Below, in pieces: positions 1 to 64,000 of a stretch of 64,000 nucleotides of DNA. The DNA comes from Carcharhinus longimanus. Taxonomy: Eukaryota. Made by a program: the position numbers and the translations under genes. The DNA lies in the NCBI GenBank assembly GCA_030264375.1, contig JASCQW010000122.1, positions 27,859,642-27,923,641 on the forward strand, read 5' to 3'. Position 1 is the stretch's first letter. Each line of letters starts with the position of its first letter. The notes beneath the pieces were generated by a model. It was not told the origin of the DNA. It saw nothing but the letters and a program-made list of their open reading frames with translations, and did no database searches.

Positions 1-73
1 ATCCAGATCATTAATAAAAATTACAAACAACAGTGGCCCCAAAACAGATCCCTGAGGCACACCACTCGTAACT
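1..73 (-). mobile_element. CR1-clade LINE reverse transcriptase fragment
   Basis: Minus strand translates [24 protein letters not shown], the canonical CR1 RT motif. Confidence 0.9.
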
Positions 74-2224
74 GTATTCAGCTCCTTTATTCTTCAACAG
101 ATTCTATATATTACTGCCAAGTTGCTTTCAAGACCATATGTATGCAGTCAATTGCAGGAAACCCGAGACTGCTAAAAATCCCAGCATTTTGGCAGCCTGG
201 CTTTTGGGATCCAGGTGGAATTGTACAAATTGGTGTACTTCCATAAACAGGGCATTAATGCCTTCCCGTATGCACTTGTGTGTCACTCGCTGGGGGATCT
301 GGCAAAAAAAAATTCAAGGTGGCAGTGACATTCGATGCCACTGGCATGGAATGCCCTCCAAGTCCTTGCAGCCACGATTCATCCTGGAGAAGCTGGCAGA
401 TACGAGCAACCACATCTGGTGACAGGTGAAGGCGTCCTCAGCATTGCCTTTAGCTCATTTCTAGATAAGAGCTCCGCCTGTGAATTCACCCATTGTCAGA
501 CCAATGGTCACTGTTTCATGGATGGACCCTGTTTGAAGACGCTGGCTAGAAAGTGAAGATGCTGGCAGTTTTTTGAGGCTCTGCTCCCTCTTGCTACTCA
601 GGCTGTTGCTCCTCCTGGCCTTGTGCTAATTTCTGATGGGCCTTCCTTCTACTTATTGATGACAGCTAGTAACAAGGTTGGATTGCTTGCATTCTGCATC
701 TTCAATGCTTCAGTGGCGTTCAGTGGAGTTCAGTGGAATGTATTGAAGTTATACATTTGGTGAGCATATCCTTAACAGGTTTCTCGCCACCTCCAAGCCT
801 GCAGGCCTGTGTTAAGCCTTTACCTGGCCTCTGTCCAGACATGACACCTGTACCCTGGAGGACCAGAGATGGGTGTTCCCCTATCCATACATGAGTGTGA
901 ATGGGGTGATGAGAGCCATCTGTGAGAAGGCTGCCTCTGACAATATTCAGCTTGCCTTCATTACCCTCAAGACACAATATAAAGACCATTGCCTTGGCAC
1001 GGTAGACTCACTACACAAGCCCTTGTCAGCTCTAACCATATACCAAGGGGGATGGAGATTTGCAATTGGGATTTAGCTGCCATTCAGAAGTTGTGCCTCT
1101 TGGAGGAATTCATTACCCTCCCTCATTTCCTTAATCCCTGCCTCCGACAGCAACAGATGGCCAATCGCACAGATTCAATGTCAGCTCCAGACCTTGATGG
1201 ATTTTGATTGGGATGTGAGCCATGTTGTTTTATTGGATAGTTGAACCTCGAGATCACATTCAGCTGAGCACAGATGTCCATGGAGTGAACGAATGATTAA
1301 AAGGGTGCCCTTTTACTCAACTTAATTGATGTGTCATTAACTCTTTCTACCTGTTTTGAGACCCTACCAGATTGATTCTTTGCAAGTTTTTAGTAACTAC
1401 ACAACAACCTTTACACTTACAGGATGATGCACTTAAAGTTTGGTAATACATCCTCAAAAAGTAGTTTGGTGATCTTTTTATTTATGCACTTAATGCATTT
1501 CACCTGAAGTTCAAGAGTATGCAATTTGGGGATTTTGAAGAGACGATGTGGATATGCTGCCGCAACCCCTTTCTGAGAAACTGAAGTCTATTTGCTGAAC
1601 TCAAATCATAGAAGTATATTGTCAAGTGTAGTAATTTCTCAGAGCTATTGGGAGGTCTTCAAATGCTCATTGAAATTCACTGTGATGTTGCACTCATCTG
1701 GTTATTGATACCTCCAACTCCCTCTTCAGTAACTTTGGTCAGTGCTTTTAAGATACTGTTTGACTCACTTCCACCTTCATTGCCTCATTTGTTATTCCAC
1801 CACCATACAATTCCTCCAGTGAAACGATTCATCATAAAGGTGTTTTCCAAAGTGATTCCTAAGGATCTAAGAGACAAACTGAACCTTTAGGTGATAGACA
1901 CTGTGCAAACAGACCTACAATAGCTTTAGAGTTTGTCTAGCCTTGTGGACCCTGGTTTGGGAGTTACTGACCCCAATATATTTTCCATTTTACAAATTCT
2001 TGCTTTATGAAATGTTGACAGATCTATAGAATTGATTTTCTTCAACAGTATCCTCACCTGGTTCCAGCATCCAATGAGCACCAAATGTTTTTATTCCAAA
2101 AATTTTCATGTAACCTATATTGCTAGCAATTAATTGTCAGAGTTACCAATTTCCAAGGATCTATTGTTGGGATATTCTGGTTAAATTGGCACTAAGATTT
2201 ACCATGCATTATTATAGAGAGCTG

Positions 2225-2460
2225 TGGCCAGATAGTAGGCAAGCTTTTTTAATACTTCACAAGTATTTGAGGGGAGGCAGTAGGAAGGAAAATGGCTTAC
2301 ATTTAGTATCAGTGAACATCACTCTCTTTTCTAATGAATAGTTGATGTGGCCATGTGCTATTGCAACCACACATTTGCTATCTTCAAATCTTTTGGAAAG
2401 GAATGGCAATCCGATAGTTTAGCTCATTGGTACAGGACAGCAATGTAGAAAGCAATGGTA
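2225..2460 (-). pseudogene. Decayed THAP zinc-finger domain (P-element/THAP9-like transposon fossil)
   Basis: With frameshifts, the minus strand reads C..C-T-N ... HSFPKDLKIANVWLQ ... C..HF ... LKK-A(V)PTIWP. This matches the THAP order C-C, FP, W, CxxHF, AVPTIF box. Confidence 0.4.
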
Positions 2461-2494
2461 ATTAGATTCCAAATACGAAATTTACTGAGTCCCA

Positions 2495-2987
2495 AAAACC
2501 TTTCACAGATGCACCATAGAAAGCATTCTTTCTGGTTGTATCACAACTTGGTATGTCTCCTGCTCTGCCCAAGACCACAAGAAACTACAAAGGTCATGAA
2601 TGAAGCCCAGTCCATCACGCAAACCAGCCTTCCATCCATTTATTCTGTTTACACTTCCTGCTACCTCAGAAAAGTAACCAGCATAATTAAGACCCCACGC
2701 AGCCTGGACATACCCTCTTCCACCTTCTTCCATTGGGAAAAAGATACAAAGGTCTGAGGTCATATACCAACTGACTCAGGAACAGGTTCTTCCCTGCTAC
2801 CATCAGATGAATGGACCTGCCTTGCACTAAGTTGATCTTTCTCTACTCCCTCAGCTATGACTGTAACACTACATTCTGCAGTCTCCCCTTTCCTTCTGTA
2901 TGAATAGTATGCTTTGTCGGTACAACATGCAAGAAACAATACTTTCACTGCATACTAATACATGTGACAATAATAAATCAAATCAAA
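2495..2987 (+). mobile_element. Rex1/Babar-clade LINE 3' end
   Basis: Reads RCTIESILSGCITTWY...AQSITQTSLPSIYSVYTSCYLRKVTSIIK...GKRYKGLRS...FFP, followed by a 3' UTR ending AATAAATCAAATCAAA. Confidence 0.85.
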
Positions 2988-3214
2988 AAACAGACAAAAT
3001 GCAAACAGGGCAAATCTACTGGCGTCAGATTTTGCCTTCATGGTGCTTTGGAACAGGACAACCATGTTGTCTTTTCAGAGGTGTAAATTCTTGGTGAGAT
3101 CCAAAAGTGACATCAGTCTCACTATCTCTCTTCACATTTGTGAAGTTCAACAGAGCTGTGTCTGGAAGTACCTGTCCTACCCTAACTATAGTTTTGTCTC
3201 ACATCTAATGCGTT

Positions 3215-3440
3215 GATCTTCCATCTCTCCATTGCTTGCTTGTGCTCCTATTTTTCATGCTGCACTATTGAAATCTTAGCCTTCATCATCTTGAAGATTG
3301 AATTCTGTAATACTGTCCACACTGGCCTCCTCTTTCACCCTTCAAAAAGTCTGGTTAGTTCAGAACTCTGTGGTCATGTCCTACCTTGTCCACACATCCC
3401 TGTGTTCTGTTGTTTACTTACACCCAGGTGAATTGGTTTC
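3215..3440 (+). mobile_element. Old L2-clade LINE ORF2 remnant
   Basis: AFIILKIEFCNTVHTGL resembles the L2 motif HAxxxSRLDYCNxLLxGL. Confidence 0.45.
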
Positions 3441-4439
3441 AAATTGCTGCACTTTAGTTAAATGATTTTCTCAAAATGTACGTTTCACCACTAACACCAG
3501 ACTCCTATCAAGTTGGATTCCATTTAAGACTCCATTTCCTTCTTCTGGCACCAGATCCATTATTTCAATAACTGCTAATCCATTTTTTTCCTTCACTACC
3601 TGATGGTAAACAGGTCAAAATGAAGTGGAAATAAAAATCAGGCGCATTTGACATCGGAGTGATGATTTATTTTACAATCCACATGATGGAAATGAAAATT
3701 ACCCTAAGCCCTTGTTTTGTAAAATGAATTCTCCAGGTCATTTTGCCATACTATTTTGTTCCTTACCTTCAAAAGGTTTGGAAAATCTTTCTCTTGACCC
3801 TGTGGATGTCTTATTCCCTTCTTTCTTTTATTCAGCTTAGATAAACTTAATCTTTTCCATGTATTTTACCACTTCCAATGGCCTTATTTTAAAGTGAGGA
3901 GTGTTACACAATTGTAAGTAATTGACAAGGAGTGTTGGCAGGTTATTCATTCTGGAATAATAACATAGTCAACTTCTACTACAGATGTAACCCCAATGAA
4001 ACACATTTTCACTTTCTAAGAGGGCCAGTGGATCATGAGACTTTGGTTACATTTTGCATTCCATCACTCAAGGGTATGATTGGCTCATAGTGAAATAACC
4101 TCCTGATCCTCACTTTTCAGATTTCCTGAGGAAATTGTGTTCAGCAAAAGTACTGCAGTTTTTTTCCAAGGTATTAATAAGATGCCATCATTGTCATTTT
4201 TTACTTCAATAAATCCAGCTTTTTTACTCTTACAAATATGGCATAATTTTTTCTCAATCCAATTTTGTTGTATTGTTATGTAAGTTAATTATTTTTGTTC
4301 TTCATATAACATAAATAAATTATAATTTCAATGCTCTCAAAATCATTCATGGCCAGGAATCACAATGGCCCAGATCTTCTGATCAGCAGCAATGCAATGG
4401 TAGCCTCAACATTTTTTAGTCTTCCAATTGGGATTTCCT

Positions 4440-5020
4440 ATCCAGGAGCAAGGATAGAGGTATAGTCATAGGAATCCACATGGAGGACTGGCGGGATGGG
4501 GGTTGGTAAATAGCAGTGGAAGGGAGAGTGGGGCTGAGCACTGTTGGGGATGAGAGGGTTGAAAATTTTCATGAGGGAGTGAGCATTATTAGGAAAGGGG
4601 ATGAAGGGGGAGATTTTGAATGGGTGAACATTGTTCATGGGGATGTTGGGGCATGAGCCTTGCTGGAGGTGTGGGAGACCGTGAACATGGTGGGGTAGGG
4701 GGGGGCGGTGGCGGTGCGAATATTGTCATGGGTGTGGAGGGGATGAGTATTGTCAGGGGTAAGAATTGTTGGGTTGTAGGGTAAGGGAAATGAATGTTGT
4801 TGAAGCGCTAGTGATTGTCAGAATGTGCAGTGAGGAACGGTGAACATTNNNNNNNNNNNNNNNNNNNNNNNNNNNNNNNNNNNNNNNNNNNNNNNNNNNN
4901 NNNNNNNNNNNNNNNNNNNNNNNNNNNNNNNNNNNNNNNNNNNNNNNNGAATGTTGTTGCAGCGATAGGGATTGTCAGTATGTGCAGTGAGGAACGGTGA
5001 ACATTTTCGGGGAGCGGTAG
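4440..5020. repeat. G-rich low-complexity tract spanning a gap, with a near-duplicate ~55-bp unit on each side
   Basis: GAATGTTGTTGxAGCGxTAGxGATTGTCAGxATGTGCAGTGAGGAACGGTGAACATT occurs before and after the N-run at 4849-4948. Confidence 0.6.
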
Positions 5021-6389
5021 GATTTCTTTTTAGGCTTTTCCATTACAGCTAGTAATCATTGTGCTACACCTGTAATTATGAGGGGGAAAAAGATGAACAG
5101 GATGTCAAGTCCACATCATCGATACAAAGCCAAATTCCCTTTGCCAAGAAGTTTCTTCCGGTCCTACTGTTGAGTCTGTGGATTGGACACTTCTATGATG
5201 TGGTGCATAGTTTACTCTACCATAGGCACATAGGCAGAATTGCTCTGTGCCCAGGCAGTGCAATTCTGCCTACAGGAAGTTTTAACCTCCTGGATAAATA
5301 CCACATGTGTGCACATCGGGACTTCCTCAGGATTCCACGTGCAACACTGGGGATTGTCTGGTTGCCATTGGAAGATCCAGTCCATAGTTTCAGCTGTGTA
5401 ATACATAGTTGCACATGCAGGAAAACTATAATGTTCAGTGATGTTCATTCAGAAGAAACAGTGCCATCTAGGTGTAATAAGTAATCTTTACTTTGTGTTA
5501 AATTATTTAAATAGCCTGGTTTGTGAAATAAGTTATATCAAGATCATCCTCTGTTGTCTGTAGAGAGAATGGGCAGATTTTCCAAATTGAATTCTATCCA
5601 TTCATAAAATTTGATAACCAGGAAATTTCTTGGGGCTGGAAAAAGGGAGTGAAAGTTGCATTAAATATAACATTTGTGGCCTGATAATGATTGCCAGTAT
5701 TTAAACATTAATACCAGGCATCTAATTTATGTAATTGTTTAATTTAAATAAATTAAGTTTAACGTGATGCAACTAATTTTAAAATGGTTGTTTTTATTTT
5801 AGTTGGAAACAACACTGAGGATGAATTCAAAAGTATAAAATTCAAATTACACCATGCTTTGCATTTCATTATTTCAATATTGAAACAACGGAAATGATTC
5901 TTGGCAATTTGTAAGAAACTTCCACCAGAATTTGGAATATTGTAATTCTAATCTCTCATCTTCCAAAAATGCCTTCCATAAAAGCTGTAAGGTAATTTTA
6001 ATGTATTAACTGTAACTATTATTTATTCCATCTCATCACATTAGTTAAAGACAAAATGCAAATTTCAACATTTATTGGGTTCGAGGTCGCTGCTTTGCTT
6101 TGCAGTTGGTATTGGTTGTATTGTAGTCATTCTAACCTTCAGTATGCAGAATCTTCCTTTCCTTTCAAGTGGAAATTGAATTCCATTATCTCATAGTGAT
6201 GTTCCTTGAATCAGAATTGAAATTTCAATTTGACCAGTTTATGTGAATTTGTGATAAATGTGTCATGAAGGAATAATTATTTGTACACACATTAATGTGC
6301 CTTTGTTGTCTGTTTCATACAGATAATGGCTTTTTAAGTGTCAGAACAAAGGTTTATGGACTACCTTTCTGGATTTATATGTCATCATA

Positions 6390-6724
6390 GATGTTAGGAT
6401 CTCCTTGAAGAAAAGACAAATTGATGTTGATACATGGGACAAACTTGCTGCTAACCATCCTATGTCGTTGTGCCTCATCTAACAAGCTCAACTCAGCTGA
6501 AAACTGACCACATAAACTCTGCTGCAGAGAAGAGATGAAAGCTGAATAAAGCAGAAAAGAGAGCTGAACCCTAACTCAAGAAACCATCTTCCTCAGTGCA
6601 ATTTTTGTCCTCTCTGCTCAAACATCTGTGACTCAAAGATTAGCTAGCTGAGCCACCTGAGGACACAAATCATGAGGTATGGCAGACGTCATCCTTGTTT
6701 TGAGGATCTGACAATGGCAATGAC
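6390..6724 (+). mobile_element. RTE-clade (BovB-like) LINE 3' end
   Basis: DVRISLKKRQIDVDTWDKLAANHP followed by the terminal zinc-finger-like CPLCSNICDSKIS*LSHLRTQ (RTE consensus CPxCxRxCxSRIGLxSHLRTH). Confidence 0.75.
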
Positions 6725-8033
6725 AGAATGTATTGTAACTGTGAGACAATGAGTATGAGGTAGGTGTTTATGAAATCTGCTACCAACCCTCCTGTTGGAG
6801 AGTCATTCACATTTCGAGATCTTAAGATCAAAGCATTGTGATGCAACTGTTCATCATAATGTACAAAGAACAAGTTTAGGAATTGAGGTGGGGAAAGTTC
6901 AGTGTGTCTGCATAACATAAAAGAGTGTTATGTTACAAGTACATAGTACAAACTTTGCATGTTTAACATATCAATTCAGAAGAAAGTTGTGCTTCACATT
7001 CTGTGGTAAGTACAGAACCAATAGATGAGGGATGAAACAGGGAAGGGAACTGAAAGGGACAGAATTGGAAAAAAAGCAACATTATGGTGAGATTTAGTTC
7101 TAATAAGTATAGGAATTAGAAAGGTTAACAAGAAGAGTGGTGGAGTTGGAACAAAAAGCATGGAGTTATGAGACTTCATTCGTGAAGATTTAGTGGATAA
7201 TCCTCTGCTGAGTCAGCATCAATACTTAAAGAAGTAAAGGTTGTGATAATATTTAGACAATGGTTAAAAGGGGAGAAATTGAATTATGCAAGAATGGAGT
7301 ATAACTTTGTTATAGCATGGACGTGATGTTGAGAAAGGGAATTTAATAGGCAACAAAGCCATAGTTTTCAGTAATTGAGATTGACGTTGTTTTGAGGACA
7401 GAGAAACCTAGGGTGGAATCTTCACCTCCTGTCATCAGCAGGACTCAGTGGCAGGTGGGGGCTGAATGTATGGCAGGAAACAAAAGCCAAATTACTTTTT
7501 AACTAAGACATGGGTTTTTACAAGCCAATAATACCTGCAAATACAAATCCTGAGAACGTAATTCAGTTACAGCCTGTAAAGTTCCTATGTGGATTATATT
7601 CAGTCCCAAGAGAGACCGTGGAATGTCATACCTTTTTTGAGACAGAGACACTTCAAAGGAAGAGATGCAATACAAAAGCTGAACTGTAATTTGCTGTGAA
7701 GATAATAGAAATTGATTACCATTTCAGCAGAAACCATCTACTGTTAGCTATATCCCAGACTGCGAAGGTGATGAGACGAAAGAACCCAATTTTTTTAGCA
7801 AAAGACATGTTTGTGTTTTCCAAATCTCAGAATTACACATGAAAATGGGTTAAAAACCAACTGCAACTTTGGTTTCTGGATGCTAGTCTGGTGTTGTAGT
7901 TCTACTAAGCTGGTGTGTGCAATGAAGGTTGCAGTTGAAGAACATCCAGCACCCCTGTCCTTACAGGTAAAAAAATCTCTTTCTCTGCTAGAAGCAAGTC
8001 ACAAGTCAGCCACATTCAGAAAGTTTTACTTAC

Positions 8034-8236
8034 CCTAGAAGTATGGGTTAAATCATTGACCCTTTGCCAGCACTGCAGTGTGGTCCTTCTCTACACCCAC
8101 CATTGCTGACTGCCATGGTTATGTTCTCCCAGGCTGCAGTGCTAATCTGTGGTCATCCCTGGGGAAGAGGATATCCTGCTTTTTTGGAATTGTCTCCATA
8201 GGATGTTCCAAGGACGCATGGCTGAAGCAGGGAGCC
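8034..8236 (-). pseudogene. Harbinger Myb/SANT-like DNA-binding gene, exon 1 fossil
   Basis: APCFSHASLEHPMETIPKKQDILFPRDD...AAWENITMAVS...RTTLQCWQRVNDLTHTSR, ending at a GTAAGT donor. This is the trihelix/MSANTD-NAIF1-type pattern. Confidence 0.7.
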
Positions 8237-10879
8237 GGGCTTGTTGCCTTTCCTAACTCATTCTTTCTTCTTGTTTATGAAGGGCCGTTTGTGTACTTTT
8301 TAAATATGTCATCCCTGCACTATATTGGGACACCTGTTTTCCTGGCTGCCCCCCCATGAGACTCAGTGTGGAACACATGCATGCATAACTGTTGATGTTG
8401 AGAGCTCACAATCTGCATAAAAACCCACCCCTCCACAGTGCAAATTACTCCTGCTTTGAGCTGGCTGCAGCAGCTGTCACCCCACTGATCACTAGAGTTG
8501 ATTCGGCTGACCTGGCTGGCTAGGCAGGTGTCCCCCTTCCCTCACAGCTCCATGTGAGAACCTCCTGAAGCTCAGTGCTCACTTGCAGAGGATGACCCCC
8601 TAGAAGAGGACCGCTCTGCCGATCTAGGGTATATGACTTAGTTACACTCCCTCTTAGCTTGCCGTGGAATCCATAGCAGCAGGGGAAGATTTTGCCACTA
8701 ATTCAAAAGTGTAAGCCCACACCAGAAAATGCGAGACAATCTGAGAGTAAAGTATTAGTCTGCAAACTTTTGTGGCTGTCCAATTGGTTCCTAATTATGA
8801 ACTCAGAGTTCTTACCTCAGACAGGCATGAGGTGGTCACTAATGCTGAAATAAGATGACTTTAATGCTGTGATGTCGTTCTGCCACCATGAGTGAGATTT
8901 TAATTTGTTCAGAACCCACTCATTAGCAAAGTGTTAAAATCAGGCGCTGCATTAACACTTTTAATGATAGGGAAAATCAATTGGAGAAACTAAAGTTGAA
9001 TGAAGGCGGGAAGGAGATCACAAAGTCACCGGAGAAGTGTCGCAGGGAATGTTGGTGATAAGGGCAGATGTTTCCCTTTCATTATTTCCCTTCTCCTCTT
9101 CCTAATGTTGCATCCCTTGCTCAGGTACAAGATGACGGGAACCCACTTCCCTGAAGGAGACCGCTGGCAAACCCAACAAGCTTTGCTGTATAGCCTTCTG
9201 AAGGGAGAGCTGCCCGGCCCCATTTAGTTCCAAAGCCACCACTAATTTTTGGTGGGCTTATCAGCCACTTTTGTCTTCCAATTTAATTGGGGATGGTTTT
9301 GCCACCATCAGAAGACTAACACAGAGTCTTTCCCATTATTAAATAGACCTGGCCATTATGTTCCCACAAAATAGGCTGCATTTAATCCAGCCCAAAGGAG
9401 CAAATGGATAATGGAAGGTTTCTAAAAGGTAACCTGAAATTTTTGCACAAATGTAAGGAGCATCAGGAATAAACTTTTGAAATTAGCAGCACAAGTGACG
9501 ATATTGACTTGATTGGCATGACAACATGAGAAGCTGAGGAAGTGTAGAATATGTAACTTGCCGAGAACTGGCATTATTGATAAGAAATTATGGAACAGCA
9601 TTACATTGGATTGATATAACATCAGAAGGGAAGAGAGCAAAAGCAGTTTGCATTGAAATTAGCAAAAAGGAAGGCAAAAATTAGTAACAAATGTACAGAA
9701 TTTAAGGCAACAGAGGGAGTAGAAATTGTAGAACATCAATTCTTTTAGGAACTTTATTTAAATGAAACAAGGGAATTCCAAGCTAGTATCCAATCATTGC
9801 TTTTTTTCCCACATTATACTTCATCATATTGATCATTTTGTGTTTGTTTAGTGCCATTGAAATTTAGCCCTCTCGTCTTCCGAGAGAATACTGATGCTTC
9901 GGAGATGTGTCTATGTTATGAGGAGAAGCTTATTTTCCTTGGTGAAGCAGAAAAAGGCATTGATGTTGTAGATATAAAATGGTTTTGTGAGTCACAGAAT
10001 GAAAAGGATGCAGGTAATTAAAAAACCTAAGCGGCATTAGACTAATTAAAGCTTTTAGTTTCAGCAAGAGAAGTGGGTATGAGAAGTGAAGCCCCTTAAA
10101 ACAGCTGATATTCTGCTGGTTAACACTTTAAAAATAAACATTTGAATAGAAACAGAACCTGGAGCTCAAAGGTGCAGATGAGAGGATGAGTCAATATTCT
10201 AGGATTTTACTTGATTATGTTGGGGAATTTATGATTATTTACACAAAACTTTCCCTTGGGAGATTAAGTGGGTGGCTCTGATAGAGTAGATTGTAGATAA
10301 TCTGAGTTGATAATAGAGTGAATTGAGGATGGTTTGTTGAAGGAATGGATTGATGGGTCAAATGACCTTTTGTTCAATTTCTTCTTATTTCTAAATAAAG
10401 TACAATTTATTTAATTTCATGCATTGAACCTTACGGGATTCATATGCAAGTATTAAAGATAGTAATGCAAATGTAGCAAAATTTTACATTACAACTGATG
10501 TTTTGTTTCACAAAGTAAACATTCACCAAAATCTATCCACAAATTGGTGCTGGAGAGATTATTTGTTGGGATCATTAGAGTTATTGTGGCACGGACTTCT
10601 GTATTTCTTCATATAGACAAAAAATAAATCAGACAGGTCAAACAGTGCAGATCTAATCTTACTGTAGGCTGAAAACATAGTAGCTCTATCTGCCACTGGG
10701 GTATAGTCAAGCATACGGTGACCCTGCTGTGAACCGGAGAGGAAGAGGGATCACCAGCAGGTGCAGTCTGACAGAACTCAATGTCGCATTCAAGTTTATT
10801 CTTTGTACATTTCTGAGAACCACAGGATTGTGTTTTTAATCGAATACCCCAGGGTTTTCCCCTGCATTCTCACAATTAC

Positions 10880-10912
10880 CTGAACAAGAAAAGGAGAATT
10901 CTTCTTCGACAT
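10880..10912 (-). CDS. Candidate first coding exon MSKKNSPFLVQ (unassigned gene)
   Basis: GTTGCC-ATG context and a CAG|GTAATT donor, in a region without recognisable repeats. No downstream exon identified. Confidence 0.2.
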
Positions 10913-13097
10913 GGCAACTTCGGTCAAGGGCAGTTCAGATTAAAGCCATGATTGGCACAGGTTGCAGACTGGAAAAGCCAGAAAAATCAAAAATCAAACC
11001 TTCCTGTTTAATAGAAACAAATTGCTCTCCACTTCACAGTGACACAGATAGCAGTCCATTTGTGCCTCCTGCTCTTTGTTGAGAACAACAGAAAGGAAAT
11101 GTACTCGTCCTGGGAAGGATAAAGTTCTAGCCTTTTGTTACATTTAGTTATCTTACGCTGAGCAACAACCACAGCAGTTAAGTAGTTGAGGTAGCTTGTA
11201 CATTTGTTTGATTAAAGTTCTGTAACACTGGCCAGAGCAGAAACAGCTCAGCTGCATGTAATAGAGATGAATGAAAGATTTGTTAGTGATCAGTCAGCAA
11301 GACACAGCAGCATTGTTTTTTTTCCCTTCAACAGACCTTGAATAGATGCTTGTGAGTAGTCTGCCACTTAGTATGGAAGTAAGAGAACTTTAAAAAAGTA
11401 TCTTTGCTTGAATCTGTGAAGTTCTAGCTGGGTATTTTTGACTGAAGTTGAAAGAGATAAATAAAGGTCCATGGTGATTTAATTAAAGAAAAATGTAGAG
11501 ACACACTTTGTAATAGGAGCTGGTTTGTTTGCCCGTATTGTCGAGCTAACCTTTCACCTATATATTGTTAGGGTTAGCAATGGTGATGTTTCAACACTGC
11601 AAACCCATTTCACTTTAAACACAGGATGAAAGAGTTCTAGATAGAAAAGTAAATACACTAAATTATGACCATTTTTGAAAAGGAAACCAAAATAATAGGC
11701 AGGAGTTTGTGACATATTCCATGTCAAGTATGGGTGCATATTGTGCCAGCCCTAAAAATTAACCCCCATTCAATCCCAATTTTAACTTAGTTATTCTGCT
11801 GTGGCTAAGGCATAAAAGTTTGGAGAGGTTTGCATTTCTGGAAACATGGAGGAAATTCTGTTAATCTGGAAATTAGATTGCACACATTGGGCCCTCCTCC
11901 TGCTTTCAGGTCAATTGTTTTACTAAAATGGTCAGCTCATGGCCTCTTCCTGCTACCTTTGGCATTTTACAAGCAGTTGGAAGGCCCTCTGCCTTATGAA
12001 AAGACTACCAGGTGTACACTGGCAACTATCCTATGGACTCAGGAGATGTGGGCCAATGGAAGGGCCCCCATGCTAGCAATAGCCAATCTTGCATCAACAC
12101 CAGTCCCTGCCCTTAACGACTATCTAAGCCTATGGCCTCAACAACCACTCACCTTGTTCTGAGGGTGGTGTCCATTGCTGCATCCTCTTAGCTGGGTGCA
12201 GTCTCAGCAATGTCACCGATCCCAGTAACACTACTTGCACTGAAAAGCTGCTGGCCATCTAATTTCTTGGAAACTCTAGGAGCCCTGATAGCAGCTTATT
12301 AGCTGCTGGGTGGGCCTAGCTGCTGGTTACTCCTGCCAACAGCTGAGGCAGCATTGTTCCTGGCTTTCTGGCCTATCATCAGGGCCCCTGCTGCTTCAAC
12401 AAAATTTAGTCTTTAGGCTGGGAATTCCCATGTAACTTCTCCTGCTGCATTGTCGGAAGTATCACTAGAGCTGTAATTAGATGTATTTCTGGAAGTTTTG
12501 TCACATTACCTTCCTCAACTTCCAGTCAACACATCCATCCTTCTGATGCACTGCCTTCCGAAGTCCTTTAGAAAACAAAAACATCTGTTACCCGGTTGGA
12601 CGTGGCTCGACTGCTTGACTGTCAGTCAAACTGCACCCCCCCCCACAACTCTCCCCGCCCCAGGATGCCACAATTCTGGAGGGTATAGCAGAAGTCCTCA
12701 TATTAATATAACCCACTTAGCAGGATTGGCTACAAGTTTTACATTCAGCCCAGTTTTACATAATAGATTTTACCTGAAAGTGCATTATCAGATTCCCTCC
12801 ATATCTCACTGGGTAAGTAAGGTTAGAAAGGTGCTTTTGATGCATTTATGATGTTCCAAAAGCAAAATGGGAACAGCTGTGATGAAAGTTCCAGTCTCAT
12901 AGTCATAGCATGTTACAACACAGAAATGCTTGCCAATGAACCAAGCACCTGATATTTTTTAGGACATTTTAAGTAGTGGAAATACAAAATGTCATATTAA
13001 ATGCCAAAGTGACATTTCTAACACAAAGAGCAAAGTTTTAATTTTGTGTAAATTAAAACTAGTGTGAAGTTACAGTGATGAGAGTAACATAATTAAT

Positions 13098-15185
13098 AGA
13101 AACAGAATCACTGAATTGTTATGGCTCAGAAAGAATGCCATTTGACCCATCCGATTGAATAACTCATTCAATATCGTTCTCTCACCTTCTCCCCATAACT
13201 CTATTCTTCCTTTTCAGACAACACTAATTTCCTTTTGAATGTCAAAATTGAACCTGCCTCCTAAACACTCTCTGATAATGCATTCCAAACTCTAACTACT
13301 TGCTGTGTAAAAATGTTTTTCCTCACATCGCTTTTGCTTCTTTTACTAATTATTTTAAATCTGTGCCCTCTTGTTCTTAAACTCGTGGGAACAGTTTCTC
13401 CCTGTTAACTCTGTCCCGATCCCTCATTATTTTGAATACCTCTACAAAATCTCCACTCAACTTTCTTTTCTCGAAGGAAAACAGTTCTACTTTCTCCAAT
13501 TCATCCTCATAACTGAAGTTCATGGAAGTCCATGTATACCACATCAACTGCATTGTCCTTATCAACCCTCTCTGCTGACTCCTAAAAAAACTCGAGCAGG
13601 TTAGTCAAACATTATAATCGCTTAAGAAATCCATGCTGGCTTTCCTTAATTAATTATTCAAGCGACCATTTAGTCCCAAATTATTGGTCTAGATGTTTCC
13701 CCACCATTGAATTTAAACTGACTTGCATATAATTGTTGGGTTTATCTTTACACCCTTTTTTGAACAAGGATGTAATGTTTGCAATTCTCCAGCCCTCTGG
13801 AACCACCCCAGAGTCTAAAGAGAATTAAAAAATTATAACCAGCACTCTTCAATTTCATTTCCCTCAGTACCCTTGGATATATCTCAGCTAGCATCTAGAT
13901 TACCTCATCTTTTACCACATCCTGGGTAGCATCATCTTCTTTTGTAAAGACAGCTACAAAATATTCATTTAGTACCTCAGCCATGCCCTTTTCTTCCATG
14001 CGTAAATCCCCTTTTTGGTCCCTATTGGCCCTACTCCACCTTTTCCCATTGTCTGCCTAGAACATATGATACAATGATCACTGTCCCGAAATGTTCCCCC
14101 ACTGACACGACCTACTTGGTCCGCCTCGTTTCTAAGAACCAGGTCTAGCAATGTCTGCTTCCTAGTTGGATTGGAAACATACTGCTGAAGATAATTTTCT
14201 TGAACACATTGTAGGCCTTTTTCTGCTCTTTACACCAGTAATATCCCATTCTATATTTGGATAATTAAAGCCCCCCCTTGTAAGTACTTTATAATTTTTG
14301 CACATTTCTGTAATTTGATTATAAATTTTGTTCCTACACATCTTTCTCACTAATAGGTGGGCAATAGACTTTGCCAAACAATGTAATTGCACCTTTATTG
14401 TTCTTTAGCTGTACCTAAATAGATTATGTGCTTAATCCCTCTGGCGCATCCTCTTTCTCCAGCATTGCAATGGTCTCCTTGCTACCACCATGTCCCCTTT
14501 CCTTTCTTTCCTATCTTACCTGAACACCTTATATCCAGGGATATTTAATGCCCAGTCCGGCCCTTCTTTGAGCCAGTTCTCTGTTATGGCCACAACATCA
14601 TATTCCTACAAGACAATCTGCAATTGTAACTCACCAATCTTTTTACTACACTCTAGGCAATCACATACATGCACAGTAACCTTAATTTAGACTCTAGCTA
14701 TCTAGCTCTTCAAATATGCTGCCTCACATGGTAATTCACTCTAATATTATCTTTTGATTCCTACATGCCTGCCAAGTTAGTTTAAACCCTCCACAATAGC
14801 ACTATCAAAATGCTCCACAAGGGACCCTGTCCTGGTTCTGTTCAGGTGCAACCCATTCAACCTGTACAGGTCCAATCTCCCCTAGAACCAGTCCCACTGC
14901 CCCATGAATCTAAAGTCCTTGCTCCTGCACTACCTTTTCAGGCACATATTTAGTTGTCTTATCCTCCTATTTCTGTACTCACTTGAGCATAGAACTGGCA
15001 GCATTCTGGAGATGACTACTTTTCCTGCTTGCTAATCCTCTATTTACCTTGTTCCCTAAATTCAGACTGCAGAATCACATCCTTCTTTCTACCTACATCA
15101 TTGGTACCAATATGGACCACAACTGCTGGCTGTACACATTGCCACCTAAGGGTTCTCTGCAGCTGTTCAGTGACATCCTTGACGC
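13098..15185 (-). mobile_element. Fragmented CR1/HER1 LINE: 3' tail, ORF2 pieces, APE endonuclease and ORF1 SGNH esterase
   Basis: 3' end LFSFEKRKLSGDFVEVFKIMR; endonuclease LDLVLRNE..DSDH and GGFNYPNIEW; ORF1 QPAVVVHIGTNDVGRKKD and GRLDLYRLNGLHLNRT. Confidence 0.85.
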
Positions 15186-15417
15186 TGGCACCTTTAAATC
15201 TATGCCCCTAAAAATCTTTCTGCTCATGAAATAGCCGTTCCCATCCATTCTATCTAGGCCTGTTATAATTTTATATACCTCAATTAAGCATATCTTTAAC
15301 TTCTCTATCTCAAAGAAACATTCTATTCTACCCTATCTTTCCTCCTACTTAAAATTGTCCATCCCTGGTAAAATCCTCAGAAATCTTCTCTGTAATCTTT
15401 CTAATTGGATTACATCC

Positions 15418-15522
15418 TTCTTGACAAGGTGCTGCATAAAAGGCTGGTGCCTAAAGTAAAAGTGCAGTAAAATTGGAGGAAGTGTGTTAGCATGGATTGA
15501 AAACTGACTGTCACTTAGAAAG
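15418..15522 (+). mobile_element. CR1 RT fragment (left half of a split element)
   Basis: FDKVLHKRLVPKVK...IGGSVLAWIEN*LSLRK; the frame continues at 17884. Confidence 0.8.
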
Positions 15523-15803
15523 AAGTCTCACAACACCAGGTTAAAGTCCAACAGGTTTATTTGACAACAATTGCCACTAGCTTTTGGAACATTGCTCCTT
15601 CATCAGGTGAGTATGGAGTTCTGATCACAAACAGTGCATATAAAGGCATACACTCTGTTTACAGAATGCTGATTAGAATGCGAGTCTTTACAAGTAGTCA
15701 AGTCTTAAAAGTCCAGACAAATCGATTGGAGATAGCATTAAGCATAGATTAAAGAGATGTGTATTGTCTCCAGACAGGACAGTAAGTGAGATGTTGCAAG
15801 CCC
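15523..15803 (-). mobile_element. Penelope-like element terminal repeat with degenerate hammerhead (15575-15609)
   Basis: AAGTCTCACAACACCAGGTTAAAGTCCAACAGGTTTATTTG terminus. Minus strand reads CAC CTGATGA A GGAGCAATGTTCC AAAA GC TA GTG. Confidence 0.75.
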
Positions 15804-15903
15804 NNNNNNNNNNNNNNNNNNNNNNNNNNNNNNNNNNNNNNNNNNNNNNNNNNNNNNNNNNNNNNNNNNNNNNNNNNNNNNNNNNNNNNNNNNNNNNNNN
15901 NNN

Positions 15904-16003
15904 TTAGAGGGTCATTGCTTTTTTAATTGGTCGGCGCAACATCGTGGGCTGAAGGGCCTGTTCTGCGCTGTAATGTTCTATGTTCTATGTTCTATGTTCT
16001 ATG
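15904..16003 (+). mobile_element. CR1/HER1 3' tail with (ATGTTCT)n microsatellite
   Basis: GGGCTGAAGGGCCTGTTCTGCGCTGTA followed by ATGTTCT x4. Confidence 0.8.
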
Positions 16004-16619
16004 AACATCGTAGGAGTATCACCATTCCCCATCTGGGACATTGCCTGCGCTTATCTGGCCCCCTCTCCCTCCTGCCCCTCTCTTCCTCTTCAGAGGAAAT
16101 CCCAATAGCAGAGCACACTACCCTGAACAGAACAGATGCAGAGGGCCAGTGCCTTGCAAATGATGTCCTCCAATCCTCAGGAAAGCCTCCTGGAAAAGTC
16201 CTGAAATGCTGAAAGTCATACCTCAAATGCCAAATTATAGCTAAGATACTCAAGCTAGACGCTATACTCACACAGCTATGAACTATATCACAGAAAAGCT
16301 GTTGCTGCCCCCAGAGCTTTTTATCATGCCTTTGACTGCAGGAGCAAAATATGTTTTGGGTGCCCACCCATTTTCTCATATGATGAGCTAAGATAACACG
16401 GACAGCATAAAACCACTATCAATTTTACTTTTAGTGGCCTTAAGTAGCTCTTTAACCATCAGCAGGTGCATATCTGGTTCATGCATTCGGCCACTGACCT
16501 TGAAATTGCATGTGTGAGCAAGGGCATTGGGAAATTCTCCAACATTTTCTCATGCGCTCAGCCCAAACATATAAAATTCTGGCCTGTGTGTTTGGAGACT
16601 AGATATTGAGGAGTGTAGA

Positions 16620-17480
16620 AAGTTAAAGATAACAATCATCTTGAAATGAAGTCATCAGAATGTTATATCCTCAGGGCTGCCAGTGTCAAAAATGCTCTCA
16701 AAATTTTGCCCAAGCTCCTTTCTGTTTGATACTAGAGACATCTCAAAGGCCTTTCAGTCAGCTGCCTTCAAATGCATGTGGCAGATCATGAATGCTTTGT
16801 TTGATCAGATATTAGCTTATGTCAATTTCCCTTGTTACTCTAGTAGCCTGAATGAGCGGGTACTAACATTTGGCTTTCTGGCTGGAATCCCCGAGTTACA
16901 GGGAATCATTGATTGCTCTGTAATCTGAGGATCACTACGTCAATCAGGTATTTTTATCATCTACAAGAGATTTTATTCCATCAATACACAGCTGGTGTGC
17001 AACTACAGGAGAAAATTCATGCAGATCTGTGCCAGCTTCCCTGGGAGCTGTCATTGTGTTTCCATAGAACTGCAGTCTAACACTGTTTTCATTCTAGGGA
17101 ATAGACTTGGCTCATGACATCTATGAGGAAACCCAAATATGAAATACAGGAGCACTACAATGAGAGCCACATGGCCTCCACGTAGATTATTGAGCAAGTC
17201 ATTGGAATATTGAAGACGTGATTAAGATGCACAGATACGTTGGACAGCTCTTCAGGACTGCAGTGGGAGTGTGCAGAATTATAGGGGAGTATTGTGTCCT
17301 GCACAACATTATACAGGAAAGAGGGTTAAAGTGAACAATGACCAAGGTGTTTGTCAGATCTCTTCTGAGAAGAACATTGAACATAGGAGGAGGAGTGGAA
17401 GGAATGTAAAGCTAGGAACAACTATCACCAGACCATCCACATCCATTGCTGCCTGGATGCCAAGGTTGCCATCATAGCTT
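16620..17480 (+). pseudogene. Harbinger/HARBI1-like DDE transposase fossil
   Basis: QSAAFKCMWQIMNALF...LAGIPELQGIIDCS...YKRFYSINTQLVCN...CASFPGSCH...YNESHMAST*IIEQVIGILKT*LRC...CVLHNI. Confidence 0.85.
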
Positions 17481-17652
17481 GAAGCTTCAGTGAATTATTC
17501 TGACTAGCCCAGTAAGAAATGAAATCCACGATCAACAACATGCTCCCCACTGTCCCCACCCTCCATTCTTTTTGCACTCAATAGTCCTCCTGCCATGCAT
17601 GAACTATTGCACTTCACCTAATGGATCCTGTCTTATAGTGATATTCATATTT

Positions 17653-17883
17653 TAAGAAGGCTCACAACACCAGGTTAAAATCCAACAGGTTTATTTGGCA
17701 ACAAATGCTACTAGCTTTCAGAGTGCTGCACCTTCGTCAGGTGAGTGCCCACTCACCTGACAAAGGAGCAGCACTCCAAAAGCTAGTGGCATTTGTTACC
17801 AAATAAACCTGTTGGACTTTAACCTGATGTTGTGAGACTTCTTACTGTGTTTACCCCAGTCCAAAGCCGGCATCTCCACATTA
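17653..17883. mobile_element. Penelope-derived palindromic terminal repeat with two opposed hammerhead motifs
   Basis: Inverted arms 17653-17747 and 17750-17844, followed by the tail CTGTGTTTACCCCAGTCCAAAGCCGGCATCTCCACA. Confidence 0.85.
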
Positions 17884-18060
17884 TGTCACATAGAAAGCAG
17901 AGAGTTGGAATTAATGGGTCCTTTTCAGAGTGGAAAGATGTAACTAGTGGTGGAGTACCGCAGCGGTCAGTTCTTGGCCCGCAATTGTTCACTATTTGCA
18001 TTAATGACCCTGAGGAAGGAACAGAATAGAAGATTTCCAAATTTGCTGATGATACGATGA
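17884..18060 (+). mobile_element. CR1 RT fragment (right half of a split element)
   Basis: [41 protein letters not shown]...KISKFADDT. Confidence 0.9.
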
Positions 18061-18886
18061 TCAGTCATAGCTGAGGATTGAATCTCAATCCTGAATTTAT
18101 CAATATTTATATAATTAATCCTGCCCACTATAGTTCTGTCTTCAAGACTTAAGATGCAGTACTCAGATTGAAACAATTTTACATTGCTAATGTTAACTGA
18201 ATATAGAAATGAACTAAAGCAGACATTATGCATGGAGAGTTATGTTATCCATGGATTAACTTAAACTGCAATTTATGTCTAAGATTTTAGAAGTGTGCCA
18301 CGCTATAACAAACATTGCAAGTAGAATAACAACATTACTCTACTTATTATACTTACTTACTATAACATTCAGCAAAATAATACGTTTATTGGTGTTTAAA
18401 ATGTGAAGTTGGGTAAACACAGAAGCTGTACCCTGCCAAAACATTGGAGTTTAGCATCCAGCTGTCATAGTTCGTGATGGAGAGAATCCCTAGTCTTTGT
18501 TTAGTATTCAGTGAATTTTTACATGGCAGGACAATGTTTCTTAATGAAACGCCAGATGGAACTACTGTTGAATTAAAATCCCACTCCATTTATTTTAAAG
18601 CATTAGTTGTTTTATATATGATCATTGTTTGTGATGTGAATCTTAACATGATCCTCTAAATCTGTAAACTTAATTGAACATAAAGAAGTCGGAGAGATTC
18701 CATTTGCTTAGAAATGAAACTATACCTGTAGGATAAGCATTTCAAAGTCTTCCTTTATGAAAATGTAATTACACACCTACACATCAGGGTATTGTGATAT
18801 ATATTGGGCACTAAATCCAGGAAAAGTTTGGTACATCATACTGTCTGATTTCAACAACATTGCAATTTATTTTTCATTTTATCTAG

Positions 18887-18954
18887 AGGTTTTTGTACGT
18901 CAGTGAACATGATGCACACCAACCGGACAAGCTGTGAACACAATTATTTGAATG
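18887..18954 (+). other. Candidate exon (one open frame, GFCTSVNMMHTNRTSCEHNYLN)
   Basis: TTTTTCATTTTATCTAG acceptor and a modest ATG|GTGAAT donor. Confidence 0.15.
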
Positions 18955-20086
18955 GTGAATTCATTTGGGGGAATTGGAGTTTGTAGAAAGACAGGGAGAG
19001 GTTTCACAATTTATTCAGCACAGTCAAGAGTTGTGTCTCAATTTAGATGAAAGTTCCTGGTTGATCTGATGGTCTTTGGATTGTGTTGTGTGTGTAATCA
19101 ATGACATTCTGTATCTGTGGGAATCTCACCACAGATGTAACTCTTGAGTGCCTGCTCATTCTGGCTATTGTTATCTCATAAGAAGTTGGTATTGTTGACT
19201 CCTAGGCAAATAACCAATCATTCACCTGCCTTATAGGTTTATGAGCAGCAGATCAGGAAACCCTCACTGCATCTTGAAGAGGCTAGTGGCAAACAAATTT
19301 AAGGCAGCAGTGATTTTCACATTGACAGGCAACACATAGCCAACAGGTCTAGCAGGAAGCAGTTCTTCTGGAAGGCTGCAGATGTCTGCTTTTACTTGGC
19401 ATGTTAATGTGAGCCTCAGGAAGCACTGGTCTTCAGAGAGTTCAAGGAAGCTGAGACCTGGATCCCCTGTTAAGTGGGTAGCGCCTCCTGCAACTTTGAT
19501 CCCTCATTTGTTGCCCTCTCCTTTCCCTTCCCTGCTGTCCATTTCTCTATTCTCTATTGTCCACACCTCCACTGTCCACCACAGTTCCCGCCACAGTGTG
19601 TCATTGTTGCTGCTGCTTGTCAGCCAGGAAGTGATTCATGCATTATACAGTGAGGGTTGAGGAGGTTGGTTAATGCCATACAATGACTTAAAAAACCATG
19701 GAACCTCAATCCCAGCAGTTAAAGCAGGACCTCACTCACTGCTGAACTTTACTCCTGAGCTCACAAAGTTTAAAGGTCAGTGGAAGGAGTCTCCAGAGTG
19801 GAGAAGTACATCTGTGGTACTCCCTGCTGAATTTGTCAGAGATACCAATGAAAACTGTCCTACCTTGTGGTTGGATTGAAATGTTAGACCCTATCCTATC
19901 ACCAACCACTCCCACCTCCCTCATTCCCCCACACTCCATCCACCTATCCCTGCACTCGAAACCCTTGTGTGTGAGGGGCATTTAAAAAAAACACTACATA
20001 TTCCTTCTTTGTGATTTTAGAATCAAGTTCATGATCCCAAGTGGTTTTCCCCTGATTGGGCCACATCTCTGCCCATCAGGAGGGTA

Positions 20087-20399
20087 AAAAGTCTGACAAC
20101 ACCCGGGTTTAGTCCAACCTAAATAGGTTGGACTAAACCCTGGTGTTGTCAGACTTTTTACTGTGTTTACGCCAGTNNNNNNNNNNNNNNNNNNNNNNNN
20201 NNNNNNNNNNNNNNNNNNNNNNNNNNNNNNNNNNNNNNNNNNNNNNNNNNNNNNNNNNNNNNNNNNNNNNNNNNNNGACGAAGAGGCAGTCCCCTCGAAA
20301 GCTTGTGAGAATATTATCAAATAAATAGGTTGGACTAAACCCTGGTGTTGTCATACTTTTTACTGTGTTTACGCCAGTCCAACGCCGGCATACCCACAT
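20087..20399 (+). mobile_element. Penelope-derived insertion with a 5' inverted terminal segment, hammerhead motif and 13-bp TSD
   Basis: CATCAGGAGGGTA is duplicated at 20074-20086 and 20400-20412. Palindrome at about 20087-20158. GACGA A GAGG CAGTCC CCTC GAAA GC TT GTG follows the gap. Confidence 0.85.
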
Positions 20400-20489
20400 C
20401 ATCAGGAGGGTAGCAGTATGACTTATTTCACTGGGTGTACTAAAGAGTTACTCATTATAAACTTTGCTCCCACTAAATTTATTTAATTA

Positions 20490-21455
20490 TTTTATTCATT
20501 TATGGGATTTGAGAGTCACTGGTTAAGCAAGCATTTATTGCCCACCCCTAGACGCCATTCAGAAGGTGATGGTGAGCTGCATCCTTGAACCACTGCAGTC
20601 CCTGAGGTGTCGGTACACCACAGTGCTGTAAGGAAGGGTGGTCCATGATTTTGATCCAGCGACTGTGAAGGAACCGCAATATAATTCCATGTGAGAATGG
20701 TGAGTGACTTGGAGGGGAACCTCCAGGTGGTGGTGTTCCCAGATATCTGTCAAACTTCTTCAGTGTTGTTGGGGCTGCATTCATCTTGGCAAATGGAAAG
20801 TTATGATGGAATACTCCATCATACTCCCATCTTGTGCCTTGTACATAGTAGACAAGCTGTGGGGAGTCAGGAGGTGAGATGCTCTTTGCAGGATTTCTAG
20901 CCACTGACCTACTCTTGTAGCTACAGTACTTATATGGTTAGTCCAGTTCAGTTTCTGGTCAATTGTAACCCCCAGAATGTTGATGGTGAGGAGTTCAGCA
21001 ATGCTAATACCATTGAATGTCAAAGGAAATGGTTAGATTCTCTCTTGGAGATGGCCATTACTTGGCGCATTTGTCTTGGATATTGTCCAGGTCTTGTGCA
21101 TTTGGATATAGACTGTTTCCGTATCTGTGGAGTCACAAATGACACCAAACATTGTGCAGTCAGCTGCGAACATCCCCATTTCTGATCTTATTATGGAGGG
21201 AAGGTTATTGACGAAGCAGCTGGAGATGGTTGAACCTAGGACACAATCTTCAGGGACTCCTGTGGTGATGTCCTGGAACTGAGATGATTGACTTCCAACC
21301 ACCGCAATCATCTTTCATTGTGCCAGGTATGATCCAACCAGTGAAGGATTTTACCCGTGACCCCCATTGACTGCGGTTTTCCATGGTTCCTTGATACCAT
21401 ACTTGGTCAAATGTTGCCTTGGTGTCATTGGCAGTCATTCTCACCTCACCTCTAG
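20490..21455 (-). mobile_element. CR1-group LINE (second family), RT to 3' end
   Basis: DTKATFDQVWYQG...VVGSQSSQFQDITTGVPEDCVLGSTISSCFVNNLPSIIRSEMGMFAADCT...ILGVTIDQKLNWTNHI; 3' tail GGGCAATAAATGCT...ATAAATGAATAA. Confidence 0.85.
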
Positions 21456-21761
21456 CATTGGTGACTTCATTTGGGGAGGGTATTGGTAGCCCTTAAACAA
21501 GGCCCCAACAAACATTATATGGATGAATAACGTCAATGTGGGCAAGTATGGACGTATTTGAATTTTGCTATAAAGGATGTGCAATTTTGGAGCATCAGTC
21601 TCCTATTCACAATGCACCCAATAGTGTTTTATTATAAACATCTTTTTCTTTCTTTTATTTCTGCTTTTCAAAAAAAATCCAACCTCAAGATTTTGCCTCT
21701 GGAACTGTATTTAATAACTACAACTAGTTGTGAATTTAATTAGTTATAACCTGGAAAATAT

Positions 21762-23254
21762 GGGGGTGATTCTCGCAAAAATGTTCTAGGAGAGTGCTGA
21801 ATTCACAGGGAAACTGGTGTAAATCATGGTAGTTTTTTTCAGTGGGAGTTCACACTAGAATCTCACACACACTGTGCACTGCTGAGGTTACAACTGGGCA
21901 TATCATTAAAAGCTCGGGGGGCAGGGCCTACTTGCACCGGAGTCTCACAGTTCCAGGCCGCTGTCTATGCGTAGTGGCCCCAAACTGTCAGCCTGCACTT
22001 TGCTGGTCAACTCGATCACCGGCCAGCCCAGGAACCCACAGTGCTGCCCCTCCCAACACACCCATGGTCCCATTGTGGCCCCTGCGAGCATTCCCGAGAC
22101 AACCCCAACCTTGCCCACCATTCTGGAGCACTCCGATCTCCAGCCACCATCCCCCCCTGCCCCTTCAGCAGTGACAATATGCTCCCCTCCCACCCCCCCG
22201 CCCCCACGGGAGGCAAATCACCCCAGCAGATCACCCCTCCCCTCTTTCGGCCTGCTCCAGTCGCTGGCCTCCCTCCAGCTCTGATCACTCTGTTAACGTT
22301 TTTGTCTTTTTATTCCGCAGGTGGAGGTCCACCTTGTTGTCAAATGAGGGGCATGCACACGGTGGGTCGTGCGTGGGCTGCTCTTGGAGGTTCCNNNNNN
22401 NNNNNNNNNNNNNNNNNNNNNNNNNNNNNNNNNNNNNNNNNNNNNNNNNNNNNNNNNNNNNNNNNNNNNNNNNNNNNNNNNNNNNNNNNNNNNNTTAGGG
22501 GTTCCACTCGTAGACACGCAGGGTAGAATAGGTGTAGGAGGATGCGGCGGCGCGGGCTCGTTGGGCCGAAGCGCCTGTTTCCCGTGCTGGGTTGTTCTTT
22601 GTTCTTTGTACTCCCAATGCAGAGTGGACACCCCCACCCCACACCCCCACAGATTGCCGGCTAGGCCCGATCGCTCCCAATGCAGAGTGGACACCCCCAC
22701 CCCACACTCCCACAGATTGCCCACGAGGCCCAACTCCCAGCTGGTCCTGCCCTCTACGCCTCGCTCCTTTGGCACTGCTCCATGCCCAGTGGGCAGTGCC
22801 AAGGTGCCCCTAGGCATGGGCACTTTGCCCCTTGGGCAATACCAGATGCCACAGGCTTGCACTGTCAGAGAGCCCATGCCTGGGGGCTTTACCCCCCACT
22901 GCCTGACCCTTGGGGGTCCTCAGTTGTCCCCCCCTTCACTCTAGCAGGGTCTCCTGCTACTTCCCCAAAAGTGGGGAGTTAGCCTGAACCCCCACTGGTG
23001 GGAGATGCTAGCAGGCCCAGAGAATTCAGTACCGGGCCCAATAATCACATTTAAATAAGATTTAAAATAGATTAAAATGTCTTACCTGCTGTTCTTGCGA
23101 GTTTCCAGCGTGGCCCCAACTTGCACCGGATATCCAGCACTGGGAGATGCACGCGCATCGGGAACACATGCGCGAATCCCACGAATCAGCCGCCGCGTGA
23201 TTCTCGTGGCCCACCACGCTAAAAGTTAGCACAGCGGGTTGGGAGAATCACTCC
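21762..23254. mobile_element. Non-autonomous TIR DNA transposon (probably Harbinger-type), GC-rich
   Basis: Termini GGGGTGATTCTCGCAA and TTGGGAGAATCACTCC match 14/16 as inverted repeats and are flanked by TAT on both sides. Contains a CR1 tail (22495-22610) and a 63-bp-period duplication (22611-22720). Confidence 0.65.
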
Positions 23255-24419
23255 TATATATCTGTTAATAAAACTTCGGCCTGATCTGATTTTACCTGGA
23301 TTAACATTGCCAATAAAATAGCAAGTAAACAGGTTTGGCGTGAGTACAATAAACATTTATGTGATAATAATACACAACATAATTTCCAGGTTTACATGTG
23401 CTTATTTAGTTCAAATGCAAGAACTACAAAAGAATGTTATTATCTCAATCTCTCTGTACACTAATCAATGGGGTATGTAAACATTATTATCCTTCCCTTC
23501 AAAGCAGAAATATAACCATGAAAAGAAATACTTAACAAGGCTTAAAAATTGCAAGAATATATTGCAATGGTGCAATGTGTATTTTCACATGGGTGGAAAG
23601 GTGGTTAATTTACTAATTGAAAATTGCTCCTTCCAGAGATGTATCAATATGTGATTCATTATTATATCACTGAAAAAACCCTTTGATCTCTGGCAGTCTA
23701 TGAAAGTGAGAGGCTTTTCAACCAGAAAACAGCAAAAGGGAGACAACACTGCTAGGATATCAGGTCTGCCTGTGGCCAATGCAGAGGGATTATTCTGCTA
23801 AATTAAGTAAAAAGACCCACACAAGTGCAAGTAGTATCTTTTTTTTAACTATTGTGTGAATATAATTGTACTGATCATACCTCTTGGTCTGTATATTGTG
23901 GAAAAAAGCAGTTTACAATTCAAATCAAACTGTGCCTCATCTTGCTTGCTCAGTCTGCCTTCAGAGGGATTGAAAAATAATTATGTGCCAAAGAAAAAAA
24001 ATTTATAATTCAGGGCTCAAGGGAATATTATTGTTACATCCCAGAAGTAGATGTACAGCATGAGTCAACTCCCATGAACTAAAAGGGGGTGAAATTTAAC
24101 TGGAATCCTAAACATGTCAATACTGCCCACCCAATATACAGGCGGCGAATGTGAAACAACCCATTTTGTATGCTTTTGCAGGTTGGGTGCTGCTCCAAAG
24201 AAGCTCAGACTATTTACAGCAGCAATTGATGCCTTTGAACATTGGGAGGTGTCTATAGCTAAGCCTAATTCACTTGTTTTAAATACGTGTGGTAACAGAT
24301 TGATTATCATCATTGGTGTTGCCTGTGATACCTTGAAATATCAGAGACAGTGAGGTTAGGGGCTATTTTGACCTTCAAATCTAGTGTTTGTTTTCAGAAC
24401 ATGGATGGTTTTCTGAAGC

Positions 24420-25500
24420 ACAAATTCACAGGATTATTGCAGCACAGCAGAGGCTATTTCACCCATCATCTGCATTGGTTCTTTGAATAAGCAATTCACC
24501 TACTGCCATTCTCCCACTTTCCACAACATTGCACATTCTTCCTTTTCAGATAACGGTCTAGTCACCTTTGAATTTCTCGACTGAACTTACTTCTACCACA
24601 GTCTCAGGTATTGCATTCTAAACTTTTGTTTCATTTGCAAATTACTTTAAATCTGTACCCTCTCTAGTATGTCCAGATGCCTCATTATATTGAATACCCC
24701 TATGAAATTTCCTCTCAACCGCCTCTTCTCCAAGGAGAATAGTCCCAAATTCTTCCATCTATAAATGAAGTTCCTCATCCCAGAAACCATTCTTGTGATT
24801 TTTTTTCCTGCACATTAATACCTTCACCCACTTTCAAAAATGTGGCATCCAGAACTGGACACAGTACTCCAGCTGTGTGTCTTGTAGAAGTTCAACAATT
24901 CTCCTTGCTCTTGTACTGTATGCCCCTATTAATAAAGCCTTGGGATACTATATGCTTTAATTGCCACTCTCTGAACTTTTCTTCCACTTTTAATAACTTA
25001 CGTGTATATACACCCAAGTCCCTTTGCTCCTCCACCTCCTTGAGATTTTTAACCTTTATGTTGTATCTTCATGTTCTCCACATCAAAACAAATCATTTCA
25101 TATTTTTCCAGACTGAACTTTTTCTGCCACTTACTTGCCCATGCTACCAAACTGTCTATGTCCTTCTTAATTTCTACACCACCCTCTTCACAGTTCGCAA
25201 TCTAAGTTTCGTATTATCTGCAAATTTTGAAGTTGTGCCTTGTACAGCAATGACTGGGTCATTAATCTATCTGAAGAAAAGTAAGAGTCCCAACACTGAT
25301 CCCTGGGATGTTCCGCTACCAGCCTTCCTCCAGTCTGGAAAAAAATCCATTAATCACTACTCTCTGTTTCCTGTCTCTGAGCCAAGTTTGTACCACTGTT
25401 GCTATTGTCTCTTTTATTCCGTGCTCACAAGTCTGTTGTGCGGCACTGCATCAGTTGCCATTTGGAGGCCCATGTCCACCACATCAACAGCATTGACCTT
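24420..25500 (-). mobile_element. CR1 LINE, RT to 3' end
   Basis: WRKAGSGTSQGSVLGLLLFFR*IND...TSKFADNTKL and LEYCVQFWMPHF. Confidence 0.85.
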
Positions 25501-25539
25501 ATCATTCAAAAAATTGCCCCACCCTCTACTGTGTCTATG

Positions 25540-26365
25540 TTATTAATCTGCTTGTCTGATATCTAGACTTGGATGAGGTGCAATTTATTTGAGTTAAACG
25601 TTGAAAATATCAAAGCCATCACCTTTGGCACTCACCACAATCTCTGTACCTTTACCCATTTCCCTCTGCAACCATTATCTTCGTCTGCAACCAGCTGCTC
25701 ACGGTCCTGTGTGACCCAAGCCAACTCAGACTCCCATATCCTCTTCATTACAAAAATACCTAATTCCAGCTTGATAACATTGCTTAATTTCTACATCTGC
25801 CTCAGACTATTTACTGACAAAATTCACATCCATGCCTTTTTTACATCCAGACTCAAATGTTCTTTTGACTGGCCACCAGTAAGCTTCAGTCAATCAAAAC
25901 CTCTGGTGTTCGTATCCTAACCTGTTGCAAATCCTGTTCACCCAGCATACCTGTGCTCACTGATTTATTTTGCCTCTCAATTTCTAAAACTTCCAATTTG
26001 AAATTCTCATCTTTGTGTTCAAACCCTTTACGGTCTCACCTTTCCCATATACTGCAAGCCTTGGAATTATCTGAGAACTTAGCATAATTCCAACTATGGT
26101 CTCATGAATCTCTCATTTCCTTTGTCCCACTGTTAATCGCTGTGTCATCAAAAATTTAAGTCATAAGCTCCGGAATTGTCTCGCTAAAACTCTCAACCTT
26201 TCTTTTCTCTTTTAAGACTCTCTTTAAAACCCACATCTTTGATCCAACTTTAGCCACCCTTCTCAATATTTCCTTCTTTGGCTCAGTATGAATTTTTACT
26301 TGCCTATGCCTCTGCGAAGCAACTTGAAACATGTTTCATGCTGCTTTATAGATTATATTTATTGT
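25540..26365 (+). mobile_element. L2-clade LINE 3' portion
   Basis: CLSDI*TWMRCNLFELNVENIKAITFG...IHAFFTSRL, followed by an L2-type 3' end. Confidence 0.7.
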
Positions 26366-26504
26366 TACTTTGGATAAGTTGTTGCACTCAGGAATTCTGA
26401 GATTTTACCTAAATGTGGAATTCAAGTCCCTGTATAATTCCTTGCCCAGTAATGAACATTTCACATTTTTCAATTGGGTAAATCAAGAGTCTATAATATA
26501 GCTT

Positions 26505-26980
26505 CAGTTAAGCTATCCTGGGATGTCAGGTCTGCCATATGAGGAGAGATTATGTCAGTTAGGATTATATTCATTGGAGTTTAGAAGAGTAAGAGGTGAT
26601 CTCATAGAAACTTAGAGTAATAAGTTTTATAAGTTATAATTGGGTCAGACAGGATAGATTCAGAAAGAATGTTCTGAATGGTGGGGGAGTTCAGAACTAG
26701 TGGTCATAGTTTGATAAGAGGTAAACCTTTTCAAATTGAGGTGAAGAGAAATTTATTCATCCAGAGGGTGGTGAATGTGTGGAATTCACTACCACAAAAA
26801 GTAGTTGAGGCCAAACCATTGTATGATTTCAAGAGATTAGATATAACTCCTGGGGCTAAAGGGATCAAGGGAAATGGGGGAAGGGTTGATCAGGATATTG
26901 AATTTGATGATCAGCCACGATCATAATGAATGGTGGAGCTGGCTCGAAGGGCCAAATGGCCTACTCCTGCTTTGAGTTTC
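26505..26980 (+). mobile_element. CR1/HER1 LINE 3' end
   Basis: GMSGLPYEERLCQLGLYSLEFRRVRGDLIET...FIQRVVNVWNSLPQKVVEA, then the CTCGAAGGGCCAAATGGCCTACTCCTG tail. Confidence 0.9.
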
Positions 26981-27118
26981 CCTTTAGGGATGGAGAATTT
27001 TTTTGTATTTTTTGTATTTTGTATTTTTAAGTGAGGATGAACTGCTGAAATAAAACAGAGGTGTCCATTATTTGTCATCTGCACAAAATATCCCTCAGTC
27101 ATTTTTTCACATGTCTAC

Positions 27119-27369
27119 TGTAGAGTAAAGGATTAACACCAGAAACACCTGATACTGACATAACTACTGATGTAACTCCGATGATATGTCACATGAGACA
27201 AAAATCTGGTGTGGAGCAGAAGTATAACTTTGTGCAAAGTGCTGAAATATACATAGATCTGTGAATAAACAAGAATGCATTTTACGAATAACAGTCTATG
27301 ATCATGTTCTTAGGGCAACAGGCAGGCTGTAAAGAAATGCTTTCTAGACACCAAATCCAAGGCAAAATA
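27119..27369 (+). repeat. 5' LTR of the Gypsy element
   Basis: Starts TGTAGAG. Shares blocks (AGCAGAAGTATAA, AATAACAGTCTATGAT, TTCTTAGGG, TAAAGAAAT, TCTAGAC) with 31499-31754. Confidence 0.85.
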
Positions 27370-30300
27370 GGTGGTGGCTTCTGTCAACGTTTCATACACA
27401 CCAACCATAGCATGGTGCAGAGCATAAAGACCCAGACAAACAAAAAACAGAAGACTACAGACCACTAAGACTTAGAAATCCTTAGTAAAAGGGCAAGAGA
27501 AAAAAAAGCTTACAGGCTCAGCTCAGAATATAAGCAGACACACTGGTTTGGGGTCCAGACACCAGTGAATACAGATCACAATCTAAAAGCCACATCTTTA
27601 AAGAAACAACAGATTTAGAGCTTAGGGTAAGCATGAAATTGACATTGCCATCTGGGAGTGGCAATCTGTACCTGCTCGCAACAGGCCCAACACTGGGGAA
27701 ATTGGAAGCAAGGATTCTCCTGATACGGACCAGGTTTGCACAAGAGGGATCAGATCAGTACTTTATAGAGTAGGAGCCATTAGCAGATGATATTGCAAGA
27801 CAAGGCATCAATGAGGCTTTGTGCTCAGATGAAGAAGTCCTCCAGCATTCTATTCATTTTGCAGTGTTCAAGAAAATTTCATCATTGAGCAAATGAAATT
27901 TAGTAAGAAGAGGCAAAAAAAAAAGGTGAATGCTTAGACTCATTTATAAATGACCCATTCAGACTGGCAGAGATTGCAGCTATTTGATTTGCAGAGATTA
28001 CTTCATATATGACCGTATACTGGTTAGGGTGTTGAACAAAGTGCTTTCAGACCTTTTACAGATGAGAGAAGATTTAACTCCCACAAAGACAGTGCAAACA
28101 GTGTGATATACTGAGTTTAAGAAGCAAAACAGAACTGTTGTCCATGGGAAAAGTGGTGACTCTTGGATAGCAATGGGGAAAGCCATTCAACATGTGAGAC
28201 AAAAAGAAGAGTGCAGTGAAGCAAAAGCCTGCAAAATTGGGAAAAGGCAAGACAAGGTAACACCATTTTGAGATACTATAAGTGTGGCAGGAAAACCCCA
28301 CAGATGCAGGAAGATTCCCCAGCAGGAGCAGCTGTGGGCAGTTAGAGCATTTTAAAATAGTCTGCAGTTCCAAAATTCCTCTGGCTAATAGGGAAAAAAA
28401 AAGATAACAAAACCAAATCAAATCCAAAAAGTAGAACAGCCACAAGAAAAAAAACCTCCTTAAGAGCAGTTATGGAAACAGAAAATAATTATTGGAGCAT
28501 TAAATTAGACTTTGTCACTCCACTGAATTTAAGCTAGACAATGGCACAGGTGTTTCAGTGTTATCTGATGAAGTTAAATGGGTTTAAAATATCTTATTAC
28601 AGCCATTTTGCATCCATTTGCAAGGTCCAGGAGGGACAACACTAAAAGTAATGGGCCAGCACTTGACAAGATCAAGATGTAAGCATAAAGAAATTGTGGA
28701 CACCTGTAGATGATTAAGAACTAGGAGTCATCATTATTGAGCAGAAAAGTATGTTTGCATCTGAGGCTCATTTATAAGGTTGATGAAATTACTGATTGAT
28801 GAAGTATTCAGAAATGAATTTCCATCCCTATTTTCAGGTTTAAGAAAACTGAATATTCCGTATATCTGAGGGCATATGTCCCTTTTCAGTGAGGAATATC
28901 CCTACTCACTCTTAGGCAAGACTGAACACATGTCAAGAGAATCATTTCTCTGGCAGCCATACTGACAAAGTAGTGTTCTGGAATGGTCATAGTACCAGTG
29001 TCTCATGGTTCAATTATAAACTGTGTGGACTTGACTCAATTAAACAAGTCAGTAGAGAACAAGTTCCACTCAATTGCATCAGTGGATGAAAGTAAGACAA
29101 ATTAGCAAAAAGCATCCTCTTCACAAAATTAGATGTGAACAATGGCTTTTGGCAGTTGCCTTTGGACTGAGTCCTGATTATTAACTAATTCATCACCTTG
29201 CTTGGTCATTTTTGTTTTAACAGGTTACCATCAGAATGACTTCTGCACCTTAGATATTCCAAAGAATGATATTTTGGACCCTGGAAGGAATAATATTCCG
29301 TCTGGATGACATTCTTGTTGTACATGGCTCATTGAGGGAAGAACACAACTGCTAAGTGACAGCAGTCCTCAAAATCCCACAAGAAATAGATTTAACATTG
29401 AACAACAAATGTGAATTTGCAAAACCTATGATACAAATCTGAGGTCACGTTGTGCAAGCTCACATTGTGCAAACTTTGAAAATTGCAGCTGGGCCACAGA
29501 AAACCAAGGTCAGTAGAAAGTTCCCACAGTCTAAAAATATCACAGAATTGCAAAAATTCTTTGGAAAGGTCAATTAAAAAGGCAAATTCCTACCAAACTC
29601 AGCAATATTCAGTGGGCTATTAAACCAACTGTTGAGACAAGGTCAACAGTAGTGCTGAAGTGTGGACTAACAAAATTATTTTATCAAGATCCAAAATCTC
29701 TGAATTTCACTAGAAATTCTAACACATTACTATCTAGGGTTGCCAACAATTATAGCAATGAACACATCAGCTACAAAGTGCTGTTTCAAGTTCAGAAAGA
29801 TGGACAAAGAATGCTAGTTTATCATGCCTCAAGGCCTCTCATGGACACAACAGTTATGCAGCCAATGAGAAAGAAGCAACAGTAGCTACAAATCGTGCGA
29901 GAACTTCTCTAATTATGTCATGGGATTAAGGTCTAAAATTGAAATAGACAGTAAATCTTTGGCTACTCTTAACCTAAAGAAAGTTGCAAAAATGCTGCCT
30001 AGAATTCTTGAGACTTGTGAGATACTGCATACATTCAAGGAAAGTACCACATGACAGTGTTTGCATTATCCAGTGGAAGGAATCAAGCTCGAAGATTTAA
30101 ATTTTATTGAAGAAGTGGAAGCATATACTTTATTCAATACCAGCCACTGAAAAGAGATTATAAGAAACTAAGCAAACAGAACAGCAGGTTGACAAATGCA
30201 TCAACATAAAAATATATAGCTAGAATAGATGGGGGAGAGTCTACTTCTAACAACCCATTGCATCATCAATACTTTGAACAAAGAAAACATCTCACAATCA

Positions 30301-31498
30301 TTGATGATTTCTTATTTTAATGACAGACTATTAATTCCTAAAACACTTAAATTGACATTCTCGAGAAAATCCATCAAGGTCAGTTGCGAATATCAAAATG
30401 CTGAGCAAGAATGCAGCAGTCAGTCTGGTGATCAGGGATCAGTCACTTTGTGGAAGAGTTAATTATCAATTGCCTTTCATGTGCGGTGAATAACCAATGG
30501 CAGAGCAAACCACTAGCACTTTCCATGTTTCCTTCCAGGCCATAGCAATGCCTGGAAATGCCTTATTTGAGTTTAAAGGCAAAGTTTCCATCATCATCAT
30601 TGACTAAGTCTCCAGATATTTTGGACTGCATCACATTAAAGCGGAAGCAGTCATTACGTTACTAAGTCAAACCTTTGTGACACATGGCGTCCCGATGTTG
30701 CGATGTCAGACAACAGAGCTCAGTTTGTTAATGAGCTGTTTAACAACCTTGCCCAGCAATATGGTTTTACACACATGACTGGTTCACCCAGATATCCTCA
30801 GAAAAGGGGAATCAGAAAGTGGAGTTTGTACAATCAAGAATTTATTAAAAAAAAGCAGAGATATTAACTTGGCCCTACTGAACTACAGAACCTCACCACT
30901 AAAAAAAACAGGTATTCACAAATTATTGATTGGAAGGCAGCTGCGAACGCAACTTCCAGCTCTACAAAAAACACTGCAACCTAACATTCACATCAGACAA
31001 TCATGGGCAAGTTAGGAAGTGTGAGGAGCAGCAAAGAGAAAGTCAAACTCATAATTTCAACTTCACACACTGAGCATGAGACTGCTAAAACCCAGGAAAA
31101 GAGTGTTGATTTGAGATCTACAGAAAGAAGACATAGTAATCAATATAGCTCCATAATCGAGATCTTACAAAATTGACATGGTTCAGGGAAATATCAGAAG
31201 GAACCAAACAGCCTTTATATTATTGGAAGGAAACCAATGGAACCTTAAAAATGCTATTTAGATCTGGATGGAGAGGAAGAATAAGAAATATATGGATAAA
31301 TAGAAACACTGCAACCATCCAGGTGAAAGACACTCCTATTGTCCAATGTGGGAGTGCAGTTTGTCCTCAACCTCAAAATGGAATCAGGACCAGATCTGGG
31401 AGATTGTCAAGCCATCACAGAGACTAACCCTGTAAAATCTGAGACTTTGGAGGTAGAAGTAACAGTATGTAGATAGTTAGGATAAAACTTGGGGTAAA

Positions 31499-31754
31499 TG
31501 TAGAGAATTAACATCAGGAGCATCTAATACTGATGTAACTATCAATGTACTGTGAGACATGAGTGTCTCACATGACTAAGAGACAGAGCTGGTGGGAAGC
31601 AGAAGTATAAACTTGTGTAGAATATTGATACACATACACAGATTTGAAAATAAATAAGTATGGTTATTACAAATAACAGTCTATGATAGCATTCTTAGGG
31701 TAACAGGCAAACCCTAAAGAAATCTTATCTAGACCTCCAACCCAAGTCAAAACA
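31499..31754 (+). repeat. 3' LTR of the Gypsy element
   Basis: TG...CA termini, preceded by a purine-rich GGGGTAAA. Contains AATAAA and a 9-bp hairpin TGTGAGACA/TGTCTCACA (31551-31572). Confidence 0.85.
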
Positions 31755-31810
31755 TTCACTGATCTAAAATATATGTGCATCCATAATTTTAGTCATCTGC
31801 ATCCATGATA

Positions 31811-32133
31811 GGCGGCATGGTGACACAATAGTTAGCATTGCCACTTCACAGTGCCAGGGACCCGGGTTCAATTCTGGCCTTGGATGACTGTCTGTGTGGA
31901 GTTTGCACGTTCTTTCCACGTCTGTGGGTGTTTACCCCAAGTGCACCGCTTTCCTCCCATAGACTAAACTTGTGCAGGTTACGTTGCTAGGATGTGCTAC
32001 ATTGCTCCTTGATGTCAGGGAGATTAGAACGGTAAATACATGGGGTTGAAGGGATAGGGTCCCGCTGGGATTGTTGTCGGTGCAGGCTCAATGGGCTGAA
32101 TGGCCTCCTTCTACAATGTAGGGATTCTATGAT
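31811..32133 (+). mobile_element. HE1-type V-SINE (tRNA-derived)
   Basis: A-box-like TGGTGACACAATAGTTAGC, B-box GGTTCAATTC, V-domain GTCTGTGTGGAGTTTGCACGTTCT, and a CR1-like tail GGATTCTATGA. Confidence 0.9.
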
Positions 32134-34624
32134 GCATCGTTATCCAATTTTCTGTTTTTTTATCTTACATTTCACAGCAGAATAAAGTTTTTAATTTTTT
32201 TTGTATCTCTATGGATGCTGCTTGTTGATTCTCTCCTTGTGTTGATGGATTGGCAATCTCAAATCACCTCTAAATCACTGGATGATTGCTATTACTGAAT
32301 TTCCCACTAGGTCGTTTATGTAGTTTTTTTGTTCTATCATCTCCAGCTTCAGGTCCATTCTTTGGCTGCCAGACTCAAACCTTCCTGGCATCACACTTTG
32401 CTGTTTTGGCTTTCCACCTTTAAACTTCACCATTGCCTTCTGATTACAGCTGTGTTTACAGCTAACATCAGGCATGTGCATTCAGCTTTGGTACTCCCTT
32501 ACATTATCGCGAACACTGGAGTGGCCAGGACTAAAAACGGCACCACTAAATAATCACAGCAGTATTTTCTTTTTTGCACAATCCAAGTTTTGCGCAGAAC
32601 TGTTTAAATTTGTATCTAACTGCGAACTGAGATTCATGGTACTGTAGTTAGCAGCACTCATACACAAAGAAAGCTAATAGTCTTAGCAGAATTGCCTGGC
32701 TAGCTATCTTCTTATTAAATAAACTTTGTTAAAGCTAACGTCCATCATACTTGCATAAACTCATTCAGGATTCCAATGTTGAGAAATGAAGTCACTAATG
32801 AATAGATTCTACTGCGTTGAAATAAACTTTTGGGGATTCAATTACTGCAGAAATTGAAAAAGGGTTTCATAACTGTTATCAAATGTTCAACAAATGAGTT
32901 TTAATGTTTGCCAATCATTTTTTGCAATCTATGCATAGGCTGTGCTGAGATTCAGGCATTGCTTGTTTGCTGGGTAGCACTTCAATCCACTAAGCCATCA
33001 TCTGAGCACTATCATTAGGTCTGAAAAGATCAGTGCTAAAGGGAATAAGAAGGAACTATTCACAGATACTCATGAGTATACTGGCAGACTGATCACAAAA
33101 GAATGATGGTTGTTGGCATTCCATGCATGTGTGCCAAAAAATGCATGCCCAGAGCGACCATCTTGCATTGGCAGGAGTTACAGTGGCTTGGTCACATGTT
33201 TCACTGTTTATTGGCTCCTGAATACAATACTGTCATCACTGCCTTGATATTGGATTGAAGTCCCAATTCTGCTTGTAAACACCAAAGCAATGATAGCTCT
33301 GAAAAAAAAGTTGTAACTAGAAGCCGAGGGCAGGATCTTGTTGCAGTGTTGGGGACTTTACTGCTGGGTGGAGATCCGGAAAGAGATCCATGCCCTCTCT
33401 TTCCCAGAAGGCCTACTGAACCATAAGCCAATCAGGCAGTGCAAGGCCAATGGTGGGCCTTTCCCTGGAATCAAGCCTTTAGGAACAGAAATCTTACCTA
33501 TTAAGAGTTGTCGACTGATAGCTCTTGTGCTCAGCAGCACTGCTTGGGAGGCTGTCAATGTTGCCAAAAGGACAGGCACAAAAGTCTCAAGATTGAAGAA
33601 TGATCCAGACCACAGATATGTAATGGGGGGAGGGGGTGAACTTTGTTGGGTGGGGCTCATTGGGAAAGGGGTGATCAGCAGTTCTTAGGTCTCCCCCTTC
33701 CTGATGTCCAGTTTCTCAATCAGGCACTGCAGAAGNNNNNNNNNNNNNNNNNNNNNNNNNNNNNNNNNNNNNNNNNNNNNNNNNNNNNNNNNNNNNNNNN
33801 NNNNNNNNNNNNNNNNNNNNNNNNNNNNNNNNNNNGAAGGTGACAAGCTGACCGCACAATTTCAGCTGCCATAAACACCACATGGCAACAGGCCCATCTA
33901 CAGCTGGGTCAATGCCAGCAGTGGTGGGATGAGGCTCTTAAGTGGTCATTAAGGAATTGTTGGTGAGACAGAAAAGTCTACCATAGACCTTCGCTACCAG
34001 AGCTTAATTCTGGTAGAGGTGGGAAGGTATCATGGTTCAGGTAAGATACCATCACACCTAATTAAACACCCTTCTCATCACCAGGCTTGCCATTAGAGGG
34101 AGTTGAAAATTTCACCTCTCGAGTTGGTGACTATATGCTCAATGCATTATTGCTTCAGTATTAGTATAGGGGAATCATTAAATATTCACATTGTGAAGGG
34201 GTGTCCTCCATCTCCTGTTGCTTTCTAGCCCCTGGCTTCACCATTAACAGTTTCTCTCCTGATAGTGATTCTTTCTACCAGGTATTGTATGGTCTAAAAA
34301 GAGCCCTTACATGCTATGGCTGTGCTTCACTGGCCCTGGCATCTCTACTCGCTATTTCCTAGCTCCATCAGAACAACTAATGATGAAAAAAAATCTGCAG
34401 GCTGTGCACAGGTTTTTCTTAAATAGATACTTGTATTTCAAATCTTAAATCCATCAGTTCCTGACAAATCTGTGAAAACCCGAGTTCATTGAGCCATTGC
34501 ATTTATGCAAATTTTTAAGAATGAGAATTTTACCAGAAGTGGTATCTGCTGTGCTGACGTTGTTTTGATTGGTGCTGATTGTTTCTTCTGTTCCTTGTTC
34601 TTCTACTTTTGCTTTTTTTCATAG

Positions 34625-34709
34625 AAAAGCATTTCCATGATGCAGTGAACTCATTACTTGGATGGGTTACAAAATACATCTTTGGATCTAATTTGGTGTT
34701 AGATCCAAG
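34625..34709 (+). other. Candidate exon (open frame KHFHDAVNSLLGWVTKYIFGSNLVLDP)
   Basis: Long polypyrimidine tract ending CATAG; weak AAG|GTAGAT donor. Confidence 0.2.
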
Positions 34710-36599
34710 GTAGATTGAGTGTTAAAACTTCTGAAATAGGGTCAAGGTTTAAATTATAGGTTAAAAGTCTGGGTTTAGTATAAGGAGATGGGATTACAGC
34801 TCTGGTGTTGCAAGTAACCATTGAGCTGGTGGCTGAGGATTTAAAGATTTTGTTAGCATTGTCTTGACATCAATGTCTTAGTATCTTAATGTATAGGTCG
34901 ATTTAAAATAACTTGGATTAGATTAAATTGGATTGTACAGATATGCTTAAAGTTCTGGTCAACAAAAACACATTAATACCAATTAATAATTAGGATTAGT
35001 AGTTAATTTAGGACAATTATTAGGAAATTTTCAAGCGATCCCTAAAGTAAAACCCTGTCTGAAAGCTTTGTATTTTTTTCTGTGACAGCCTATTTAAAAA
35101 GTGTCTGTTGCCTTTTTCACTGATCTGAGTAATGCACACTCTTACCTGGATTAAATAGGGCCTGCAGTGATTGGAATCTCCTCTGCATGACACCGAGTAA
35201 ATAGGCAGTAAGCCTCACCTTAAGCCCCTCAGCTCTACAGATCAGCCTATAGTAACCGATACTCCTGTGACTGTTACAGAATCTTATTGTGTTACCTTTT
35301 AGAATTACCCTCTTCTTCCTGTTTGCATCATGGAATGTCAGTGAAACCCGCCCTGCTGTTTAAAACTTCTTTTTATGAAAAGCTGCCTGAAGAAAGCATT
35401 TGATTTCAATAATGCAATAGTGTTCATTGTAGAACTGACTTTCCAGTTAAACATATTGTCAAACCGTGACTGTGTTAACTGCTGCCTAGGTTTCTGCAAT
35501 ATATCCTAAGCCCGAACAGTTTAGTCTTGTGACCTTGTGCTCTTTTATATTATTATCTTGATTAACTCTGTCAGCAACTACTTCCTTACCTGTGCCCCAT
35601 TCCACAATAAAGCTATATAACAGATGTTTATAATGACCATTGTAAGCATTTTTATCTCTAGATAAAAAATGCAAATTGGGTTTAATATTAGATTAATGCA
35701 AATGAGAGATTTGAAATGCTATGACCTCTGCAAATTTCCAGAAAAAAAGAGTGATCCCATCATCGGTTATCAAATGCAGTTATCAAATAAGTTTCTCAGC
35801 AATTCACTATAATTTTAACAAAGCTATCATAGGTCAAAATCCTAAGATATTACAATACTGTCGTATTTATGTGGTAACCGATGGTAATAAGAAAAGCGGC
35901 ATAGATGTCTCAATGTGGTACAAATTTCAAGCTCCATTAACAGGGAATAGTATAGCTGTAACAATGATGCAGAGAGGTTTTGTTTTTTAACAGCACTAAA
36001 TGTGTTACAATATAAATCCAGAGATAAGGCCAGTAATGACTTTTAAGTTAAAGCAGACTGAAATTATTAGGATTTTATGACCTCGTTCATCCCAAAACCG
36101 TAAAATCCCCCCCAAGTTCAATGAACCNNNNNNNNNNNNNNNNNNNNNNNNNNNNNNNNNNNNNNNNNNNNNNNNNNNNNNNNNNNNNNNNNNNNNNNNN
36201 NNNNNNNNNNNNNNNNNNNNNNNNNNNTTATGACCTCGTTCATCCCAAAACCGTAAAATCCCCCCCAAGTTCAATGAACCTTCCCATAGTCTGCCCCTTG
36301 CCTGCTCCTATTCCTGTGGCGGGCAGTTGTGGGGGCAGGGGGAGGGGTGAATTCTGGCCATTATCCTGAATAAAATTGCAGACACTTCATTCCAGAGTCA
36401 GATTGGCCTCTGATTCTAATGTATATATAGTGTATTTTTTTATAAAGTTGGTTTGGAATAGTTGATACGTAGTGGATTTCAACACTGTTTCAGCATTGTG
36501 ACCAAAAGGATGCTGTGATTGTCAGTAACAGAAGCATGTAGAAGAGTCTGATGTTGTTGAATTGGGAATTTGGTTGTGTTCACTTGTATTGTAGTCAGA

Positions 36600-37590
36600 C
36601 AAACTGATCACAGACAACCTGTTTGGAAAGGGCATGTGTTGGTTGCATCTTCCGCTTTGCTCAGCTACTTGCCATAAAATTGGTGGTAAGGACTGTGCTC
36701 TCAAGATGGTGAAATTGTTCTTAGTACAATAGACCACAACAAATCACGACATAAGCTCTGTTGAGTATTGCAGGATTTCTCTAGCATAGTTCAGGCAGCA
36801 GAAATGTTTCTAAAGAACCCCAGTTATTTGCTCAATGACACTGTGTCACAGTTTGTCTCTTGTTATATGCATGCTGTTCACATGTGCTTGGTTGCACGCT
36901 TGCATCATAAGCCTATTGGCCAGCAGATAGCTCTTGTCATGCAACACCCACCCTCTGATTATACATGGTGTCCTTGCTGCTGATAGTAGAATTGACTGAT
37001 GCAGATTAAAGACATCATAACAGTTGCCAGGATATTAGGCATTCACCAACAGAATATGCTGAGCATGACCACACATCAACTGCATACACCAGGAGAAGAA
37101 CTTCTTTGGTTGCAGAATATCTCTGCATTTTTATGGGACACCCATAAGCATATGTGCAGTCAATTGGATCCGGCACAATTGGTGACCTATTACTCTTGCA
37201 AAGGCATTCACTTGCTTCATCTGCTTCTCTCTGACCAGATCCCCAATCCTGGCACACAAACTGTTGTGACCTCTCTTATACAACTGTAGAAGGCAAACTT
37301 TGAGGTGTTAGAGATGTCACTACTTAAACCTGAAAAGATCCCAATGCAAAGAAGTTAAAGACCAAGGTCACCATCATAACCATCGACAATGCCATCTTCA
37401 CTGTGCTCTGAGACTGCAAAATGCGCATGGAATATTTAGCACATCCTTTGCTAAATGGAGATGTTGTATACACTATCCGTCACTGAGATTAACGTAAGAA
37501 AATTGCTGATTGAACATTTTGCTCAGAACCCTCCTTCCCCCACAACTGAAACCCTTCCACCCTCCTTCATCCTTGAGCAGTTCCTCCTCT
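36600..37590 (-). pseudogene. Harbinger/HARBI1-like transposase fossil
   Basis: MALSMVMMVTLVFNFFALGSFQ...FYSCIREVT...PIDCTY...QLMCGHAQHILLVNA*YPGNCYD...QYSTELMS*FVVVYC. Confidence 0.8.
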
Positions 37591-37601
37591 TCTGGATTTA
37601 T

Positions 37602-37925
37602 AGGTGGCACAGTGGTTAGCACTGCTGCCTCACAGCACCAAGGACCCAGGTTCAATTCCGGCCTCAGATCACTGTATGTGTGGAGTTTGCACATTCTTCC
37701 CATCTCTGCATGGGTTTCCTCTAGGTGCTTTGGTTTCCTCCCACAGTCCAAAGATGCGCAGGGTTAGGTTGATTGGCCATGGTAAATTGCCCCTTAGTGT
37801 CAAGGGCACTAGCTAGAATAAATGCACGGGGTTATGGGGATAAGACCTGGGTGGATTGTGGTCGGTACAGAATCGATGGGCCAAATGGCCTCCTTCTGCA
37901 CTGTAGGATTCTATGATTCTATGAT
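37602..37925 (+). mobile_element. HE1-type V-SINE
   Basis: GGTGGCACAGTGGTTAGCACTGCTGCCTCACAGC head, GGTTCAATTCC B-box, V-domain and an (ATTCTATG)n tail. Confidence 0.92.
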
Positions 37926-39129
37926 TACTCCTGCTTTATTTCCCAGTTGTGATACAGGAGGCCAAGAGGATTGGTAGCTATAATGATCTGAGCCAAACTC
38001 TTGACATGAGAACCAAGGCCTTCAGCATGTACAACCCCGCACCCTTCATCAGCTTTAAAAATCACTAGGAAACTCACAGCAGTTCTGTAAATTCAGCTCC
38101 AGGTAGTAGAAATCAACTGATAAATAATCTGAAGTTTATTTGATAATCCCTTTAGTGGCACTTTACTGCTGTTGAATACAAGTTCACTTGCGCATGTTAA
38201 AGAGTGGACATCAGCTCGAGTGTTAAGGTTCAAAATGGCACTTCTGGCATCAAAGCAGCGTTACTCATTGACTGAAGTCACAATCTGCCCACTCTGCGTA
38301 TATCCAACGCTCACACCCTCATTAAAATGGCATCCAGCACAATCCACACTGGAAGTGATCATGCACATTTCAGAAAACATTTTACACTTGGAACAGCATC
38401 TGTAACATATTTAAATACCAGTGGACATGCTGTTTGTCCACTTGGAAATTGCATTAAGTGGACTTTGGGCATCCATGAGGCAACCAAAATCCCTATCTCC
38501 CCACCATTCCTCTCTGCTTAGATGTTAACTGTTGGCTGTCTGTTTTTCTGCAAAGGAATGGGTGACTACCATTTAAAAACATAATTTTGCACCTATATAG
38601 TGCCATTTTCTATGTCGTGTTATTAGCTCTCTGCTGTCAACGTAAGTGGTGGGTGACATCCAAGCAAATGTCATTTGTGATGGTAAGCGCTGCATAATAT
38701 TGTATGTGTATGTTTGGAGCTCCTGGTAATATTATACCTGGTAATCTCATCATCAAGCATACCTTTCTTTTCTCTTGTTCGATGATGCACCTGTTTTTTC
38801 TGGCAGTGTTCCTTGGCTGATAGGGGTCTCTGAATTTCATCCTTTCCAGTATAAAGGTGAGAATAAATCTGTCTTCCCACTGATACAATTGTGGTAATGA
38901 AGCAGACATTTCGGAAGTATTTTTGGCTTCACAAATGCCTTAAATTTGGAACTGAACCCAATAACAATTGAGGGGGGAGGGGGCTGAACTGGGTTACACA
39001 GGTGAATACATTTCTTAAACCACAAGGATGGCTGATGTCAAAAATAGAAATACCACCTTATAGCTGTTTTTGGAGTCAAAAATATTACTGGGCCAGAGGA
39101 AACCTAATTCTGTTATACATTTTGCCAGT

Positions 39130-39570
39130 CAGGGATCAGTTGATAATACTTTTATGAGTCAAAAAGTTGTGGGTTCAAGTTCCACTCCAGGACTTAAGCA
39201 CAAAAATCAAGCTTACGTTCCACTGCAGTACTGAGACTATGCAACACTATTGTGAATGCCATTTTTCAGTGAGAAGGTCCCTTTTAGTCTGTCAGATGGA
39301 CATAAAAGATCCCGTGACACTATTTAGAAAAGGAACAGGGGAGTTATCTGCAGTGTTCTGGACAATATTTATCCCTAAATCAGCATCACTACAACAGATT
39401 ACTTGGTCATCATCACATTACTGTTTGTGGGAGTTTGCTGTGCATAAATTGGCAGCTGTGTTTCCTACTTTACAATAGTGACACACTTCCAAAGTACTTC
39501 ATTGGCTGTGATGCACTTTGGGATGTTCTGTGGTGGTAAGAGGAACTATACAAATGCAATTCTTTCTTAA
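39130..39570 (+). mobile_element. DeuSINE (SacSINE1/AmnSINE1-related)
   Basis: GTGGGTTCAAGTTCCACTCCAG B-box, Deu domain GATGGACATAAAAGATCCCGTGACACTATTT...AATATTTATCCCT, and an L2-like tail TATACAAATGCAATTCTTTCTT. Confidence 0.85.
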
Positions 39571-39794
39571 ACCTGGCCTGGGAGTGCTTGATTCTGATGT
39601 TGATTAACATTCCCTAGGATTGACAGCTTATGCTGTGATAAGTGCACAATTTGATTGCTGATACTTTCTATAACAGACCTTGCACATGTCCCATAAGTTA
39701 TGATAGTTCCATGCAAGTTATTTTGGTAGATCTTTTAGACTGTTGAATAGTAACCGTTAAAAGTTTTCCTTATATGGACCTTATGCTTTTGCAG

Positions 39795-39839
39795 CCATGA
39801 CCTCTATAAATCAACATTTGAATAACATTACACTTACCG
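39795..39839 (+). CDS. Candidate 45-nt exon (MTSINQHLNNITLT)
   Basis: TTATGCTTTTGCAG acceptor and CCG|GTAAGT donor. Only one frame is open and it is phase 1-1. Confidence 0.3.
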
Positions 39840-41492
39840 GTAAGTATTTTGGCTTCAAAATGCTATGGTAATGAGTTGAAAAGGAAACCACCTCATATAT
39901 CAACATTATATCAGTTAAGCATGCAGTGTTTTCTGTCAGTTCTTTAAAAGCCTCGTTAGATGGGTTAATTTTCATAAGCAGGCCAATCTATTTTTCNNNN
40001 NNNNNNNNNNNNNNNNNNNNNNNNNNNNNNNNNNNNNNNNNNNNNNNNNNNNNNNNNNNNNNNNNNNNNNNNNNNNNNNNNNNNNNNNNNNNNNNNAGCA
40101 GGCCAATCTATTTTTCAGCAGCTTTCTATAGCTTTTATGGTTTCTAAGATTTTGTGATCTATTTCCTTTCTCAGCTAAAAGAAAAAGAACACTAAGGCAC
40201 CAGAACTTAGTTTGTACAATAAAGGACAAACAAATAAACAGATTTGGGGCTACAAGTTTTGGAAATTGTTTGAGTTTGACCATAGAAAGAAGTTAATTAT
40301 TCAATATATCTGATGCAAAACCTGTTGTATGTAATTTACTATTATAGTAATCACTACTGCCATTTACAGACTATAAGATGAAAAACAACCAGCTTGAAAC
40401 TTCCTGAAAAACTGAGTTATATTCAGGGTGAATCTGTATACTACATTTTTCATGGTATTGATGTTGTTTATTCAGGCCCATGACATTAGAAAGTACTTCG
40501 TTATAGCACACACTAGACTTGACAACTCCGTAGCATGGTATGTCATTGTCATCTTTTGCACTCTTTCTCTTGAACTGACAGAATCTCTATTCATCCAATA
40601 AACCCTTGGGCCATCATTCCTCTATAATGCAGTCAAGAGCAACCCATTAGTGAAACTATCACTGCATATAGAGAATGAGGCATGAGGTTACACCAGTCAT
40701 AACAATCAGTAAAAAGTTTGCTCTGATTCTCAAAATTATGCATAATAACTTGATCATGTTTCAGAGATTTCTGTCTGGAAGCTGCTTGACGGGGAACTCA
40801 ATCCAATGAAATGATATATTTCAATAATTTATCCACAAACACAACGCCTGCCAAGTGTTCTGAACACTGACTGCTATAGTCCGGAGATATACAGCATGTA
40901 ATATTGCACCTGATTAACTCTCCTCTTCACATTTTCCTGGCTCATTCTGAGTAATGTAAACTGCTTACAATAAGCCTGTAACTTTGCATCAAGATTCTGG
41001 TTCAGATTTTTATGTTAGAACTGGTATATTCGGTTCTTGGTTGATTAATTTACATCAATTTATAAAAATAGGATAAATCTTTAATCTAGTCCAACTGTGC
41101 TTAGCTGCCATCTTCTTAGCTGTATTTACGTCTTCAAGAATTTGGTTAAACTTGCTAACAAACGATGAAACAATGCCTTCTTCTGGAATTTCTTAATGCA
41201 GAAACATCCGGAAAGCCAAACATTGTAAAAAGTAATGCTTGCCCCCAAAGCATTAGTTGATTTATAGTTTCTATAGTTTGGTGACAGGATATCTACTCAA
41301 GTGCATATCTCGGGCTGCATTTTACAGGGGGCAGATTTCTCACCCCATTCCCCCACTTCCCAGAAAAAAAGTTGACTGAAAGCCACCTTTACCCCACAGA
41401 CATCATATACTGAAGTGGGCTAAATTATCTAACTTCCACCCCTCACTAGGAAGTACTGCCCTTGGGAGCTGGCATTGGCATCATGAGCTTAG

Positions 41493-41955
41493 TAGAATCA
41501 TAGAATCCCTAGATTACAGATGAAGGCCATTCATCCATCAAGTCTGTATTGACAACAATCTTACCCAGGCCTTATCCTGTAACACAGGGCTAACACACTA
41601 AGGGGCAATTTACCATGGACAATTCACTAACCTACACATCTTTGGACTGTGGGAAGAAACCAAAGCATCCAGAGGAAACCCCCGCAGGCATGGGGAGAAT
41701 GTGCAAATTCTACACAGACTGTCACCTGAGGCTGAATTCAACCCAGGCTTGGGTCACTGTCTGTGGGGAATCTGCACGTTCTCCCCACATCTGTGTGGGT
41801 TTCCTCCACGTGCTCTAGTTTCCTTCCGCAGTCTGAAAGACATGCTGGTTAGGCGCATTGGCCACACTAAATTCTCCCCCAGTGTTCCTGAACAGACATA
41901 CCGGAGTATGGCGACTAGGGGATTTTCACATTAACTTCATTGCAGTGTTAATGTA
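41493..41955. mobile_element. Two head-to-head V-SINE fragments from different subfamilies
   Basis: A minus-strand HE1 body (41493-41745) is joined near GAATTCAACCC to a plus-strand V-domain with a different tail (GGCGACTAGGGGATTTTCAC...TTCATTGCAGTG). Confidence 0.8.
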
Positions 41956-44351
41956 AAGTAACGTGACATTAAACATTAAAACTAATTGCCTCAATGTTCT
42001 TATTCATGAAAGAGCAACAAATCATAACTAAACAAGTAGGAATTCATCAATTAAAAGTAAATAAATGGAATTGGTGAATAAAGGGCAGTTGATTTGGTTA
42101 CATTCTCTGCCAGAAGTGAAAATTACTCTTTTATTGCAGTTATCGAATCATTATTTTGTCAATATCCTGGAATTCCCTACTTGTCACCATTGTAGGAGCA
42201 TCTTAAGAAGGATAGCTGTGGTTAGGGGATAGCACAGCACCACCCTGTCAGGGTCACCGAAATCGACAATAAACCTGGTATCGTAAATTTGTACACATCT
42301 GAAAGTAAATGGAAGAAATGCTGAAAAATGTGTATCATAGCAGTAATATCATTTTCCCACCATTTTATAAAACGTATTGATACAATTAGGAACACACAGG
42401 CACATATGGGCTGAGAGGCCTCCTTGTGAACAATCCGATTCCATGGCATGGTTGTAGATTGGAAGTGAGTTCTTTGCAAGCAGTGGGGGGAAGTGCTTTC
42501 GTGAGGTTGGGAATCTCAGAAGAAAGGGTTTCCCACATGTCCCATAGAATTTAACTGTAGGCTGGTTTAAATTTATCTTCACTGACAGTCAGATTTGGAT
42601 GATAAACCTATGCAGGGCTGAAGTCTATGAAACCAGGTGGATTGAGGAAGATTTTTGGGGGTTGTTGAGGGGAATCCAGATTGTGAGGCAAAAGCCCCGA
42701 TTGCAGGACATGGCTTTCTGAATGCCTGGAGGTTCCTGAATCATGAGAGATGGTTCAAATTGCAGGGCTGATGTTCCCAATTACTTGGAGTGGCCAGTAG
42801 TGATTGACAATCCCAATCACAATGGAGGGTCGTATGGTGGTCTTGGGGGTCCTGATTTTGCTGAAGTGGGTGGGAGCAGTCAGATTTGGGGATTGAACAG
42901 GACATTGGGGGTGAGGTGGTTTATTGGATAGCATATTGAGTCTGGAGGAAGTAATCTTGCTCTTCCTGACCCACAAGCAGTGCTCTAAACACAATGGGTA
43001 TTTAGCCTTTCCCACCTTTAAGCTGCTCCTTGGGCTTGGTAAACCTGTCCACATGTAATTAAAAATAGAATGACTACTCAGGCAACAGCCTCACTGTAAT
43101 AGTTAAGTGAGCAAAATCCTTCCTGTTAGAGAACTGGTTGTCCTCTCCTCTAATCTGCGGTAAAGCTAAAAGTGGGTGGGAATCAGTTACTGGTCCAGTT
43201 TTTTGGCATTTGAAATTCTGGTGAAACCTCAATCCACCAATATTCAGCCCTATGATTCTAAATAACTTTGCTCAAGCTTTCTCCAAGCCTGTTGTTCTTG
43301 GTTATTTAAGTAATGCATGTTTTGTTCACTTGAGGCATTTTCTGGATTTATTAATGTGCAGCTATTTTTATCTGTTTGTTCTTCTCTCCTTCCTCATCAA
43401 CTTCCCCGTCAGTTACTTACATGATCCGAAATGATGTCATCCTCTCTCCATCTTCACGTAGTGTAGCACTGCAGTAGAGAAGTTTTTCTCATCATCAAGT
43501 CAGTGATGATTAGCACATTGAATTATTGGTTGTTCACTGTGGTGCCAGCCTGACTGACTCAGGCTGCAGTGTTTGAGCTCAGCATCAAATTGTATCATAA
43601 ACATGCCCACTCCCACTTCCAGCTTCTGCACAAACACCACCCACACTCAGCGACTGATAAAAAGCCCTATTCTAATCAGTAACTTCAGTTCTGAATTTTT
43701 AATTAATAGCAAACTCAACAAAATATTCAAAAAAGTAAGTATTTTTACCCATCACTTTTACCTTATGGTTACACAGGTTCTGGTACTCTCTGATTATTGA
43801 GGCTCCATAGGACAAGGTGAAAACTCTTTACTCCCCAGATGGACATCTTTTGTTTGCAAAATTTGTCAGCAGAGTTTATGTGAAAAATTAGATTTTTTTA
43901 TTTTGCTATTTTTTCTTGTGTAAATCTTCTGCCTATTTATTCTGGGAAGAATATAAGTATGGTTCACTCTGGATGTTATTGCTCAATGACGAAAGGATGA
44001 AAACTACTACTGTGTTGCACGTCCCTCTTTCTCTCAATGAAAACAGACAAAAACTCACAGAATGTGTCAGCAGGAGCTAAAATTTCTTGTTTCAGCTGCA
44101 ACACTATCCATAGGAATGGCTAAATATCAACATCTATGTTGATAATTTTCCATTTTCAAATATTTCTAACATTTCTAATTCAAAAATAATTGTGATATAG
44201 AGTTTCTAACAATCATTATTGTGTCATTTCTGCTTCCTAAATGTACAAACAGTAGATAGAGCACAACTTCATTTTTGAAGATAATAAAATATATTTTAAT
44301 TATGTGAAAAATTGGGAAAAGTATATTTTTTATTTTCAACCTTGTAGGTAT

Positions 44352-44487
44352 TGGCTGGAATTCTCTGGCAGTTCACGCCCCACTGCTGCTGCCAGCAAGA
44401 ACAGAGAATTTGGCGTTCAGCCAAATCTCCACTCCCAGCAGTAGGACTAGAGAATCCCAGCAGTGAACAAGGTCAGGAATCCAGCCC
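44352..44487. mobile_element. Short MITE (Harbinger-like termini)
   Basis: GGCTGGAATTCT ... AGGAATCCAGCC imperfect terminal inverted repeats. Confidence 0.55.
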
Positions 44488-44984
44488 TTTATGTCATGTC
44501 AATGAAGCACCGTGTATTAGACTTCTGTTCCTGCAATTCCTGTACTAAAGGATTCTGAATTGATTCTTCCACAGGATGTGAGTAGTGAATCATGTTCCAC
44601 TGTTCTCTCACTCTTGTGAAGTTGGGAAGGTGCAGTTCATATCTATGAGTTTTACACCAGTGATAGCCTCAATGATAGATAAGAGATGAAAAGAGAACCA
44701 GCTCTTCTCAAATATTGAATTGAGTACAGTGTGGATTTACAGTTAGTGGGGCCCCATGCCCTGCTTCATTTTATTGCCACCCCCCTCACTTTCCCCTAGC
44801 TGGAACAAATTTTTTCCTTTCCTCTCCTCCAGGATTACACCTCCTGCCACCCCCATGCAGTCTTGACTTTCCTGGCCTTTATCTCCTACATTTATCACCA
44901 TTCTGACCAGCTCCAATTATTCCTACCATTTTGCTCCATCCTGCTGTATGATTACTGTTTGGGGACCTGTGCACAGCTCCCGCC

Positions 44985-45348
44985 TATAAAGGGTAAACNN
45001 NNNNNNNNNNNNNNNNNNNNNNNNNNNNNNNNNNNNNNNNNNNNNNNNNNNNNNNNNNNNNNNNNNNNNNNNNNNNNNNNNNNNNNNNNNNNNNNNNNTG
45101 AGGTAAGGAGAAATTTCTTCACCCAGAGGGTGGTGAACATATGGAATTCACTACCACAGGATGTAGTTGAGGCTAAAATGTTATATGATTTCAAGAAGAA
45201 ATTAGATATAGCTCTTGGAGCTAAAGGGATTAAGGGATATGGGGAGAAGGAGGGATCAGGATATTGAATTCAATGATCAGTCATGAACAAAATAAATGGC
45301 AGAGCAGGCTCGAAAGGCCGAATGGCCTGCTCCTGCTTCTAGTTTCTG
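44985..45348 (+). mobile_element. CR1/HER1 3' end (gapped)
   Basis: EVRRNFFTQRVVNIWNSLPQDVVEAK plus the characteristic tail. Confidence 0.9.
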
Positions 45349-45349
45349 T

Positions 45350-46630
45350 AAGTGACTTCTTTAACTATTTCCCATCTTTACCCAAACCATTTCCACATCC
45401 TGGCTTCCTGAACTTAGGTCATCGTTCTCTATTGAGCTAATGTCATCATTAACTAACAGGATCCCCTTCCACCTTTCTTCATTTCCTGCCCTTCCTAAAC
45501 ATCCTGTAGCCATCAATATTCACATCCCAGTGCATTTCCTCCCGCAGTCGTGTCTCCATAATGGCTACCAAATCACACTTATTTATTTCGATGTTCATTC
45601 TCAGTTTGTCTGTTTTGTTTCAGATACAACATGCATTCAAATACAGAGCTTTTAGTGTTATTCTCTTTATAATCTCTAGTCTTATCCTTGGATTTACTGT
45701 TAGATTTGTACTCTCTATCTCTCCCTGCCATGGTCTGTTTTTCTTTTCCCGCAACAATACCTTTCTCTTTTGCTTGTCTCTGCTCTTTCATTTTTACATC
45801 TTCCCAAACTTGATCCCGAGTCCCCACTATTTAGTTTAAAATCCTCTCTACTTCCCTAGCTATGCCCCAGCATGATTTGGGTGTTAATGATCCCAATGGT
45901 AAAAGTCTCAATTTCCCCAGTACGAGTGCCAGTGCCTCATGAACCAGAGCCCTCTTGCCCCACATCAGTCTTTGAGCCATGCATTTGCCTCTCTAATTAG
46001 ATTTGCCTAATGTCAATTTGCATTTGGCTCAGCTAATAATTCCAAAATAATGACTTTTTGAAACTCTGCTTCTTAATTTGGTGCCAAGCACCTCATACTG
46101 ACTATGCAGAACCTCATTCTTTGTCCTGCTTATGTCATTGGTACCTACAGGGACCATGACAACTGAATCTTCCCTTTCTATTGCAAGTTCCTCTCCAGCC
46201 CAGAGTAAGTACTCCAAACCTAGCTCTGGGCAGGCATCATGGACATCACAACTCATGCTCTTTGCTGCAGAGATCAGTATCAATCCCTCTGACAGTTTTA
46301 TCTGCTATTACCACTACATTTCATTTTGCTCCCTCAACTTGAATGGCTTCCTGTACTAGTTCGCTCTTTCAGCGTTCAGCCCCAACTTTATCCAAATCTG
46401 CTGGACATTGTAAAAGCTAAGGCTCCTCTGCTCCTGACTTCTCAGTCTCCTTGCCTGCCTTACTCACACTCTCCTCTCCCTGACCACTGACCAAAGCAGA
46501 AGACCCTGTCCTCAGAGGTGTGACTGTCTCCTGGTACAAAAAATCCAGGTACATTCCCCTTCTCTGATGCATCACAGTTCAGTCTTCAGCTCATAAACTC
46601 TGAGCTGAAGCTGCTTGATCTTCTAACAAT
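45350..46630 (-). mobile_element. CR1 5' region (ORF1 esterase and start of endonuclease)
   Basis: EREDSVVMVPVGTNDISRTKNEVL...LGTKLRSR; WFMRHWHSYWG; VAIMETRL. Confidence 0.8.
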
Positions 46631-46729
46631 TGTCCTGTGTTAGGGAGAAAAAGAAACAGCTATTCGCCAAGAGTGTACTTCACTCTCACTCTTGAGAAAA
46701 CCAGATAAAGCTTCTTAGAGTTTCAGAAC

Positions 46730-47006
46730 TGTAATATGTGCTGTGTAATGACTTCAATTAGGCCATTGAGGTTGGCCTATTGGAATATGAACTCCCTGAT
46801 TAAGGAGTCCAGGATAAGAGTTCCCTGACTAAGGAGTTAATTCATGGGCCAATCAGGAAGTCTTTTCCTTATATTTAACCGGGAGAGTCAGTCCCTCTGG
46901 CACTCCCGAAGGTAGACTGCTGACTGATAGCACTCTTGTACTACTGTTGGAATTGTAAATAAAGGGATTTTGTTGAAGGGACTTATGCCTCTGAAGACTT
47001 ATTACA
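46730..47006 (+). mobile_element. Solo LTR
   Basis: Perfect 7-bp inverted termini TGTAATA...TATTACA. Internal CCAAT (GGCCAATCAG), TATA-like TATATTTAA and AATAAA occur in promoter-to-polyA order. Confidence 0.7.
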
Positions 47007-47714
47007 GGCTAGCCCCAGTGATTCACCAGGGAGAGCCCCTATCCAGAATTATACAGACATTTATAGTTAAGATCCATTTATAAAAAATAAACATATACCA
47101 ATCAAAGATGTACATTTACATAAGTATTATCTCGATATCCACTCAACATCATGTAAAACATGAGGTATAGTTGTCCAATTACAACTTGTGCACATCTACC
47201 TAATTATATCACCAAGTACGTATTTCATTCTGCACAATTATGAAGTTATCTTTTTAACCAGTTGTATATCAACTCCCCTGAGCCAATGTCTCCATTTAGA
47301 ACAGACACTAGAAGCTGCAGCTGCACATAATTCAATGGCAGTCTTGTATGTATGCTATAAGACTGAGTACTCCCTTGTAACTAGGAGTTTTATGGTCCTT
47401 TACGCTTACCTGGGTCTGCTTTAATCAAGGTATGTTGTTTTCTCATAGCTTTCCCTATGTGGACTGAATCTAGCAGCTTTCAGCTTATGTGATTTTTAAC
47501 CCTCTCCACCTGGATCAAACTGACATCCAGGAGCTGCCACATGCTGCAAATGTGACGTATCAACTGTCCTGCCATCCTTAATGTGTTCTAATAAGTATTC
47601 AATCATTTTATTCAATTATCTACTTCACTTTTGCTTTTATGTATTTTATTAACCTTATCATCAGTTGCTAGATTTTTGAACCTTAGGAATAGACTAAACT
47701 GTAGTCACAAAGAC

Positions 47715-48160
47715 AGACGGGAATGTGTGTTGTGAGAAAGATGTAAAGCGGCTACAGGAGGATTTAGAAAGACTTAAGGATTTAATGCGTGGGTAAGAAC
47801 ATGGCAGATAGAATATAATGTGAAAAAAATGAGATAATCTAATTTGGTAGAAATGGTAAGAAATTAAAAAGGGCAGATATACAAAGAGACGTGGGTGTCC
47901 TCGTCCACAAGTTACTAAAGGCTGACATGCAGGTGCAGCAAGCTATTAGGAAGGCTAATGGAATGTTAATCTTCATTGCAAAACGATTTGAGTACAAGAG
48001 TAATGAGGCCTTGCTTCAGAGAATCTGGGTTAGGCTGCAAGTACTTAGAGTACTGTGTGTGGTTTTTGTCCCCTTACCTCAGGAAGGATATTACTGCCTG
48101 AGACGGGGGCAACAAAGGTTCACCAGATTGTTCTATAATTGGCAGAACTGTCTTTGAAGA
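47715..48160 (+). mobile_element. CR1 ORF2 C-terminal fragment
   Basis: QRDVGVLVHKLLKADMQVQQAIRKANGMLIFIAKRFEYKS. Confidence 0.85.
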
Positions 48161-48719
48161 GAGACGTCCCTGACTGTCATGGTGACTGGTGAGCCACATG
48201 TCAGTCCACAGTTGACTCCCACTATGCCAGGGTCAGCCCATCCTTCGTCAACCAGAGGACCCAAATCTTCCCTGGGAAGAAGGCATAACTGTCAGCAGCT
48301 TGTTTCCACCCTAACTGGCAATGAGAAGGAAGGACTACGCTGCAGCACCCAGAAAACAATCAAGAAAACATTAGTCAAGTTTTTTTATTTGTAAGATTTG
48401 GACATTGATATGAGTTGTGTATATAAATAATTGTCATTTTCCAATTACTTCATTATGTCTGTGTGAATGTATGAATATAGATTTGTTTGATGCTCTTATG
48501 TGATTATGTTCATCCTTCTGACTGATGTTTTTTGGCTAAGTAACATTGCCAATACTCAATACTGGTATCCATGTTATGAGTATAGCAGAAAAGGTGCTGA
48601 TGACCATGAAGGTGATATTAAGTTGAAGAAACTCAGCTAATGGAATTTTATGATGATCAGAGCTTCTTGTGTGTCACATGCATCCAAACCCTCCCTGGGA
48701 TTGGTTTCAACAGTTGCAT

Positions 48720-49650
48720 GCTGTAGCTTATATTCTTCTTTCTCATTGGAGGTCTAGCCTACCCCCTAAATTCCTCCCCGATAGGTTTTCTCCTCTCTAG
48801 AGAACCAATAATGCAGTACGCAACAGATTATGGTCATGAGGGAGATTCTAGCTGTTGCATACTGGAGCAATCCACCTGATCTATCAAGGCATCAGTACCT
48901 CACCTTGAGCAAAGCAGTGGTCTGCTCAGTGATTGTCCTAGTCACTGCATGGCTTTTATTGTAATGATGCTCAGGCTCTACCTTGTACTCTGTACTGTAG
49001 TCATCAGCTATTTCTTCAGGGGTTAGCCTTTGTCTCTGAATAATCATTCATCCAAAGCATCCTGCCCTATAAACATCCCTGAGAGTGCCTGAGGATATAT
49101 CCATGATGGTTTGCATACACATGTATGATTCTTTTATTTGTTCACACATAATCTGCACACTTATGTAGTGGTGTCCCTTGTAGTTGATGAAAGCCCCAAT
49201 CTTCTCTGCCAGTGCAATGATAACTAAATGGGTACATTCACTGACCTCTTGTACCCTTGGGAAACCAGCCATGGATATATCGCATCTGACTCTTCCACTT
49301 GACTATTGGTGTCTGTTGTAAAAGGAAAGATGTGGATGTGCATATCCAAATATGGCATCAGTGAAGATCTTTATACATGGATGTCTTGCAGGCTGGATGA
49401 ATGCAATGAAGTCTCCACAAGTGGAGTAAGCTGAAGGCAAAGATGTTTAAGGCAACTGTCATTTTTAAGGTCACAAGCATCAGGTGGCCACTCACAAAAT
49501 TGAAGGCTATCTTAGTCTCCAGTATGTCACATAGGGATGTGATAGTTTCTTCTAAAAGGCGAAGTCTCTGGAGACACTGCTGCTTCATTATCTGCAGGTA
49601 TGATATTCAGATTCTGTAAATCTGGTTAGCAGGGTTCAGCCTTCATCTGC
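48720..49650 (-). pseudogene. Harbinger/HARBI1-like transposase fossil
   Basis: MKQQCLQRLRLLEETITSLC...LKMTVALNIFA; MAGFPRVQEVSECTHL...FINYKGHHYISVQIMCE; YNKSHAVTRTITEQTTALLKVRY*CLDRSGGLLQY. Confidence 0.88.
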
Positions 49651-50278
49651 TATGTCTGTGGGTTCCCTGCCACTGCCTTCATGCAACTCATATCACCATG
49701 CCCAGTTGGCTTCATGCTTCACCATCTCCTCGTCCGCTCTTCCTCAGTGGAGGAGGTGCCTCCCACAGAATACCGATGAGGGGGCACCATTTCACACAAC
49801 AAATGGTGCAGTGCTCAAAGATGACCACAGCACCAACTTTTTGGACCCTCCCATAAGGAAAAGCCCTGGATCTGATCAGAAGTTTATTGAACAGCAACAT
49901 TTTTCCAAATAATTAACTTTTAGAGCCTCTCCCATTAAAGTCAGACATAGATTATCCACTCTTATATTCACTTTCTCATCAATCACTGAACAAAAAACAT
50001 GATTTCCACTGGTCATAATTCCCATGCATCCACTTTATTATAGCATGGCAATGTTTTAAGGCAGTCAGTTGGCTGTTTAGTACCTTAATTAGGGTTTAAG
50101 TACTAACTGTAAAATGGTGGATGGGCTACTGATTTCAGAGCCCGACCACCTACCACATTATTGCAATTGTAACCTGACATCATCATGTCAGATTTGTTTC
50201 TGCAGGATCAAGGCAATGCCACTTTGGTCATGTAAAACTCCCCCCGTAGTTGCTGCTGTAAGTTCAGAAATGCCATAA

Positions 50279-50396
50279 TATAAAAGCAAAATACCACGGA
50301 TGCTCCGATGAAGGGTCATTCAAACTCAAAACATTGGCTCTATTCTGTCTCCACAGTTGCTGTCAGACTTGCTGAGATTTTCCAGTGCTTTTCTGT
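50279..50396 (+). mobile_element. Short Penelope-derived insertion with a decayed hammerhead and 16-bp TSD
   Basis: TTCAGAAATGCCATAA at 50263-50278 and 50397-50412; internal CCGATGA A GGGTCATTCAAACTC AAAA CATT. Confidence 0.75.
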
Positions 50397-50774
50397 TTCA
50401 GAAATGCCATAACTATGTACAGCAAGGGCTCACATGAAGTAATTAGATAATGTCTAATTATGCTTTAGTTGTAAAATAAATTGAAATTATAACTTGTGCG
50501 TCTATGATGTAAAACCAGATGTCCTCCCCTGAATTGCTCGTGGTAAATTGGATTATATGTTGTTTTAATGTCATGTTATATTATGTAACGTGCAATGTAA
50601 TCTGCTGCGAAGGTTGATCTGTGTTTATCCTGGCACGTTCCTTCAAACTTACAAAGCTTCATTGCTCCAAACATTTTGAAGTCACTTATATTCATTGATG
50701 TCGAGGGAAATTTATAGATCAGTAAATATTTATAAATGCTCAATTTCAGATTAGGTAAAAAAAAACTGCATGAA

Positions 50775-51060
50775 AGTTAAAGTTTATTTATCAGTCACAA
50801 GTAAGGCTTACCTTACATTGCAATGAAGTTACTGTGAAATTCCTGTACTTGTCATATTCCAGTGCCTGTTCGGATCAGCGCACGTAACCAGCACGTCTTT
50901 CGGACTGTGAAAGGAAACTGGAGCACCCAGAGGAAACCCTGGGTATACAGACATGGGGAGAACATGCAGACTCCACACAGACAGTGACCCAAGCCAGGAA
51001 TTGAACCTGGGTCCCTGGCGCTGTGAGACATCAGTGTTAACCACTGTGCCATCATGCTGC
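50775..51060 (-). mobile_element. V-SINE (second subfamily)
   Basis: Minus strand GGCAGCATGATGGCACAGTGGTTAACACTG...GGTTCAATTCC, V-domain and a TAAATAAACTTTAAC tail. Confidence 0.88.
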
Positions 51061-51099
51061 CTTTGTTTCTTTTTAATAATTCTGATGGACAATGAAAGT

Positions 51100-52320
51100 T
51101 TTGACTAATTCCTTTCAATGGAGAAACAAATCATAAACAATGTGTCAAATGTTTCCCAATAAGTGTTACTGTTGGGTGAGGTTATGGGTCACAAAATGCT
51201 GGTATATATTTTAAAGGCAAAAATTTGACAAAAACAGAAAGTATATTTGGAGCTTACATGGATAGGTACAAAGAAAGATGATTAAAATTTCATAGCATAA
51301 AATGGTACTTATGCTTTTGCCGGCAAGAGGAAATGAAGATGATGCTTGTGAAGGGATGTCAATTAGGAATGTGTGGCGAAATCTGTAGCTTACAACATAT
51401 TTTAACATTAATTAGAGGAAAATTATTTACCAGTTGAGAAAGAGGTGTTAGCAATTACATGTGACAAAATGACCATAAGATCTAGGAATAGGATCAAGCA
51501 ATTAGGAAAATCCCACTGAGGGAGGACCATCTCTAGTGGCAGTAAAGATTAAGAGGTTGGGTGTTGGTTTTGATGGCCCAGCAGTACAATATGAAAAATG
51601 TTAAGTCCTCAGATCATGCAAATGTGAGCATTCTTTCCAGATTTCCCGTGAAAACTGATTCATTTCTAGCCATTAAGTTATGCATGAATTATTTAACATA
51701 TACAAAAAACATGCCAGTCTCTACCAGTTAAATCAGTGAAGAAAAGCACAAGGATATGGTGCTCAGCAAAGTACTCAATAATGTTACGAAAGGATGGCCT
51801 AAAGAGTGTGATGATGAGAAATTGTAATAGAATTTCCCAGACAGAAATGATCTGAATGTTGGTCAAGACTGCCTCCTGTAGGGTTTGACTGTCATTTTTC
51901 CACCAAGGTTTAGAGAGAGATTGTTAGAGAAACTTCATCATGAGCATACAGAATAGTCCATATGAAAGCAGTACAAGAAACTATTTTTGATTTCCAAAGG
52001 TAGACAATGATATTGAAGAGTTGGTGAAATGTAATAAAGTGTATCTTAGAATGAGAAAATATCCAACCACGGTTCTTTTCATTCTCTGGTCAAACACAGA
52101 AAACTGGAAATGAGCGCATGTTGATTTTTTTGAAGTAGAAAGGAAAGAATACTCTGTTTAGATTGGTAGCTAGGTTGATAAATGTTGAGTCTGTGCCAAA
52201 TACCGTAAGTGTCAAAGCTGTTGAGGTTTTGAGAAGTTAGTTTGCAATTTACGGGTTGGGAAGAGGTGTTGATGTCAGATAATGCCTCACAGTTTATATC
52301 AAAGATCCAACAGCAAACTC
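51100..52320 (+). mobile_element. Gypsy pol fragment (RNase H and integrase)
   Basis: NYLPVEKEVLAI; DHANVSILSRFP; KGWPKECDD; VIFPPRFRERLLEKLHHEH; KVDNDIEELVKC; EEVLMSDNASQFIS. Confidence 0.85.
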
Positions 52321-53974
52321 TCATTTCAGAGGTAAGAATGTTGCTACTGAATGAAGCAGACACTAAGAAAAATATATTGCCATGGGTACAGAAATATATT
52401 TGCATAGCTTTCCTGAATTTATATTTGGCCAGGAGATAATTTATTTTGTTCTCTTTTTCAAAGTCATTTTCCGTGCATGCAAATAAAGTTTCATGGGCAT
52501 AAATAGGGAGGGTACACAGGGATTGCTTCCATGTTTTGCTAATGTTGTTCTGCAACTAGATGTGAGATGACCGCATCAATTGTGGTTCATTTTTCCTGTC
52601 TACTCTCTTCCCTTGTATATGAAAGCTAATCTAGTTCTTCTTGTTGCTTCCACAGATAACTCTCCCTAAGATCAGAGAGTTCACTGGTGGTTGATCTTAG
52701 CTACCTATCTGAAGACTTTGTAGCGCATCAAGTCACTGTATTAATCTTCTGTGTATTGTGACAATAGTTAGAACATTTTCACTTTTAATGTTACAGATCA
52801 TTGATAGTCCCATGAAGCTGGTTGAAGCATCACTACAACTTATATACCATCTTGTAAAATATATTGAAATGCATTTGTCGTTGTCATCTGGGACAATGAA
52901 AGCCATTTTAATCCTTCGAAAGAAACAGTAAGGATAGACATTTGAAAATATACCTTTGGTCAGAAACCCAGAAAGTATTTGAAAGATTTCTACAAACATT
53001 CCTCATCCACTCTTTCATGTATTTCAGAATTGATACTAAAATTTCCAAGACAAGGGCACGATTGTGGCTGTCACCAGACAATGACATATTTCTTTTCTTC
53101 TCTTAACTTACCTGTATCATTCTGTATAGCAGAGCAATTTGTCTGTCATGCAACTCAAACAGGGCCCACTCACCGTACTCATTAAACTGACAGCACAGTT
53201 ATTAGGAGTAAGCAGAGCCAACAGTCAATGAATTTAGCCACTGTTTTTATGGCAAGCAGCGGCACAAATTTTTCAGTAATTAATTTGATAAATATATATT
53301 AATTATGAATTGAGCTGACAGTGCCATCAGATTGTCAGCCTTCCAGACAACCTCTGGTGATAAGTAGCTTTATGTTGAAGTGGTCAGATTTCAGTGCCTG
53401 TCATCCCCAAATGTCAGGACCTTGTCACTGGCCAAACCACTCACTGTGTAATTTCCTGTGTTTTGTAATTAAATGGTGTATTTCTAATTGGAAGCAAGTC
53501 TTTAGAACTTGCGTTTTTTCTGTGTCCTTCCCAATGGGTCCTGTTATTTGTGTACAATTACATTTGCCAACTTCTTTGGAATAAGGAAAGGTGGAATGAA
53601 ATATGCAATTGAATGTATTTGACCAGCTTTCACATTTGGGTGTAGTTTGTAGATATTTGAAAGTTCTGAACTATCAAGTAGTAGAGCTGTATTGTTGTAA
53701 ATTGGTCCTTTACAAAATTTGCAAATAAAAAATGTAGCTCATGTTAAAAAAAATTACAAAAGTCGATTACAGGAAGTAGTTTAAAGATTCAGGTTCTGAG
53801 TGCAGCTTTACCCATGAGTGACCCATAGAAAGAGTTTGTGAGCTTTGCATTGCATTCCCAATATAGGTTTTCACAAAATATCAATACTAAGAGTCCAAAT
53901 TTCATAAAATGTTCCCTCTAATATTCATTGAGGTGAAGGACAATTATACAGTGTTTACAGCAGTGATCAAAAGT

Positions 53975-54220
53975 GGCTTTGGAGGCAGGGAGAAACTGTT
54001 TCTGCTGGTTGAAAGCTCAGTCACCAGAGGAAACAGGTTTAAGATAACTGCTAAAAATCCCAGAATGGAAATGAGAATTTTATATTTTGGTATGACTTAT
54101 TACAATCTGGAATGAATTGCCAAAAATGGTGGTGGAAGCAGATTCAATGGTAACTTTCCAAAGGGAAATGTCTATAAATGTGACGAGAAAGGTTTTCAGA
54201 ACCATGGGAAAGAACAGGAG
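53975..54220 (+). mobile_element. Old CR1 3' remnant
   Basis: REKLFLLVESSVTRGNRFKI...MVVEADSMVTFQRE. Confidence 0.7.
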
Positions 54221-54418
54221 GGGATGTCATGGTGGTGGTGATTATGGTGGTGGTAGTCGGCTGGGGGGGGGGGGGGGGGGAAGGGGCGGGGGGTGGGGGA
54301 GGGGGGGGTGCAATCTAANNNNNNNNNNNNNNNNNNNNNNNNNNNNNNNNNNNNNNNNNNNNNNNNNNNNNNNNNNNNNNNNNNNNNNNNNNNNNNNNNN
54401 NNNNNNNNNNNNNNNNNN

Positions 54419-54492
<74 letters not shown>

Positions 54493-54794
54493 CAATCTAA
54501 GGTCAGTTCTGATCCAGGCACCTTCTAAAGAAGACGCCCCAATCTCTATGGAGTTGGTCTTGCCCACAGTATCAAGCTTGACTCACTACACTAATGACAT
54601 AAACCGTGGCTCTGGTCTAAAGACTTGGCAGCGCATCTGGAGTGATACATGCCAGTTTTTAGTCAGAGCCTAACACTCTGCCAAATTATGGGAAAATTCC
54701 ACCCAATATATACAAATTCCTCCTTTCCATTGCCCTTCACATTATTATCACAATGTAAGAACTGACATGTGACAGAAACCTTGGGCTGAGTTTT

Positions 54795-55440
54795 ACCAGC
54801 AAATGGTGTGTTGGCCTTCATAGCAAGAGAATTTGAGTGTAGGGATAGGGATGTTTTGCTGCAATTGTATAGGGCTTGATGAGGCCACACCTGAAGTATT
54901 GTGTGTAGTTATGGTGTCCTTACCTGAGGAAGGATATCCTTGCTATAGAGGGAGTACAGTGAAGATTTATCAAGCTAATTCCTGGGATGGCAGGTCTGTC
55001 AGGGTGGTGGAATAGTTGGGATTATATTCACTGGGTTTAGAAGAGTGAGAGGGGATCTCATAGAAACTTTTAAAATTTTAACTGAATTAGACAGGATAAA
55101 TATAGAAAGAATGTTCCCAATGGTGGGGAGTCCAGAACTGGGGTCATAGTTTGAGGATAAGGGGTAAACCTTTTAGAACTGAGGTGAAGAGAAATTTCTT
55201 CACCCAAAGGGTGGTGAATGTGTGAAATTCACTTCCACTGAATGTAGTTGAGGCCAAAAAGTTGTCTGATTTCAAGAAGAAATTAGATATAGTTCTTGGG
55301 ACCACAGGGATTAAGGGATGTGGGAGAAAGGAGGGATCAGGTTATTGAATTTGGTGATCAGCCATGATCAAAATGAATAGTGGAGCAGACTCGAAGGCCC
55401 AAATGGCCTATACTTCCTTCTAGTTTCTATGTTTCTATGA
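54795..55440 (+). mobile_element. CR1/HER1 3' end
   Basis: ANGVLAFIAREFECRDRDVLLQLYRA*..RPHLKYCV...RVRGDLIETFKIL...FFTQRVVNV; tail TTTCTATGTTTCTATG. Confidence 0.92.
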
Positions 55441-55994
55441 CCTCCCTTCCCTCAGCCCCAGACATTCCCTTGATTAAAAACTGCCTGCATTTAGTCCTAA
55501 GTATGGCACTGCAGTGGCTCTGTCAGCCACTATGGCACTGTGCCTGGATGAGCTGGAGAGCTGTCAACCAATCAGATTGTTCAACAGCTCTCCAAGGCAG
55601 GACTTCCTTCCAAGTGTGGTGGGAAGTCCCACCTGTTGCCAATCAGTGCTCATTTGAACATGAAATGGCAGTGGGCCTGTTGGAGTCAGTGGAGATGTGT
55701 CCTTTGTCAACTCTCCAAATGGTGGGGGCTGAGTCGCCTCCATCTGAAAATTCAGGCCTTGCTCTTCAAGAGTGCCATGTCATGGAGGTAGCTTTTCCTA
55801 AATTTTGCAGACTCAGAAGTGGCTACTGCTAGCAGTGACATTGTTGTGGCTTCTGCAATGTCTGGCCTGAATTGGGTGATGGTTCCTGCAGCAGCCTCTT
55901 AATTGGGTTCCGGCAGCAAAATGTTGACCCTTTGTCACCCACTGGCATGGGGTTGGCTCTTGCTTATGATCCCAGCAGTGGGACATGTACATTT

Positions 55995-56368
55995 TTTAAA
56001 AATTCATTCATAGGATATGTGCGTTCCTGGCAAGCCGGCATTTATTGCCGATCCCTAGTTGCCCAAGGGCAGTTGAGAGTCAACTACATTGTTTTNNNNN
56101 NNNNNCATTGTTTTGGCTCTGGAATCTCACATAGGTCAAACCAGGTAAGGATGGCAGATTTCCTTCCCTGAAGGGCATTAGTGAAGCAGATGGTTTTTTC
56201 AGACAATTGGCAATGGTTTCATGGTCATCAGTTGATTCTTAATTCCAGATTTTTTCATTGAATTCAAATTCCATCATCTGCTATGGATTCAAACCAGGGA
56301 CCCAGAACTTTAGCTGAGTTTTTGGATTAACAGTCTCATGATAATACCACTAGGTCATTGCCTCCCCT
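55995..56368 (-). mobile_element. tRNA-derived SINE with a CR1-group LINE-like tail
   Basis: Minus-strand head GGGGAGGCAATGACCTAGTGGTATTATC...GGTTTGAATCC. The tail GGCAATAAATGC...ATGAATGAAT resembles the tail of the LINE at 20490. Confidence 0.75.
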
Positions 56369-56865
56369 TCAATTGTGAGAAAATCTAGCCCTTCCATTTG
56401 CATCAGTGGCTCTAAAGGTTCTTGTAAATACAACTGCAGTATTAATTTCTCCACACCAAAAACAAAATAAATTCCTACATTATAAAGCCATTAATAAAAA
56501 TGATTAATTAGTTGTAAAAAAGTGTGTCAGGCAACTTGCTTAGCTGAATACAGTGAATTTTGCTTACAGTGAAAATCATCTGCCTACGAGGGCCACACGT
56601 TGTGACCGATCTGTACCAGTTCCATTGCAGTGGCCAGGTACTTTTACTGCTATCATTTCACTACCATGACTCTAGCATGGGGCTGAACATCTGCATGCTG
56701 CTCGCTAGATGCTCCCACAATGGGGTGGCCCAAGTATGAGCGAGTCTACTGTGTATTGCAGCTAGCGTCTTGCTTGTAAAGATAGTCTGTGCCTCTTAAA
56801 GGGAATCTGCATCACTGAACTGAAGCCCGACCGAAAGTGATTTTTAACATTGAAGGCCAAGAAAA

Positions 56866-57610
56866 ATGGCAAACTGAGTAAGGGAGAGGACGCTAAGATT
56901 CAGTGATGCTGCACTGGGGGTGAACATGATTTGGAGATGCCAGCGTTGGACTGGGGTAAACACAGTAAGAAGTCTTAAGAACCTGGTGTTGTGGGACTTC
57001 TTATGGCACTGGTGAACCCAGTGGAGACAAGGAGAGAAGCTATGTTTCAAAATTTGCAAGGAGGCCCTCAAGCAGCGGTCTCTGAAGGGAATGGGAGCAT
57101 GTGGCAAGGGAAGTGAATGCTTGTTGACTGGCCTCCAATGGCACCAGTGTCACAGGAAGCTTAATGACCATAATCTTGTTAGCAAGGTTAGTGAATATAT
57201 TCTGAAAAGACATTGCATACCCACCATTCACCAACTTCTCGTTGCTCACTGCGCCACACACTTATTACTCACAAAGCAGCACTCACTAACACTCAAAATT
57301 CACACCTAATATTCACATTTTCCCAGCACACCTTCCAAACACCAGCATCACAGCCACCTTTCACTGCATCTACATACTTCCAACTTATCAACTATAGGAG
57401 GGATATTATCCAAACAGAGTCCAACACAAGCACAGATGTTCTGTCCTCTCTCATGCAAGTAAAGATGGCCCATAACAACAGGGAAATCCAGAACACCAGT
57501 GGAGATCAGTACAACTCCAGACCTCCCTGAAGAGACAGTACCTAGAATAATAGGGTCAGCAACAACAAAGCCCATGGCATCTGAAGCCACAATGACTATT
57601 CAGGATGATC
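56866..57610 (+). pseudogene. Harbinger Myb/SANT partner gene fossil (exons 56866-57186 and 57459-57610)
   Basis: RERTLRFSDAAL...VETRREAMF...REWEHVAREVNA...QCHRKLND|GTTAGT; KMAHNNREIQNTSG...ETVPRIIG...|GTAAGT. Confidence 0.78.
56926..57002 (-). mobile_element. Penelope terminal fragment inserted in the Myb exon
   Basis: ATGATTTGGAGATGCCAGCGTTGGACTGGGGTAAACACAGTAAGAAGTC with an inverted CTGGTGTTGTGGGACTTCTT. Flanked by GGTGAAC repeats (56919-56925, 57011-57017). Confidence 0.75.
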
Positions 57611-57671
57611 GTAAGTGACTATTTTGTATCCCTTCTCACCCTCTTGTGTCATCAGATGGAAACTGTAGATG

Positions 57672-57790
57672 GAGCTTTGACAAAGGGTCATCTGGATTTG
57701 AAACGTCAGCTCTTTTCTCTCCTTACACAAGCTGCCAGACCTGCTGAGATTTTCCAGCATTTTCTCTTTTGGTTTCAGATTCCAGCATCC
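57672..57790 (+). mobile_element. Penelope-derived repeat with a degenerate hammerhead (57672-57712)
   Basis: GAGCT TTGACAA A GGGTC ATCTG GATTT GAAA CG TC AGCTC, followed by GCTGCCAGACCTGCTGAGATTTTCCAGCATTTTC. Confidence 0.75.
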
Positions 57791-59439
57791 NNNNNNNNNN
57801 NNNNNNNNNNNNNNNNNNNNNNNNNNNNNNNNNNNNNNNNNNNNNNNNNNNNNNNNNNNNNNNNNNNNNNNNNNNNNNNNNNNNNNNNNNNNNNNNNNNN
57901 NNNNNNNNNNNNNNNNNNNNNNNNNNNNNNNNNNNNNNNNNNNNNNNNNNNNNNNNNNNNNNNNCAGCCACCAGCTCAGCTGCTGACACTGTACGTATCT
58001 TAGAACTGGGATCAGAACATGCATGTCAAGTCATTGGGCATGAATGAACAACAGCCAGAGCAGTGGAAAAGAGTGGTTCTTTTGCCAACTCTCTGAAAGG
58101 TAAGGTTGGAGATGAGTTTTGCTGCAGGGGATTCAGATAAAGACTTTAATGAGGTGGCATACTGAAGAACATTGAAAATGATGCATATGGAGATACTGGG
58201 TATATTGGGAAGCATACCAGTCAGCATTTTGTCACTGTCAAGGAGCATGGAGGAAGTTGATTTTTACATAGCTTAGGGTATCACATAGAGCTTGGATTCC
58301 ATCTTTTCCATTGTGTAAGGTATGGTCAACATGACTTCACCCAGTAGTGATGGAATGTCTGGTGGTGGCTTTCTCAGCTTCCACCACGGCACAAGCAATA
58401 TTTTATCAAGGGCTTTGCAGACTCTCAATTCTGTTAATTGGACCTCAAAGGGGCTTGCATGGTCTTCATCTCTCAGGATAACAGTCTTCGTGTACCCACT
58501 ATTGCCTGTGCTGTCCTGGTGCTTCTCAGTCAGACTGCTGCAAACCATTCCAATGTGATGCTATTGGAGGTTGAGCTGTCTAAGCTCAGAGCTGCACAAA
58601 GTCAGCCCCAGTGAAAGTCAGCAGCTTTTCATTTTGTTTTGTGATGTTGAAGCCACCCGGCTTGCACTTCATAGAAACACAAAGACAAGAAAGATACTCT
58701 TGAAACAGCCACTGAAGGAGCCGCATGAGGGCGAATAGTTCATTTTCATTTGTGTATTTGGATAAAGATGTTAACGAAATTGTTGGCTCTTATTTGAGCA
58801 ATCAGATGCTCTGATGGAGTATCTCAGATGGATGTAATGATGGGGAATGATGCATTCATGTTGGTCTGTGGAAATTACAAAAATGAAATCATTGCTTTTT
58901 TAATTGTTATGGGGTTCAAGATACCTCCTCTCTGCCTCCTGCTGTTCCTTCTCCCCTAATGTGGATCTTGCCTGCTAAGATTAATTTCCTGGGCATGTTG
59001 CAGATTAAAAGGTATTGCAACCATACCCTCGGAATCTGGGACAGGGATTCTTCTGTAAGCATCAGGTCTCAAATCCCAACTCCAAAAACACTCCACAAGG
59101 ATTCCATAAACTTAATCTTGGCAAAAATGATTCCATAAAGCTCTACCTGCAAATTGGGTGACTTGCACTCGAAATACCAGGCCCATCTTGCAGTTCAGCA
59201 CTTGCTTTTTTTGCAGAGATACACAAATTTGTTGTCTGGACATGAGAGGTCCAAATTAGGCATCCTGGCAACACATTAGTCAGTGGGGTTGTGTGACGTC
59301 AGGAATGCATTCTTTCTAAGCTTTTTGGTGCATGTGAGGGTGGCAAATGGGCACCCTTCTCAAGATGGCATGTCTTTCAGGAAGTGAATGGACACAGATC
59401 AAGTCCCAGCAAAACAGTGCTGAAAATCATGCCTTCCAT

Positions 59440-59900
59440 CCACAAATCTCTAGACTTTTGGAAAGTTATGACTAATATATCTGCAATTTCCTCAGCTATT
59501 TATTTTAAGACATTTGGGTGGAAAAATCAGTTCCAAGAGACCAGTCTATTTTAAATTTCACTATTTTTGCCAGCGCTCTTTTTTAAGTTTAGTTTAAATT
59601 CAGTTGTTACTCCCTTGACATATTTTAGGTTCCTTTATAACACCAGCATTTTGTTTTCTTTCTCCGCCATGAAAACAATTACAAAGTTTTCATTTAATAT
59701 GTTTGCTTTTTCCTTATCATCTATTCTAGTTTTGCTCCTTAATGCATCCCCATTTCCTTTTATTTTATAATCTATTTGTAAAGTATTTTGCCATTTGCTT
59801 AAATGGCACTGCAAGCTTTTTTAATCATATTCATGTTTTGCACCTTTTATTACTTTGTTACTTTAAGCAGTATCATAAAACATACTTGCTTCATCATTAA
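59440..59900 (-). mobile_element. Old CR1 ORF2 remnant
   Basis: Minus strand shows MENKMLVL...GSNN..PKCLK...AEEIAD...SRDLWME, resembling the CR1 linker region before RT. Confidence 0.5.
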
Positions 59901-61489
59901 TTTAGGTGCAAGAATTGTACTGTGGACTTCATTATCCTAAATTGCAACCTAACTTTGGAAGTATTTAGAAGTAAGTCAGTAAGATAAAGGTATGTTCACA
60001 CCGCTAAGGGTTCCAAGATGTAACTAAAGAGCTTTTGTGCATTTGTCAGATGTCAGTGCTTACTTATTAGTACAGATGGAATGAAACATATTCAGATTGC
60101 TTTGATCATGGTATCAGGCAGTAATGAAAAGCTGGAAACAATGATAATCATAATCCATTTGAGCATGAGTGCCTGCTTCTAAAACACTTTCATTCTAAGG
60201 ATCTATAACTACATTTACGTGTATCTGTATGGACATATCTGCAAAAGTATCTATGGCTACATGTCTGTGTGTGTCTACATATCTGTATCTGTGCATAGGC
60301 ATGTGTGCACGTGTCCTTTCATGTATCACCAAGATTGTGGCATGTACTTTGAGCTAATTTTAACACTGCTCACAATACAAATTTTACATACAGATGCACT
60401 AGTCATTGAAAATTTCTCAGTTTGAGGAAAGATATAATGACCAGAGCAACCTAACAATTACTAAATCTCAGTCAGGCCCCTTTCCTATTTAAAGAGGGTT
60501 GTCTATGCTTTCTGGTGGGTATGCCTTCGGCTCTGATAGAGCAGCTTATTATTGGAATCCATGGAAAGGCTGTGGGATCAATGTAGCTTACTTGTTCCAG
60601 GCATTTCTCTCTGCCCTCTCCCCAGTTTCTGCCTGGCATGTCAGGATAAAATAAGCCCTTAGGACACAGAGCTTTGAAGAAGCTGAATTGCAGCCCAGTG
60701 GGAAGGAGCTGGGAAGAGATGATGCTCTCCTAATTTTGTAATGTCCCATTGGTACAATTGTGCACTGGACTTTCAGCACTGCAGAATCGGCCCTGTTGTG
60801 TGTGGACAAATTTTATAATTAGCATTTGAATTTTTCTGAGATACAGCCGTCCTACATCTTGAATTCCCACAGCCAAATGACCTCCAATTCTTACTGTTTT
60901 ATATCTTTAAAGTAATTCTCCTGAAATCGATGACTTGAGATGAAAAAAAGATTTTAACATCTAATATGAGCCAAGATCTGATGGATTTGTGAAATTCATA
61001 TCAATTAATGAAACACAGTAACTAAACAGGAAAAGGAGATTGATTGATACATGTTGCATTAAATGACAAGTTTCTAACCCTAATCAGCCACAGTTCATTA
61101 AGTTTGCAATGTCTTCCCAAGGGGAGGAACCAGCATGAGTTTTGTGAACTCACGCTGAATGAATTACAAAGCGTATTTGAGCATAAGGTTACACGCTGAA
61201 ATTTTCTGACATTGGAATCAGGTTAAAACCTGTTACAACTTTTCTCCTTTCCGGGGATAAGTTGTATCACTGTCTTTAGAGTGAAGCGTGAAACTGTATC
61301 CATCTAATTTTTGGGTCAGTGGAAAGGAATATCAGGTAGGCTGTGTAATAAAACAATTGATCCAGTACGGTGAGTTTCATGCCCCAGCTGTAGGCAGTAC
61401 TTCTGATCATAATACAGGTTAACACTTTAACTTGAAAGAGTGAGATAGTGCCAAAAGCCTACCCTCTAAAATGGGTATACAAATAACAC

Positions 61490-61560
61490 CATTTGAAAAA
61501 GAGCAAGAGAGTTTTCTTTTGGTGCCCTTCATGGCCAACATTTATCCCTTAACCAACATG
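61490..61560 (+). mobile_element. DeuSINE core fragment
   Basis: CCATTTGAAAAAGAGCAAGAGAGTT...TGGCCAACATTTATCCCTTAACCAACAT. Confidence 0.6.
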
Positions 61561-61811
61561 ATAAAAGAGAAAAACAAAATACTGCTATTGCTGTAAATCG
61601 GAAATGAAAATAGGAAGTACTGCAAGCGTTCAACAGGTCTGGTAGCATCTGAGGAGAGAGAAACAGAGTTAAAGGGCAAAACTTCACAGCACCTTCTGCC
61701 AACAGATCTTCCGGTCTTGCTGAAGTCAATGGCCCACCCTGCTGTGATGGAGCTGAAACATTCCGCCCAAAGTTTCAGGTTGCTGACCTTTTGCCCAAAC
61801 TGACAAATACA

Positions 61812-61950
61812 TTTTAATGGCATCAAGAGGTATAGGGAGAAACCAGGAATATGGCATTGAGATAAGGATCAGCCATGATCATATTGAGTGGAGGAGCCAG
61901 TTCAAACGTCTGAATGGCCTACTCATCCTTGTTTCTATGTTACTATGATT
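61812..61950 (+). mobile_element. CR1 3' tail
   Basis: GGCATCAAGAGGTATAGGGAGAA...GATCAGCCATGATCATATTGA...TGAATGGCCTACTCATCC. Confidence 0.8.
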
Positions 61951-62575
61951 CTAAAAGAGGCCACCTCCAAGCTGAGGTGCTCCTCCCCACCATACAGACT
62001 GCTGCTGGGAGACCATCTCGATATAATCTGTTGGTATCATGACGGGCTGGGGACCCATCATGATGTCCATAAAATGGCAGCAGGGTGGACACTGGTCACT
62101 TCATTGAATCAATTGGTCACCTACTCACAGTTAGTCAGCAGCCACATTGCTCCTGTTCCTGCTTTTTGGAATATCCCATGCAAACAGGAAGTCATCAGAC
62201 TTCTTTCCCAGCAGCTTTCACTGCCATGTTAGCAGCTCCCTTGCCTCCCAGCGAATTTCCAGAAGGCTGGTAAAATTCAGCCAAATGTGTCTACCAGCCC
62301 CATGCTTTTTGTGGATCCTGAGAAGGTGGTAAGAGCAGAAACTATGAGGTTACAGCCATGGAAGAAAGATCTCCAGAGAAGATGAGGTCAGTGACAGTCC
62401 TGAAAATGAGGTGGTGGATTCATACCAGAGGAGGAACTTGGCCTTGATATTTCTGGGAAATTGGGGAGGCTGCATTGGAGTGCAAAAGCAGAGGGAAAAC
62501 TCGGCACAACTATATATATGGCAATCCCACTGAATTCATACAATTCCTGCCACCTGCCTGGCAACTAACCACATT

Positions 62576-62663
62576 AAAAGGTCTGACAATACCAGGTTTA
62601 AGTCCAACTGATTTATTTGATAGTAAACTCACAAGCTTTCGAGGTTTCCCTCTTCGTCAGGTG
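62576..62663 (-). mobile_element. 88-bp Penelope-derived insertion with a perfect 12-bp TSD
   Basis: ACTAACCACATT at 62564-62575 and 62664-62675. The body is homologous to the Penelope terminus at 20277-20360. Confidence 0.9.
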
Positions 62664-62664
62664 A
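62629..62664 (-). ncRNA. Minimal type-I hammerhead ribozyme with intact core
   Basis: Minus strand UCAC-CUGACGA-A-GAGG-GAAA-CCUC-GAAA-GC-UU-GUGA. Stem I is UCAC/GUGA, the cores are CUGANGA and GAAA, stem II is closed by a GNRA loop, and the palindromic AAGCUU replaces stem III. Confidence 0.85.
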
Positions 62665-63344
62665 CTAACCACATTGACAGGCTGACTAGACGCTAGCTGG
62701 GAATTTCAGCAGTAACAAGCACGGGNNNNNNNNNNNNNNNNNNNNNNNNNNNNNNNNNNNNNNNNNNNNNNNNNNNNNNNNNNNNNNNNNNNNNNNNNNN
62801 NNNNNNNNNNNNNNNNNNNNNNNNNAGCGGTTGATTGGTGGGGGGAGGGGGAGGTGGGGAAAGGGGGAGTTGGGAGTTGGGGGGCGAATGAGAGATTAAG
62901 GATGATAGCAGGGAAGAGTGAGGCCATTACAGGAGGGAAATTGAGGCTGGGGGTTGGATAAGACTATCAAAGGAAGGAAGGGAGGTGAAGGAAATCAATT
63001 AGGACAAAAAAACCCAACAACAGAAAGAGGCTGAAGTCTTCAGGAGGGACTTGGAGAGCTTGCTGTTCTTGGCCCAGAAGGAATGCTGAAAAGGCTTCTG
63101 TTTCTCTGCTGTGTTTCTGGAGTCCTGGGAGGCCCATTTAACAACTGTAAGATTTACATCAGGATTTTAATTGCATTTGGTAACCTTATTTTAAAATGAT
63201 ATTTCTGCGTCCCACCTCTTGCTATCAGGATATTCGAATGCAGTGAAACTCACTGCCATGAAAAGAGCATGTACTTGCCGTGTATTGGAAATGTTATTCT
63301 CATTTAAAACATTTACCCCGTACCCTCTTTTCCTGACTTTAACC

Positions 63345-63555
63345 CATCATTTGGCATTTAACATTGAGGTAATTATCTGGATATTTATCTCACTGCTGCT
63401 TGTGCGATCTTGCTGTTCACAAATTGTCCATGTCTCCCTAGATTTACAATTGTGACTATCAGTACTTCAAAAGCACTCAATTGATGGGAATGTGCCCTGG
63501 GTCCTGCTAAGGCCATAAACGGAATGATATAAGTATAAGTTCATTTCTTTGTTTC
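63345..63555 (+). mobile_element. DeuSINE 3' fragment
   Basis: TTATCTGG...TTATCTCACTGCTGCTTGTGCGATCTTGCTGTTCACAAATTG...ACTTCAAAAGCACTCAATTG...TATAAGTATAAGTTC; homologous to 39400-39570. Confidence 0.7.
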
Positions 63556-64000
63556 TCTATTCATGCTGCATACTTGGAGACTTCCTTTCACATCCACATA
63601 ACACAATCGAGTCTCAACAGGCAGCATTTTTATTACCTGGAATCTTATAGTCAGATGTGCATATATCACAGTCACCTGGGGAAATTTGGTTGGAGGCAAT
63701 ATCGTCTACCAAAGGAATGGAATAGTATTGGCAAATTAAAAATAACTCTTCTAATTTTCCATAAATAAAATGCAAACTGAAATACAGCCCTTTATTACGT
63801 TGATTTTTGTTCACTTTTAGTGCTTTCACCCATCCACCCCTCAACATCTAGGGACAGTCTTGACCTGAGGGATCAAGGGTCCAGGCATGTATTTAACCTG
63901 CATCCTGTTAAATTCTGGTGCAAGCTTTATCTTTTATCATGATGCACACCTTTAAACCACCATTTTCCTGTCAACGGTTATGTAGTATTTTCCCTGATTA

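Follow-up and report, generated by a model that had tools for sequence, protein, structure and literature searches.

Our analysis indicates with high confidence that the 88 bp at positions 62576-62663 (minus strand) of the window (the whole 64,000-nt stretch of DNA analysed) stem from an abundant Penelope-like retrotransposon (PLE), of which they form the 3' end, and make up an ordinary 5'-truncated copy that is likely inert now. All tested features of this insert match published Penelope-like insertions, and it behaves neither as an independent element nor as a retrozyme. The hammerhead ribozyme that it carries has a complete core, and its presence in so short a piece follows from its place in the parent element, only ~55-90 nt from the point where copying starts, so that most copies longer than ~90 nt carry it.

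Anatomy of the insert and its hammerhead

The insert is flanked by two exact copies of the 12-bp sequence ACTAACCACATT, which cannot be extended and represent candidate target site duplications (TSDs) at the element's 3' end (62564-62575) and 5' end (62664-62675). An exact 12-mer would arise by chance at ~1e-7 per site, or ~1e-5 if 100 boundary combinations are allowed. A reading of the window from sequence only had proposed an 88-bp insert between perfect duplications, delivered by retrotransposition, and the exact 12-bp duplication bears out both proposals. The inserted sequence is part of the element's pseudo-LTR and ends at the short 3' end of the family. On the minus strand, 8 of the 12 positions of the 3' TSD agree with how the element itself would continue, which leaves the 3' boundary uncertain by one base or more; target and continuation match at 4-10 of 12 positions in other TSD-flanked copies with the short end. 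Compared to the majority sequence of 68 copies with the same hammerhead, the window copy differs at 4 of its 88 positions, including one CpG-type change. A 100-N gap starts 50 nt away from the insert, and the left flank contains short multi-copy segments with raised contig depth (~62350-62410 and 62240-62290) that belong to another repeat.

Read on the minus strand, the insert contains every conserved core base of a minimal type I hammerhead (CUGANGA, GAAA, UH, and G10.1-C11.1). The 5' strand of stem I (62661-62664) consists of a U supplied by the TSD and the element's CAC, with two more pairs in the native element. It is followed by the catalytic box CUGACGA (C3-A9, 62654-62660) and by a segment at 62641-62653 with a bulged A (62653) and a 4-bp stem II, GAGG/CCUC, closed by a GAAA loop (62652-62641) and including the G10.1-C11.1 pair. 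The GAAA box (62640-62637) overlaps the palindrome AAGCUU (62638-62633), which replaces stem III (together 62633-62640), and the 3' strand of stem I, GUGAGU (62627-62632), finds partners here for its first four bases only. The predicted cut, deduced from hammerhead numbering, lies 3' of the CUU triplet (H17=U) between 62633 and 62632, as had been proposed. An Rfam scan of the window returned 10 matches at E<=5, none of them to a hammerhead family.

The sequence-only reading thus recognized an intact minimal hammerhead correctly, down to its GAAA-capped stem II and palindromic AAGCUU, and two of its structural claims need amendment. The 5' end does lie at stem I, as claimed, but we count the element as cut inside that stem, since native stem I has 6 bp (AUUCAC/GUGAGU), of which four pairs are left, one of them using a target base: the U of UCAC (62664) belongs to the TSD. 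The remainder had been described as a 52-nt Penelope tail with AATAAA. The AATAAA is present (62612-62617, minus strand) and occurs in 27 of 27 ungapped family copies, but the 52 nt make up the remainder of the pseudo-LTR; an optional tail of ~37 nt comes next in the element and is absent here.

Forty copies span the hammerhead, and we aligned the 27 that are ungapped, leaving out 13 for indels. Each pair of native stem I is formed in 23-27 of the 27, though this helix is nearly invariant in sequence, and the variable positions are mainly those of stem II with its loop, plus position 17. The stem II pair +12/+21 (positions are counted on the minus strand from the insert's first C, 62663, as 0) is A-U in 12 copies, G-C in 11, G-U in three, and unpaired in one, in counts uncorrected for kinship. 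Copies that are otherwise ~95% identical differ strongly in stem II and its loop, with 37 variants listed and one compensatory pair (loci L132-L279), and this diversity implies many source elements. A complete core is kept in 18 of the 27 copies, as it is in the window copy. Judging from these alignments, the hammerhead fold is likely under selection in source elements and not in the window copy.

Whether a lone copy would be active was addressed by structure prediction. Stem II of the window copy has predicted pair probabilities of 0.99-1.0, while stem I, folded with 30-nt flanks, reaches 0.17-0.18 versus 0.54-0.70 in the native copy L024. In co-folding with a rough secondary-structure model, the catalytic dimer was not favoured either for the window copy (-18.5 versus a minimum of -31.0 kcal/mol) or for L024 (-22.1 versus -26.4 kcal/mol). 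The lone copy is predicted not to cleave efficiently, because it would need a partner to have a stem III and its stem I is shortened. In Cervera and de la Pena 2014 (PMC4209133), the one single minimal motif assayed did not cleave and dimers cleaved at a low level; dimer cleavage is also the subject of Lunse et al., as cited in a review (PMC6765202). An Anolis ribozyme is described in Frangieh et al. 2024 (PMC11167929) as inactive without the element protein and dispensable for insertion in vitro. With its core complete, the window copy may still be active.

A large Penelope-like family

The genome searched comprises 2.68 Gb with many gaps, and the closest matches to the 88 bp are 95-99% identical. 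Three 27-nt tail variants gave 6,729, 102, and 15,400 exact matches (22,231 altogether), with zero matches for the reversed controls. Forty arbitrarily placed 10-kb stretches contained 34 family matches in 18 stretches, 29 of which reach the 3' end, and extrapolation from these stretches puts family ends genome-wide on the order of 1e5. The suggestion of an abundant ribozyme-bearing system is thus upheld by at least 22,000 exact-tail matches. Presumably the family resembles repeats of cartilaginous fish. Its 3' ends were surveyed in a tail-anchored sample of 160 copies, made up of 90 loci from the three tail-variant searches and 70 matches in 60 further stretches: 154 ends could be resolved, 59 of them at +123 to +126 and another 88 in the range +83 to +100. 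These two ends, at about +89 and +126, correspond to the optional 30-40 nt 3' tail of such elements.

Many near-identical copies share upstream sequence (up to 179 nt) and diverge from it at different points. A walk upstream led through a ~216-nt 3' UTR to the end of an ORF and then to GIY-YIG-like and RT-like frames. In the broken copies L121 and L309, the order of RT then GIY-YIG and the motifs are consistent with the single ORF of a PLE; no intact ORF was recovered. Pfam matches to RVT_1 (E=0.003) and GIY-YIG (E=0.017) were both below cut-off, and Atlas feature matches provide leads only: in the clusters matched at 0.96, 30% of members bear RVT_1, and in the cluster matched at 0.97, 31% bear GIY-YIG. 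Two ORF pieces searched against PDB sequences returned weak irrelevant matches or none.

The layout of the parent element is best seen in two of the 30 loci fetched with an RT-region query, where partial tandems preserve pseudo-LTRs. L285 has the ORF end, UTR, hammerhead, tail, and ATG of the next ORF in sequence; L309 has a partial repeat, a broken ORF of ~2.6 kb, and the repeat again. The hammerhead repeat therefore lies on both sides of the ORF, which is the Penelope pseudo-LTR layout. Both loci belong to a more divergent subfamily (75-81% identical to the reference), and no full-length member of the subfamily to which the window copy belongs was retrieved. An ATG lies just after the long 3' end, at +127, where A, T, and G occur in 41, 36, and 27 of 51 long ends; L285 is alike (minus strand, oriented position 498). 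Since the long 3' end stops at or just into the ATG of the ORF, hammerhead and tail are likely 5' UTR. This layout, and the continuation upstream into an RT/GIY-YIG-like ORF, support the earlier attribution of the motif to Penelope-associated minimal hammerheads. A fixed 5' boundary at -177, seen in three of 30 loci, was dropped as a candidate, as most of the 30 loci fetched with that segment extend upstream.

The family agrees with hammerheads from pseudo-LTRs of metazoan PLEs as described in PMC4209133: a short helix I, a bulged base before helix II, G10.1-C11.1, a palindromic 15.2-16.2 segment without helix III, and a helix II that is highly variable within one genome, with mostly single dispersed copies. 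Helix II has 4 bp here versus 7-8 bp in Schistosoma families, and the window copy lacks two helix I pairs. Most minimal hammerheads occur singly according to the same paper, probably from truncated PLEs. Frangieh et al. (PMC11167929) describe comparable features for the Poseidon element PAc of Anolis carolinensis, including an RT followed by a C-terminal GIY-YIG-like region, a pseudo-LTR hammerhead, two 3' ends separated by an optional tail, and copies containing the uncleaved ribozyme. The PAc ORF starts at hammerhead stem II, whereas the ATG here follows the long 3' end.

The window was said to hold six other hammerhead copies or remnants, and four of these belong to the same family: one at 15.6 kb, two at 17.7 kb, and one at 20.3 kb. 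A complete core survives in one of them, the minus arm at 17.7 kb; two cores are broken and one is cut by N. The first of the four (15517-15803, minus strand) is a longer copy of a more divergent subfamily that extends at least 199 nt upstream of the hammerhead before meeting an N gap, with a core broken where GAAA reads AAAA. At 17653-17881, two divergent-subfamily copies form a head-to-head inverted pair joined ~4-5 nt upstream of the hammerhead, the minus arm with the short end and the complete core, the plus arm with the long end and a broken core. The third locus (20084-20400) comprises an inverted tail-only pair (20084-20176), an N gap, and a plus-strand long-end copy (20277-20400) whose 5' core is lost in the gap. 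The remaining two places, ~50300 and ~57680 (plus strand), drew no match from a profile of 166 family copies. Visual inspection shows hammerhead-like motifs that have decayed, their cores broken and their sequence contexts similar to each other, probably a second ribozyme-bearing repeat family.

Several other features of the window were observed. Tail-only remnants of the same Penelope family lie on both strands at 56928-57003, without a hammerhead, and are the nearest listed family match to the insert. The inverted Penelope pairs at 17.7 and 20.1 kb would fold into long hairpins if transcribed; three Rfam microRNA-family matches below gathering score (17668-17830 and 20079-20167) coincide with such pairs and were read as hairpin artefacts. 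A 7SK RNA-like copy at 8453-8761 (plus strand; Rfam 101 bits, E 2.8e-25) matches poorly in its 3' third and is possibly a retrocopy; its presence suggests a vertebrate genome.

Positions of 5' ends and inverted insertions

The distribution of 5' ends was examined in the tail-anchored sample and in a hammerhead-anchored one, which comprised 90 of the first 100 places out of 453 copies with an identical 30-nt hammerhead. N gaps, which are probably non-random with regard to structure, hide the 5' end in 89 of the 160 tail-anchored and 43 of the 90 hammerhead-anchored copies. The 71 resolvable tail-anchored ends range from +56 to -156, with one at 0. In the hammerhead-anchored sample, 59 of 90 copies reach -10 or beyond. 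Another 17 have a resolvable end between 0 and -9, and in the other 14 an N gap interrupts that interval; one of the 90 ends resolvably at the window copy's point. Nine exact upstream bases are kept in at least 254 of the 453 copies genome-wide. The pile-up at +31 expected of ends cut by the ribozyme was not seen: six ends fall at +28 to +34, a rate of 0.008 per nt versus ~0.009 overall.

These distributions bear on the proposal, made from the window alone, of an independently mobile 88-bp unit with a shared 5' end. Such a non-autonomous mini-retroelement, its 5' end set by stem I and its copies self-amplified, would fit the exact 12-bp TSD around little more than a ribozyme with a complete core. 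It would also fit the excess of 5' ends near the 5' edge of the hammerhead across all copies (12 of 71 at -5 to +3, p=3e-4, tail-anchored; 17 of 47 resolvable ends at 0 to -9, p=0.036, hammerhead-anchored), in windows that were picked after seeing the data. The non-inverted copies, however, have no excess at 0 to -9 in the hammerhead-anchored sample (5 ends per 749 nt at risk versus 22 per 2427, p=0.80) or at -5 to +3 in the tail-anchored one (3 of 29, p=0.20), in samples where inverted scraps shorter than 14 nt occur in some copies classed as non-inverted and where a few pairs entered with both arms. A 5' end defined by the ribozyme would moreover be expected at +31, not at 0.

Candidate TSDs of 10-14 bp flank eight of 29 non-inverted tail-anchored copies (two with N at the 3' end were skipped) and four of 27 hammerhead-anchored ones. 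The 12 TSD-flanked non-inverted copies other than the window copy all differ in their 5' ends, which range from +53 to -102, and none ends at the window copy's point; five of the 12 have 20-42 nt of filler, and some such TSDs may be chance. A search for TSD-flanked copies with a common 5' end had been suggested as a check, and what the simple copies show is the scattered truncation expected of ordinary dead fragments. Nor do the window's rare alleles mark a daughter subfamily with private diagnostic substitutions among 68 copies: three of them occur in six, two, and four copies and a fourth in 19, and only six of the 68 carry two or more of the four. In 30 sampled copies with the window's tail allele, 15 resolvable 5' ends are spread from +38 to -148. 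Given the scattered ends, the lack of an excess in non-inverted copies, and the lack of a private-allele subfamily, we regard the mini-retroelement as very improbable.

Animal non-LTR retrozymes, as described in bioRxiv 10.64898/2026.07.22.740005, are likewise non-coding, carry type I hammerheads, and derive from PLE pseudo-LTRs. They consist of tandem units, each with a hammerhead, whereas here one dispersed copy lies between TSDs, with no boundaries shared among copies. No tandem hammerhead partner of the insert was found in the window, where the nearest listed family match is the tail remnant at ~57.0 kb.

The excess near the hammerhead is confined to inverted insertions. Inverted element sequence lies next to the 5' end in 42 of 71 tail-anchored and 20 of 47 hammerhead-anchored resolvable copies, and these have 12 ends per 749 nt at 0 to -9 versus 8 per 2427 (p=5e-4, hammerhead-anchored) and nine of 42 junctions at -5 to +3 (p=3e-4, tail-anchored). 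Inverted junctions cluster within ~10 nt upstream of the core, at ~5x the upstream rate (hammerhead-anchored; loci L131-L400). Some of them carry small fold-back hairpins, and the clustering may in part be an artefact of alignment or censoring.

The enrichment of inverted junctions raises the question of whether truncation is random. A hammerhead fold at which the reverse transcriptase pauses, or which promotes strand switching directly upstream of the core, would over-produce hammerhead-sized inserts. We consider this unlikely as an account of the insert, since the window copy belongs to the non-inverted class, in which no enrichment is seen. The enrichment itself was measured in windows chosen post hoc, with ~half of the copies hidden by N gaps and some pairs counted by both arms, and self-complementary sequence can bias the alignment of inverted junctions. 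The preferred reading of the insert stays that of ordinary truncation.

Inverted pairs also have an uneven composition. After examination of 62 rows, with one duplicate removed and others dropped for N, odd ends, or long spacers, 29 distinct pairs with adjacent arms comprise 22 long+short, six short+short, and one long+long (expected 14, 10, and 5; p=0.002). When long spacers are allowed, a TSD of 8-15 bp surrounds 18 of 33 inverted pairs. Long+short pairing suggests that both nicked strands prime synthesis, at two start sites, in line with a proposal from in vitro work. One might go further and propose that the hammerhead fold steers integration of the family, with a dimeric enzyme priming both nicked strands, one arm per start site, and the cDNAs joined preferentially just upstream of the core; we hold this to be a long shot.

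These insertions resemble PLE insertions in general as described in Craig et al. 2021 (PMC8557442) and Arkhipova et al. 2013 (PMC3846280), which have strong 5' truncation, partial tandems, an adjacent inverted 5'-truncated copy, a 30-40 bp tail often at one end, TSDs of 8-10 bp, and assembly gaps at insertions. The inverted 5' copy and the one-sided tail are described in PMC8557442. By comparison, TSDs of the present family are mostly 10-15 bp and its copy number is far above that of the rotifer. Among the papers listed by our literature searches, none deals with a stand-alone Penelope hammerhead of ~90 bp or with the present family, which is probably undescribed in them.

Age, integration and significance of the insertion

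The 3' junction of the insert is bridged by contigs in four of eight sequencing runs from three studies, representing two samples and organisms B and C, with flanks ~1-3% different. Among the joints listed for the eight runs, none skips the insert; runs X1, X13, X18, and X22 have no listed contig over the site, and a contig of X4 at the 5' junction reaches 26 nt into the insert, below the 31-letter threshold. The insertion is likely old, because its 3' junction is also found in organisms B and C and no empty site is listed; it likely predates the splits from both and is not a recent polymorphism. Orthologous contigs from five of eight runs have ~15 extra bases at 62336-62340, likely reflecting a small deletion in the window's lineage. 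The 22 sequencing runs listed for the site include no RNA runs, so they have no bearing on expression.

Conceivably, the host has retained the copy for a cis-acting role, self-cleavage or polyadenylation, in a passing transcript. Its complete core, its AATAAA, and the 3' junction common to organisms B and C would suit such a role. Both motifs, however, are the family default (in 18 of 27 and 27 of 27 copies, as noted above), the sharing of the junction needs no selection because flanks differ so little, and the copy is off the majority at four positions, one by a CpG-type change. A Pfam scan of 19 of the window's 31 long frames found no domain, a result still compatible with an intron. We think retention by the host extremely improbable.

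The preferred reading, that of an ordinary truncated copy, can be put as a sequence of events. The element's enzyme would have nicked the target, and target-primed reverse transcription would have started at the short internal site, its priming perhaps aided by the partial match between target and element continuation. Uncleaved RNA would then have been copied through the ribozyme, with termination after 88 nt, and the cDNA joined to the target at one shared base (microhomology) inside stem I. Frangieh et al. (PMC11167929) describe a pair of internal start sites, with uncleaved RNA serving as the main template.

By itself the insert carries little weight, being one copy among at least 22,000 exact-tail matches, and dispersed minimal hammerheads of truncated PLEs were described in 2014. 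Cleavage of host RNA in trans by dispersed copies would, if it occurs, constitute a genome-wide layer of RNA processing, a possibility to which the present data lend no support. Steered integration, if true, would spread hammerhead-sized cassettes through the genome by the thousand, and some of them would be able to cut passing transcripts by pairing in trans. The very large family provides thousands of natural integration products on which the two-start-site, two-strand mechanism proposed in vitro can be tested, and the same family could show whether the ribozyme fold influences where copies end.
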